A DNA stretch of 64,000 bases from assembly GCA_964016885.1 (NCBI GenBank), contig OZ024759.1:16616001-16680000 (forward strand), read 5' to 3'. Every line of letters starts with the position of its first letter. Position 1 is the stretch's first letter. Below the pieces are notes generated by a model. The model was not told where the DNA came from. It saw only the letters and a list, made by a program, of their open reading frames with translations, and did not search any database. The DNA is from Eledone cirrhosa (lineage: Eukaryota). Position numbers and translations under genes: made by a program. This document shows positions 1-64,000 of the stretch, piece after piece.

Positions 1-570
1 GATGATGATCAAATTTACAAGATGTAATGCAGTACAAAGCACTCTATATATTCCAAGGTTGAAAATAAATCTTAGTACATTCCATAACTCAATATTCGCA
101 GAAATAATTTTTGAAGTTCAGTTTGATTCAAGTTTGTTTTATTTATCTCTGTCGTACTTGAGTAGTGTATGTATGTATGTGTGGATGGGGAGATATGTAT
201 ATCATCATCATCATTTTACGTCCGTTCTTCCATGCTAGCATAGGTTAGACGGGTTGTCCTGTTGTGGGCAGTGCCCGGTCGGCTCACCTTGTCTTGCTCA
301 TACGGGAACTGATTTTGGCTTGATTTCTACAGCTGGATGCCCTACCTAACACCAACCTCATTTACAGTGAATACTGGGTGCTTTTTTTCCATGGTGCCTA
401 CATGACCACTTTACAGTGTAGGGTGGGTGCTTTTTTGCCGTGGGAGTGAGTGGGGGGCATATTGTCTATATAATGTGTATAAATTGTCTATTTGCGTGCA
501 TGTGATTATGGCATATTTGAATGCGTTAAATAATTGATGAAATATGATCTGTTAAACTCCTTTATTGTAG

Positions 571-787
571 TTGGAACTAGTTCTGATCCAGCCGGAGTGA
601 CAGTTGTTGATTCAATCAAAGTGTACGTGAGATCGAAAGAGTCCTTTGGTTGGCCAGAAGAGCCCGATGAATATCCAGAAACAACTACAAACAATAAGCC
701 GCCTCTTACTGGCGCTGGTCCAGTGAATAATGTCACCGAATCTGATGCAGTACCTTTGACCACAATTCCCCTCACCTCAACAGACAG
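571..787 (+). CDS. UBR4: UBR4 exon 1 of window
   Basis: GTSSDPAGVTVVDSIKVYVRSKESFGWPEEP..; tgtag / AG|gtcggt. Confidence 0.93.
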
Positions 788-1100
788 GTCGGTTATTTAT
801 GTATATTTATATATATCATCATCATCAGCATCGTTTAACGTCCGTGTTCCACGCTTGCATGGGTTTGGTAATAATAAATACAAAGACCCAATTCCAAAGA
901 GGACTTGATAAGGGTTAAACAATTATAAGTTTTCTGAAGAAGTGTGATAAATAATTAAGTATTGCATATGATAGAACAATATATATTGTAGTCAGCATAT
1001 GTAGACTATTATAATAAACACAGAAACATATGTTAAAGCCAATAAATTCCTACTTTCCTTTCTCGCTGAAGTCTATATGTTTCTTGGTGATGTAGCCCTT

Positions 1101-1136
<36 letters not shown>

Positions 1137-2295
1137 TATATAAAACTCACTATTTTATATATTTTGCACATTGCTTCAAGCAAATTGCATCACTTCCCTA
1201 CATAATTTAGCTTTTAACTCCCTGGCTACATGAAACCACATTAGCAAAACATTATTGAAAAGTACATAACAGCACTATGATTACATCTCATTAAAAATGA
1301 TTGCCTTGACTTCTTGTACCACATTAATAAGTTCTTCCTGAAAAGTAAAAAAAAGCACTATGACTACACATAATAAAAATTAAAGTCTTGATTTCCTGTG
1401 CCACATGACACCACATTAACAAGACCTTCCTGAAAAGTAAAGAAAAACATCACTATGACTACATCACATTAAATGTTAATGTCTTAATGTCCTGAACAAC
1501 ATGACTTCATTTATCAAAACACAAATTTCCCAGTTTGTCTGATTGTTCATATATCAAGTAATCCTGGTATATATGACACACCAGTCTTGGATTCCAACAA
1601 TTAAATACATTCAACACTATTGAATGGCACTGGTCCATTAGATATGAAATAATTTATTAAATCCCCTCCAAATTCTTCCTTAACCCTTTAGCATTTACAT
1701 TACTCTATATATAGTATTGTATTTTCATATTAAAGGCTTTACCTCATATAATTATCTCACATGATATCAAATCTATGAGATTTTGATATCATTTATTTTG
1801 AGAACAATACGTTAAAGTTGGTATGAGGGGCCAGTTAAAGCTGGTTTGAACAGAAAGAATTGAGAGAATTCTGGCCGGATTGATTTAAATGCTAAAGGGC
1901 TAACCCATGCTAGTGTGGAAAATGGACGTAAAATGGTAAGGATGATGATGATTACTCTATATTTACTATTCTATTTTCACGGTAAAGGCTTTATCTTACA
2001 TAATATCGAATCTATGAGATTTTGATATTATTCATTTTGAGAACAGTACCTTAACATAAGTATGAGCAGCTGGTTACAGCCAGTTTGAACAGAAAAAGGT
2101 GAGGGAATTTTGGCTGGATACAGCCGGTTTAAATGCTAAAGGCTTAATTAATTCAAATACAGTATTTAATTATACATATGGTAAAGAATGGGTCAAATAT
2201 GTAAATATAGTTTGGTGTACAAATGTTGTCAACTAAAAATGTTCCTATTGATCAGTATCGATTTTGTATTGATTTTATGTTGTTCTTTTGCTCAG

Positions 2296-2395
2296 ATTAC
2301 TTGCAGGAGCTTTGGAAGTGCTCGATGGTTCCTTTTCCACCTATCTCAATGCTGAGGACAAATTTCATACAGGTAGCTCACCAGCACCTGTAAAG
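2296..2395 (+). CDS. UBR4: UBR4 exon 2
   Basis: RLLAGALEVLDGSF..PAPVK; ctcag / gtgagg. Confidence 0.88.
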
Positions 2396-3650
2396 GTGAG
2401 GTCCTTTTGGTTCACGTCTCTCTCCTCTTCCACACAGACACACACACACACTCATATAGACAAACAGTATCAAACACACACACATACATATATATGAACA
2501 CAGATACACACACACACAGTAGTCCACCAGCACTTGTAAAGGTGAGGTCTTCCATATAGACACACAAACTCATAGATGCACACACACAGATTCATACTTA
2601 CATATGCACACACACACTTATACGCAGACAGATGCACATGCACACATACACAAACATGCACATGTACACACATACTGTCACATTGTTTCCTAACTAATCT
2701 GATCTGACAATTGGTCCCCCCCCCCTTTTTTTTTTTACAATTCAGTTTTTTTTTTATATGTTCTTTAGTTAACCCTTTTGATACCAGATTTCTCGTGAAA
2801 GACACTGCCTATAATTTTCAAATAATTTCGGAAATAATCAAAAATTCAATGGGATTTAGCAATATAATAAACTTTCTCATTATTAAGCTGGTGTTTGGAA
2901 CATAACAAAAGTTCTTATATAAAATAAGGGTTTCTGATTTAAGAACAAAGGTCAACAATTTTGGGAGAGGGGAATGTCGATTAAATTGATCGTAGTGTAT
3001 TACTGGTGCTTTAGTTTATCAACCCTGTAAGGATGAAAGGCAAAGTTAACCTCGGCAGAATTTGAACTCAGATTATAAAGGATTGTAACTCTATGCCACA
3101 AAACATGCCTGACGCTCTACCGATTCTCTCAATCCACCACCGTTCTTATATAAAATAATTGTTTCTACTTTTGGCACAAGGCCAGCAATTACCCCAGTAC
3201 ATTACTGGTGTTTTATTTTATCAACCCCGCAGGGGTGAAAGGCAAAGTTAACCTTGGCGGGATTTGAACTCAGAACGTAAAGGGCCATGACTCTATGCTG
3301 CAAAGCATGGTGTCTGACGCTCTACCAATACTGCCAATCCACTGCCCAATTCACCGTTCTTATATAAAATAACTGTTTCTACTTTTGACACAAGGCCAGC
3401 AATTACCCCAGTGCATTACTGGTGCTTTATTTTATCGACCCTATAAGGATTATAGGCAGCAAAGTTAATCTCAGCGGGATTTGAACTCAGAATGTGAATA
3501 TAAACACTTTAAAACAAACTCCTCAATATCATAGAACGAGGGCTAGATTCCGTCAGTTGATATCAAAAGGGTTTAATAAGGATTATAAGATTTTGAAAAG
3601 TTGTAGAAATAAGGAGAAAAATGTTTTAAACTCTTATTTTTCATTCACAG

Positions 3651-3785
3651 TTACCTCATCACCAAACTGCTCTTGAAATTGCAACCAGCCTACTTACTTT
3701 ACCGACTCCAAATAGTGTCCAACAGCAGACAAAAAGTTTGTTGGCATCTCTGTTCCCAACAAAGGCTGCATATCACAACCACAAA
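3651..3785 (+). CDS. UBR4: UBR4 exon 3
   Basis: LPHHQTALEIATSLLTLPTPNSVQQQTKSLLASLFPTKAAYHNHK; cacag / gttagt. Confidence 0.93.
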
Positions 3786-3844
3786 GTTAGTAGAAACTAT
3801 GATTGATTTAAAAAAAAAAAAAAAATTCTCTTTGCTTTTATCAT

Positions 3845-4182
3845 GGAGACACATGGCTTAGTGGTTAGAGCATTGGCCTTGCAATCGAAAGGTTGTGAGA
3901 TCAATTCTCAGACCGGGTGATGTGTTGTTTCCTTGAGCAAGACACTTTATTTCACATTGCTCCAGTTTACTCAGCTGTAGAAATGAGATGATAGGGACTG
4001 GGGTCCATATCATTCCACTGCAAAGTGGTCGTGGAGGTGCCACGGCAAAAAAGCACCCAGCACTCACTGTAAATGAGGTTGGTGTTAGGAAGGGCATCCA
4101 GCTGTAGAAATCAAGCCAGAATCAGTTCCCGTCCCACCCTTGCAAGCAGGGAAAAAGCGGACGTAAAATGAAATGAAAATGA
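3845..4182 (+). mobile_element. tRNA-derived SINE family A
   Basis: A box TGGCTTAGTGG; B-box-like sequence (GAGTTCAATTCTC in the other copies); (ATG)n-type tail. Near-identical copies at 39185-39532 +, 48165-48500 +, 46778-47121 -, 52664-52976 -; partial copies 38278-38482 and ~200-440. Confidence 0.85.
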
Positions 4183-5408
4183 AGGGCATCCAGCCATAGA
4201 AGTCTGTCCAAACAAAGGGTTGAGAGGAACCTCAGTTGTGTGAGATGCATGACAACTTCTCCTGTGCACTTGGTGGAACGCGAGACCATATTTAACCTTC
4301 TGAACGCTCCGGACGCATTATGCTGTCAATAGTTATCTCCCCTTAATGCATAATGCATTGTCAGGGGAAACAGTTCATGAAAGATTTCTAGCGTGCTAAC
4401 GGTTAAGTGAGACACAGATCTCTGGCCTAGCTGGGAAATCAGGGGCTCTGCTTCAGTACTGACTTGGTCTGTATAGACCCATCCACCCCTTGCCAACGGG
4501 GAAAAAGGACATTAAAATGATGACGATGATGATGAACATCTTTCCAAGCTACTGAAATCGTGTGTGTGTGGTGGTGGTGGTGGGGTGGGGGTGGGGGGGG
4601 GGGGCTTATTTTATAGTTAACTCGCATTGTGGCAGCTTCTCTAAAAGCAAGTCTACTTTCAGATGTTCAGATTTACCTAATGCATTGCAAATGATTCAGT
4701 ATTGTTTACATGGCTAGCTAACAGATAAAGCTTCTAAAAAAAATGGCTGATAGTATTGTAGCCATCCATCAGACAGCAGACATGGGGTTCATTTGAATCA
4801 GGCAGCTATTTCCCACCTTTTTCTGTTTCCAGCAGTTATTTACCTGACTTCGACTATTTTGTAGTTAACTTGGATTGTGGCAGCTTTGCTAAAAGCAAAC
4901 ATAGCTGGATGCTCTTCCTGATGCCAACTATTTTAGTCACCTCATACAGCAAGCAGAGATACGGTGTATGTAGTCCAAACTGGATACACTGAGGCAGATG
5001 GGAATAGAGCCAGTGATGAATGGTGTGAAGGGGGATGAAATGAGATGGTTGGGTCATGTGTTGAAGGGTAAAAGTGACTGGGTGAAAAGGAATATAGCCA
5101 GAGATGAATGATCTGGAGAGAAATGGAATGAGATGGCTGAGTCATGTGTTGAAGGATGAAAGTGACTGGGTGAGAGGAGTGGTGGGAATAAGTGAGGAAG
5201 GGGAAGACTAAGAAAGACATGGCTAAAGATGATGGTGGAAGAAATGAAAACTGGGGTTTCGTAAGATGGTAGGATACAGACAATAAGACAAAATGGAAAA
5301 ACTTGTCATGGGTCCCCACAAGATTAACCCCTGCTTTAGCATTGAAAATAACCTTAAAATGATTTTGTTGTTTTTCATGTAATGATTTTCACCCCTTTTC
5401 TTGATTAG

Positions 5409-5580
5409 GATCATGCCCAACTAAGTCATGTTATGCATAGCCTTCTTCAAGGCTCCCAAGACATGGATGTCGAAGCTTTTCAACGTCTGGTTGTCACTGC
5501 CCGTTCTATTGCTGTTACAAGACCAAGCAACCTAGTACGCTTTGCTGAGAAAGGCAGTGCTGTTATTGAAGAAATAAAAG
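5409..5580 (+). CDS. UBR4: UBR4 exon 4
   Basis: DHAQL..DMDVEAFQRLVVTARSIAVTRPSNLVRF; attag / gtatat. Confidence 0.93.
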
Positions 5581-6438
5581 GTATATAAAATGGTCTCTAA
5601 TCTAGGTACAAAGCCTGCAATTTGTAGGGGGAGGTCTATTATATTAACCCCAGCATTTGACTGAGAAAATGATATTAACCCATTAGCATTTAAACCAGCT
5701 GTATGCAGAATTCTCTCACCTCTTTCTGTTCAAACCGGCTGTAACTGGCCACACATACTGATGTTAAAATATTGTTCTCAAAATAAATAATATCAAAATC
5801 TCATAGATTCAGTATTATGTGAGATGAGATAATTATATGAGGTAAAGCCTTTACCACAAAAATATAATAGTAAATATAGAGTAATGTAAATGCTAAAGGG
5901 TTAAATTATTTAAATATTTAGTATAGTTAATATGAAGCATTGGGAGATGTGTAATAAAAAAAAAAGCTGATAAGTTTCAAAAAGCCAGTACAATGCAGTA
6001 GAAATATATAAAGTAAACAAAGTAATGTTTTACCCAGTATATTTCAACATGATATTTCAGGGCTAATATCCTCTTGTCAAATGTAAAACAGAAACAGTTC
6101 TAAACTAAACCAAAACAAACGATCGATGTGTTCTTCCTTAACCCTTTAACATTCACATTACTCTATATATACTATTGGATTTTCATGGTAAATGCTTTAC
6201 CTCACATAATTATCTTACATAATATCGAAAGTATTTATTTTGAGAACAATACCTTAACATTAGTTTGAGTGACCAGTTATAACCAATTTCAACAGAAAGA
6301 GGTAGAGAATTCTGGCCGGTTTTGGCTGGTTTGAACATTAAAGGGTTAACTGACCTATCTCTCTAAATATTTGTTATAGCTGTTGTTTGTTGCATGCCCC
6401 TTATATATGACAATAACCATTTCTCTAATTAATTGTAG

Positions 6439-6594
6439 ATGATTCTTCAAGTGGAAGTGATTGCAGTCCCAAAACTGATGAAGCTGAATCTACTGAAGAA
6501 GGCTGTACATTTGTACCTCAATTAATGAATACCTTTTGGAAGTTATATGCTGCTAAACCTCCCAATATTATGCTGGCTCCAGTTTGTATGCCAG
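6439..6594 (+). CDS. UBR4: UBR4 exon 5
   Basis: ..EEGCTFVPQLMNTFWKLYAAKPPNIMLAPVCMP; tgtag / gtagat. Confidence 0.92.
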
Positions 6595-7437
6595 GTAGAT
6601 ATTTATTCATAATTTTGACAGCCCCCCGGCCCCCTCTTTTTGTCTCTTGACATTCCTGTAATGATTTAGTAGAAAATGTCTAAAAATGGGTTTCTTAACC
6701 CTTTCATGATTGTATTTCCAATGAAACATGCTCTATTTGAATTAATTAATTAATTAATTAATGATTAATTATAATTAATAATGATGATGATAAGAAAATA
6801 TCTTGGAAGATTTTAATTTACAAAGAACCCTTTAAAACAGGTTTTGAACTGATTTTGGCCAGGTTGACATCAAAAGGTTAGTGAATAATGATAAGGAATT
6901 TATTATTTCATTTATTAAGACATTAACTTAACATATGGTTCTTATATAAAATTATTTCCAAAATTATAATTTAACTGTTTCGTGATTGTATTTCTAATGA
7001 AATACACTCTATTTCAATTCCTTTTTGAAGAATTTTGAGGAATTTACTAAAATTATTAATTTTCGTTACTAAGATAGTAACTTAACATATGGTTCTTAAA
7101 TAAAATCATGTTGGTAAGATTTAAATTTAACCTTTTCAAGGCTTTTTTCTAATGAAATAGTCTATTTTAATTAATTAATGAAGAATTTTGAGTCTTGCTC
7201 ATATTGTTCAGGTTTTTTTTTTCTTGGTTTTTTTCCTACCTTTTTTTTTTTATTTTCAAAAATCTTTATCCAACTTATTCAACAATTATTTATAGTTATC
7301 TATTATTATAGTTATCTACATTGTGGTGACTATATTATAGAATAGAAAATTTCACAATGCTTCATACGACAACCAAGCCTAGCTTATACTAATCATGTTT
7401 TCATTTTCTTCTTTCTGTTTATTTGTTCAAATCCTAG

Positions 7438-7559
7438 GTTTAGCTCATGTTGAAGCTACAGTAGTGGCCCTTGTTGAGATAATCCATGCCTTCTGTATCT
7501 GTGACTTAACAACTGTGAATCAAGCTACAAAGCAGTATGTCCGATTGTTGCTGTGCCCG
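7438..7559 (+). CDS. UBR4: UBR4 exon 6
   Basis: GLAHVEATVVALVEIIHAFC..LLLCP; cctag / gtaagt. Confidence 0.94.
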
Positions 7560-8230
7560 GTAAGTAGTAGCATAGATATTTCTACTGTAATAGCCATAGT
7601 TTGTAGTGTTGGCGTTAGTATGTTGATGTCACACCTATACCATGATTGCCACTGTCATTTTCCAATTCGAGAAAGCATTTAAATATAAGTTTGAAAGCAG
7701 AAGCAATGGAAAGTAGTTCCAGCTAGATCCTGTCAACAAATCTCCATATGGTTTAACCCTTTAGCATTTACATTACTCTATATATATATACTATTGTATT
7801 TTCACGGTAAAGGTTTTACCTCACATAATACAGAATCTATGAGATTTTGATGTTTATTCTGAGAAAAATACCTTAACATCAGTATGAGTGGCCAGTTACA
7901 GCTGGTTTGAACAGAAAGAGGTGTGAGAATTTTGGCCTGATACGGCCAGTGTAAATGCTAATGGTTTAAATACACAGCAAGTCTCCAATTTCCAAATGGT
8001 TAAATGCCAGCAGTCATGACCTGGATGTAGCCCAGCCCCCTCTTAAAGTGTAAGAAGTTAAGGGCTGAAACACTCACTTAATTTGGGGTTTCTTCTCTGA
8101 AGATCTTCTGCTGTCCTGAAAGGTTCCTATGACTATCATATACCATATTATTAACTTATGTCCCTCTGCTCCACCATACTTACACCTACATGTCAGATGT
8201 ATGTGCTCATGTAAATATGCATGTGGAGGG

Positions 8231-8278
<48 letters not shown>

Positions 8279-8921
8279 ATGTACTTATATATGCATATGT
8301 ATATACACGTGTATTTAGATGTATACGCACATTTATATACATGACTATGTAGATATATATATATACATGTACATGTAATACATATGTGCATGTATATACA
8401 TGTATGTAAAAGTACATATATATATATATATATACACATATATATGTACATGTACACACATGTGCATGTATGTAAAAGTACATATATATGTGTACACATA
8501 TATGTATGTACATGTACACATGTATATCCACATCATATACATATAGATACACATCATAGTCTAACCCATGCTAGCGTGGAAAATGGACGTTAAACGAAGA
8601 TGATGATGATCATCATCATATACATGTACGCACACACACACACATTACATCAACACATGTACAAGACATATCAATCTCATTCCGCCATCTTGACTTAAGT
8701 CTCCATTCCTTACATACCTTTCTTCATCTGTTGCCATTTGTTTGTGCTGTATGCCCTACATACTTCCATTTCTTTCTTCTGAACTTATCTGTTGTCTTGT
8801 ATTTCTCTTCTATTCCTTCTCTGTTCCATTGTCATGTTTTTCCATCCATGTTTTTTAATAGCAATTTGCTGCAAGAAATACATACATAACATTTTTTTTT
8901 AAAATTATAATTCTATTACAG

Positions 8922-9039
8922 GATCCCTGTGTGAGTTTTGCCTGCAAACAGGCTTTGTTGAAAGTACTTCGCCCCAGGCATAGACGACAACGAAGAGTCT
9001 TTATACCCTCACCACCAAGATGTACTTCTCCTGGGAAAA
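8922..9039 (+). CDS. UBR4: UBR4 exon 7
   Basis: DPCVSFACKQALLKVLRPR..PSPPRCTSPGK; tacag / gtaata. Confidence 0.9.
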
Positions 9040-10373
9040 GTAATAACACAGATTTTTTTTGTTTCTTTTTATCACTGGTGACTTGTGTACAGCAGACAGT
9101 ATCAGCAATTGTTAGATCAATGGGAGCGTTGCTTTGTAGAACTTCTATGGTACAAAGGTTAACCTCAGTTAAGAATGAAACAAATTTAGTAGTAGTAGTA
9201 GTAGTGGTAGTGTTGTGGTGGTTGTGGTGGTAGTAGTAGTGGTGATGGTAGTAGTTTAGTAGTAGTAGTATCAACAATCGAAAGACCAATGGGAATGTTG
9301 TTTCATTCATTCTTCTTCTTGTTGTCGTGTCCCACAACAGTGTCAGTTACAAAGCTTGGCTAGATGTGGTTCTGCCACAGCTGAACACATTGCTGTCCTT
9401 TCTCATTCACCTCTACTCAGTCCAATGCTGTGCAGGTGTGTTCCAACAGGGGGGATATCAGGAGGTGCTGTGTAGTCTGTGGTTCGGTGCCACTGTCACA
9501 CACAACGTCCCCATTTTGCCAGATTGACTTTTGTATATACAGTACAGTAATTAGTATTAGTGGCTATCAGACATAGTGTATCTAGGACTATATTATCCAA
9601 TGTTCACTTCTTATGTCCACAAGAGTGTCAGTTACAAAGCTTAACTAGATGTGGTTCTGCCACAGCTGAACACATTGTCCTTTCTCATTAAACTCTGCCA
9701 AGTCCAATGCTGTGCAGGGGTGTTCCAGCCTGGGGGATATCAGGAGGTGCTGCGTAGTCTGTGGTTTGATGCCGCAGTCACACACAATGTCCTCATCCTT
9801 TAAATATTACCATTTTACCAGATTGACTTCTGTACATTCAACACCAGATCTTAGTCTGTTTAGGCATTTCCACACTGCATAGTTTGATCAAATCTGACAG
9901 TAAGCTCCTTTCTGCCAGAAGTTGTGATTGATAGTATCAGTTACAGAAAGGCTAATAAAAACATAGTTTCCTTGGTCTGATCTGAGGATCAGCTACTTTC
10001 CTTCCTTTCAAGAGTTGTAACCGATAAATAGTATCAGCAATGGAAACACCAATTCCTTGGTCCATTCTAACAATTGATTCCCTTCCTTCCTTTCTGCTAG
10101 TATCAGCAATAGAAAAAGACCAATGGAAACATTGTTTCCTTGCTCTAATCTGACATCATTGTTATTTTTTTTAGCATCTAATGTCCAATTCACACAGTAG
10201 TAGCTTTCAAATAAAACACCATTTTCTTCTACACTTTACACAATGTTTTAAGCAAACTAAGACGTCCTCTTGTTATTTAAAAAAAATTACTTTCATTATT
10301 GTATACCATAGATATGTACAAAAATTCAAAATTGATCACTGACTATTTGTGTAAATTTCTTGAAATAAACCAG

Positions 10374-10510
10374 GGGGAGCAACTGCTGATGATGATGATG
10401 ACTACGAACATCAGAGTAAAGTACCTAAAAGCCATGTGCAACATGAAAATAAACCAGAACCTGAGGTTCTTGAACAAGACCAAGATTTGATTGGAAATTA
10501 TGCTGAACAG
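10374..10510 (+). CDS. UBR4: UBR4 exon 8 (acidic linker)
   Basis: GATADDDDDYEHQ..NYAEQ; accag / gtaagt; phases fit both neighbours. Confidence 0.8.
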
Positions 10511-10959
10511 GTAAGTTAATTTAAGATAAGATAAGGTGAGGTGAGGTTGCCACCATACTGTAGGTTTGTACTGCTGCAACTAGGTACTGTTTCGAAGTGT
10601 GAACGTGTGTGGCTTAGTGGTTAGGGTCTTCAGTTTACAGTCATAAGGCTTGGTTTTCTAGGGCTGGATACCACATGGAGCATTTTATTGTGACTCTGAC
10701 ACTATAACCCTACAGCATGTACTGGGTGTTTTTTGTCATAGCACCAGCACGACCACCTTACAGTGTTAACTGATAGCTTTTTTTTGTGCATATTTCTGAG
10801 TATTTATATATGTATCTTTCTCTATCTTCTGTAAACCTGGGTATTTATATGTGAAACCCTCTCTCTGTATATGTAAAAGGTAAACAGAAATAACAACACA
10901 AACTGTACAATATATGGAAGGAATGTATTAATTTAATGCTTGAAATAGCAGGAAGAGGA

Positions 10960-10995
10960 TCTTAACGTTTCGGACGCCAGTCTTTCATCAGAAGA
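10960..10995 (-). ncRNA. Minimal type I hammerhead with palindromic stem III
   Basis: Minus strand: tctt CTGATGA aagac tggc gtcc GAAA cg TT aaga. Paralog at 33551-33586 has GAAA changed to AAAA. Confidence 0.65.
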
Positions 10996-11099
10996 AAGAA
11001 TGAGAAATTCGAAAGATTGAAGGGACGGGCAGGGCGGAGTCGGAAAAAATATATATATCATCGTTTTTACGTCCACTTTTCCATGCATGCATGGGTTGG

Positions 11100-11193
11100 A
11101 CATACATATATATATATGTGTGTGTGTGTGTGCCTGTATATTTCTATTTCTCTATGTATTTTGGGGTGTCTATATTCTCTCTCTCTCTTTTTC

Positions 11194-11253
<60 letters not shown>

Positions 11254-11314
11254 CCTGTATATTTCTATTTCTCTATGTAATTTGGGGTGTCTATAATCTC
11301 TGTCTCTCTTTTTC

Positions 11315-11362
<48 letters not shown>

Positions 11363-11500
11363 CCTGTATATTTCTATTTCTCTATGTATTTTGGGGTGTC
11401 TATATTCTCTGTCTCTCTTTTTCTGTGTGTGTGTGTGTGCCTGTATATTTCTATTTCTCTATGTAATTTGGGGTGTCTATAATCTCTGTCTCTCTTTTTC

Positions 11501-11544
<44 letters not shown>

Positions 11545-11603
11545 CCTGTATATTTCTATTTCTCTATGTAATTTGGGGTGTCTATATTCTCTCTCTCTTT
11601 TTC

Positions 11604-11653
<50 letters not shown>

Positions 11654-11714
11654 AGTGTGCCTGTATATTTCTATTTCTCTATGTAATTTGGGGTGTCTAT
11701 ATTCTCTCTTTTTC

Positions 11715-11765
<51 letters not shown>
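11100..11765. repeat. Compound satellite (~120 bp unit with TA/TG tracts), ~6 copies
   Basis: Recurring gcctgtatatttctatttctctatgtaatttggggtgtctat. Confidence 0.9.
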
Positions 11766-11767
<2 letters not shown>

Positions 11768-11811
11768 TTATCTCTATTTCTATATCTCTCTATCTATATC
11801 TCTCTTCACAG

Positions 11812-11970
11812 AATGAACCTATGATATTAGAACCTGCAGACCATAACCTCCCTCTAGAAGCCCTTTTAGGGGGCAGTGGAGCTAATTTCCCTCCCATTGT
11901 AGATATTCCTCCTGATGCTGATGATGAGACTATGGTGGAGTTAGCTATAGCACTCAGTTTACAAGATCAG
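11812..11970 (+). CDS. UBR4: UBR4 exon 9 (UIM-like motif)
   Basis: NEPMILE..FPPIVDIPPDADDETMVELAIALSLQDQ; cacag / gtaaga. Confidence 0.95.
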
Positions 11971-12092
11971 GTAAGACTTTCTTTCCTTCTGCCTTTCTCT
12001 CTATACACCATCACCATCGTCACCACTGTATATACATACATATATATATATTTTTTTTAAATCTAAAAAACATTTTTGTTTTCTTTTACCAG

Positions 12093-12149
12093 TCCCGTCA
12101 TGGCACAGAACTGAGTCTGCAGAGTTTGGGATTGGCAGGACAAAGCAAT
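12093..12149 (+). CDS. UBR4: UBR4 exon 10
   Basis: SRHGTELSLQSLGLAGQSN; accag / gtaagg. Confidence 0.88.
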
Positions 12150-12806
12150 GTAAGGTTTCTTTTATTTATTCTTTTACTGGTTTCAGTAATTAATTTAATT
12201 CTAATTGACTTTTCCCATTCCCCAGATTGCTGGCCCTGTTCCTAAATTAGAAAGTTTATTTTGAGACCAGGATCATAAATTATAGTACCAGTAATGAACT
12301 GAGGTCGATTTAATCAACTTTTCCCTCCTCCAGATAGCTGGCCTTGTGCCTAAGTTAGAAACCAATTTTTGAGACAGGGTTGATAAATTTTAGTTCCAGT
12401 AACTAACTGGGGGCGATTTAATCGACTTTTCTCTCCCCCAAAATTGCTGGCTCTGTGCCTAATATCAGAAATCACGGTAGAGGGTCGGACGCCATGCTTT
12501 GACGCATAGAGTTACGGCCTTTTCCATTCTGAGTTCAAATCTCGCCGAGGTTAACTTTGCCTTTCTTCCTTACGAGGTCGATAAAATAAAGTACCAGTAA
12601 TGCACTGGGTAATTGCTGGCTTTGTGCCTAACGTAGAAACAATTATAGTTATAGTTAAGTTATATTTGAAACACTAACTAAATATTTTCAACCCCTTCTA
12701 TTGTTCTATCTAGGCTACCCATTGTTTTGGGGGTCTCCCCCCCCCTCTCCCCATGTTTGGTCATGTATCTAAACATTTTGTCCTCAAACTCTATTTTGTT
12801 GTGCAG

Positions 12807-12984
12807 GCTGTGTCACTCCTGGAAGAAGGCCCCCTCTCTGACACAACAGCTTCAGCTCCAGGCAGTGATGATGAAGTTGGCAGTAATGCAGCTACAGATG
12901 GATCAACGCTGAGGACTTCTCCAGCAGAACATGCAGGCAGCGCTGGCTCTGAGAGTGGTGGTAGTGCTGTTGATTCCGTCTCTA
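12807..12984 (+). CDS. UBR4: UBR4 exon 11
   Basis: [40 protein letters not shown]; tgcag / gtgcgt. Confidence 0.92.
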
Positions 12985-13077
12985 GTGCGTTGTTTTTATA
13001 ATAATATTTTCCCTTCCTTTTATCTTCTATTTAATGCGGTTGGCAACAGACAGAATGTAGTGAAGAAAGGGCTACAT

Positions 13078-14458
13078 GTGACATCCTCTCTAATGCTGGT
13101 GGCATCGTAAAATGCGCCCAGTTCACTCTGTAAAGACAATATATGATAGAGGACTGTCCTGTTTGGTCAAACATATGACATCCTCTCTAATGCTGGTGGC
13201 ATCGTAAAATGCGCCCAGTTCACTCTGTAAAGACAATATATGATAGAGGACTGTCCTGTTTGGTCAAACATATGACATCCTCTCTAATGCTGGTGGCATT
13301 GTAAAATGCGCCCAGTTCACTCTGTAAGGACAATATATGATAGAGGACTGTCCTGTTTGGTCAAACATATGACATCCTCTCTAATGCTGGTGGCATTGTA
13401 AAATGCGCCCAGTTCACTCTGTAAAGACAATATATGATAGAGGACTGTCCTGTTTGGTCAAACATATGACATCCTCTCTAATGCTGGTGGCATTGTAAAA
13501 TGCGCCCAGTTCACTCTGTAAGGACAATATATGATAGAGGACTGTCCTGTTTGGTCAAACATATGACATCCTCTCTAATGCTGGTGGCATCATAAAATGC
13601 GCCCAGTTCACTCTGTAAAGACAATATATGATAGAGGACTGTCCTGTTTGGTCAAACATATGACATCCTCTCTAATGCTGGTGGCATTGTAAAATGCGCC
13701 CAGTTCACTCTGTAAGGACAATATATGATAGAGGACTGTCCTGTTTGGTCAAACATATGACATCCTCTCTAATGCTGGTGGCATTGTAAAATGCGCCCAG
13801 TTCACTCTGTAAGGACAATATATGATAGAGGACTGTCCTGTTTGGTCAAACATATGACATCCTCTCTAATGCTGGTGGCATCATAAAATGCGCCCAGTTC
13901 ACTCTGTAAAGACAATATATGATAGAGGACTGTCCTGTTTGGTCAAACATATGACATCCTCTCTAATGCTGGTGGCATTGTAAAATGCGCCCAGTTCACT
14001 CTGTAAAGACAATATATGATAGAGGACTGTCCTGTTTGGTCAAACATATGACATCCTCTCTAATGCTGGTGGCATCGTAAAATGCGCCCAGTTCACTCTG
14101 TAAAGACAATATATGATAGAGGATTGTCCTGTTTGGTCAAACATATGACATCCTCTCTAATGCTGGTGGCATTGTAAAATGCGCCCAGTTCACTCTGTAA
14201 AGACAATATATGATAGAGGACTGTCCTGTTTGGTCAAACATATGACATCCTCTCTAATGCTGGTGGCATTGTAAAATGCGCCCAGTTCACTCTGTAAGGA
14301 CAATATATGATAGAGGACTGTCCTGTTTGGTCAAACATATGACATCCTCTCTAATGCTGGTGGCATTGTAAAATGCGCCCAGTTCACTCTGTAAAGACAA
14401 TAGATGATAGAGGTCTGTCCTGTTTGGTCAAACATATGACATCCTCTCTAATGCTGGT
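13078..14458. repeat. 97-bp minisatellite, ~14 copies
   Basis: acatcctctctaatgctgg recurs at 13081, 13178 ... 14439. Confidence 0.95.
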
Positions 14459-15307
14459 CTCATGCACCTAATACACTCTGTAAAGAGGTAGTGCTGGTGT
14501 CATGATAAAATGCACTCAGTATACTCTGTAGTGCTGGTCTCATGATAAAATGCGCCCAGTACACTCTGTAAACTGGTAGTGCTGGCATCATGATAAAATA
14601 CACCTAGTACACTCTGTAAAATGGTAATACTGATGTTGTGATGAAATGCACCTAGTACACTCTGTAAAGAGGTAATGCTGATGTCATGATAAAATGCATC
14701 TAGTACATTCTGTAAAGTGGTAGTGCTGATGTTGTGATGAAATGCACCCAGTACGCTCTGTAAAGTGGTAGTGCTGGTGCTACAAATGGAATGTTCTGAA
14801 GAGAGATGGAATGTGAGGGTTCGGTATTGTGTTGAAGAAGCATGGAAGTGATTGGGTCGAAGGAATAGATCCAATCTTACCATGAAAAGCAATGTGAAAT
14901 GAAATGTCTTGCTCAAGGTCACATCATGCTGCTTACTCCAGGAATCAAACAAACATCCTTATGATTATGAGTCTAACCACATGCCACAAGCAAGACGTAG
15001 TTGCCTTACCTGTCTAACCTCAGTATGTGACAGCCCCTCTAACCCATGCAAGCATAGAAAATATACATTAAACGATATATATAATTGAAATTAAAAGATA
15101 TATGTATATATATATGTAGAGAGAGAAAGAGCTGTATATCGCTTGAGAAACATAGTATTTTGTACATATATGTAAAGCATATAATATTTAGGAAATATTT
15201 GAGCTATTCTACTGAGAAATATGATCATCATACATATATATATGTTACGATACCTTAACTTAGTATATATATATATAAGGAAAAAACCACAAACCCTCCA
15301 TCTCAAT

Positions 15308-15350
15308 TCTACTTTTGAAAAGCACAAGAACTGTGAAACCGGTAAAGGAA
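15308..15350 (+). ncRNA. Hammerhead-like motif with U3-A8 core variant
   Basis: ctt TTGAAAA gca caagaac tgt GAAA ccgg TA aag; same motif at 48686-48721 (+) and in that element's inverted arm (-). Confidence 0.5.
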
Positions 15351-15698
15351 CCAAATAAATATTCTTAAAAAGAATCCAGTTGCATTTTCGACTTCATCTT
15401 TTTTCCTTATACTTTCACTTGTGTAGGACGTCTCGTTTTTTTTTCATTTTGTAAAAAAAACCCCTCATTTTCTAATATATATATATATATATATAGTGCA
15501 TGGCCCTGCTTCAGTACTGGCTTGGTCTATGTAGACCCAACCAACCCTTACTAGCAGAGAAAATGGATGTTAAATGATGATGATGATCAGATCTGGTATA
15601 AAATGCCATTGCAGTATTTATTCTGAGAATGAGGTGTTTGGGATGATAATCACGATGATGATAAATGATAGCCTTGTTTTGTCTTTATTTATTTTCAG

Positions 15699-15855
15699 TG
15701 AGTGGGCGAAGTAGTGCATATGGAGATGGAGCTCATGAAAGTACTGCCACTGGAGCTCGAAGTGAAACTAGTAGTGTAGGGGCACCAAGTGGATCAATGC
15801 CACCTGAACTTGGGGAAGTTTTAGACACAGAAACTGACCATGACACCACTTACAG
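15699..15855 (+). CDS. UBR4: UBR4 exon 12
   Basis: SGRSSAYGDG..TDHDTTYR; ttcag / gtatta. Confidence 0.92.
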
Positions 15856-16104
15856 GTATTATTACTTCATTGCTAATTAGAATTGTATTTACATACACCA
15901 CACAATACAATAAAAGTAGCTGACGAATTGGCAGAGTCGTTAGAACATCACACAGAATATATTGTGGCTCTTCATACTTTCTGAGTTGAAATCATGCTGA
16001 GGTCAATTTTGTCTTTTATCTTTTGGAGGTCTAGTACTGGGGTCAATTCTTCCTCTATATCTCTTTCTCACTTCTTCTATATAACTCTGTTCATGCTGTT
16101 CCTT

Positions 16105-16306
16105 TCTCAGTCGACATAATCATCCCTTCCTTCCTCAGTCGATGTAATCATCCCTTCTTTCCTCAGTCAATGTAATCATCCCTTCCTTCCTCAGTCGATG
16201 TAATCACCCTTTCCTTCCTCAGTCGATGTAATCATCCCTTCCTTCCTCAGTCGACGTAATCATCCCTTCTTTCCTCAGTCGATGTAATCACCCTTTCCTT
16301 CCTCAG
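16105..16306. repeat. 28-bp minisatellite, ~7 copies
   Basis: cctcagtcgatgtaatcatcccttcctt. Confidence 0.9.
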
Positions 16307-16831
16307 TTATCTCTAGTGTGTAACAGACAAATACACATGGCTTTTATTATATTAGTAGAAAGGCAGTGGATTGGCCGCCATGCTTTGCAGCATAGATTTA
16401 CGCCCCTTTATGATCTGAGTTCAAATCCCGCTGAGGTTAACTTTGCGGTGAATTGGCAGTATCAATAGAGGGTTGGACGCCATGCTTTCTAGCATAGTTA
16501 CGTCCCTTTAAGGTCTGAGTTCAAATCTCACACCGAGGTTAACTTTGCCTTTCATCCTTACGGGGTTGATAAAATAAAGTACCAGTAATACATAGGGTAA
16601 TTGCTGGCCTTGTGCCAAAAGTAGAAACAATTTTATTTGTAGAGATTATTTCAAAGCCATAGGCTGTGTATTTATTTCATTAGAAATATAGAAACAGAAG
16701 GGTTAAAATTGGACAATATTTTTTAATCCATGTTATTATTATGTCTTGTTTGATGTAGACAGTCCTATTTCTTTTATATGCTTTTATATATTTTTACATA
16801 TTTATATATATATATATATTTTTTTTTCAAG

Positions 16832-16928
16832 GTTACATTCTCTTCGTTTGATGTTAATGGAACAACTTATGCAACATTTCCATGAGCTACGTGAAGTAGG
16901 TGGTGTACGAGCAATTCCATTTATGCAG
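16832..16928 (+). CDS. UBR4: UBR4 exon 13
   Basis: LHSLRLMLMEQL..VGGVRAIPFMQ; tcaag / gtgaga. Confidence 0.94.
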
Positions 16929-17796
16929 GTGAGAAGTTGTGTTTCTTGTTTTTAACCTTTTAGCATTTAAACTGGCCATATCCAGCCAGAATTCTCTTAC
17001 TTCTTTCTGTACAAACTGGCTGTAACTGGCTGCTCAGACTGATGTTAAGTTATTGTTCTCAAAATAGATAACATAAAAATCTCATAGATTTGATATTATG
17101 AGAGATAATTATGTGAGATAAAGCTTTTACAGTGAAAATATAATAATAGCTATAGAGTAATATAGATGCTAAAGGATTAATTCTTTTTCAGTGTGAATGG
17201 TGCAGTGGAGTAGTGATGGAATGGTGGAGTAGGGTTTAGAAGGAGGAAGACACTGAATTTCAGAGGATGATTGAGAACAGAGCCAGTAATGAATGTTAAG
17301 AAATATGGAATGACATGGCTGGGTAATGTGATGAGGAAGGATGAAAGTGACTGAGTGAGAGGAATAGAGCCAGTGATGAACATTGTGGAAAGAAATGGAA
17401 TGAGATAGTTGGGTCATGTGTTGAGGAAAGATGAAAGGGATTGGACGAGAGCAAAAAGCGCCCAGCACACACTGTAAATGTGGTTGGCATTAGGAAGGGC
17501 ATCCAACCGTAGAAACCAAACCAAATCAGTTCTGTGTCCCTTGACCTGATCTCTCACAAAGGGACAGCCCGTCCTACCCATGCTAGCGTGGAAGATGGGT
17601 GTTATACAATGATGATGAATGTTGTGGAAAGAAATGGAATGATATGGTTGGGTCATGTGTTGAGAAAGGATGAAAGTGATTGGGAGAGAGGAATATAGCC
17701 AGTGATGAATGTTGTAAAGGGAAATGGAATGAGATGGCTAGGTCTTGTGTTGAGAAAGGATGAAATCAATATTTATATTTTGTTTCTCTTTTCTAG

Positions 17797-17904
17797 GTTG
17801 TTCTTATTCTCACTGCTGATCTTGATAATGAGGAAGAAAAAGACCGTGCTGCACTGGACAGCTTACTAACTACTATGTTGAAAGAGATGAATTTTCCAGG
17901 AAAA
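17797..17904 (+). CDS. UBR4: UBR4 exon 14
   Basis: VVLILTADLDNEEEKDRAALDSLL..; tctag / gtaata. Confidence 0.93.
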
Positions 17905-18942
17905 GTAATATAATTTTATCAGTGTTTCATTTTGTGGGTTGAGAGGGCTCTTGCTTTTCAGTTGTGTCAAGGACATGACAACCTCCCTAGGGCTGGTTGC
18001 CTTGATAAAACACACCCAGTACATTCTGTAAAGTGTTTAGTGATTGGAAGGGCCTCCAACCATAGAAACCTTGCTGAACAAAGCATTGAGAGGACACTTC
18101 AGTTGTGTTAAGAACATGACAACCTTCCTTAGGCTTGTGCTGCAAAAACACACCCAGTACACTCTGAAAGGGGTCTGGTGTTTGGCAGGGCTTCCAACCA
18201 AGGACATCATAACCTCTTTAGTGTTGGTGCTGTGTTAAAACACACCCAGTGCACTTTGCAAGGGGGTTGGTGTTACGAAGGGCTTCCAGCCGTAAAAACC
18301 TTGCCAAAAAGGGTTGAGAGGACACTTTAGTGGTTGGTGGTAGGAAGAGCATTCATTTAAAAAAAAACTTCATTAACAAAGGGTCATAAGGACTGTTCAG
18401 TTGTGTCAAAAACATGACAATGTCCCTAGTGCTGGTGTTAAAATAAAATGCACCCAGTGCACTCTGTAAGGTGGTCATACTGCTTCCACAATAAAAAGTA
18501 CTCAGTCCATCCTGTAAGGTGGTCATACTGGTGCCACAACAAAAAAGTATCTGGTCTACCTTTTTAGTTGGCAATGCTGGTGCCACAAAAAAAAGCACCC
18601 AGTCCACTCTGTATAAAATGGTTGTTGTTAGAAAGGGCATCTAGCTGTAGAAAACCAAGCCAAAAATGGGAATGTATGAACGAGATGTTGGCATCTATCC
18701 TGTCTAGTCTCATAACATGACAGCCCATCAAACCCATGCAAAATGCATGTTATACGATGATGATGATAGTGGTGACAAGACAATGATAACTTAGATAGGT
18801 TTCGGCAAGTATTGGCCCAGGCCATGTCTAACTTAATAGCACCACCTGGCTATGACACGTTTTCAAAATAATTTCCTATTCAGTTCCAGGAAACATTTGC
18901 ACATGTTCATGGAGGTTTCTTCCTTTTTTCTTTTTATTCTAG

Positions 18943-19056
18943 GAATTGGACCACATTTCTGAAAGATCAAAATACCATGAGGTGAAGTTAGCCTTATTAA
19001 GACTTTTCAGTGTTTTATTGTCTCGCACCAAGGCTGGCACCAGATCAACATCCGAG
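18943..19056 (+). CDS. UBR4: UBR4 exon 15
   Basis: ELDHISERSKYHEVKLALLRLFSVLLSRTK..; tctag / gtaaat. Confidence 0.93.
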
Positions 19057-19860
19057 GTAAATAAAACCCCTACCCTTCTCCTCTTTTTAAATCCCTACCC
19101 ACTCAACGTCTGAAGTAAATATATCCCTTACCTGCTTCTCTCTCTCTAAACTCCTTCCACTTCTCTCTCTAAACCCCTACTCATTCCCCTCTCTAAACCC
19201 CTACTCATTCCCCTCTCTAAACCCTTACTCATTCCTCTCTCTAAGCTTCTACTCAGTCCTTTCTAAATTCCTCCCATTCATCTCTCTAAACCCCTCCCAC
19301 TCCTCTCTCTAAATCCCTACCCACTTGCTCTCTAACATGAATGGCCAGGGGATTTGTACCTTGAAAGTTTCCCCCGGGACACAAGCCCGGGCAATGTTGT
19401 TCGTGGAAGACCAGCAGCCGCCCATGCATACCTGTCTCCTCATTGGCTGATATCTCTTGGGACCTGTGACATCGCACCTCATTTCTACAGCTGAGTAAAC
19501 TGGAGTAACACGAAATAAAGTGTCTTGCTCAAGGACACAGCGCGAATCGAACTCAACTTCACAATTGCAAGCGCAAAGCCCTAACCACTAAGCCATGCAC
19601 CTTCACATATATTTATAAGCACCCAGTACACACTGTAAATGTGGTTGGCATTAGGAAGGGCATTCAGCTGTAGAAATCTAGCCAGAAACAGTTCTGTATG
19701 AGCAGGATACAGTCACCTGACCCAACCTGCCTCAAATGGGACAACCCATCTAACCCATGCTAGCGTGGAAGGTGGACATTAAAAAGTGATGATGATGAAA
19801 ACTAATAACCAGATTCTTTGCATTTTTTACTAAATACTTTGTCTTTGTTTGTCTTTGCAG

Positions 19861-19977
19861 AACTCCTTTATTAACCTCAATGCTGCCAGTGCCTTGTTAG
19901 CCTGTGGGGCCATTGATTACTGTTTGACTGCCCTCCATAACCTCTTACCATATTGGAAGCAGTATAGTGGGGATGAG
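19861..19977 (+). CDS. UBR4: UBR4 exon 16
   Basis: NSFINLNAASALLACGAIDYCL..YWKQ; tgcag / gtaaga. Confidence 0.93.
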
Positions 19978-20783
19978 GTAAGAAATAAATCCTTAACCCT
20001 TTTCCAATTGATTCGAACCTCCATCTACAATAGAAGACTGTTTTATTTTGAAATGTTTATATTTATCTAAAACTTTCCATTATAATTTTATGTAAGAATT
20101 TTCATCTTTATGGGGGGTCGATAAAATAAAGCACCAGTAATGCACTGGGGTAATTGCAGGCCTTGTGCTAAAAGTGGAAACAATTACAATTTTATGTAAG
20201 AATCTTTAGATTATGTTCTGAAGTCCAACTAAGTTTTTTTTATACCAAACTACCTAAAACTATCCCTGATTCTACAATACATTGGATAAAGGTTTAACTC
20301 TTTAGCATTTAAACTGACCTTATCTGACCAGAATTCTCTCCCCTCTTTCTGTTTAAACCGGCTGTAACTGGCTGCTTATACTGGTGTAAAGGTATTGTTC
20401 TCAAAATAAATATCAAAATCTCATATATTCGTTATTATTTGAGGTAATTATGTGAGGTAAAGCCTTTACCACGAAAATACAATAGTATATATAGAGTAAT
20501 ATAAATGTTATGTGAGGTATTATGTGAAGTAAAGCCTTTACCACGAAAATACAGTAGTATATATAGAGTAATGTAAATGCTAAAGGGTTAACAGTATTTC
20601 TTCTGGCTCTATATGTTCTGAGTTCAAACCCAGCTAAATTTAACTTTGACTTTCATCCTTCCAAGGTCAATAAAAATAAAGTACCAGTTAAATATTGGGG
20701 TCAATATAATCAACTTTTTCCCTTCTCTGAAATTGCTGGCCTTATTTTATTTTTCTGCTTATTTTTCTTCTGTTTTTCTTCAG

Positions 20784-20951
20784 GATGAAGGCTCTAATCT
20801 CCCAGGTCAACTGTTGAAACCCCACCCAATGTGGCCACCCCCGGATATGACACCTTTCTTCTTGAGACCATATGTCAAAGGTCATGCTAATGATGTCTTT
20901 GAGGATTACCCCCAGTTGCTGACTGAAATGGTGCTTAGGCTTCCATACCAG
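20784..20951 (+). CDS. UBR4: UBR4 exon 17
   Basis: QLLKPH..PPDMTPFFLRPYVKGHANDVFEDYPQLLTEMVLRLPYQ. Confidence 0.95.
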
Positions 20952-23031
20952 GTATTTTTTAAACTAATATTCTCATTTCTCTTGTTAATCATAGTTGGAG
21001 TGGGGTTGGATTTTTTAATTAACCCATTAGCATTTAAACTGGCTGTATCTGGCCAGAATTCTCTCACCTTTTTCTGTTCAAACCGGTGAAAATCCGGCCA
21101 CTCATATTGATGTTAAGATATTGTTCTCAAAATAAATGATATCAGAGTCTCATAGATTCGATATTGTGTGAGATAATTATATAAGATAAAGTGTTTACCA
21201 TGATAATACAATATTAAATATAAAGCAATGTAAATACTAAAGGGTTAAATAATGTAGGATGTTGTGGAGTTTGCTTGAAGTATTGCGGAGAGTACAGAAA
21301 CCTGGAAGTATGGGAATCCCAAGGAAATTTCAGTGAAATACATCTTCTAACATTGTAAATGTGGTTGGTGTTAGGAAGGGTATCCAGCTGTAGAAACCAA
21401 ACCAAAATCAGTTCTGTGTGAGCGAATCATAGTCCCCCAACCTGATCTCTCACAAAGGGACAGCTCATCCTATCCATACTAACGTGGAAGATGGACATTA
21501 AACGCTGATGATGATGATGATGATGATAGACGGAGAAAAGGTAGCCAGCAGCCACTTTTCCATAGCAGCTGCTGGCTGTTTTTTTTCTTCTCTAAACTAT
21601 TATTTATAGTGATTGACTATCATTATATTTATCTTCTGCGTTTGGGATTCCCATCCATTCAAATTTCACATCGTTTAGCACTTTGATAATTCATTAAATA
21701 GAAAATAGTATTTTAGAAAACTTAGTGAGATTGTCATGGTTCTAAAACAGCTGAGGAGTCCGATGAATATATTAAATCTTCTATGTTTCCAAGCTTGGGT
21801 TTTGTGCCAAACTCTAGAATTTGTCATCACTGCCAACTCGCTGTTGGTTTGGTGATTCACTCCACCGCCTGTGAGATGAATTTGTCTGCTGTGTAGTCAT
21901 GTCAGAGATCCTTCCGGAATGGTATAAACAATGAGGTGGGTTGTTGAAAATCTGGGTTGGCAGGCACAAGTTACACCTTGGCCCTCATGTATGTGGTGTC
22001 AATGTTTGAATCATGACCGACTGACAATATCCAAAGTATATGGTTCCTCTGTGTTCAGACCTAGTGTACATGTGTGTCTACCCTCGACACTTACTGTTGG
22101 GTTTCTAAATAATCATACATAGATATTAAAAAACGTACTGCCCCATCTGGTAATAATGTGGAATTTCTTAACAACAACAAGGACGGTGGATTGACAGTAT
22201 TAGTGAGCGTCAGACACCATGCTTCTCAGCATAGTTATGGCCCTTTACGTTCTGAGTTCAAATCCCACCGTGGTTAACTTTGCCTTTCATCCTTACGGGG
22301 TCGATAAAATAAAGTACCAGTAATACACTAGGGTAATTGCTGGCCTTGTGCCAAAAGTAGAAACAATCAATTAACAACAATTTATTACATAACACTATTT
22401 TTCAGGTAATTATTAAAGTATTTAAGTCTAATACTAGAAATTTTCATAAGATTATGTTGAAAAGTAAAGATGCTATAAAGTTGTATCTTGAGTCAATATC
22501 TGATCCTCACATATATGGCGTTCACTGTTTGAATCATGACTGACTGGCAATATCCAAAGTTATTATATCTTGAGTTAGAGCAGTGGATTGGCAGCATTGG
22601 TAGAGCGTCAGACACCATGCTTTGTAGCATAGAGTTATGGACCTTTACATTCTGATTTCAAATCCTGCTGAGGTTAGCTTTGCCTATCATCCTTACGAGG
22701 TCAAAAAAATAAAGCACCAGTAATGCACTGGGATCGATTTAATCGACTTTCCCTTCCCCAAAATTGCTGGCCTTGTGCCTATAGTAGAAATCATTTTACC
22801 TTGACTTCATATCTGGTCCTCACATATGTTTGTAATACTGTGGATTCACTGGTCAAAGCTGACCAACTCTTCCTGGGTGAACACCTACACAGGTAGAAGT
22901 ACCATACGTGAGCAGTCTCTACTTGTGACGCAATGAATGCACTAGTTGTAACCAGCCTAACTCATCCTGGGTGAATGCCAACAGAAATACAATAAATAAA
23001 TATCTACTTTGATTAGCAGGGAAAATGGACT

Positions 23032-23249
23032 TTAACCCTTTAATGTTCAAACCAGCCAAAATTCTCTACTTCTTTCTGTTGAAACTGGCTGTAACTGGTT
23101 GCTCAAACTGATGTTAAGGTATTGTTCTCAAAATAAATACTTTCAAAATCTCATAGATTCGACATTACGTGAGATAATTATGTGAGATAAAGCCTTTACC
23201 ATGAAAATATAATAGTATATATAGAGTAATGTGAATGCTAAAGGGTTAA
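23032..23249. mobile_element. TTAA-flanked MITE (piggyBac-like), ~220 bp
   Basis: Terminal inverted repeats with family consensus TTAACCCTTTAGCATTTA..TAAATGCTAAAGGGTTAA. Copies at ~1680, 5675, 6138, 7753, 16951, 20293, 21019, 27085, 32762, 35439, 41894, 50283, 53984, 61018, 61631, in both orientations. Confidence 0.8.
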
Positions 23250-23361
23250 ACAAAGATGATGATGATGATGATGATTTTTCTCTCTTCTCTGTATAAGGAA
23301 TCAATAATTATTTGATGTTTTTTAATATCATTTATTTATCTATCTATTTGTTTATTTATAG

Positions 23362-23439
23362 TTGAAAAAGATTGCTGACTCAAATAATGGAATTCCAGCT
23401 CCGGTCTTTGAAGAGGGTTGGTTCACTATACTTTCGGAA
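23362..23439 (+). CDS. UBR4: UBR4 exon 18
   Basis: LKKIADSNNGIPAPVFEEGWFTILSE; tatag / gtgagt. Confidence 0.92.
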
Positions 23440-23442
23440 GTG

Positions 23443-24295
23443 AGTAGTATGTCTACATTGACTAATATCTGTGTATATACCACAAGCCTAGTAGTATGTC
23501 TACATTGACTAATATCTGTGTATATACAACGAGCCTAGTAGTATGTCTACATTGACTAATATCTGTGTATATACAACAAACCTAGTAGTATGTCTACATT
23601 GACTAATATCTGTGTATATACCACAAGCCTAGTAGTATGTCTACATTGACTAATATCTGTGTATATACAACAAACCTAGTAGTATGTCTACATTGACTAA
23701 TATCTGTGTATATACAACAAACCTAGTAGTATGTCTACATTGACTAATATCTGTGTATATACAACAAACCTAGTAGTATGTCTACATTGACTAATATCTG
23801 TGTATATACAACAAACCTAGTAGTATGTCTACATTGACTAATATCTGTGTATATACAACAAACCTAGTAGTATGTCTACATTGACTAATATCTGTGTATA
23901 TACAACAAACCTAGTAGTATGTCTACATTGACTAATATCTGTGTATATACAACAAACCTAGTAGTATGTCTACATTGACTAATATCTGTGTATATACAAC
24001 AAACCTAGTAGTATGTCTACATTGACTAATATCTGTGTATATACAACAAACCTAGTAGTATGTCTACATTGACTAATATCTGTGTATATACAACAAACCT
24101 AGTAGTATGTCTACATTGACTAATATCTGTGTATATACAACAAACCTAGTAGTATGTCTACATTGACTAATATCTGTGTATATACAACAAACCTAGTAGT
24201 ATGTCTACATTGACTAATAGCTGTGTATATACAACAAACCTAGTAGTGTCTACATTGACTAATAGCTGTGTATATACAACAAACCTAGTAGTTTG

Positions 24296-24300
<5 letters not shown>
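23443..24300. repeat. 47-bp minisatellite, ~18 copies
   Basis: agtagtatgtctacattgactaatatctgtgtatatacaacaaacct. Confidence 0.95.
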
Positions 24301-24342
<42 letters not shown>

Positions 24343-24501
24343 TAAATAGTTAGGGCTCGATGGCTGACCTCAAGCCGTTTCAACAGCATGTAGATATCCA
24401 CACGCCTTTAGATCACCATGAGCTCAGCAGTCAGACACTAACTATTTACAATATATACACTCTATTTTCTCAAGTATTGAGTACTTAGCTGAACATGGTC
24501 T

Positions 24502-24556
<55 letters not shown>

Positions 24557-24698
24557 GGAGTTACTAGTTTAGACTATATATATATATTATACTTTGGGAG
24601 GGTCATGCTGCAATAAAAACACCAGCACCTGTTGGTTTCACCTCAATTTATAAATTTCTGGTAGGTTGGTTCAATAACCAGATGGTTGTTTATATATT

Positions 24699-24741
24699 GT
24701 CAAAGCTCTTTCGTCACACATTCTGTGACCTTTTCAGTGAC
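24699..24741 (-). ncRNA. Degenerate hammerhead (G8A), paralog of 57249
   Basis: Minus strand: gtca CTGAAAA ggtcac..gtgac GAAA gagc TT tgac. Confidence 0.45.
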
Positions 24742-24828
24742 TGATTTCTTATATATATATATATATTTGTATCTACAAAGGTTTGTTCTAATTTATGTAT
24801 TCAACTAAATATTTTGCTGTTTTTCCAG

Positions 24829-24876
24829 TACATGATGACACCTCAAACACCTAATGTGAAGAAGCAAGTCAGAAAA
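24829..24876 (+). CDS. UBR4: UBR4 exon 19 (48 nt)
   Basis: YMMTPQTPNVKKQVRK; tccag / gtgagt. Confidence 0.92.
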
Positions 24877-25217
24877 GTGAGTATAAATACATTGATTTCC
24901 TGTTTACTTTATCTGTACATAAATTTCTGCGATTCTATCACAACACGTAAAGAGAGAGGAGTAGTTTAACTACCTGATACTACTATATGTTTGTGTGTAT
25001 ATTTGTATATGTGTATGTATAAAGCACCCAGTCCACACTGTAAATGTGGTTGGCATTAGAAAGGACATCCAGCCATAGAGACCAAGCCAAAATCAGTTCT
25101 ATATGAGCAAGACACGGTCATCTGATCAGGATTGTCTCACAATGGGACAACTCATCTAACTCATGCTAGCATGGAAGAGTTGACTCTAAGCAGTGTTGAT
25201 GATGATGATATATATAT

Positions 25218-25868
25218 CGAGGCACGTCTCTAAAATTGTCAAGAGGGCCGAGGGTGTCTTAGCATCACTCAGCAAGACCTTTGTCAGCCGCTCTCCAGAT
25301 ATCTATTTAAGGCTGTATACAGCTATGGTGCGACCACACTTAGAATTTGCATCACCAGTCTGGAACCCCTATCTTGCTCAGGACATTGACCGCTTGGAAA
25401 CTGTTCAGAGACGTGCAACCAAGCGAATACCCTCCATCAGGCATCTACCATACTCTGAGCGCCTTGCTTCCCTGGGCATGGATTCATTGAAGCTCCGACG
25501 CCTGGCAACTGACTTGGTAAACACCCAAAAAATTGTTAACCATGTTGCCAACAACAACCCTGAGTACCTTTTTGATTTCCATGTGTCTAACACACGTGGG
25601 CATGCCCACAAAGTAAGAAAACAGCACAGTTCCCATGACTTTCGGAAACATTTTTTCACGCTCAGAGTTGCTGAAGCATGGAACAAACTACCTGCATCGA
25701 GACACTGCATCCTTTAAGGCCTCCATGCTTCCTGAGATCCGCCAACACTACAGCTAACACATACACACATGTACTTCCCTGACATTTGTGTATTATTCTA
25801 TGTACTATACATACACCTTGACGAGTTGTAGTGCACCTGAGCACTTTACACAATAATTTCATTATTAT
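25218..25868 (+). mobile_element. 5'-truncated CR1-clade LINE 3' end
   Basis: ORF LYTAMVRPHLEFASPVWNPY..DRLETVQRRATK..YSERL..RRL..TRGH is typical of the CR1/L2 ORF2 C-terminus; (ATT)n tail. Confidence 0.88.
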
Positions 25869-25986
25869 ATATATATATTCTAGCATAAATACTGCCAAAG
25901 GTGCAGTATTTCTGCTACTTATAATATATTTATTTGCCTAATTCCGTTTTTTTTTTTACATTTTTTTTTTCTTTTCATCTATTTAG

Positions 25987-26163
25987 TTGCTACTTTTCAT
26001 CTGTGGTTCCAAAGAGAAATATCGCCAACTACGAGACCTACACGCACTTGAATCTCATCTAAAATCAGTTATGGAGATCTGCCATAAAAGTGGTTTAGAT
26101 GTAACAGCTGCCGATATGTTCCTTGGCACTATTATATTACCATACGATACACTTCTAACAATG
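25987..26163 (+). CDS. UBR4: UBR4 exon 20
   Basis: LLLFICGSKEKYRQLRDLHALESHL..LPYDTLLTM. Confidence 0.95.
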
Positions 26164-26186
26164 GTAATGTATTCTTTAGTCTACTG

Positions 26187-26220
<34 letters not shown>

Positions 26221-27404
26221 TTATCGGTAGAGGGTTGGACGCCATGCTTTTTAGCATAGTTATGTCCCTTTACGGTCTGAGATCAAATCCCGCCGAGGTT
26301 AACTTTGCCTTTCATCCTTACGGGGGTCGATAAAATAAAGTACCAGTAATGTACTGGGTAATTGCTGGCCTTGTGCCAAAAGTAGAAACAATTATCATAA
26401 AGAGATGTGGATTGGCAGAGTCGTTAGTGTCGGGGGAAAATGCTTTGCTAAGGTCTACTCTGCCTTTCATCCTGAGGGAGTCGATAAAATAAAGTACCCG
26501 TAATGCTCTGTGGTTGATTTAATCATCTTTCCCTTCTAAACATTGTTGGGCTTGTGCCTAAATTATTTTAATTTTTAAACGTTTTTTTATATTATCTGTT
26601 AAATCATTACAGGGTGTTAAAACTTAATTAACAAGTTTGCGTATGCAACATTATTTGGAGAAAAAATATGACTACATCACTTTAGATATTAAAGTCTTTA
26701 CTTTACTCTAATGTTGCAAATTTCTACAACAATCTGACCACTAGTAAAGTTACTATAAACATTTAAATTAACAAAGCCATTTCAGATATTTTCTGTTAAA
26801 TCATGACAGGACGTTAAGAGTTAAACAGAATTTTAATGCTGAAAAATGTATTTATTTATAAATAAATAAATAAATAAATACATTTTTCAGCATTAAAATT
26901 CTGTTTAATGCTGAAATAAATCTAAATAAATGTGCAATATTTCAGTGAAGGTGTGTAGCTTAGTGGTCATGGTGTTGGTCTCTTGATCAAAAGGTCATGG
27001 GTTTGATTCCCAGACCAAGCAACACGTGTTCTTGAGCAAGTTGCTTAATTTCTTGTTGCTTTTCATAACAAGACTAGGGATCTCCCTAGCATTTAAACCG
27101 GCTGTATCCAGCCAGAATTCTCTCACCTCTTTCTGTTCAAACCAGCTGTAACTGGCCGCTCATACTTATGTTAAGTTATTGTTCTCAAAATAAATAACAC
27201 CAAAATCTCATAGATTCGATATTATGAGATAATTATGAGATGAAGCCTTTACCATGAAAATACAATAGTAAATATAGAGTAATGTAAATGCTAAAGGGTT
27301 AAAACAGCTGAGAAACCCTGTAGGAAGCCAGCTAAACCTACCTATATATGTGTGACCAGTAAATTTCATTTTAAAAAAATTCTTTTTTCATTTCGATATT
27401 TCAG

Positions 27405-27483
27405 ATTGAACATTTGAAGCAATGCTCAGAAATTGCCACTACACGTGCTAACAATTGGCAGCTGTTTTGCCAGAAGGAAACTG
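27405..27483 (+). CDS. UBR4: UBR4 exon 21
   Basis: IEHLKQCSEIATTRANNWQLFCQKET; ttcag / gtaagg. Confidence 0.94.
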
Positions 27484-28096
27484 GTAAGGATCTTTAATAT
27501 ACTTTTCATAGTTTTTATAATAATGATAATGAAATGATTGTGTACAGTGTACAAATGTCAGGAAAATTGCTGGCTGGATGCTCTTCCTATCACCAACCAC
27601 TTTACAGTGTGCACTGGGTGCATTGTATTGTGCCAGCAACATTATAGAGGTTGTCTGACAGAGCTGAAGTGTCTTCTCTACCCTGTGTCAAATTTTATTC
27701 TGAGTGACTGCTGCCCTAGATAAATTGTTTTTACTGTAAGTTACAGAGCTCTCATCTATCCCATACAGTCTTATTTATTTGGAGGCATTCCCCTCCCTAG
27801 ATGGGCTGTCTTCTCAGTTTATGGAATTTACATCTGCCCTGTGCAGTCTTATTTGGAATGATTGCTCCTCAGAGATGGGCTGTCTTCTTCTTGGTTTATG
27901 GAATTCACATTCACCCTGTGCAGTCTTATTTCGAATGACTGCCTTCTCCTTGGTCTATGGAGTCTACATCCATCCCATATTATGTTTTATAGTTACCCAA
28001 TGAAATTAGTTTTAGCTTTATGTAATGTGATGATGTGTTCTCTGGTGGTTTGAGCAATAAGCATTCATGATGATTGATATATATATATATATATTA

Positions 28097-28316
28097 GAAA
28101 TTAGAAATTATAAGCTTTCACCGTATTTTAGACTAAAGAAATTTCTAGCCTGATAGTGGGGTTTATAACCCTCGGAGAAATGGAAAAAGATGAGTGTTGC
28201 CGTACATGGGACGCAACACTCATCTTTTTCCATTTCTCCGAGGGTTATAAACCCCACTATCAGGCTAGAAATTTCTTTAGTCTAAAATACGGTGAAAGCT
28301 TATAATTTCTAATTTC
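28097..28316. repeat. Perfect 104-bp inverted repeat with 12-nt loop
   Basis: Arms 28097-28200 and 28213-28316 are reverse complements; element flanked by (TA)n. Confidence 0.95.
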
Positions 28317-28373
28317 AAATTCGCGCACCGTTTCAAAAACATACTTACATGTTTACATTTATAATTTGCTTGT

Positions 28374-28412
<39 letters not shown>

Positions 28413-28693
28413 CACACACATATTCACACACACACATGACAGACTTCCATACAGTTTCCATCTGCCAAATTTCATTCATAAATCATTAGTTAACCCAAGG
28501 CTAAGATAGAAAACACTTGCTCAAGGTGCCGCACAGTAGGACTGAATCCGAAACCTTTTAATTACAAAACAAACTCCTTAACCACACAGCCATCCCTCTA
28601 CCATGTGAACTTAACTTCTAAAAAAAAAAGAAAGAAAAAAAAACAATGCAGACAGTAATAACTTTTTAAAATTCTCTCCTCGTTTCTTTGCAG

Positions 28694-28882
28694 ATATCCT
28701 TGTGTTTTTGATGAAAGCAAGCATCATGCTTGATGAAGGTGTTGCCCCTGTCTTGCTACAGCTGCTCCAGTCAGCTGTGTGTGGCTCAAAGATAACTCAG
28801 CTAACAGGTTCAAGTTCTAACAGCTGTGGATCTCCGACTAAACGCAAGAAAGAAAAAGATTCTGTAACTAATATGAATACAG
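28694..28882 (+). CDS. UBR4: UBR4 exon 22
   Basis: ILVFLMKASIMLDEGVAPVLLQLLQSAVCGSK.. Confidence 0.94.
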
Positions 28883-29628
28883 GTAAGTGGTCGCTTGCCG
28901 AAGTCGGGATAAAAATACACCCAGTGGTGGAGTATTCCTTGACAAAAAGCTCCCAGTCCACCCTGTAAGGTGGTAGTGCCGCAATCACATTCAAATGCTC
29001 TCACTGGTTGAGTATTTTGTGACAAAAAGCACCCAGTCAATCCTGTCTGTAAGCTGGTTGTGATAGAGCCATGATAAAAATGTACCCAGTTGTTGAGTAT
29101 TCCTTGACAAAAAGCACCCACTTCACCCTGTAAGGTGGTAGTGCCAGAGTCACAATCAAATGCTCCTACTGGTGGAACTGTAACATCAACAAGATGTAGG
29201 ATTTTGATAGGATTACAGCCCCCTATCATTAAAACACCCCAAAAACCTCCTTTGAGATACAACCTTGCATGCAGTCAGCTAAACCTACATAGGTGTGAGC
29301 TGTAACAACATGATGAGACTTGGGTTTCATTAAAACACCCAAGAAGCCTCTAGTGTGATATACAACATTGTAGGAAGCCAGCTAAACCTGTATTCTCTAT
29401 ATGTGTGAGCTGTAACAACAACATGATAAAATGTGGCCCTTATCATTAAAACAAGCAAAAAACCTATGAGATATAACCTAATAGGGCATCAGCTAAACCT
29501 GCCAATGTGTAAGCTGTAAAAACATGTTAGTCAATTAATGCAATGAAAAGTTTCTTAACAGAAGAGCTGCCTTCATGGCAGGGTTTGTGCTAATGGTTCT
29601 ATAAATTTGTACAATATATCTCTGACAG

Positions 29629-29821
29629 ATGTTAATGAGGATAATAGCCAACGCCAATTCCAGCAGCAGATGGATGAGCAGCTCTGCTATGACCTGGTGC
29701 AACAACTTAACCAAACGGTGGATCAAACCCTCCTTACCAAGTTTGTGCGCTCCTTTCTCTTAGAGTCCAACTCAACCAGCTGTCGCTGGCAAGCACATTC
29801 TCTTATTCTGCAGATTTACAG
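29629..29821 (+). CDS. UBR4: UBR4 exon 23
   Basis: ..EQLCYDLVQQLN..FVRSFLLESNSTSCRWQAHSLILQIYR. Confidence 0.93.
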
Positions 29822-29930
29822 GTCTGTATTGTTTTTTATATTATCTTGTATTTATATATACACACACAAATATTACACATTGATTTATTAACTCCTTAAC
29901 ATCCTGTACTATCCTAAGTTCCTTTTAGAA

Positions 29931-30268
29931 TTCCATGTATCTAACACCCATGGGCATGCCTACAAAGTCAGAAAACAACACAGCTCCCATGACTTACGGA
30001 AACATTTTTTCATGCTCAGAGTTGCTGAAGCATGGAACAAACTACCTGCATCAGTTGTTAGCTGCCAGGACACTGCATCCTTCAAAACTTCCATGCTTCC
30101 TGATATTCCCCCTCCATACACACGCACACATGTATCTGTGTGTATATCATGACTCATACACTGTTCACTTTCCTGACACTTGTACATTATTCGATGTACT
30201 ATACATGCACCTTTGATGAGTTGTAGTGCACCTGAGCACTGTACACAATAATTTCATTATTATTATTA
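29931..30268 (+). mobile_element. Shorter copy of the same CR1 3' end
   Basis: Matches ~25577-25868. Confidence 0.85.
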
Positions 30269-31285
30269 TATAAAACCACATTAGCAAGACATTTTTGAGA
30301 AGTACTAAACAGCATAATGGCTGCATCACATTGAAAAATGAAGTCTTTACTCTAATACTGTAAATTTTCACAACAATGTGTCCTACTAGTAGTCTGTCCA
30401 TACATTCATTAAAAATACAAAGAGGGCATTATAACCTCATTAGGAAGACAGTCTTGAGAAATACAAAGCAGCGCAATGATGGCGTCACATTAATATCTAA
30501 AGTCTTCACTTTAATACTGTAAATGTTCATCAAAATCTGCCCACTGGTAAAGAATACTATAAACATTTGAATTGATAAAACTCTTTTTAGATATTTTCTG
30601 CTAAATCTTCACAAGATTATTTTTAGTATAATTAACTGCATTTAAAAATTAGTTAGTTGCAGTTCCATTCTGGAGATTGGTTATGACTGTTTGTTTGTAA
30701 ATCATATATATATATATAGTAATAGTATATGCAAAGACCAAATATCTATATATAAATCTGAATTTTTTAAATATTAATAATAATATTTGAGTCGTTTGCA
30801 GTTATGCAAACAGCCTCTTAAGCAATGTGAGGAGAATGACCACGTCGTTCTTACTTTTGTGTTGGCATCTAAACAGAACGGCAGACACTAATGTTTAAGA
30901 GCGATAAAACTATTTGTTTTATATATATATAGTAATAGTATATACAAAAGACTATATATATATCTGTCGAGCATATATTATTTTAAAATGTTGAAAGGTT
31001 TAAGCAAACAAATTCTGCTCTCGCCCATTTTCAGGATCTTTTTAAACTGAAAGATTCTTCAATTAATTCTTTTATATAAGTTTCAGAAGATCCCCTTAAG
31101 GGTGAAAGTAGCGATTCTTTGCTTAAACTTTAATCTGTTATTTTAATAAATATATATATATATATATAAAACATTTTTGATATATATGTATATATAATAA
31201 CATACATTTCGTAGTTTAATCCTATATCACTGTGTTATTTACATTACTTACTTAAGATTTCTTAATCTATATAATTTTGATTTAG

Positions 31286-31433
31286 AAACTCTACAATTGA
31301 CCAGCAACAAAGTTTGTTAGAATTACTGTGGAGTTTATGGAAAGAATTACCTCTCTATGGTCGCAAAGCTGCTCAATTTGTTGATCTTCTTGGTTTCTTT
31401 GTGCTGAAAACAAGTCAAAAGTCTGACAAAAAG
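31286..31433 (+). CDS. UBR4: UBR4 exon 24
   Basis: LLELLWSLWKELPLYGRKAAQFVDLLGFFVLKT. Confidence 0.95.
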
Positions 31434-33070
31434 GTTATTTTATTTTAATAAATATGTTTGACCTTTTTATAAAAACCCACCCGCTCACCCAAAACTACCT
31501 CTGGTTCTATGAAACAAATTAACCCATTTTAAAAGATTTGTATTTAAATTAAATTCTTTCAATATAATTTCATATAACAATTGTGTTGGTGACACGACAA
31601 AAAGAACCCAGTACTCACTGTAAATGTGGTTGGCATTAGCAAGGGCATCCAGCTGTAGAAACCAAGCTGAAATCAGTTCTGTATGAGCAAGACACGGTCA
31701 TCTGATCTGGCTTGTCTCACAACTGGACCACACGTCTAACCCATCTTAGTGTGGAAAAATGGACATTAAACAGTCGTGGTGGTGATGAATGATGATGGAT
31801 CATATGTTAAGTTACCAACTTAATAACTGTTTCTACTTTTGGAAGAAGGCCAGCATACCATCTGGGACTAAGTTAGGATACATTAAGTCATGAACAGTGT
31901 TAGTTCCACTGATGGCCTTTACAGCAGCCGAGTGATGTAAACCACAGGAATGGGAAATAAGATCACTTGCTGGAGGAGAAAAAACAACAGGAGGCCGCCT
32001 AGAAGTCATGACCTGGGTAGACTCGGCTCCCTTATAGTGTTAGAAGGAATCAAGGGATGAACATTTGCTTGATGGGAGTTCATCCTCTGCTGTCCACTGG
32101 CCCCATCGTGAGTTTCCGCCTTTTAATAATTAAATAATTCATAATTTTACTAAATCCCTCAAAATTCTTCATTAATTATTTGAAATACACTATATTTGAA
32201 TTAATTAATTAATGAAGAATTTTTAGGCATTTACGAAAAATCCTTAATTATTTAATTATTAAGGTGGTATTTGTAACATAACTTAACAAGGTACTTACAT
32301 TGGATTATGCTGGAAGATTCAAATTTAGATAAAAATGAGTTGTTTTGTTTCATAAAACCAGAGGTGGTTTAGGTGGTTTGTTATCAAAAGGGTTAATGGT
32401 GTATTTGTGGGTTTTTTTTACCTTCCTTTTAGATATTTCAGATATTCAAATTATTTCAGCTTATATAATCCACTAGGCAAAGCTGAAGATTCTGCTGTAT
32501 TTGTTCTGGTTCTCTACACTGAGTTCAAATTGTGTTGTCGTCAACTTTGCCTCTCATCTTTGCTAGGTTGATAAAGTGTCTTGCTCAAGGACACAAGACC
32601 TTACTGGGAATTAAACTCATGATGATGAAATGATATATATACACACACACAATAGGCTTTCACTCAGTTTCTCTCTTCCAAATTTCACTTGCAATTCATT
32701 GTGCAACTTGAGGCTGCACTAGAAGACACTTGCCCAAGGTGCCACACAGTGAAATTTAACTTTAACCCTTTAGCATTTACATTACTCTAAATTTGCTATT
32801 GTATTTTTGTGGTTAAGGCTTTATCTCACATAATACTGAATCTACGAGATTTTGATATTATTTATTTTGAGAAACAATACCTTAACGTCAGTATGAGTGG
32901 CCAGTTATAGCTGGTTTAAATGCTAAAGGGTTAAATGATGTGGTTACGAGGTAAACTACTTAACCACACAGCCCATACCTGATAGAATTTGTTGATAAAA
33001 TTTAACGAGGAATTTGTTTTCATAATAAAAAATGATTGTCTTTTTTGTGAAGTTTTTTTCTTTTCTACAG

Positions 33071-33156
33071 ATCCAAGAATACTTAGAAAAAGCAGTATCT
33101 GTTCTCAAAGAAGAAAATCAGATATTGGCCAACCATCCAAATGCAACAATTTACAA
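33071..33156 (+). CDS. UBR4: UBR4 exon 25
   Basis: IQEYLEKAVSVLKEENQILANHPNATIY. Confidence 0.94.
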
Positions 33157-33268
33157 GTAAGACTTAGTGAATTTTTTTCATTTATGTTCTAAAATGTTCT
33201 CATTCATATCAAGAAGCCAGTGTTCTCTATCTATAGTAGTGTTGTCTAGCCTTCTGTCTGTATATCTT

Positions 33269-33340
<72 letters not shown>

Positions 33341-33684
33341 AACAACGCAGTACAGTGATGAAATATATTAGTTTAACACTTGGTATATTTACCACTCAGT
33401 AAAGTGGTAGCACTGATGCCATAATAAAATACTCCCAGTCCACTCTGTAAAGTGGTTGGTGTTAGGAAGATCATTCAGCTTTAGAAACCATGCCAACACA
33501 GAAGAATGAAAAAATATATTAGTTTAATGCTTGATATGATAGGAAAGGAGTCTTAACGTTTTGGACACTAGTCTTTCATCAGAAGATAGAATGAGGAATA
33601 AAAGATGAAGTAGAAAGATAGAGAGAAGAGGAAGGAATGGGAAAAAAGTTTTTGAGAAAAAAACATGTTTGTATTCAGTTGGTC

Positions 33685-33718
<34 letters not shown>

Positions 33719-33927
33719 CAGAATAGATGCAGTAAAAACCAGTTAGACCATTACTCCCCAGAGTACTCAATACTTGGGGTAGTAGAGTGGGTAATATGAA
33801 AAATTTGGGATCCTGACAGCTGAGCTCCTGTCGTTTCAACAGCTAGATCTAACTGTTGAAATGGCATCCCCCTGAACAACTGTATATAACCAACACGTAA
33901 TCTCTAATGAATGTTTCTCTATTCCAG

Positions 33928-34015
33928 TATGTTACAAGGCTTGGTGGATTTTGACGGCTATTATCTAGAGAGTGATCCATGTCTTGTCTGCAATAATCCG
34001 GAAGTTCCTTTTGCA
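33928..34015 (+). CDS. UBR4: UBR4 exon 26
   Basis: [29 protein letters not shown]. Confidence 0.95.
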
Positions 34016-34415
34016 GTAGGTGGACCTTTTTTCTGTTTTAAATTAAATAAGATTAAACATACATACATACATCATCACCATCATCATTTTACGTCCGCTT
34101 CCCCCTGCTTGCAAGGGTTGGACAAAACTGAAAAAGGTTACATGTACCTCTTGATCAGGATTGAACCCAAGACCAGGATCTCCACCATCTCTAGTACTTA
34201 CTGCTAGGCCACAGAGACAACTACATACATACATACACACATATATATATATATATAAAAGCAAAAATAAATGGAGGAGAAGGCAATACATTTAAAAACA
34301 AAATTTACTCCTTACACAGTGTTTCATCAAGGCATAATATCAATATGACAGGTCTATATATATGTGCGTATGCATACATATTATAAAGATTGTGTTCTAT
34401 ATATATATATTTGTG

Positions 34416-34457
<42 letters not shown>

Positions 34458-34929
34458 GCTGCTTAATCTTCATATGAGGGACAAAACTCTAGTGAGTGAA
34501 CATCGTTAAATTTTCTCCCTCATATCAAGGATTTGAAGACTATTCATTATTCACCTGATGAGATCAGTGATAATCGATCATGACTACACGATCGATCTAT
34601 CTCTTATTTAAACATATGTTGTGATTAAAATGATGGGAAATTTATACCATGCCTTTGGATCTTTATTTTGATAAAAATACTCCGTTTTACATCATCTAGC
34701 TGTTCCCGTAAATGGAATTGGAGATATACAAAAGCGTGGAGAACTTAATATTGCTAACAAAAGTTTATTGGACCGTATGACACCCCCCATAATACACCTT
34801 ACTATATAGCAACTATATATATATATATATATAGCTAGTAAATAGTGCTTTCAGCATATTTGATTAAGTGAATTAGTCTATTAATTGGAATTTAAAAAAA
34901 TCCTCAGAATGGAAAAAAGGGATGAGCCT

Positions 34930-34993
34930 TGACATATGTGGGACATGAACCCACATCTTTGGTTTGCCAGACCAATGCGCTACCATTTACACC
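34930..34993 (-). pseudogene. 5'-truncated tRNA-like sequence (GGC anticodon), probable SINE head
   Basis: Minus strand: GTGTAAATGGTAGCGC A TTGGT CTGGCAA ACCAA AGAT GTGGG TTCATGT CCCAC; the acceptor 5' strand is missing. Confidence 0.6.
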
Positions 34994-35201
34994 GGTAGCA
35001 CATTGGTCTACCAGCTATTTTTCAAATCTTCCCTGTTTATAAACAAAGCCTACTTTGTAGCTTTATAAATACAATATATGTTTTACTTTGCGGGGGTCAT
35101 GCTGCCAATAAAAACACATGCACCTGTTGGTTTTCACTTCAATTTATTATAAACTTCCAGTCAGTGAATTTAATAACTGGATGGTTGTTTATTTGTTTAC
35201 T

Positions 35202-35244
35202 GACAAAGCTTTTTCGTCATACATTCTGTGACCTCCTCAGTGAC
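35202..35244 (-). ncRNA. Hammerhead motif, paralog of 57249 (weakened stems)
   Basis: Minus strand: gtca CTGAGGA ggtcac..atgac GAAA aagc TT tgtc. Confidence 0.5.
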
Positions 35245-36015
35245 TAATTTATTTTGTGCCTCTCCTGTGTTCTGTCCTACATCATCATCTTTTTGTGAGC
35301 TGTATACATGCATATATGTATGTGTGTGTGTTAAACAGGTCCTATTTATCTTGAAGAGAGCATGAAGTCGCAATAAAGATCAACAGACTTGGGTCCCTAA
35401 CTGAAGCTGTGAGAATATATATGTAAAAAAACACATCTTTAACCCTTTAACATTTAAACTGGCCGTATCCAACCAGAATTCTCTCACCTCTTTCTGTTCA
35501 AATTGGCCATAACTGGCCACTCATACTTATGTTATAGTATTATTCACAAAATAAATAATATCAAAATCTCAGAGATTCGATATTAGGTAAGACATTTGTG
35601 TATTATTCTATGTACTATATTGACGAGTTGTAGTGCACCTGAGCACTTTACACAATAATTTCATTATTATTATTATGGGAAATAAAGCCTTTACCATGAA
35701 AATACAATAGTCATTATAGAGTAATATAAATGCTAAAGGGTTAATGTATGTAAACATGTAGAGATGTCTTATCTATGTAGTTCTCTACACATTGAAACTA
35801 TGAATAAGAAATATCTCTCTAAGGGTTATTTACCCAATTTTTTCAACTATTAGTTATTATGATTGACTGTTATTATAGCTATTTTCTGCTTTTGTTAATG
35901 TGAGAATCCCATTTTCGAATTGCATACACTCCTTGTGCTTCAATAATTCATACGGTTTAAATATTTTAAATTTATTATTTTAAAAAGGAAATAATTTTCA
36001 TTTTGTCTGTTTTAG

Positions 36016-36144
36016 AACCTGAAGCTATCAGCTATTAAAGTTGATTCCAAATTCACTACGACTACTCAAATTGTCAAATTGGTTGGCAGTCACACTATAT
36101 CAAAGATCTCACTTAGGATAAGTGACCTGAAAAGAACCAAAATG
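36016..36144 (+). CDS. UBR4: UBR4 exon 27
   Basis: [43 protein letters not shown]. Confidence 0.95.
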
Positions 36145-36407
36145 GTAATCTAATTTTCTTTTTATTATGTTTTCACACACACATTCTTATATACACACAA
36201 GACAAGACAATTGATCTTTTGACTGCAAATAAGATAAAATATGTTACAAACCAATGTGTTACAACTGAAAAGAAGAGATAGAACCGAGGGTCCAGCATAT
36301 TAATTAGCCAAGATACACTAACTTGTACATTCACATTCACTTATATATATAATTGGATTTTAGTCTTCAAATTTATTATTATTACTATATATATATATAT
36401 ATATATA

Positions 36408-36594
36408 TATTTAATTATGTAATAAACAACACAATATAATTATTCCATTACCCAAGGTTTCATGAAGTCGGCCAATTCTAACAGAAAAGTCTGAATCCGT
36501 TCATCAGATAGAAATCTTTATTAGAATCGGCTGACTTCGTGAAACCTTGGGTAATGGAATAATTATAGTGTGTTGTTTATTACATAATTAAATA
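36408..36594. repeat. ~74-bp imperfect inverted repeat; a perfect 23-bp hairpin follows at 36609-36656
   Basis: Reverse-complement arms read directly from the sequence. Confidence 0.92.
36444..36513 (-). ncRNA. Hammerhead motif inside a fold-back element
   Basis: Minus strand: ttctat CTGATGA [imperfect long stem II] GAAAC c ttg g GTA atggaa. Confidence 0.5.
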
Positions 36595-36844
36595 GCTCTA
36601 TACTATACATAGAGCGCCCGTGATGTTTGCTAGAGCAAACATCACGGGCGCTCTATCTCAAAATTATTTTTGAAAAGGATTAGAAATGCGCAACCGGTAA
36701 AACTTAAAACCAAAACTGAATACTAACCAATACTATTACTAATTTTTACTTATTCCTAATTAAACTATTTTTCACTGGGAACAATTTGTCACCATTTTCT
36801 TTTCCTTTTACCAATATATCATAACTCGTGTGTTACACCTCTAT

Positions 36845-36927
<83 letters not shown>

Positions 36928-37379
36928 CGGGTCTCGAATAATGTCCCTCTTCCCCCCGTGCTTATTAGTTTTTCAGATTCTTTCCAACCTCCCCACTCTT
37001 ATTCCATGCCCCATTCCCACCCCATCTCACCCCACCCACTAATTAAATTTTGCTAATCTATCTCTGGTGAAATTTTATTTTAAGTGGTAGCATTCCTCCA
37101 ACAATTAGTTTTCTTTATACATTAAAACATTATGCATGACAAAAAAATGTCCATTACTAGAAATCCCATATGTTATAAAATAAATAGAATGGGTTGGGGG
37201 GGGGTCTCAATATGTAAACTAAACGACTAATTCTGGTTTTTAAAAGATCAATGGAGACAACCTAGAAAAATGTCCCCTCCCTTATTTGGGACCCAAGAGT
37301 ATTTCCATACAACTGTCTTAGATTTATATGTCACATTATCTAGAAATGTCTTTTCATTAATTATTTCATGTTTTTGTAG

Positions 37380-37444
37380 GTGCGTGTAATGAATATCTAT
37401 TACAACAACAGGTCTGTGCAGGCTGTAGTAGAGTTGAAAAACAA
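37380..37444 (+). CDS. UBR4: UBR4 exon 28
   Basis: VRVMNIYYNNRSVQAVVELKN. Confidence 0.94.
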
Positions 37445-37521
37445 GTAAATATATTCTATATTCATATACATACATATATATATATATATATTCTGTATTT
37501 GTGTGTTGTTGTTATTGTTGT

Positions 37522-37740
37522 TCATCATCACCACCGCCATCACCATCACCCCAGTCATTGTCACCACTAATGATCGTCATCACCATCACCACCGCCATCA
37601 TCATCATCACCATCACCTCCGCCATCATCACCATCATCACCATCATCATCATCATCACCACCACCGCCATCATCATCATCATCACCACCGCCATCATCAC
37701 CATCATGACTATCACCACCACCATCATCATTATCACCATA
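37522..37740. repeat. (CAT/CAC)n microsatellite
   Basis: Read directly from the sequence. Confidence 0.95.
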
Positions 37741-38547
37741 TCCCAGTTAATATTAATTTTTCTATTATTTTCATTTCTTTCATTATCACTGTTTTATGTC
37801 TATTTCCATGCCTGCATGGGTTAGACAGGTTGTCATGCTCTGAAGTTTCAACCTATCTAACCCTTCTGTTTCTTCTTTTCTTCTCCCACTTATTCCTGAG
37901 TGAGTCGTGGAGGCAGAGACCTCAAACACTCCCTCCAGTGGGTCCTCTCAGAAGCAACCGTCTCCAACTGATCTGGCTGGATCCCCAAGCATGACCAGCC
38001 AAGCTTATGGATGCTATCCAACCATCTTGCTTGGGGTTCTGCCCCTGGGTATCCTACCTACTAGTTTTGCCCATAAAATCTGTCCAGCAATTCTTTCCTG
38101 AGACATTCTAACCACATGCCCGTAGTATCAGAGCTGTGATCTCGCAATTCGGAGAGGTTGCGGCTCTACCTGGAGTCACTCTCTCATCTCCGAGCTGACC
38201 CATTTCTGTAAATTCATAAATTAAACAACACAACTCTAGTGTAATTATTTCATTAACGAATCTTTATTATCAATATTAGTTTACTCAGCTGTAGAAATGA
38301 GATGATAGGGTTTGAGGTCCCTATCATTCCACTGCAAAGTGGTCGTGGAGGTGCCACGGCAAAAAAGCACCCAGCACTCACTGTAAATGAGGTTGGTGTT
38401 AGGAAGGGCATCCAGCTGTAGAAATCAAGCCAGAATCAGTTCCCGTCCCACCCTTGCAAGCAGGGAAATGATGATGATGATGATTATTATTAGTTATTAA
38501 AATTTGTTTTCATGATTTGAAAGCTATCATTCCAATTTTGATTTCAG

Positions 38548-38608
38548 GCCTGGTTTATGGCATAAAGCTCGTAGAGTTACACTTGGGAATGGACAGACTG
38601 ATGTTAAA
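38548..38608 (+). CDS. UBR4: UBR4 exon 29
   Basis: PGLWHKARRVTLGNGQTDVK. Confidence 0.94.
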
Positions 38609-38671
38609 GTAAGTATTTCAGACTTTCATTTGTATTAACTTAGATTGTGTATGAAGCAGCTGATGATTATA

Positions 38672-39161
38672 CTGTATTTCTTCGGAATATAAGATGCACC
38701 GGAATATTGGACACACTCTAAATTTAACATGAATATCCAGGAAAAATAAAATTAAGGGGAATCAACACTATTAATGCTATTAAAATTTTAATCACTTTCA
38801 AATCTTATAAAGTTATGACTACTGTCATCCTCATTGATTTCCTGGCTGTCACCCTCGTCTAGTTCCTGAGATTCATTATTTTCTTCAGATTCCCCGGGGT
38901 CATCGCTATTCTCAGAATCACTTGTGTCGCTATCATTATATAGAAAATTATCTCCGGTGTCATCTGTGGCGTTGCTGATGTTTTGAAACCTTTTATAACT
39001 GTCTCGGTTTTCATAGCACCCCAATATTTCCTACGTTTTAGTTATAACATTTTTACATACGGTAATTACCCCAAATCTGACCATCGCCTTATAAGATACA
39101 CAGTGATTTTGAGGGTCTAATTTAGCAGGGAAAAGTGCGTCCGATGTTTCAAAAAATACGG
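38672..39161 (-). mobile_element. Tc1/mariner-like non-autonomous DNA transposon
   Basis: TA-flanked imperfect TIRs ctgtatttcttcggaatataagatgcac / gtgcgtccgatgtttcaaaaaatacgg; acidic ORF remnant 38788-39024 (-). Confidence 0.65.
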
Positions 39162-39184
39162 TATATATATATATATATATATAT

Positions 39185-39532
39185 GGAGGCACATGGCTCA
39201 GTGGTTAGAGCATTGACCTTGCAATTGAGAGGTTGTGAGTTCAATTCTCAGACAGGGTGATGTGTTGTTTCCTTGAGCAAGACACTTTATTTCACATTGC
39301 TCCAGTTTACTCAGCTGTAGAAATGAGATGATAGGGACTGGGGTCCCTATCATTCCACTGCAAAGTGGTCGTGGAGGTGCCACGGCAAAAAAGCACCCAG
39401 CACTCACTGTAAATGAGGTTGGTGTTAGGAAGGGCATCCAGCTGTAGAAATCAAGCCAGAATCCGTTCCCGTCCCACCCTTGCAAGCAGGGAAAAGCGGA
39501 CGTAAAATGATGATGATGATGATGATGATGAT
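39185..39532 (+). mobile_element. SINE family A copy
   Basis: Near-identical to the 3845 copy; (ATG)n tail. Confidence 0.85.
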
Positions 39533-40077
39533 ATATATATATATATATTATCATCATCAACATTATTATACTCATCATTACCATTATCATTTAAAGTCCA
39601 TTTTCCATGCTAGCATGGTTTAGATGAGTTGTACGACTGTGTCTTATCTATGTATATGTCCATGTTGTAAATGTGGTTGGCATTAGGAAGGGCACCCAGC
39701 TGTAGAAACCAAGCCAGAATCAGTTCTGTATGAGCAAGATATGGTCACCCGATCTGTCTTGTCTCTAGCATGGAAAATGAACATTAAACAGTGATGATGA
39801 TGATGCGTGTGTGTGTATGTGTGTATATGTATAGTTGTTTCTACTTTTGGCACAAGGCCAGCAATTATCTCAGTGCATTACTGGTACTTTATTTTATTGG
39901 CCCCGTAAGGATGAAAGGTAAAGTTAACCTTGGCGGGATTTGAACTCAGACGATAAAGGGGCGTAACTCTATGCTGGAAAGCATGGCGTCCAGCCCTCTA
40001 CCGATACTGCCAATTCACCGTCATGTCTATATGTAAAATTGTTGAATAATTTGCAATTTTTTTAATTTGTTTTCTAG

Positions 40078-40256
40078 GTCGAATTCCCTATTCCAATTGT
40101 AGCCTGTAACTTAATGATTGAGTATGCCGATTTCTATGACAATTTGCAAGCTACTGCAGAAACATTGCAGTGCCCTCGGTGCAGTGCAAGTGTTCGAGCT
40201 AACCCTGGAGTCTGTGGCAATTGTGGAGAAAATGTTTTTCAATGCCATAAGTGCAG
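40078..40256 (+). CDS. UBR4: UBR4 exon 30 (Cys-rich zinc-binding region)
   Basis: [50 protein letters not shown]. Confidence 0.96.
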
Positions 40257-40299
40257 GTAAGAAAAATTGTTTTTGTTACTTTTCTTCTTTGGCCCTTTA

Positions 40300-40650
40300 C
40301 TCCTGGGACCTTCGTGGAGGCTGAGTACTCAAAATACTCCTTCAAGCAGGTCCTGTCAGAAGCAACCATCTCCAACTGATCCAGCTGGATACCATAACGA
40401 GACCGACCAAGCTTATGGATGTTATCTAACCATTTTGCTTGGGGTCTACCCCTCTGTCTCCTGCCGGTTGGTTTCGCCAGTAAAATCGGTCTAGTGATTC
40501 TTTCCCGAGACATTCTAACCCCATGCCCATAGTATCAGAGCTGTGATCTCTCAATTTGGAGAAGTAGCGGCTCTACCAGCAGTGACTCTCTGATCTCCGA
40601 GCTACGAATTCTATCAAGTAATGTTACTCCAAAGACCCTTTGGAGAAAAA
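40300..40650 (-). mobile_element. RTE-like LINE 3' remnant
   Basis: Minus-strand ORF ..PTGRRQRGRPQAKWLDNI..; related copy at ~37900-38200 (-). Confidence 0.7.
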
Positions 40651-41680
40651 TTGTTGTTATTTCAAGTAATCTTAGCACTACATTAGAACGAGTTTCTTCC
40701 CTAAGGAATCCTCTAAGTGATTGTCTGACCTGCTAGAATTAGCAGCCAAATCTCCATCCAATTACACCATATCATCTTGAAAAAGGAAAGATCGTCATCA
40801 TCATCATTTAACATCTGTTCTCCCGTACTGGCATTGGTTGGACAGGTCATCCTAGACTGAATCAGTACCTATTTGAGCTACATTCCTCCAAAACGGGCCG
40901 AGAGCCACATCTTGCTTACATACATCCATTCTGGTTTCAGTAACCACCTTACAGAGTGAAGTGTATTGGGTGTATTTTATTGTGGCTGCAACACTAGGAA
41001 GGTTGTCATGTCCTTGACACAACTGCAGAGTCCTCTTAACTTATTTGTTTGGCATGGTTTCTATAGCTGGATACACTTCCCAACACCAACCAATAGAACA
41101 AGGACCCTACTCACCAATTTCTCAACTACTCTAACCAGACTCCAAGAATGCAGAATTTATCGTCATCATCATCTTCATAGGTCTGGTTTTCCTGTCAGAT
41201 CCGACTAAGGAAATTGTGGTTACATGCAGTATTAGACTAAAGGTTTTGATTTTCAACGTGATGTAGTCACAGTGTTATTTCATATTTTTCAATAACTAGA
41301 ATTTATTTATACACTCTGACACATATGTGTATATGTGTGTGTGTATGTGCATATCCATATGTATGAGTATATAAATATAAATGCACAACACACAGACACA
41401 CTTATAAAAATACACACTCACAGACATACATTCACACACACATACATTTACACAAGCACACACTTACACTCGCACAGAGCATAGTTTTTTCACCATGCAT
41501 ACATTCACGCAGGCAGCAGATGTAAAGAGAGAGGAGAAGTATGAGGTAGTCAAGCTACTCCTCTCTCTTTACATGTTGTGACAGAATGGCAAAAATTTAT
41601 ATATAGATGTCTTGCTAATGCAGTTTCATGTGGATCAGCAAGTTAAGAGTTAATTAATTACCATTATTTATATTTTGTAG

Positions 41681-41819
41681 GTCTATTAACTATGATGAAA
41701 AAGATCCTTTTCTCTGTAATGCTTGTGGTTTCTGCAAATATGCTAAATTTGACTTCACTATGACTGCCAAACCATGCTGTGCTGTTGATCCTATAGAAAA
41801 TGAAGATGATCGCAAAAAA
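41681..41819 (+). CDS. UBR4: UBR4 exon 31
   Basis: [42 protein letters not shown]. Confidence 0.96.
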
Positions 41820-42554
41820 GTAAGTAATCTATATTTTTTTCACATCAGACTTAATAAAATTATGGTATTTTGAGTCAATATTCTTAACATTTTCAACCCT
41901 TTAGCATTTATATTACTCTATATTTACTATTATATTTTCACGGTAAAGGCTTTACCTGACTTAATTATCTCACATAATATTGAATCTATGATTTTGATGT
42001 TATTTATTTTGAGAACAATACCTTAACATCAATATGAGTGGCCAGTTACTGCTGGTTGGAACAGAAAGAGGTGAGAGAATTCTAGCCAGATGCGACTGCT
42101 TTAAATGCTAAAGGGTTAACAGAAGATAACTTTTATGAAAGTAATTTATTGATCATTGAGTTAATTGATCAGGTGAGGCTTCTGCCTGCTATTGGTACCA
42201 TGTACCTGTTTCATGGTCGAGTAGTTGGTGCTCCCCTCTCTATATAAAACGAGCGTGACAGTCAGATGGATGGATGGACAGGCATACTGTGCTCTTATTA
42301 TAATATAGATTATTACACGTGCTCACACACATGCATGATATATATGTATATAAAGTAATAATAATAAATGTGAAGACTAAAATCCAAAGAGGGCTCGATA
42401 AGGATATAAATATATATCAAATATATCAGAACCCTAGAGCAAATATTTATTAAAATAACAGCTTAAACTGTTATTTTAATAAATATATATAGTTGTAAAT
42501 GAATAGAGATGTTCTAAAGTAACTATTTTTTGTTTATTGTTATTATTATTATAG

Positions 42555-42744
42555 GGCGGTGGATTGGCAGTATCGGTAGAGGGTCGGACGCCATGCTTTG
42601 ACGCATAGAGTTACGGCCCTTTCCATTCTGAGTTCAAATCCCGCCGAGGTTAACTTTGCCTTTCATCCTTATGAGGGTCGATAAAATAAAGTACCAGTAA
42701 TGTACTGGGTAATTGCTGGCCTTGTGCCAAAAGTAGAAACAATT
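42555..42744 (+). mobile_element. tRNA-like SINE family B (~190 bp)
   Basis: GGCGGTGGATTGGCAGTATCGG..GAGTTCAAATCCCGCC..GTAGAAACAATT. Other copies at ~2930-3495 (-, three in tandem), 12475, 16360, 22182, 22580, 26222, 39836 (-), 49908, 52991 (-). Confidence 0.8.
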
Positions 42745-42748
42745 AATA

Positions 42749-42970
42749 TATAAATAATATAAGATCAAAAGATGGTTAAAAGAGTTCCAATATTTTATTA
42801 TGTGCATTTCAAAAACAAATATCATCATGGGATGATATCTGCGCTCTTATCATGTCTCCCTATTTTATCTGATGAGAACGCAGATATCCCATGATGATAT
42901 TTGTTTTTGAAATGCACATAATAAAATATTGGAACTCTTTTAACCATCTTTTGATCTTATATTATTTATA
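42749..42970. repeat. ~100-bp fold-back inverted repeat containing a hammerhead
   Basis: tataaataatataagatcaaaag.. / ..cttttgatcttatattatttata. Confidence 0.93.
42861..42928 (+). ncRNA. Type I hammerhead ribozyme motif (sense to UBR4)
   Basis: Stem I TATTTTAT/ATAAAATA; CTGATGA 42869-75; ~13-bp stem II; GAAA 42909-12; short stem III; AUA triplet ending 42920. Confidence 0.75.
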
Positions 42971-43049
42971 CTCCAGTCCTTACAAACTGTAGAGTGCTAC
43001 TTATCCGATATTTGCATGCTTTATTGTGCTACAATAAAACTCACCTCCT

Positions 43050-43095
<46 letters not shown>

Positions 43096-43299
43096 CATGT
43101 TAAATGATAAACTATATATACTCAAATATAAGCTGAGGAATATAAAACCCAAAAAATCAATGGAAGGGTGTTGGTTTATATTTGGTTTAAATAAGGTTTG
43201 GATTTTTACCCAGTTCTCAGACATAAAATAGTGGGGTGGCTTATAGTTATAGCAGCTTATATTCGAGTATATACAGTATTTGTGTTTTTCTTTTCCCAG

Positions 43300-43425
43300 T
43301 CAATTGCAACTATCAACAGTCTATTAGAAAAGGCAGATCGTACATATAAACAACTACAAGCTCACAAACCAGCTTTAGAAAACTTATTGATGCAAGTGAC
43401 AGAACATAGCTCTGATAGACCTTTG
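43300..43425 (+). CDS. UBR4: UBR4 exon 32
   Basis: SIATINSLLEKADRTYKQLQAHKPALENLL.. Confidence 0.94.
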
Positions 43426-46400
43426 GTAAGTTTCCTTTCCTCTAAAACTTTGTTTATTTATTCATTTATTTATTTATTCATTTACTTTTTTTCCTCACAC
43501 ACAAAAAATTTTAAAGTGAATTTAGTTTCACTTTAAAAATCTGTGTGTGAGGAACTAATAAAAAATAAAAAAAATTTTTAATATTTTTTTCCTTACCTTT
43601 TTTTTTTCTTTCATCCCTATTTTATTGCACTTTTTTTCTGCTTTAAAACATTTTCTGACACTCATTGCCAGCTACTTTTTTTTTTAATTATTATTATTAA
43701 CCCTTTTTCCTGCATCATTTCAACTCTGATTTTTACAGATCTATTCCTCAGTCAAAGATCCCACAAATCGCTGTTTCAAAACTAGTCAGCTGAGTTGTTT
43801 TGGGGTTAGTTGTTTTTAATATTCATTAAATCTTCCTAGTTATATATTTTTTCTTCTATTTGTCAACATATTCTTTCCCCCCAATCAAGCCCCTGTCCAC
43901 CCTCCTTAAAAAGAAAGAAATGCCATCAGCCAAGAGAAGAAATATCCCACAAACCCTTTTTTTTTTAACTAGTCAAGTTGTTTTAATATTAATTAAATCT
44001 TCCCAGTTATATATTTTTTCTTCTATTTTGTCAACATATTCTGTCTCCATATCAAGCCCCAGTCTACTGTCCTCCATCAGAAAAAAAAGAAGCAATTAGT
44101 TAGCAAAGAGAAGAAACAACCTACAAGTCTTTTTTTTTTATATTCATTAAACCTCTTCAGTGCCGTAGATGAGATAACTTATCTTAACATGTTTGCATTC
44201 CAGTGCCACGGATGAGATAACTTGTCCTAACATTTTCTCTCTCTCTCTCCCCCTACCAAGTTCCAACCATCCTGCCCTCCTCCGTCAAAAAAAGCCATCA
44301 GCCAAGGAAGAAATATATCACAGATCCTCCTTTTCTATGAAAATTAGTCAAGTTGTTTTTAATATTCATTATATCCTCCCAGTTATATTTTTTCTTCTAT
44401 TTTGTCAACATATTCTGTCCCCCTACCAAGTCACTGTCTACCCTCCTCCATAAAAAAGCCATCAGCCAAGCTAAGAAATATGTCAGAGACACTTTTTTTA
44501 AAAACTAGTCGTATTGATTTGGGGTTTTTTTTTTTAATCATTGAATCATAACATTTTTTCCTTTTTGTCTCTCTCTCCCCCGCAAACCCTAGTCCACCTA
44601 AACAACAAAGAGAGGAAACAATTTAAAGAGCAAGCGAGAAAACTTATAAAGATTTATATGAAAAACTCTAGTCTTTTTGTTTTTTTCAGTATCTTTACTA
44701 GTGGACAGATCTTTTTGAAAATTTGTAGTAATAGAGACTTATTTAATGTGATACAGTCAGTTATGCTAAAAGTAATGTTGCATATGCTTGCTTGTCAATT
44801 AATACTTGACATTCTCTTGTGGTTTAGCAGAAAATACTTGAAACAAATTTAATTCAAATGTTTGCAGTATCTTTACTGGTTGGCAGATCGTCATGAAAAT
44901 TAGCAATATTGGAGTAAAGACTTCAATTTTTAATGTGAAGCAGTCACAGTACTATTTTATACTTTTCAATAATGTCTTGCTAATTAGGTTTGAGATGTTT
45001 GTAGTATATTTACTAGTTGACAGATTGTTGTGAAAATTTGCAGTATTAAAATTTCAATGTGATGCAGTCATAGTACTGTTTTGTAGTCTTCAAGAAAGTC
45101 TTGCTAATGTGGTTTCAATGCAGTACAGGATGTTAAGAGTTAATTTTGTACTCTGTAAGAGTGGTGGATTGGCAGAATTGGTAGAGCATCAGATAAAAGG
45201 CCATTGCAGTATTTGTTCTGGCTCTTTGCATTCTGAGTTCAAATCCTGCTACGGTCAACTGTGCCTTTCATTCCTCTGAGGTCAATAAATAAAGTACCAG
45301 TGAAATACTGGTGTTGATTTGATCAACTTTACGATCTTGATAAAGTAAAGAACCAGTGACATACCAGTGTTGATTCAATCAACTTTTCCTTTACCCCAAA
45401 ATAGGTTGGCCTTATGTCTGAATTAGATATCAATTTTGTACTTTGGTTTAAAACACTGTGATACATTGATATCCAGTTTAATGTTCACATTTCCTATGTT
45501 ATGGGTTGGATGGGTCTGTAATAAATCCGCTTTCTTAACAGAACTAACCTTTCTCTGCTCTTCTCTCTACCTTCTGCTAATTCTTTGTCAAGCTATGTCT
45601 TATATATTTCGCCTCCTATTCAACTTCTTATGGCTTTTCTTCTTCAGTCAGCTTGTCATCAGCTATTCATTGCATCCTGCCTAACCCATGCAAGCATGGA
45701 AAATACACATTAAACGGAAAGGAAGATGATATATATATATGAGTGTGTGGTTGGAGTTAGGAAGTGCATCCAGCTTGCCAAGCAAGGAGTTAGAAGGACC
45801 CTTCAGTTTGTGTCAAAAGACATGACAACTTCTCTTCTGCACATGATATGACTGTATGTAAGCAGGATACAGACTCCTTGGTCTGTCTAGGAGGTCAGTA
45901 GCCCTGCTTCGGTACTGACTTGGTCTATGTAGACCCATCCAACCCTTGCTAGCAGGGAAAGCAGATGTTAAATGATGATAATATACATATATATTCATAT
46001 GCACACATACTAATGAAAGACAATATGATCTTTACAACATTTTAAAATTAATTTGGAGGTATTTAGTGATATAACTAACTTTCTCATTATTGAGATAGTG
46101 TTTCGAATTATGATAGAAGGCATTCATCATCATCATCATCATCATTATCAATATCATTTAATGTCTGTTTTCCCTTCTAGCAAGGGTTGATGGGTCTTCA
46201 CAGACCAAGTCAGTATTTACGCAAAGCTACTGACCCCTCAGATAGGCTAGGGCCTGCATCTCACTTATATATGATCCCACACTCAACCGAGTACATTTTA
46301 TCATGGCACCAACATTAGGGAGGATATTATGTCTTCAGCACAACTAATTGGTCCTCCATACCCTTTGTTTGGCAAGCTTTCTAAGGTTGGGTGTCCTTCC

Positions 46401-46777
46401 TATCACCAACCACTTTACAGCATGTACAGTGTGCATTTATCATGTAGGTCGCTAACACTAAGGAAGGTGTCATATCCTTGACAAAACCGAAGGGTCATCT
46501 TAATTTCTTGTTAAGCAAGCTTTATATGGCTGGATGACCTTCCTATCCTTACCATTGGGATAAATATAAACACTTCAAAATAAACAGTTTTGTTAATATA
46601 AAGAATGGGGTGCTAATGTGTGGAGATGCTATAAAACATCTTATAAAATAGGCCGAAGAGTCTCATAGAAAAAAAAAGAAGCTGCCATTGGCTGCTATCG
46701 TAGAACTTGGGACAGCTTGATATCAAAACAGTTAAACATATATTTAATTTGAGTTTACTCAAATTAATATTTGGTTT

Positions 46778-47121
46778 CATCATCATCATCATCATCATTT
46801 TACGTCCGCTTTTCCCTGCTTGCAAGGGTGGGACGGGAACTGATTCTGGCTTGATTTCTACAGCTGGATGCCCTTCCTAACACCAACCTCATTTACAGTG
46901 AGTGCTGGGTGCTTTTTTTGCCGTGACACCTCCACGACCACTTTGCAGTGGAATGATATGGACCCCAGTCCCTATCATCTCATTTCTACAGCTGAGTAAA
47001 CTGGAGCAATGTGAAATAAAGTGTCTTACTCAAGGAAACAACACATCACCCGGTCTGAGAATTGAACTCACAACCTTTCGATTGCAAGGCCAATGCTCTA
47101 ACCACTAAGCCATGTGCCTCC
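46778..47121 (-). mobile_element. SINE family A copy
   Basis: Reverse complement of the 3845 copy. Confidence 0.85.
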
Positions 47122-47964
47122 ATGGTTTAACCATGAATATCTTTGTTTATTCCACTTGTAATATCACAATAAAAAAAAAAACGTATTTAATTGGCAAATT
47201 TTTCTAGATGTTTGTTATTACTAACATCTTTGACTGTATACATGAGTGTATTTTATCACAACACTAACACTTTATCGAGTGTACTGAGTGTATTTGATCA
47301 TGACACTATAGTTTTGGGAGTGTATTTTATAACTCTACAGAGTGTTTTTTATCATAACACTAACACTTTACAGAGTGTACTGAGTGTATTTTATCATGAC
47401 ACTAACACTACCACTTTACAGAGTGTACCGAGTGTATTTTATCATAATACTAATATTTTACATTGTAGTGGATTTATTTTATCAGGACACCAGCACTAAC
47501 ACCTTACAGAGCATGCTGGGTACATTTTATCATAGCACCATTACTCACACTTTACAGAGTGTGCTGGGTATATTTTATCATGGCACGAGTATTACAGCTT
47601 TACAGAGTGTACTGGGTGCATTGAGGGCTTAGTAGAAGCTGTCATATTTCATTGAGTTTTCCTTTTAAATTTTGTTTCATTTTGGTTGGATCATGTTGCT
47701 TCTCAAAACGCATGCAATGGTTGAGTTTCATCAGTTTTATTCAATCAATCAATTAATAATTAATTAATTGTGATGAGGTCCTGAAAGAAGAAGACACAGA
47801 GAAACAATTGAGTAAGTGTGGCTGAAGAGGAGACTTAGAGAACAAAAGTCAGAGGTCACTGGAATGGCACAAACCCAATAGTTACCATCTTGTGTATTTC
47901 CAAGTCATGGAAATAACAATTCTTAAACAACTGCTGGAGTTCTCTCTCTCTCTCTCTCTCTCTG

Positions 47965-48089
47965 TAAAGAAATTCTAGTCTGACAGTGGGGTTTAGACCC
48001 TCTAAGAAATGGAACAAGATGAGTCAGTACTCACCTTTTTCCATTTTTTAGAGGGTTCTAAACCCCACTGTCAGGCTAGAATTTCTTTA
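47965..48089. repeat. Diverged fold-back element, same family as 28097
   Basis: taaagaaattctagtctgacagtggggttt.. / ..aaaccccactgtcaggctagaatttcttta. Confidence 0.85.
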
Positions 48090-48164
48090 GTAAAAGATAT
48101 GGGGAAAGATTCTGTTTCTAATTTCAAATTTGCTTTCTATTTCAAAACATATTGTTATATATAT

Positions 48165-48500
48165 GGAGGCACATGGCTTAGTGGTTAGAGCATTGGCCTT
48201 GCAATCAAAAGGTTGTGAGTTCAATTCTCAGACCGGGTGATGTGTTGTTTCCTTGAGCAAGACACTTTATTTCACATTGCTCCAGTTTACTCAGCTGTAG
48301 AAATGAGATGATAGGGACTGGAGTCCATATCATTCCACTGCAAAGTGGTCGTGGAGGTGCCACGACAAAAAAGCACCCAGCACTTACTGTAAATGAGGTT
48401 GGTGTTAGGAAGGGCATCCAGCTGTAGAAATCAAGCCAGAAACAGTTCCTGTCCCACCCTTGTAAGCAGGGAAAAAGCGGACGTAAAATGAATGATGCAA
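48165..48500 (+). mobile_element. SINE family A copy
   Basis: Near-identical to the 3845 copy. Confidence 0.85.
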
Positions 48501-48544
<44 letters not shown>

Positions 48545-48581
48545 TGGCCTTGTGCCTATATAAGAAACCATATATATATAT

Positions 48582-48777
48582 AAGGAAAAGAAATCGAAAA
48601 TGCAACTGGAGTCTTTTTAAGAATAAATATTTCTTTCTTTACCGGTTTCACAGTTCTTATGCTTTTCAAAAGTATCTCAATTCTACTTTTGAAAAGCATG
48701 AGAACTATGAAACCGGTAAAGGAAATAAATAAATATTCTTAAAAAGACTCCAGTTGCATTTTCGATTTCTTTTCCTT
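48582..48777. repeat. ~93-bp fold-back inverted repeat between (TA)n tracts
   Basis: aaggaaaagaaatcgaaaatgcaactgg.. / ..ccagttgcattttcgatttcttttcctt; loop tctcaattc. Confidence 0.92.
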
Positions 48778-48957
48778 CTACTTTCACCCATGTAGGACAT
48801 CTCGTTTTTTTATTTTAAAAAAACCCTCATTTTCTTATATATATATATATATGGTAGTGAGGGACATGGGTGAAGCAGCAGAGAAGGCTGGGAAAGAATG
48901 GAAATGAGAATAGTTTGGGGAATGACTATATTTGTGTGTATACATACAAATATACTG

Positions 48958-49004
<47 letters not shown>

Positions 49005-49735
49005 GAAATGACTTCTAGGGCTAGTACTGTAGAAGTTATTTCTGTATGAAATAAATATATCTACTAATGTATTGGTAATTAAATGTGGCTCTTTTCCACT
49101 GCTCTTTGGAAAACTATATATATATATATATATTTGTTTATTTTGTTAAGGGTAAATAATGAGTTTTGTTACTCTGGAGTTTTGCCTATTTAGCCTTAAA
49201 ATGAATATTTTAGACTCTACTTCAGTGTTGAGTATTCTTTCTTCTCGGCTGTCAACTACATAAGGCTACGTGATATATATATATATATATTGCCAGGTGG
49301 TGCTATTAAGTTAGACATGGCCTGGGCCAATACTGGCCAAAACCTATCAAAGTACACACACACACACACACACACACATTGCAGAGGATGATGGGAAGAG
49401 AGCCAATGAGGGATGCTGTGAAAAGAAATGGAATGTGATGTCTGGGTTATGTGTTGAGGAAGGATGAAAGTGACTGAATGAGAGGAATGATGAATATGGA
49501 AGGGAGTAAAGGAGGAGGAAGACCAAGAAAGACATGGCTAAAGATTATGGAGGAGGAAATGAAAGTTTTGTGAGGGGTGGCATGCAGACAATAGGGTAAA
49601 ATCGAGAAGGTTGCAAGGCTATCCCTGCCTTAGGGAAATTGCCTTAAAACATTTGTTGGTTGTTGTTATTTGTTTGTCTTCAATCAGACGTTTTGAAAGT
49701 TGTGGTTTCTGTTGATTATTGATCTGTATTTTCAG

Positions 49736-49855
49736 GAAGAAAACAGTGCAGCTAATGTGCCCAACAGTAGTGTACACAAGGCCATACAGCAGTTGGCCAC
49801 GAAGTACTGTATCGAATGCAAATCATCATTTGATGAGCTCAGTAAAATCATTCAG
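49736..49855 (+). CDS. UBR4: UBR4 exon 33
   Basis: ..VHKAIQQLATKYCIECKSSFDELSKIIQ. Confidence 0.94.
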
Positions 49856-50605
49856 GTACTTTGCTGTCTTTTTATCATTATTTTTAAAGTCTTTCATTAT
49901 TTTTAAAGGGCGGTGGATTGGCAGTATCGGTAGAGGGTCGGACGCCATGCTTTCCAGCATAGAATTACGGCCCTTGCCATTCTGAGTTCAAATCCCGCCG
50001 AGGTTAACTTTGCCTTTCATCCTTACGAGGTCAATAAAATAAAGTACCAGTAAGTAATACATTGGGTAATTGCTGGCCTTGTGCCAAAAATAGAAACAAT
50101 TATTTTTAAAGTCTTTCATCATTATTTTCAAAGCCTTACGTCCCTTTACGGTCTAAGTTCAAATCCTGCCGAGGTTAACTTTGCCTCATACTTACGGGGT
50201 CAATAAAATAAAGTACCTTTCTAGAAAATACTTGCCCGCTGTAAAGAGCTTTTTGATTACGACTGTCAACAATATCATAGCTTATCCCTTTAAACCGGCC
50301 ATATCTGGCCAAAATTCTCTCACCTCTTTCTGTTCAAACCAGCCATAACCAGTCGCTCATACTGATAAATAACTAATATCAAAATCTCATAGATTCGATA
50401 TTATGTGAGATAATTATGTGAAGTAAAGCCTTTACTGTGAAAATACAATAGTATATATAGAATAGCGTAAATGCTAAAGGGTTAATATCATATCTACCAT
50501 CCCTGCTAACAAGTGTTGAACTGTCAACAGACAGAAGCTATCAAATGGGCTCCTGTACAGTATATATTTGTCAGTAATCAGTTGTTGTGTTTCTTTCCAT
50601 TGTAG

Positions 50606-50778
50606 AAAGTACTTGCCTGCCGTAAGGAACTTGTTGATTATGACCGTCAACAGAAAGAAGCAGTTTTAAGTGGTGTGGCTAGTGATTCTCCGATTACAAG
50701 TCCTCAAGGAAGTGTGACCAGTTTAATGCACCAGTCACACCCTTCTATGTCATCTTCCATACACAAAGCAAGAGATAG
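50606..50778 (+). CDS. UBR4: UBR4 exon 34
   Basis: KVLACRKELVDYDRQQKEA..; tgtag / gtaatt. Confidence 0.92.
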
Positions 50779-51784
50779 GTAATTTCATTTAATCTTTTCA
50801 TTTCCATATCAATATTTTAAAAGAAAAGCTGTTTTGCCATGTCTGTCTGTCTGTCACACATATATGTAGGAGTAAAAAGAGAAAGCAGCCCCTTTTTTTA
50901 AAGTTGAGACGAGGAAAGAGATCATTTATGTCAGAGATGGGGAATTGTGACCTTTTGAAAGAATCAAACATTTCCAAACAAATATTTAATTTTTATTAAT
51001 ATGTTTTTGTCTATTTCTTATTATTTTAATTTGAACCATCGGATGAATGTATTTTAAATACCAAAAGAGTAAAAGAAGATTCAATGATATAATCTTCACT
51101 GACAGACAGCCAGAATTTAAAAAAATAATAGATTATAAGGGTCATTTCAGCACTTTTTACGCTCATGTTTTAGATCTAGAATGTACATTAAATTCCTGCT
51201 TGACTGGAACCACTGTTGCCCGAGACTGGTTAGTAAGAACCCACGGGGATTTAGTATACCAGTAATTATCTAAATTTTAAGAATATTAAAAGTAACTTAA
51301 AGCAGCCTTTCAGCATGAAAAAAGTTTCCCACCTCTGACTTCTGTCACACTCGTAGTTTATTGCGACCTTAAAAGTAAAGATCTGTATGTGGGGAGTGGT
51401 GGGGGGCACTAGTTTCTTATAAGATACACTGTATTTGAATTAATGAATGAAGAATTTTGAGAGGTTTACTAGAATTAAGAATTATTCCATTTTTACAGTG
51501 ACTATACTTTGTATAGTTTTGGCATGGTTTTACTTGTTGGATGCCCTTCCTATCACCAACCACGTTACAGCATGGACTGGGTGCATTCTAAGATTCATCA
51601 CAGCTGTATGTTTGTATCACTTGTGTGCGTGAGTGTGAAGGAACCAACAAACAAACAAACATCTCTTTTTTTTTTATATTATGTAAAGATATTATAATTA
51701 GCCGTCATTTTTGACAGCACAGGGCCAGCTAATTGTATAATAAATAGTTATAAATTCTTCATTATTGGTTTGTTCTCTTTCCAG

Positions 51785-51896
51785 TCATCGACCATCAACT
51801 TGCTATGGTTGTGCCAGTGCTGCTGTCAGTCACTGCATTACATTACTGAGAGCTCTTGTCACTAATGCAACAATGAGGCAGATTTTGTGCAGTCAG
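51785..51896 (+). CDS. UBR4: UBR4 exon 35
   Basis: STCYGCASAAVSHCITLLRALVTN..ILCSQ. Confidence 0.95.
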
Positions 51897-52246
51897 GTAA
51901 GTTACTTGTCTTTTGTTTCTCAATACAGTTAGGTGGCAGGCATGGCTGTGTGGTTAAGATGGTTGTTCCACAACCATGTGATCCAGAGTTCAATCCTGTG
52001 TGTTCCACCTTGGGGAAGTGTCTTCTATTATAGCCTTGGCTTGACTAATGCCTTGGGAGTAGAATTTGGGTGACAAAAACTGCAGAAACCCAGTGTGTAT
52101 GTATATATATGTGTATGTGTGTGTGTACACGTGTGTGTATGTACACACACATATTATATACAAAAATGGCTAACAAAATGCACATATTTTCCTTATCTTC
52201 ATTCATTTCATAGCCAAGGCTTCTAATTGAAAATATGGTAGTTGTA

Positions 52247-52443
52247 TCTACCTTAAGTTATCTTGGCCAAACATTTGTGTGATCCTGTAAAAATTGTGTT
52301 ACTAAGTTGTGAATGTTTGTCTACCTTAAGTTATCTTGGCCAAACATTTGTGTGATCCTGTAAAAATTGTGTTACTAAGTTGTGAATGTTTGTCTACCTT
52401 AAGTTATCTTGGCCAAACATTTGTGTGATCCTGTAAAAATTGC
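52247..52443. repeat. 73-bp tandem repeat, 2.7 copies
   Basis: tctaccttaagttatcttggcc at 52247, 52320, 52393. Confidence 0.93.
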
Positions 52444-52450
52444 GTTGCAG

Positions 52451-52633
52451 GGAATGATCAAAGAATTGATTGACTACAACCTGCGCCGAGGAACTATAAG
52501 TGTACGAAACGAGGTTCGGTCTCTTTTGTGTCTTCTTACACGAGATAACCGAAGAGCTACCGAAGAAATGAATAACTTACTTATGACCAGAATTGCTTCT
52601 GCTATGAATACATACCTGTCAAACCCAGACTTG
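52451..52633 (+). CDS. UBR4: UBR4 exon 36
   Basis: GMIKELIDYNLRRG..VRSLLCLLTRDN..NPDL. Confidence 0.95.
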
Positions 52634-52663
52634 GTAGGTATTGAAATTTCATATTTTATATTA

Positions 52664-52976
52664 CATCATCATTTTACGTCTGCTTTTCCCTGCATGCAAG
52701 GGTGGGGCGGGAACTGATTCTGGCTTGATTTCTACAGCTGGATGCCCTTCCAACACCAACCTCATTTACAGTGAGAGCTGGGTGCTTTTTTTCCATGGCG
52801 TCTACGCGACCACTTTGCAGTGGAATAATAGGGACCCCAGTCCCTATCATCTCAGTTCTACAGCTGAGTAAACTGGAGCAATGTGAAATAAAGTGTCTTG
52901 CTCAAGGAAACAACACATCACCCGGTCTGAGAATTGAACTCACAACCTTTCGATTGCAAGGCCAATGCTCTAACCA
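52664..52976 (-). mobile_element. SINE family A copy
   Basis: Reverse complement of the 3845 copy, 5' end clipped. Confidence 0.8.
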
Positions 52977-53309
52977 ATAATAATAAGAATAATTGTTTCT
53001 ACTTTAGGCACAAGGCCAGTAATTTGAAGGGGATGGGAAAGCTGATTAAATCGACCCCAGTGCATTACTGGTACTTTATTTTATCAACCCTGTAAGGATG
53101 AAAGGCAAAGTTAACCCCGGCGGGATTTGAACTCAGACCGTGAAGGGCCGTAACTCTGTGCTGCAAAGCATGGCGTCCGACTCTCTACTGATGCTGCCAA
53201 TCCACCGCCTTTAATAGCAATAATTGTTTCTACTTTTGGCACAAGGCCAGCAATTATCCCAGTGTATTACTGGTACTTTATTTTATCGGCCCCGTAAGGA
53301 TGAAAGCCA

Positions 53310-53615
53310 GTTTGGAAGTGGTTTGGAAACCAGTGGGTGCCAGGTCAGTCGGCTGGAATTTGTAGATAACATGGTGCTACTTAACTCGTCGGAACGTGAC
53401 CTCCAACTGACGTACACTTGATAGGTTTGCTGGCGAGTGCTGCATGGCAGGAATGAAAATTAGTGCTGTGAAAACTGAGACTCTCATCCTCTGAAGAAAG
53501 CTTGCACAGAGCACTCTGCATGTGAGTGGAGTTACACTGAAGCAGGTGGAGTGCATGTGAGTGGAGTTACACTGAAGCAGGTGGAGAAGTTCAAGTATCT
53601 TGGAGCAATGTTCAG
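53310..53615 (+). mobile_element. RTE-like reverse transcriptase fragment (decayed)
   Basis: SRLEFVDNMVLL (decayed FADD motif) and LKQVEKFKYLG. Confidence 0.7.
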
Positions 53616-53882
53616 AAGGTTCTTTTTGATATCACATCTTTTGAGTACAATATCTTAACATCAGTATGAGCACTAGTTACAGCCGGTTTGAACAGATAGA
53701 GGTGAGAGAATTCTGACCGGATATGGCCCGTTTAAATGCTAAAGGGTTAAAGAAATTAATTTTGCTGTTCTATGTTCTGATTGACTTTCAATGCACTGTA
53801 ATTAAAATTACTAAAATGCCTTATGTCCATTCTATACTCTTTTTTTTAAAAATCACATTACATTCCTTTTTCTTTCTTTTAG

Positions 53883-53967
53883 GGGTCTTCAGTGCGCCAT
53901 GAAATTCTGTTATTGGCCAGTTCAGTCCAACAAGAAGACTCTTGTTGGGAACAAAGAGTGCGTTGTG
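53883..53967 (+). CDS. UBR4: UBR4 exon 37
   Basis: GSSVRHEILLLASSVQQEDSCWEQRVRC. Confidence 0.94.
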
Positions 53968-54269
53968 GTAAGTTGCTTAACATTGAACCCTTTAGCATTT
54001 ACATTATTCTATATATACTATTGTGGTAAAGGCTCACATAATATCGAATCTGAGATTTTGATATTATTTATTTTGAGAACAATGCCTTAACATCAGTATG
54101 AGCAGCTGGCTATGGCTGGTTTGAACAGAAAGACACGAGAGAATTCTGGCTGGATATAGCCGGTTTAAATGCTAAAGGGTTAAAATTCTTCTTTGTTGTT
54201 TAGTTCTCTTTGTTCTTTTCTGAAGAGGTTGGAGGTTTTTGTTTCCAACATTGTCATGCATCCGCATGT

Positions 54270-55855
54270 GCCAGCACTACTACCACTTTACAGAGTGTAC
54301 TGGGTGTACTTTATCATGGCACCAATACTACCACTTTACAGAGTGTACTAGATGTATTTTATCATGGCACCGGTACTACCACTTTACAGATGTACTGGGT
54401 GTACTTTATTGTGGCACTAGCACTACCCCTTTAGTGTGTATCAAATGCATTTTATTGTGGCACCAGCACTACTAACTTTTACAGAATACACAGGGAGTAT
54501 TTTGACATGGCACCAGCTCCATTACTTAACAAAGTATACAAGGAGTATTTTATTGTGGCACCAGCACTGCCACTTTAGAGTTTACTGGGTGCAATTTATT
54601 GTGGTACCAGCATTATCACTTTTACAGAGTGTACTGAGTGCACTATCAGGGTATCAACACTAGCATTTACAGTGTGTTCTGGAAGTATTTTATCATGGCA
54701 CCAACACTACCACTTTACATTGTATTCAATGCATTTTATCATATCACCAGCACTACATATTTTGAGTGTACTGTGTGCATTTTATCACCATAGCACCAGC
54801 ACTACATTTTTACAGAGTGTAGTGTGTGCATTTTATCACCATAGCACCAGCACTACATATTTTACAGAGTGTACTGTGTGCATTTTATCACCATAGCACC
54901 AGCACTACATATTTTACAGAGTGTACTGTGTGCATTTTATCACCATAGCACCAGCACTACATATTTTACAGAGTGTACTGTGTGCATTTTATCACCATAG
55001 CACCAGCACTACATTTTTACAGAGTGTAGTGTGTGCATTTTATCACCATAGCACCAGCACTACATATTTTACAGAGTGTACTGTGTGCATTTTATCACCA
55101 TAGCACCAGCACTACATATTTTACAGAGTGTACTGTGTGCATTTTATCACCATAGCACCAGCACTACATTTTTACAGAGTGTACTGTGTGCATTTTATCA
55201 CCATAGCACCAGCACTACATATTTTACAGAGTGTACTGTGTGCATTTTATCACCATAGTACCAGCACTACATTTTTACAGAGTGTACTGTGTGCATTTTA
55301 TCACCATAGCACCAGCACTACATTTTTACAGAGTGTACTGTGTGCATTTTATCACCATAGCACCAGCACTACATATTTTACAGAGTGTACTGTGTACATT
55401 TTATCACCATAGCACCAGCACTACATTTTTACAGAGTGTACTGTGTGCATTTTATCACCATAGCACCAGCACTACATTTTTACAGAGTGTACTGTGTACA
55501 TTTTATCACCATAGCACCAGCACTACATATTTTACAGAGTGTACTGTGTGCATTTTATCACCATAGTACCAGCACTACATTTTTACAGAGTGTACTGTGT
55601 GCATTTTATCACCATAGCACCAGCACTACATATTTTACAGAGTGTACTGTGTGCATTTTATCACCATAGTACCAGCACTACATTTTTACAGAGTGTACTG
55701 TGCATTTTATCAAGGCACCAGCACTACATTTTTACAGAGTGTACTGTGTACATTTTATCAAGGCACCAGCACTACATTTTTACAGAGTGTACTGTGCATT
55801 TTATGAAGGCACCAGCACTACACAGTGTACTGTGTGCATTTTATCATGGCACTAG
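54270..55855. repeat. 48-52-bp minisatellite (homogeneous 51/52-bp core 54765-55700)
   Basis: tttacagagtgtactgtgtgcattttatcaccatagcaccagcactaca. Confidence 0.95.
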
Positions 55856-56017
55856 TGCAAGAGAGTTTGTGAGGTAGTTGACAAGATCAAATAGTCCTCG
55901 CTATCCTGTATTGCCTCTGATCACCAATCCTATGCTACCATGTTATAGTTGCTTTCTTTCTATTCTCTCAACAGTAACTATATTAACTATACATGAACTA
56001 TTTTGTGTTATTTTCAG

Positions 56018-56142
56018 TTATGCGCCTTTTCCTCATGGGTATGCAGCTAAAGAGTCCTCTAGTGATGGAAAGCATTACGTTACCCTGTTTGAAAATTATT
56101 CAACATCTTGTCAAATCTGATGGACAGTCAAAACGTGGAAAG
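56018..56142 (+). CDS. UBR4: UBR4 exon 38
   Basis: MRLFLMG..SPLVMESITLPCLKIIQHLVK. Confidence 0.94.
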
Positions 56143-56660
56143 GTAGTCTTAATTCTGTTGAAACTCTTAACTAGAAACTTACCTTTTTTTATTTTTTCAT
56201 TCCTTGAAAATGTTTGCTCCCTCCTGGATCCTTTTTAAGTCTTGGGATACGTTATTTTTGTGCATTCATCCTATGTCTCCCAGGACAGGTCACTGGTCCA
56301 TGGCCGGTTTTTATTGTGTTAGATGGAGACTGTAATATATTTTTCAAACAGCCACCCTCCTCTACCTAAGGCCCTAATGTGGCCCTTATTACACCATATG
56401 AAGGACAATGCATTATGATTGCTTTTACTGTTTTTCAGTGGTCTTATTAGCACCAGTCATCATCATCATCATCATTGTTTAACGTCCATCTTCCATGCTA
56501 GCATGGGCAGGACAGGCTGTTAGGGGACCGTGATTTGCTCACACAGAACTGTTTCTGACTTTTTTTTCAACGGTTGGATGCCCTTCCTTTATATATATAT
56601 ATATATATATATATACAAAATGATAAAAGATCAAGGTTAACAACTTAAATCCATTCTTTA

Positions 56661-56780
56661 ATTTCTACGTCTGTTTCAATGCAGTTACGATTGTGCATGC
56701 ATATGAAAACAATCTGAAATAATTAATTAGCAATTATTAACACTATACATAATACATATAACTGCATTTCTTCAGGGAAT
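56661..56780 (-). ncRNA. Type I hammerhead motif with large stem II loop
   Basis: Minus strand: attcc CTGAAGA aatgcagtta [~70 nt] taactgcatt GAAAC agac GTA gaaat. Confidence 0.65.
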
Positions 56781-56802
56781 GAGAGAATCACCTCTCCCTC
56801 TC

Positions 56803-56858
<56 letters not shown>

Positions 56859-57248
56859 AAAAGAGATAAAAAGATTATTAACATAGATAAGCGATATAAT
56901 AGGGTTTATTCAAAGCATTAACGTTAAATTGATTTTTGTGTTGAAACCGCTATCCTAAATAATCAATTGATAATTGTGAAAACTCGATTTTAAATACATA
57001 AAATAATACAACACGGGCAGTGAATTTTCAATATATATATATATATATATTTCGTTTCTGAATTTGTTTAGCAAGATTCTTTATCTGAAAACGTGTGTTG
57101 AAACCGATTTTGTTATACTTTGGGAGGGTCATGTTGCCAATAAGAAACACACGCACCAGTTGCTTTCACTTCAATTTATTATTATAAATTTAGGAATTTA
57201 TAAATTTCCGGTTGGTTGGTTCCACAACCAGATGATTGTTTATATAGT

Positions 57249-57291
57249 GTCAAAGTTCTTTCGTCACACATTCTGTGACCTCTTCAGTGAC
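57249..57291 (-). ncRNA. Minimal type I hammerhead motif
   Basis: Minus strand: gtca CTGAAGA g gtcac agaatgt gtgac GAAA gaac TT tgac. Confidence 0.65.
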
Positions 57292-57600
57292 TGTGGATTC
57301 TTTTCTTTGTTTTTGTGCATCTCCTTTGTTCTGTCCTACGCCATCTTGTTTTTAAATTTATAAATTTATTATAATAAATTGAAGTGAAAGCAACTGGTGC
57401 GTGTGTTTCTTATTGGCAACATGACCCTCCCAAAGTATAACAATATATATATATGCATGGTGGCTGCCAACTCAATATTAACACTTCGAATATTTAATAC
57501 TGCTGGCACTAGTATCAAGCACCTTTGGCATACGCTACTTGGCAAATAACTATATGTATCACCTATCCTCCCCTTTTTTCTCTCTCTTGATACGTAAATA

Positions 57601-57635
<35 letters not shown>

Positions 57636-57687
57636 ATTCATTAATATTTGTCATTGTTCTCACTTTTCTTCTATTTTGCTATTGCAG

Positions 57688-57823
57688 GAGAAGGATAGCA
57701 ATTCTTCCGATATCCGTTCAATGCCTTGTGGCATCCATATGAATGCTAAGTCATGGTTAGCTGGTGATCCAAAGTTTTGTTTCCACAATTGGCGGCGTTA
57801 TCTTCCCAAAAGAAACGAGAAAG
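57688..57823 (+). CDS. UBR4: UBR4 exon 39
   Basis: ..IHMNAKSWLAGDPKFCFHNWRRYLPKR; tgcag / gtgaca. Confidence 0.9.
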
Positions 57824-58097
57824 GTGACATTTTCCTCAAGTTCTTGCTTTCCTCACCATCACCATTACCATCTCCATCATCATCACCATCATCATCATCA
57901 TTGCCATCATCACTATCATCATACATCCGTTCTCCTTGCTAGCTAGGGTCGGATGGGTCGTCATTGACCAAGTCAGTACTCAAGTGTAGCTACTGACCAC
58001 TCAGATGGACCAGGGGCCCTGAATTATTCTTACATGCATTCCCATATTCTACCAAGTGCTCAGAAGGGCCCAGGAACCTACATCTATCTTACATATA

Positions 58098-58570
58098 CTA
58101 GCTGAAAAACCAACCTTCGGGTGGTTTTCTGCTAGCATATGTAGTGTGTATATTGATATTATATGCAAGTATATATACATGTAGATATGATACATCAAAT
58201 AAAATCGTAATTGACAATATACACAGAAATTGAACGAAGACTGTTACACCATCTTATGTAATCAGTAACGTAATCCATGATACATTAAAAAAGACGATAT
58301 TATATATAAACTGCATTAGGAGAAAATTAGTGACAGAAAATTAGTATGTTTATTTAAGCGATCGCCACCGGAAGTGTTGACATTTCAAAAATTTTAAAGA
58401 AGTGAATCTTTAAATAAACAAAACATATTTAATGAACAGCCACGAAATTTAGTAGATAAATTATGTAATATTCATTCATTATTTATTCAAAGTAATCCAA
58501 CTTATTTTACTAATGGGATAAAAAATAAACCGTACACAGTCCCGCAGACCTTCCTTTATTATAGTTTAGA
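58098..58570 (-). mobile_element. Non-autonomous Helitron
   Basis: Minus strand runs 5'-TC...CTAG-3' with subterminal hairpin AAAACCACCCGAAGGTTGGTTTT; inserted at A^T with no TSD. Confidence 0.75.
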
Positions 58571-58921
58571 TTCCTGCATTCTACCAAGTGCTCAGATCGG
58601 CTGGTAGCCTCCATCTCACATGTATTTTTGTATTCTACCAAGTACTCAGAAGGGCCCAGGAACCTATATCTATCTTACATATATTTCTGCATTCTACCAA
58701 GTATTCGGATGGCTTGGGTACCCTACATCTGGCTTACACATTCCTGTGCTCAACCTATTGCTCAGAAAGGGTTTGGGTTCTGCCAAGTTTAAATATTCCT
58801 ATAATTCCATCAAGCAATCAAGGCCTATCTTTTATATAATTAATTATTTTTTTACTATTAATTAAACTTCACATTGTCTTCAAAGTAGTTCTGTTTTATT
58901 TTTATTTTCCCACATGTTTAG

Positions 58922-59183
58922 CCTCTCCAGAAACGTCCAAGAAAAAGACAGAAGAAAAAAATGAAATCCGATCCCGTTATCTAATGGAGAAATATGGCCA
59001 GCGATGGTTACTTAAAATGTGGAAAATGCCCTGCCTTCAGCTTCAGTTATCCCAAAGCTCCTGGCTCCGTCAAGCCATGTTCTGCACATCTTCACGTTTG
59101 GCACGCAATACTGCCTGTGCTATTATATCGTCTATATGTCAGGTTCCAAATCGCAGAAAACAAATGATAGATTTATTAACCAC
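58922..59183 (+). CDS. UBR4: UBR4 exon 40
   Basis: IRSRYLMEKYGQRW..WLRQAMFC..RRKQMIDLLT. Confidence 0.93.
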
Positions 59184-60351
59184 GTGAGCACTTTACAGTT
59201 TTGAAAATTTGGTTTTGTAGTATGTTGTGAAGAAAAATGGAATGAGATGGTTAGGTCATGTGTTGAGGAAAGGTGAGAGTGACTGAGTTAGAGGAATAGA
59301 GCCTGTGATGAATGTTGTGATGAGAAATTGGATGAGATGGTTAGGTCATGTGTTGAGGAAGGATGAGAGTGATTGTGTGTGAGAAATAGAACTAGTAATG
59401 AATGTTGTGAAGAGAAATGGAATGAGATGGTTGGGTCAGGTGTTGAGGAAGGGTGAAAGTGACTGAGTGAGAGGAATGGTAGAAGAGGAAGACCAAGACA
59501 GACATGGCTAAAGATGATGGAAGAAATGAAAACTGGGGTTTGGTAAGGGGTAGGGTGTAAACAATAGTGTAAAATGGAGAAGCTTGTCATGGGCCCTGCC
59601 TGGCTAACCCTACCTTAGCAAGGAGATGGCTTTTAAATGGTTGTTATGATGTGAGGACAGGCAATGGTTGTATGTGTAAAGAGTCCAAATTTCAACCACT
59701 TGGTTTGGATTCAGTCTTAGTGAACAGCACCTTGGACAAATGTCTTATACTATAGCCTCAGGTTGACTAATGACTTGTGAATGAAATTTGGTAAACAGAA
59801 ACTACGTGGAAGCCTGTTTGTGTGTGTGTGTGTGTCTATGTATGTGTGTCTTTGTGTCAGATTGACAAAAAGATATTGATAAAATATGTACCGATCTTAA
59901 AAATAATAAGTCTAACCCATGCTAGCATGGAAGATAGACGTTAAACGATGATGATGATGATGATGACTGGTGTCAACATGATGAACTAAATCCTTTTAAG
60001 GTGGTGACCCATCTTGGTTGGAGTCAAATGACTTAAACCTGTAAAGGAATGTAAGAATTATGGGTTTAAAGAGTTTGGAAATTTGAAAATTTGCTTCATT
60101 TCCTTAATCTCTATAGTTCTAAAGACGAGATAACTCATCCTAACATGTTTGGACTCATTTCCAACAGTCATAACTTCAAAGTTATGAACTCGTTTCCAAC
60201 AGTTCGTAACTTTAAAGCTAGTTTATTGATATGACATTTGTCAATCATTCATATATGTGTTGTTAATAAATATTTCTTTAAAAAAATAGTCATTTAAACC
60301 CAACACAGCAACTTAATAAATGAATTAATGTTATTAAACCTTTTATTGTAG

Positions 60352-60493
60352 TTACCTTGACGATATTGGCAAAAGTGGAGAGTGTGCATCAGAATTCCTC
60401 ATAGTCTACAGACGATTAATTACACCTGTTCATTGGAAATATTACCTGACCATTAAAGGAATTCTCTTTCACCTTGGCCACCTTCTAACTAAA
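60352..60493 (+). CDS. UBR4: UBR4 exon 41
   Basis: YLDDIGKSGECASEFL..HWKYYLTIKGIL..LTK. Confidence 0.94.
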
Positions 60494-60596
60494 GTAATTA
60501 TAAATAGCATCATTTTATTTATCATATTTGAAAATAAAGTTTTAGGTGTTACACTAAGAAATATTTCTAATTTTGTAACATGACATTTTATTATTT

Positions 60597-60840
60597 AATT
60601 TTAATGTTAAGGGTTTGTTTTTTAAGATTTAATGTTAAGGGTTTTTTTTTATTTTAATGTTAAGGGTTTTTTTTAAAGATTTAATGCTAAGGGGTTTTTT
60701 AAAATTTTAATGTTAAGGGGTTTTTTTAAATTTTAATGTTAAGGGGTTTTTTAAAATTTTAATGTTAAGGGGTTTCTTTTAATTTTAATGTTAAGGGTTT
60801 TTTTATTGTAATGCTAAGGTTTTAAAAATTTTAATGCTTA
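60597..60840. repeat. ~26-bp AT-rich minisatellite
   Basis: Repeats of ttttaatgttaagggttttt. Confidence 0.85.
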
Positions 60841-60881
60841 TGTTTTTATTTAAATTTTAATTCTGATTTTTTTCCCCATAG

Positions 60882-60963
60882 GAAATAGAACACTTAGAAT
60901 ATCTTGAAGAAACAAGTTTGAGTTCAGATCTTTCACAAGGATTTGCATTGAAATCACTAACTG
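60882..60963 (+). CDS. UBR4: UBR4 exon 42
   Basis: EIEHLEYLEETSLSSDLSQGFALKSLT. Confidence 0.95.
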
Positions 60964-62051
60964 GTAATATTTTTAGTTTTATTTTCCTCTGCTAATATCT
61001 AAATTAATTATCTTCTTTTAACCCTTTAGCATTTACATTACTCTATATTTACTATTATATTTTTACGGTAAACACTCATGTAATTATCTCACATAATATC
61101 AAATATATGAGATTTTGATATTATTTATTTTGAGAATAATACCTTAACATTGTATGAGTGGCGGTTTGAACAGAAAGAACTGGCCGGATACAGCCAGTTT
61201 AAATGCTAAAGGGTTAAATAGCTTTATTACCCTTATGTAAATTAAGTATTAACTCTTAATTAAAGATGGCTAATTAATTTGCAGACTCGTTAGGGCATTG
61301 GATTAAAAATGCCTTGGTACTTTTTTCTGGTTGACTACGCTCTGTGTTCAAATTCCAACGAAGTCGACTTTGTCTTTCATCTTCTCTAGGTTGATAAAGT
61401 ACCAGTGTAATACTGGGGATGACCCCCCCCCCCTTCTCTATCTCTATCTCTCTTGAAGAAATTGGCTGTGTTACAACCTGGAGAGAGGTAAGCATTGTCA
61501 AGTTAAAATACCTAAATCACCATGTGTCAGGATTGCGTCCCTAGGGTTCCATTATGAGTTAAGGGCCCCTTTGTCATTATTTATTAACATCCTGTAATGA
61601 TTTAGCAGAAAATATCTAAAAACAGGTTTGTTAACCCTTTAGCATTTAAACCAGCCATATCCAGCCAGAATTCTCTCACCTCTCTCTGTTGAAACTAGCC
61701 ATAACTGGTCGCTCATACTGATGTTCAGGTATTGCTCTCAAAATCAATAACATCAAAATCTTGTAGATTCGATATTATGTGAGATAAAGCCTTTACCTTG
61801 AAAATATAATGGAATATATATGGTAATGTAAATGCTAGAGGGTTAATTCAAATGTTTATAGTATCCTTACTAGTGGACAGATGGTTGTGAAAATTTGCAA
61901 TATAAGAGTAAAAAGTTTAATCTTTAATGTGATACTGCCATAATGTTATAGTTTCATGCAGTATAGGACATTAAACTTTATGGTTTGGTGGCTTTTTTTA
62001 CCCCTCCCTACAAAAAAGATTATCACGCCATTTTTCATTTGTCTCTTCTAG

Positions 62052-62225
62052 AACTACTTTCACTATTTGTGGAACAAGAAAATATCAAACACCAGTACAA
62101 AAACAAGTTGGTGGGTTATGTACTTAATGGTTACCTGTGTCTTAGGAAGTTAGTTGTACAAAGAACCAAATTGATTGATGAAACTCAAGACAAGCTTCTT
62201 GAACTTCTTGAAGAACTCACCACTG
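62052..62225 (+). CDS. UBR4: UBR4 exon 43
   Basis: LLSLFVEQ..LVGYVLNGYLCLRKLVVQRTKLIDETQDKLLELLEELTT. Confidence 0.96.
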
Positions 62226-62529
62226 GTAAGTTATACTGTTATTTGGTGTGTGTGTGTGTGTGGCCACACATGAGGTTAGGGTGTTGGACACATGATCGGA
62301 ATATCATGAGCTTGATTCCTCAACTGGTGAGTTACAGAAATATATGATCACATTAACCTAGTGGATAGGGTGTTGAGCTCATGACAAGAATGTTATGAGT
62401 TTGATTCCCCGATTGGTAAGTTATACAATAAAAGCACCCTGTACATGCGCTAAAGTGGTTGGTGTTAGAAAGGACATCCAGCCATAGAAGGGTTGCCAAA
62501 CAAGGGATTAGGAGGATCCTTCAGTTTGT

Positions 62530-63500
62530 ACACCAGCACTACCACTTTTCAGAGTGTACTGGGTGTGTTTTATCATGACACCAGCACTACCACTTTTCAG
62601 AGTGTACTGGCTGTGTTTTTTTGTGACACCAGCTCTACCATTTTACAGAGTGTACTCGGTGTGTTTTATCATGACACCAGCACTACTACTTTTCAGAGTG
62701 TACTGGCTGTGTTTTATCATGACACCAGCACTACTACTTTTCAGAGTGTACTCGGTGTGTTTTATCATGACACCAGCACTACTACTTTTCAGAGTGTACT
62801 GGCTGTGTTTTTTTGTGACACCAGCTCTACCATTTTGCAGAGTGTACTCGGTGTGTTTTATCATGACACCAGCGCTACTACTTTTCAGAGTGTACTGGGT
62901 GTGTTTATTTGTGACACCAGCTCTACCACTTTACAGAGTGTACTTGGTGTGTTTTATCATGACACCAACACTACCACTTTACAGAGTGTACTGGGTGTAT
63001 TTTATCATGACACCAGCTCTACCACTTTACAGAGTGTACTGGGTGTGTTTTATCATGACACCAGCTCTACCACTTTGCAGAGTGTACTGGGTGTGTTTTA
63101 TCATGACACCAGCTCTACCACTTTACAGAGTGTACTGGGTGTGTTTTATCATGACACCAGCTCTACCACTTTACAGAGTGTACTGGGTGTGTTTTATCAT
63201 GACACCAACACTACCACTTTGCAGAGTGTACTGGGTGTGTTTTATCATGACACCAGCTCTACCACTTTACAGAGTGTACTCAGTGTGTTTTATCGTGACA
63301 CCAGCACTACCACTTTGCAGAGTGTACTGGGTGTGTTTTATCATGACACCAGCTCTACCACTTTACAGAGTGTACTCGGTGTGTTTTATCGTGACACCAG
63401 CACTACCACTTTGCAGAGTGTACTGGGTGTGTTTTATCATGACACCAGCTCTACCACTTTACAGAGTGTACTGGGTGTGTTTTATCAGGACACCAACACT
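62530..63500. repeat. 48-bp minisatellite, ~20 copies
   Basis: gacaccagcactaccactttacagagtgtactgggtgtgttttatcat. Confidence 0.95.
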
Positions 63501-63559
63501 AGAAAAGTGGTCACATGTTCATCCACACTTAGGAGTCCTCTCAGACCCTATACTGTTTC

Positions 63560-64000
63560 GAATCGCCAACACTGTATCCTCTGGTAAACCCACCACTTTA
63601 CATTTATTTTTAATGTGGCAGTTCTTAAAGAATACCACACTACAGACTGGCTGCTTACTATGCAGTGTGGAAATGTCTAGGCAGACTAGGATCTGGTGTT
63701 GGATGTGCAAAAGTCAATCTTGCAAAATGGAGATATTTAAAGGATAAGTACATTGTGTATGACTGCAGCATCGAACCACAGACTACACAGCATCTCCTGA
63801 TATGACCCCTGCTGGAACACCCCTGCACAGCATTGGACTTGGCAGAGTTTAATGAGAAAGAACAATGTGTTCAGCTGTGGCAGAACCACATCTAGTCAAT
63901 ATTTGTATCTGACACTCTTGTGGACATAAGAAGAAGTGTAAATTGGATAATATAGTCCTAGATACACTATGTCTGATAGCCACTAATACTAATTACTGTA
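63560..64000 (+). mobile_element. Non-LTR retrotransposon C-terminal remnant
   Basis: RLGSGVG..NLAKW..DC..PQTTQHLL resembles a decayed zinc knuckle; inverted, internally duplicated copy at ~9320-9835. Confidence 0.55.

What the first reader, a model, noticed from the sequence alone, without database searches (positions are those of the whole stretch)
42749..42970. Sense-strand hammerhead locked inside its own ~100-bp hairpin
Seen: an intact-core hammerhead (CTGATGA 42869, GAAA 42909, predicted cut after A42920) on the UBR4 pre-mRNA strand. The upstream arm (42749-~42852) is complementary to most of the ribozyme. Inference: that arm is transcribed first and would sequester the ribozyme, protecting the host transcript. 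The duplex is also a likely ADAR substrate, so editing could modulate the lock.
Basis: partly seen in the sequence, partly recalled or inferred. Interest (0 to 1): 0.75.

Follow-up and report, generated by a model that had tools for sequence, protein, structure and literature searches.

The report
Ordinary Penelope retroelement fold-back hairpin
The hairpin is the clipped end of a jumping gene whose self-cutting RNA motif has over 21,000 matches in this genome, and the complementary arm is likely a routine by-product of how these elements insert, not a lock kept to protect the host gene.

Summary
A type I hammerhead (42861-42928) lies in a UBR4 intron on the gene's strand and is predicted to be fully buried in a 100-bp hairpin. 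It is the 3' end of a Hydra-clade Penelope-like retroelement: inverted arm, forward copy, one-sided 81-nt tail, (TA)n. A 29-base piece of the motif has 21,673 exact matches. Of 64 consecutive insertions, 27 carry the same diverging two-arm layout, which puts the antisense arm first on either strand. The 'protection' reading failed a direct test. In 1.6 Mb of 13 dynein heavy-chain genes, unlocked hammerheads were 11 sense versus 11 antisense (42 motifs, 0 in controls). This copy is also predicted to be weak: its class cuts poorly and only as dimers, and it has lost the stem III palindrome kept by 98% of matches. ADAR editing is plausible but untested here. One edited family copy fixed in DNA (13 of 23 A to G) lost its GAAA core, so editing would more likely kill than release the ribozyme. 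The scan found this class of insertion before on other DNA of this genome.

The parts
41685..41819 (+). UBR4 exon upstream of the host intron (start approximate); donor GT at 41820
   Evidence: PF24079 positions 1-24, E 3.4e-10; splice site read
42550..42748 (+). High-copy short interspersed repeat (SINE-like; the label is recalled) directly left of the hairpin; start approximate
   Evidence: 372 BLAST hits of 42300-42760 in the 1.6 Mb dynein set, most ending near 42710-42760
42749..42852 (-). Inverted 5'-truncated arm: second copy of the element's 3' end, without the tail, cut off inside the hammerhead's CUGAUGA box so that its own core is broken
   Evidence: (hit query 16-116, 95%)
42848..42852 (.). 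Inversion junction; four bases (42849-42852) fit both the arm and the forward copy (microhomology, inferred)
   Evidence: comparison with family copies L002, L004, L023
42848..42970 (+). Forward copy of the 3' end of a Hydra-clade Penelope-like element
   Evidence: 95-97% identical to the 39 best copies elsewhere; maps on the 3' UTR of full-length copy L061
42861..42928 (+). Type I minimal hammerhead: stem I 42861-68/42921-28, core 42869-75, stem II 42876-42908, GAAA 42909-12, stem III 42912-19 with the palindrome broken at 42916, predicted cut 42920/42921
   Evidence: variant counts
42971..43051 (+). 81-nt one-sided tail of the element, present on the forward copy only
   Evidence: 33 of 44 inverted pairs have the tail on one arm only
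43052..43094 (.). (CA)/(TA)n microsatellite, the family's usual target
   Evidence: same flank in most loci
43300..43425 (+). UBR4 exon downstream of the host intron; acceptor AG at 43298-99
   Evidence: PF24079 positions 26-64, E 4.2e-13

Best explanation
This is a 5'-truncated, two-armed insertion of a Hydra-clade Penelope-like retroelement in a UBR4 intron, and its hairpin is likely a neutral by-product of insertion that is predicted to bury an already weak hammerhead. Shown: the element identity, the copy number, the arm-plus-tail layout and the intron position. Inferred from published work on Penelope-like elements: the element's endonuclease cut a (TA)n run, and its reverse transcriptase copied the RNA 3' end onto both sides of the break from two start points 81 nt apart. 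Both copies stopped early and were joined at the hammerhead's 5' edge. In UBR4 pre-mRNA the duplex would form during transcription, may be edited by ADAR, and would leave with the intron. The ribozyme would hardly cut with or without the arm.
For: Copy number: 21,673 exact matches of a 29-base piece, 0 for the reversed control. Parent element: L061 holds a diverging 881-bp arm, an 821-codon open frame, the hammerhead, the tail and (TA)n on both sides, with Hydra motifs. Layout is common: of the first 100 matches on C1 (64 insertions), 27 have a minus-then-plus pair within 7 kb and 13 within 400 bp; all 14 neighbour pairs within 400 bp are minus-then-plus. Of 44 inverted pairs, 11 have identical arms and 3, this one included, turn with no spacer. 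No sense depletion: in 160 stretches (1.6 Mb, 13 dynein genes) 42 hammerheads split into sense unlocked 11, antisense unlocked 11, sense locked 12, antisense locked 8, Fisher p 0.55, control 0. Strictly between the two domain hits, unlocked are 9 sense and 10 antisense; for this family alone, 4 and 2. Weak ribozyme: the A variant in stem III is 439 of 21,673; the dimer helix is -3.7 versus -10.5 kcal/mol and monomer stem III has probability 0.001. Papers: no monomer cleavage and low dimer cleavage for metazoan PLE hammerheads (PMC4209133); no cleavage without the element's protein and no RNA-seq ends at the site for Poseidon_Ac (PMC11167929); inverted 5'-truncated copy and one-sided tail described (PMC8557442).
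Against: The strand test is small. The 95% interval for the sense share of unlocked motifs is 0.28-0.72, so a mild depletion is not excluded. Most dynein heavy chains are axonemal and tissue-restricted (recalled), so they may be under weaker pressure than UBR4. In the 64-kb UBR4 window this locked copy is the only motif passing the strict descriptor, and three decayed hammerhead-like motifs lie antisense; that is compatible with filtering, but n is tiny. The two arms share a one-base deletion plus the A variant, a combination found nowhere else in the genome, which could be read as kept complementarity; 5 of 43 other pairs also share rare variants. Cleavage, expression and editing were not measured. 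Pfam gave no reverse-transcriptase hit for the parent frame; the assignment rests on motifs and homologues.
Confidence: 0.88

Rival explanations
1. Survivor filter: the hairpin arose by chance, but in essential, broadly expressed genes sense hammerhead insertions persist mainly when locked or crippled, so the arm does protect UBR4 passively.
For: Sequestration is predicted to be complete and co-transcriptional. The only strict hammerhead in this window is locked, and three decayed ones are antisense. Sense locked 12 versus antisense locked 8 in dynein genes (not significant).
Against: Unlocked motifs are 11 sense versus 11 antisense. They include same-family copies with the perfect palindrome, two of them 6.9 kb apart on the sense strand of one gene. 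This copy's palindrome is broken.
Confidence: 0.08
2. Regulated switch: ADAR editing loosens the duplex and lets the hammerhead cut UBR4 pre-mRNA under some conditions.
For: A 100-bp duplex with 74 paired adenosines. Family hairpin RNA does appear to be edited: one copy carries 13 A-to-G changes and no other change in 60 nt. A42916 is the base that differs from the family palindrome and lies in the duplex.
Against: About 69 kcal/mol must be undone. The core adenosines sit in the same duplex, and the edited copy lost GAAA. A dimer partner is needed and no second family copy lies in the 64-kb window. The insertion is within about 3% of other copies, so it is young.
Confidence: 0.02
3. Assembly artefact: a fold-back read error made the inverted arm.
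For: 85 bases are perfectly complementary. No contig or read bridging the junction was listed.
Against: The arms differ near the turn by a 3-nt indel and two substitutions. The tail is on one side only, as in 33 of 44 pairs. The layout recurs with one fixed polarity across the genome.
Confidence: 0.02

Closest known systems
Hydra clade of C-terminal EN+ Penelope-like elements (Craig et al. 2021, PMC8557442), which includes Hydra-1_Obim
   Same: Single frame with RT then GIY-YIG-type endonuclease, DKT, CxCX5C linker, CxxC and CxH around the conserved E and N, (TA)n target, sense hammerhead near the 3' end.
   Different: A separate family from Hydra-1_Obim: by eye the protein start and the hammerhead sequence differ. 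It is longer, about 4.6 kb with arm in L061 with a 3' UTR of about 1.25 kb, against 'generally <3 kb'. RWK reads RWT in L061, while its five aligned homologues have RWK or RWE.
PLE insertions with an inverted 5'-truncated copy and one-sided tail (PMC8557442 Fig. 2 text; two RT start sites in Poseidon_Ac, PMC11167929)
   Same: Diverging arm directly at the 5' end, tail on one end only, AT-rich target.
   Different: The tail is 81 nt, not 30-40. Both arms are cut down to about 100-200 nt, so the insertion is a near-perfect hairpin.
Minimal, dimer-dependent type I hammerheads of metazoan PLEs (Cervera and de la Pena 2014, PMC4209133)
   Same: Type I topology, long helix II, short palindromic helix III; that paper already notes pairs 100-700 bp apart on opposite strands in Schistosoma.
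   Different: Position 10.1-11.1 is A-U (71) or G.U (36) in 107 scored copies, never the usual G-C. There is no extra base between 9 and 10.1. This copy's palindrome is broken.
Conserved intronic hammerheads of amniotes and the CPEB3 ribozyme (reviewed in PMC6765202, passages)
   Same: Self-cleaving motif on the sense strand of a host intron.
   Different: Those are host-conserved motifs. This is one young copy of a family with more than 21,000 matches, with no sign of host selection.

Membership tests
Hydra-clade Penelope-like element | Single ORF with RT followed by C-terminal GIY-YIG-type endonuclease | tested here: met
   821-codon frame in L061 with YRDD and a C-terminal endonuclease-like block; 18 homologues at E<=1e-63. 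No Pfam RT or GIY-YIG hit, so the call rests on motifs and on likeness to the Hydra alignment in the paper's supplement.
Hydra-clade Penelope-like element | DKG modified to DKT | tested here: met
   SDKT in L061; DKT in 4 of 5 aligned homologues, DKS in one
Hydra-clade Penelope-like element | CxCX5C linker; CxxC and CxH flanking conserved E and N; no CCHH motif | tested here: met
   CNCRIKNKC, CNLC-x-NEK, CLH in L061, against the definition
Hydra-clade Penelope-like element | N-terminal RWK motif | tested here: inconclusive
   RWT in L061; RWK in 4 and RWE in 1 of 5 homologues
Hydra-clade Penelope-like element | Insertion into (TA)n and hammerhead near the 3' end | tested here: met
Hydra-clade Penelope-like element | Placement in the Hydra clade on an RT tree | not tested
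   No tree was built; reference Hydra proteins were seen only as text in a supplement.
PLE insertion with inverted arm and tail | Inverted 5'-truncated copy adjacent to the 5' end, tail on one end only | tested here: met
Type I hammerhead ribozyme | C3UGA6NG8A9 and G12AAA15.1 boxes, A15.1-U16.1, H17 not G, stems I and II | tested here: met
   not recognised by Rfam models
Type I hammerhead ribozyme | Stable helix III, as monomer or through a palindrome as dimer | tested here: not met
   Monomer pair probability 0.001; homodimer helix -3.7 versus -10.5 kcal/mol for the family palindrome
Type I hammerhead ribozyme | Site-specific self-cleavage | not testable with these tools
   Needs an in vitro assay.
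Host-adopted regulatory intronic ribozyme | Signs of host selection (strand bias against unlocked copies, uniqueness) | tested here: not met
   11 versus 11 unlocked; 21,673 matches
Host-adopted regulatory intronic ribozyme | Conservation of the insertion across species | not testable with these tools
   The genome has no relatives held; reads of other runs did not resolve the locus.
MITE or miRNA hairpin | DNA-transposon ends with internal spacer, or match to a miRNA family above threshold | tested here: not met
   The arms are 3' UTR of a retroelement; all miRNA-family matches are far below gathering scores.

The most novel reading that the evidence does not exclude
Fold-back Penelope insertions act as editing-gated RNA cutters in host introns. 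The arm holds the hammerhead shut, and selective A-to-I editing of the arm and of the one adenosine that breaks stem III reopens it. Thousands of such hairpins would then let ADAR tune pre-mRNA output, here of UBR4.
Probability: 0.03. Interest if true: 0.8.

Novelty: new member of a known kind. Interest (0 to 1): 0.15.

Why it matters
As it stands, little: it is one of roughly 2,800 tight hairpins of one family (extrapolated from 13 of 64 insertions and 21,673 matches). Two side results are useful. Unlocked sense hammerheads are tolerated inside long genes (11 versus 11), which suggests that metazoan PLE hammerheads seldom cut host pre-mRNA on their own, in line with the low or protein-dependent activity reported in vitro. 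These insertions also seed the genome with long perfect duplexes, likely ADAR substrates. If the editing-gated reading were true, it would be a new link between RNA editing, ribozymes and gene output.

Tried and rejected
Rfam gave no hammerhead call, only sub-threshold hairpin matches. No RNA holder was listed among 23 runs, which says nothing on expression. Laying four runs twice did not resolve the locus: pieces were short and came from other copies, so neither the junction nor an empty site could be checked. One search showed A>G at 42916 and T>C at 42803 in a DNA run and in contigs of runs whose kind is not on record, simply from other copies, so short-read 'editing' calls here would be false. 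Pfam and PDB searches of the parent frame found nothing significant. The protein atlas gave no result for the parent frame or a homologue. Lunse et al. on dimer cleavage was not held, so the effect of palindrome mismatches rests on folding energies only. An ADAR footprint in this locus's own DNA was looked for and not found: 3 and 2 A-to-G differences from the column majority in the two arms, in line with subfamily variants. Literature: six searches turned up no paper proposing an antisense lock on an intronic PLE hammerhead; subscription papers are not covered. Seen of each paper: PMC4209133 parts 1-2 of 4; PMC11167929 parts 1-2 of 4; PMC8557442 passages, section 11 and supplement hits; PMC6765202, PMC13282606 and bioRxiv 10.64898/2026.07.22.740005 passages only (the preprint's supplements were not seen).

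Full report
Observation. The motif and hairpin are as described. CTGATGA lies at 42869, GAAA at 42909, and the predicted cut follows A42920. Stem I has 8 bp and stem II 12 of 13 pairs. The arms 42749-42833 and 42886-42970 are perfectly complementary over 85 nt. The full fold has 100 pairs and a 17-nt loop at -145 kcal/mol, z -31.6. The host is UBR4 on the + strand. The flanking exons match consecutive parts of PF24079, which puts the hairpin in an intron at 41820-43299. Rfam does not call the motif. A descriptor written here finds it as the only strict hit in the window, with no hits in reversed controls.

What it is. The window is G000:C20:16616001-16680000 of a 3.0-Gb genome; 'octopus-type' comes from recall of its repeats and from earlier notes of the scan. 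The right arm hits 777 candidates; the 39 best copies elsewhere are 95-97% identical. A 29-base piece covering GAAA and the cut site has 21,673 exact matches, against 0 for the reversed pattern. Longer copies run upstream into an open frame. L061 is complete: (TA)n, an 881-bp inverted copy of the 3' end, an 821-codon frame, a 3' UTR with the hammerhead, a tail, and (TA)n. The protein has YRDD, DKT, a CxCX5C linker and CxxC/CxH motifs, the marks of the Hydra clade of Penelope-like elements (PMC8557442 section 11). It is not Hydra-1_Obim by eye. Pfam gives no RT hit and no tree was built. The window copy is the clipped version: inverted arm 42749-42852, forward copy from 42848, 81-nt tail to 43051, then (CA)/(TA)n. 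An inverted 5'-truncated copy and a one-sided tail are described features of these elements, and the tail has been tied to two start sites of reverse transcription.

How common the 'lock' is. The first 100 exact matches on C1 form 64 insertions. Of these, 27 have a minus-then-plus pair within 7 kb and 13 within 400 bp; all 14 neighbour pairs within 400 bp have this polarity. In a diverging pair the strand read first is antisense whichever way it is transcribed, so 'sense hammerhead preceded by its complement' follows from the geometry. Among 44 inverted pairs from 130 copies (a sample biased toward close relatives and C1), 11 have identical arms. Three turn with no spacer, namely this locus, L076 and L102, and 21 turn 81-125 nt apart. 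In 33 of 44 the tail is on one arm only. The two arms here share a one-base deletion and the rare A variant, a combination seen only at this locus (4 matches of the deletion pattern genome-wide, 2 of them these arms). Five of 43 other pairs also share rare variants. A common RNA template or later arm-to-arm conversion explains this without selection; I cannot tell which.

Would the arm block the ribozyme? By computation, yes. Stems I and II have pair probabilities of 0.65-1.0 in isolation and 0.0000 in context, and forcing them costs about 69 kcal/mol. In growing prefixes the long duplex is already the best fold at 42885, before GAAA is made. This is equilibrium folding, not kinetics.

Is there anything to block? 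Probably little. Metazoan PLE hammerheads did not cut as monomers and cut weakly as dimers (PMC4209133). The Poseidon_Ac hammerhead cut only with the element's protein, and no RNA-seq ends were found at its site (PMC11167929). Here monomer stem III has probability 0.001. The dimer palindrome kept by 98% of matches is broken at 42916 (439 of 21,673 carry this variant), which lowers the homodimer helix from -10.5 to -3.7 kcal/mol. No second family copy lies in the window.

Test of protection. If sense hammerheads harmed host transcripts, unlocked sense copies should be rare inside genes. I located dynein heavy-chain genes by two domain searches and fetched 160 stretches of 10 kb from 13 of the 17 gene intervals, leaving out four short ones and parts of the two longest. 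The descriptor found 42 hammerheads of several families and 0 in reversed controls: sense unlocked 11, antisense unlocked 11, sense locked 12, antisense locked 8 (Fisher p 0.55). 'Locked' means an inverted copy covering at least half the motif within 7 kb upstream. Strictly between the two domain hits the unlocked counts are 9 and 10; with a perfect palindrome 7 and 6; for this family 4 and 2. Limits: the 95% interval for the sense share is 0.28-0.72; most of these genes are probably tissue-restricted (recalled); and three decayed hammerhead-like motifs in the UBR4 window are all antisense. Strong depletion is excluded in this gene set; a mild one is not.

ADAR. The duplex has 74 paired adenosines, so editing is plausible, but no RNA holder was listed. 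One family copy in a dynein intron carries 13 A-to-G changes among 23 adenosines and no other change in 60 nt. This fits earlier notes of edited RNA copied into DNA and indicates that family hairpins are edited. In that copy GAAA became GGAG, so dense editing destroys the core. Selective editing at 42916 would restore the palindrome, which is the only route I see to a switch, and it would still need the duplex opened and a partner.

Verdict. A real, correctly described structure, but an ordinary fold-back end of a Hydra-clade Penelope-like element. Sequestration is predicted; a protective or regulatory role is unsupported. Interest 0.15.

Noticed in passing
L132:4690-4930 (G000:C7, about 13465690-13465930): Family fold-back copy with 13 A-to-G changes among 23 adenosines and no other change in 60 nt on one strand, a likely ADAR footprint fixed in DNA; the GAAA core is lost.
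   Followed up: partly
window 10991, 35240, 57287 (minus strand): Three decayed hammerhead-like motifs of other families, all antisense to UBR4; none passes the strict descriptor.
   Followed up: partly
L061:1736-6345: Complete element with an open 821-codon frame and an 881-bp inverted arm 97.6% identical to its 3' end; the family looks recently active.
   Followed up: partly
L005, L016, L021, L025, L026 upstream of the hammerhead: Most fold-backs turn 81-125 nt apart (21 of 44), at or near a short palindrome about 50 nt upstream of the hammerhead.
   Followed up: no
130 family copies: The 10.1-11.1 pair is A-U in 71 and G.U in 36 of 107 scored copies, never the usual G-C.
   Followed up: partly
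L116 (G000:C22:15227140 and 15234086): Two unlocked sense hammerheads of this family with perfect palindromes 6.9 kb apart in one dynein gene, a natural test case for dimer cleavage in pre-mRNA.
   Followed up: no
window 43810-44500: Diverged tandem repeat of about 170-200 nt in the next intron.
   Followed up: no
window 34938-34993 (minus): Partial tRNA-like match, Rfam RF00005, 38.6 bits, probably the head of a short repeat.
   Followed up: no
G000:C19:6705821-6747827 (+) and 6765888-6811056 (-): Two dynein heavy-chain genes with nearly identical hit patterns in converging orientation, a recent inverted duplication or an assembly duplicate.
   Followed up: no
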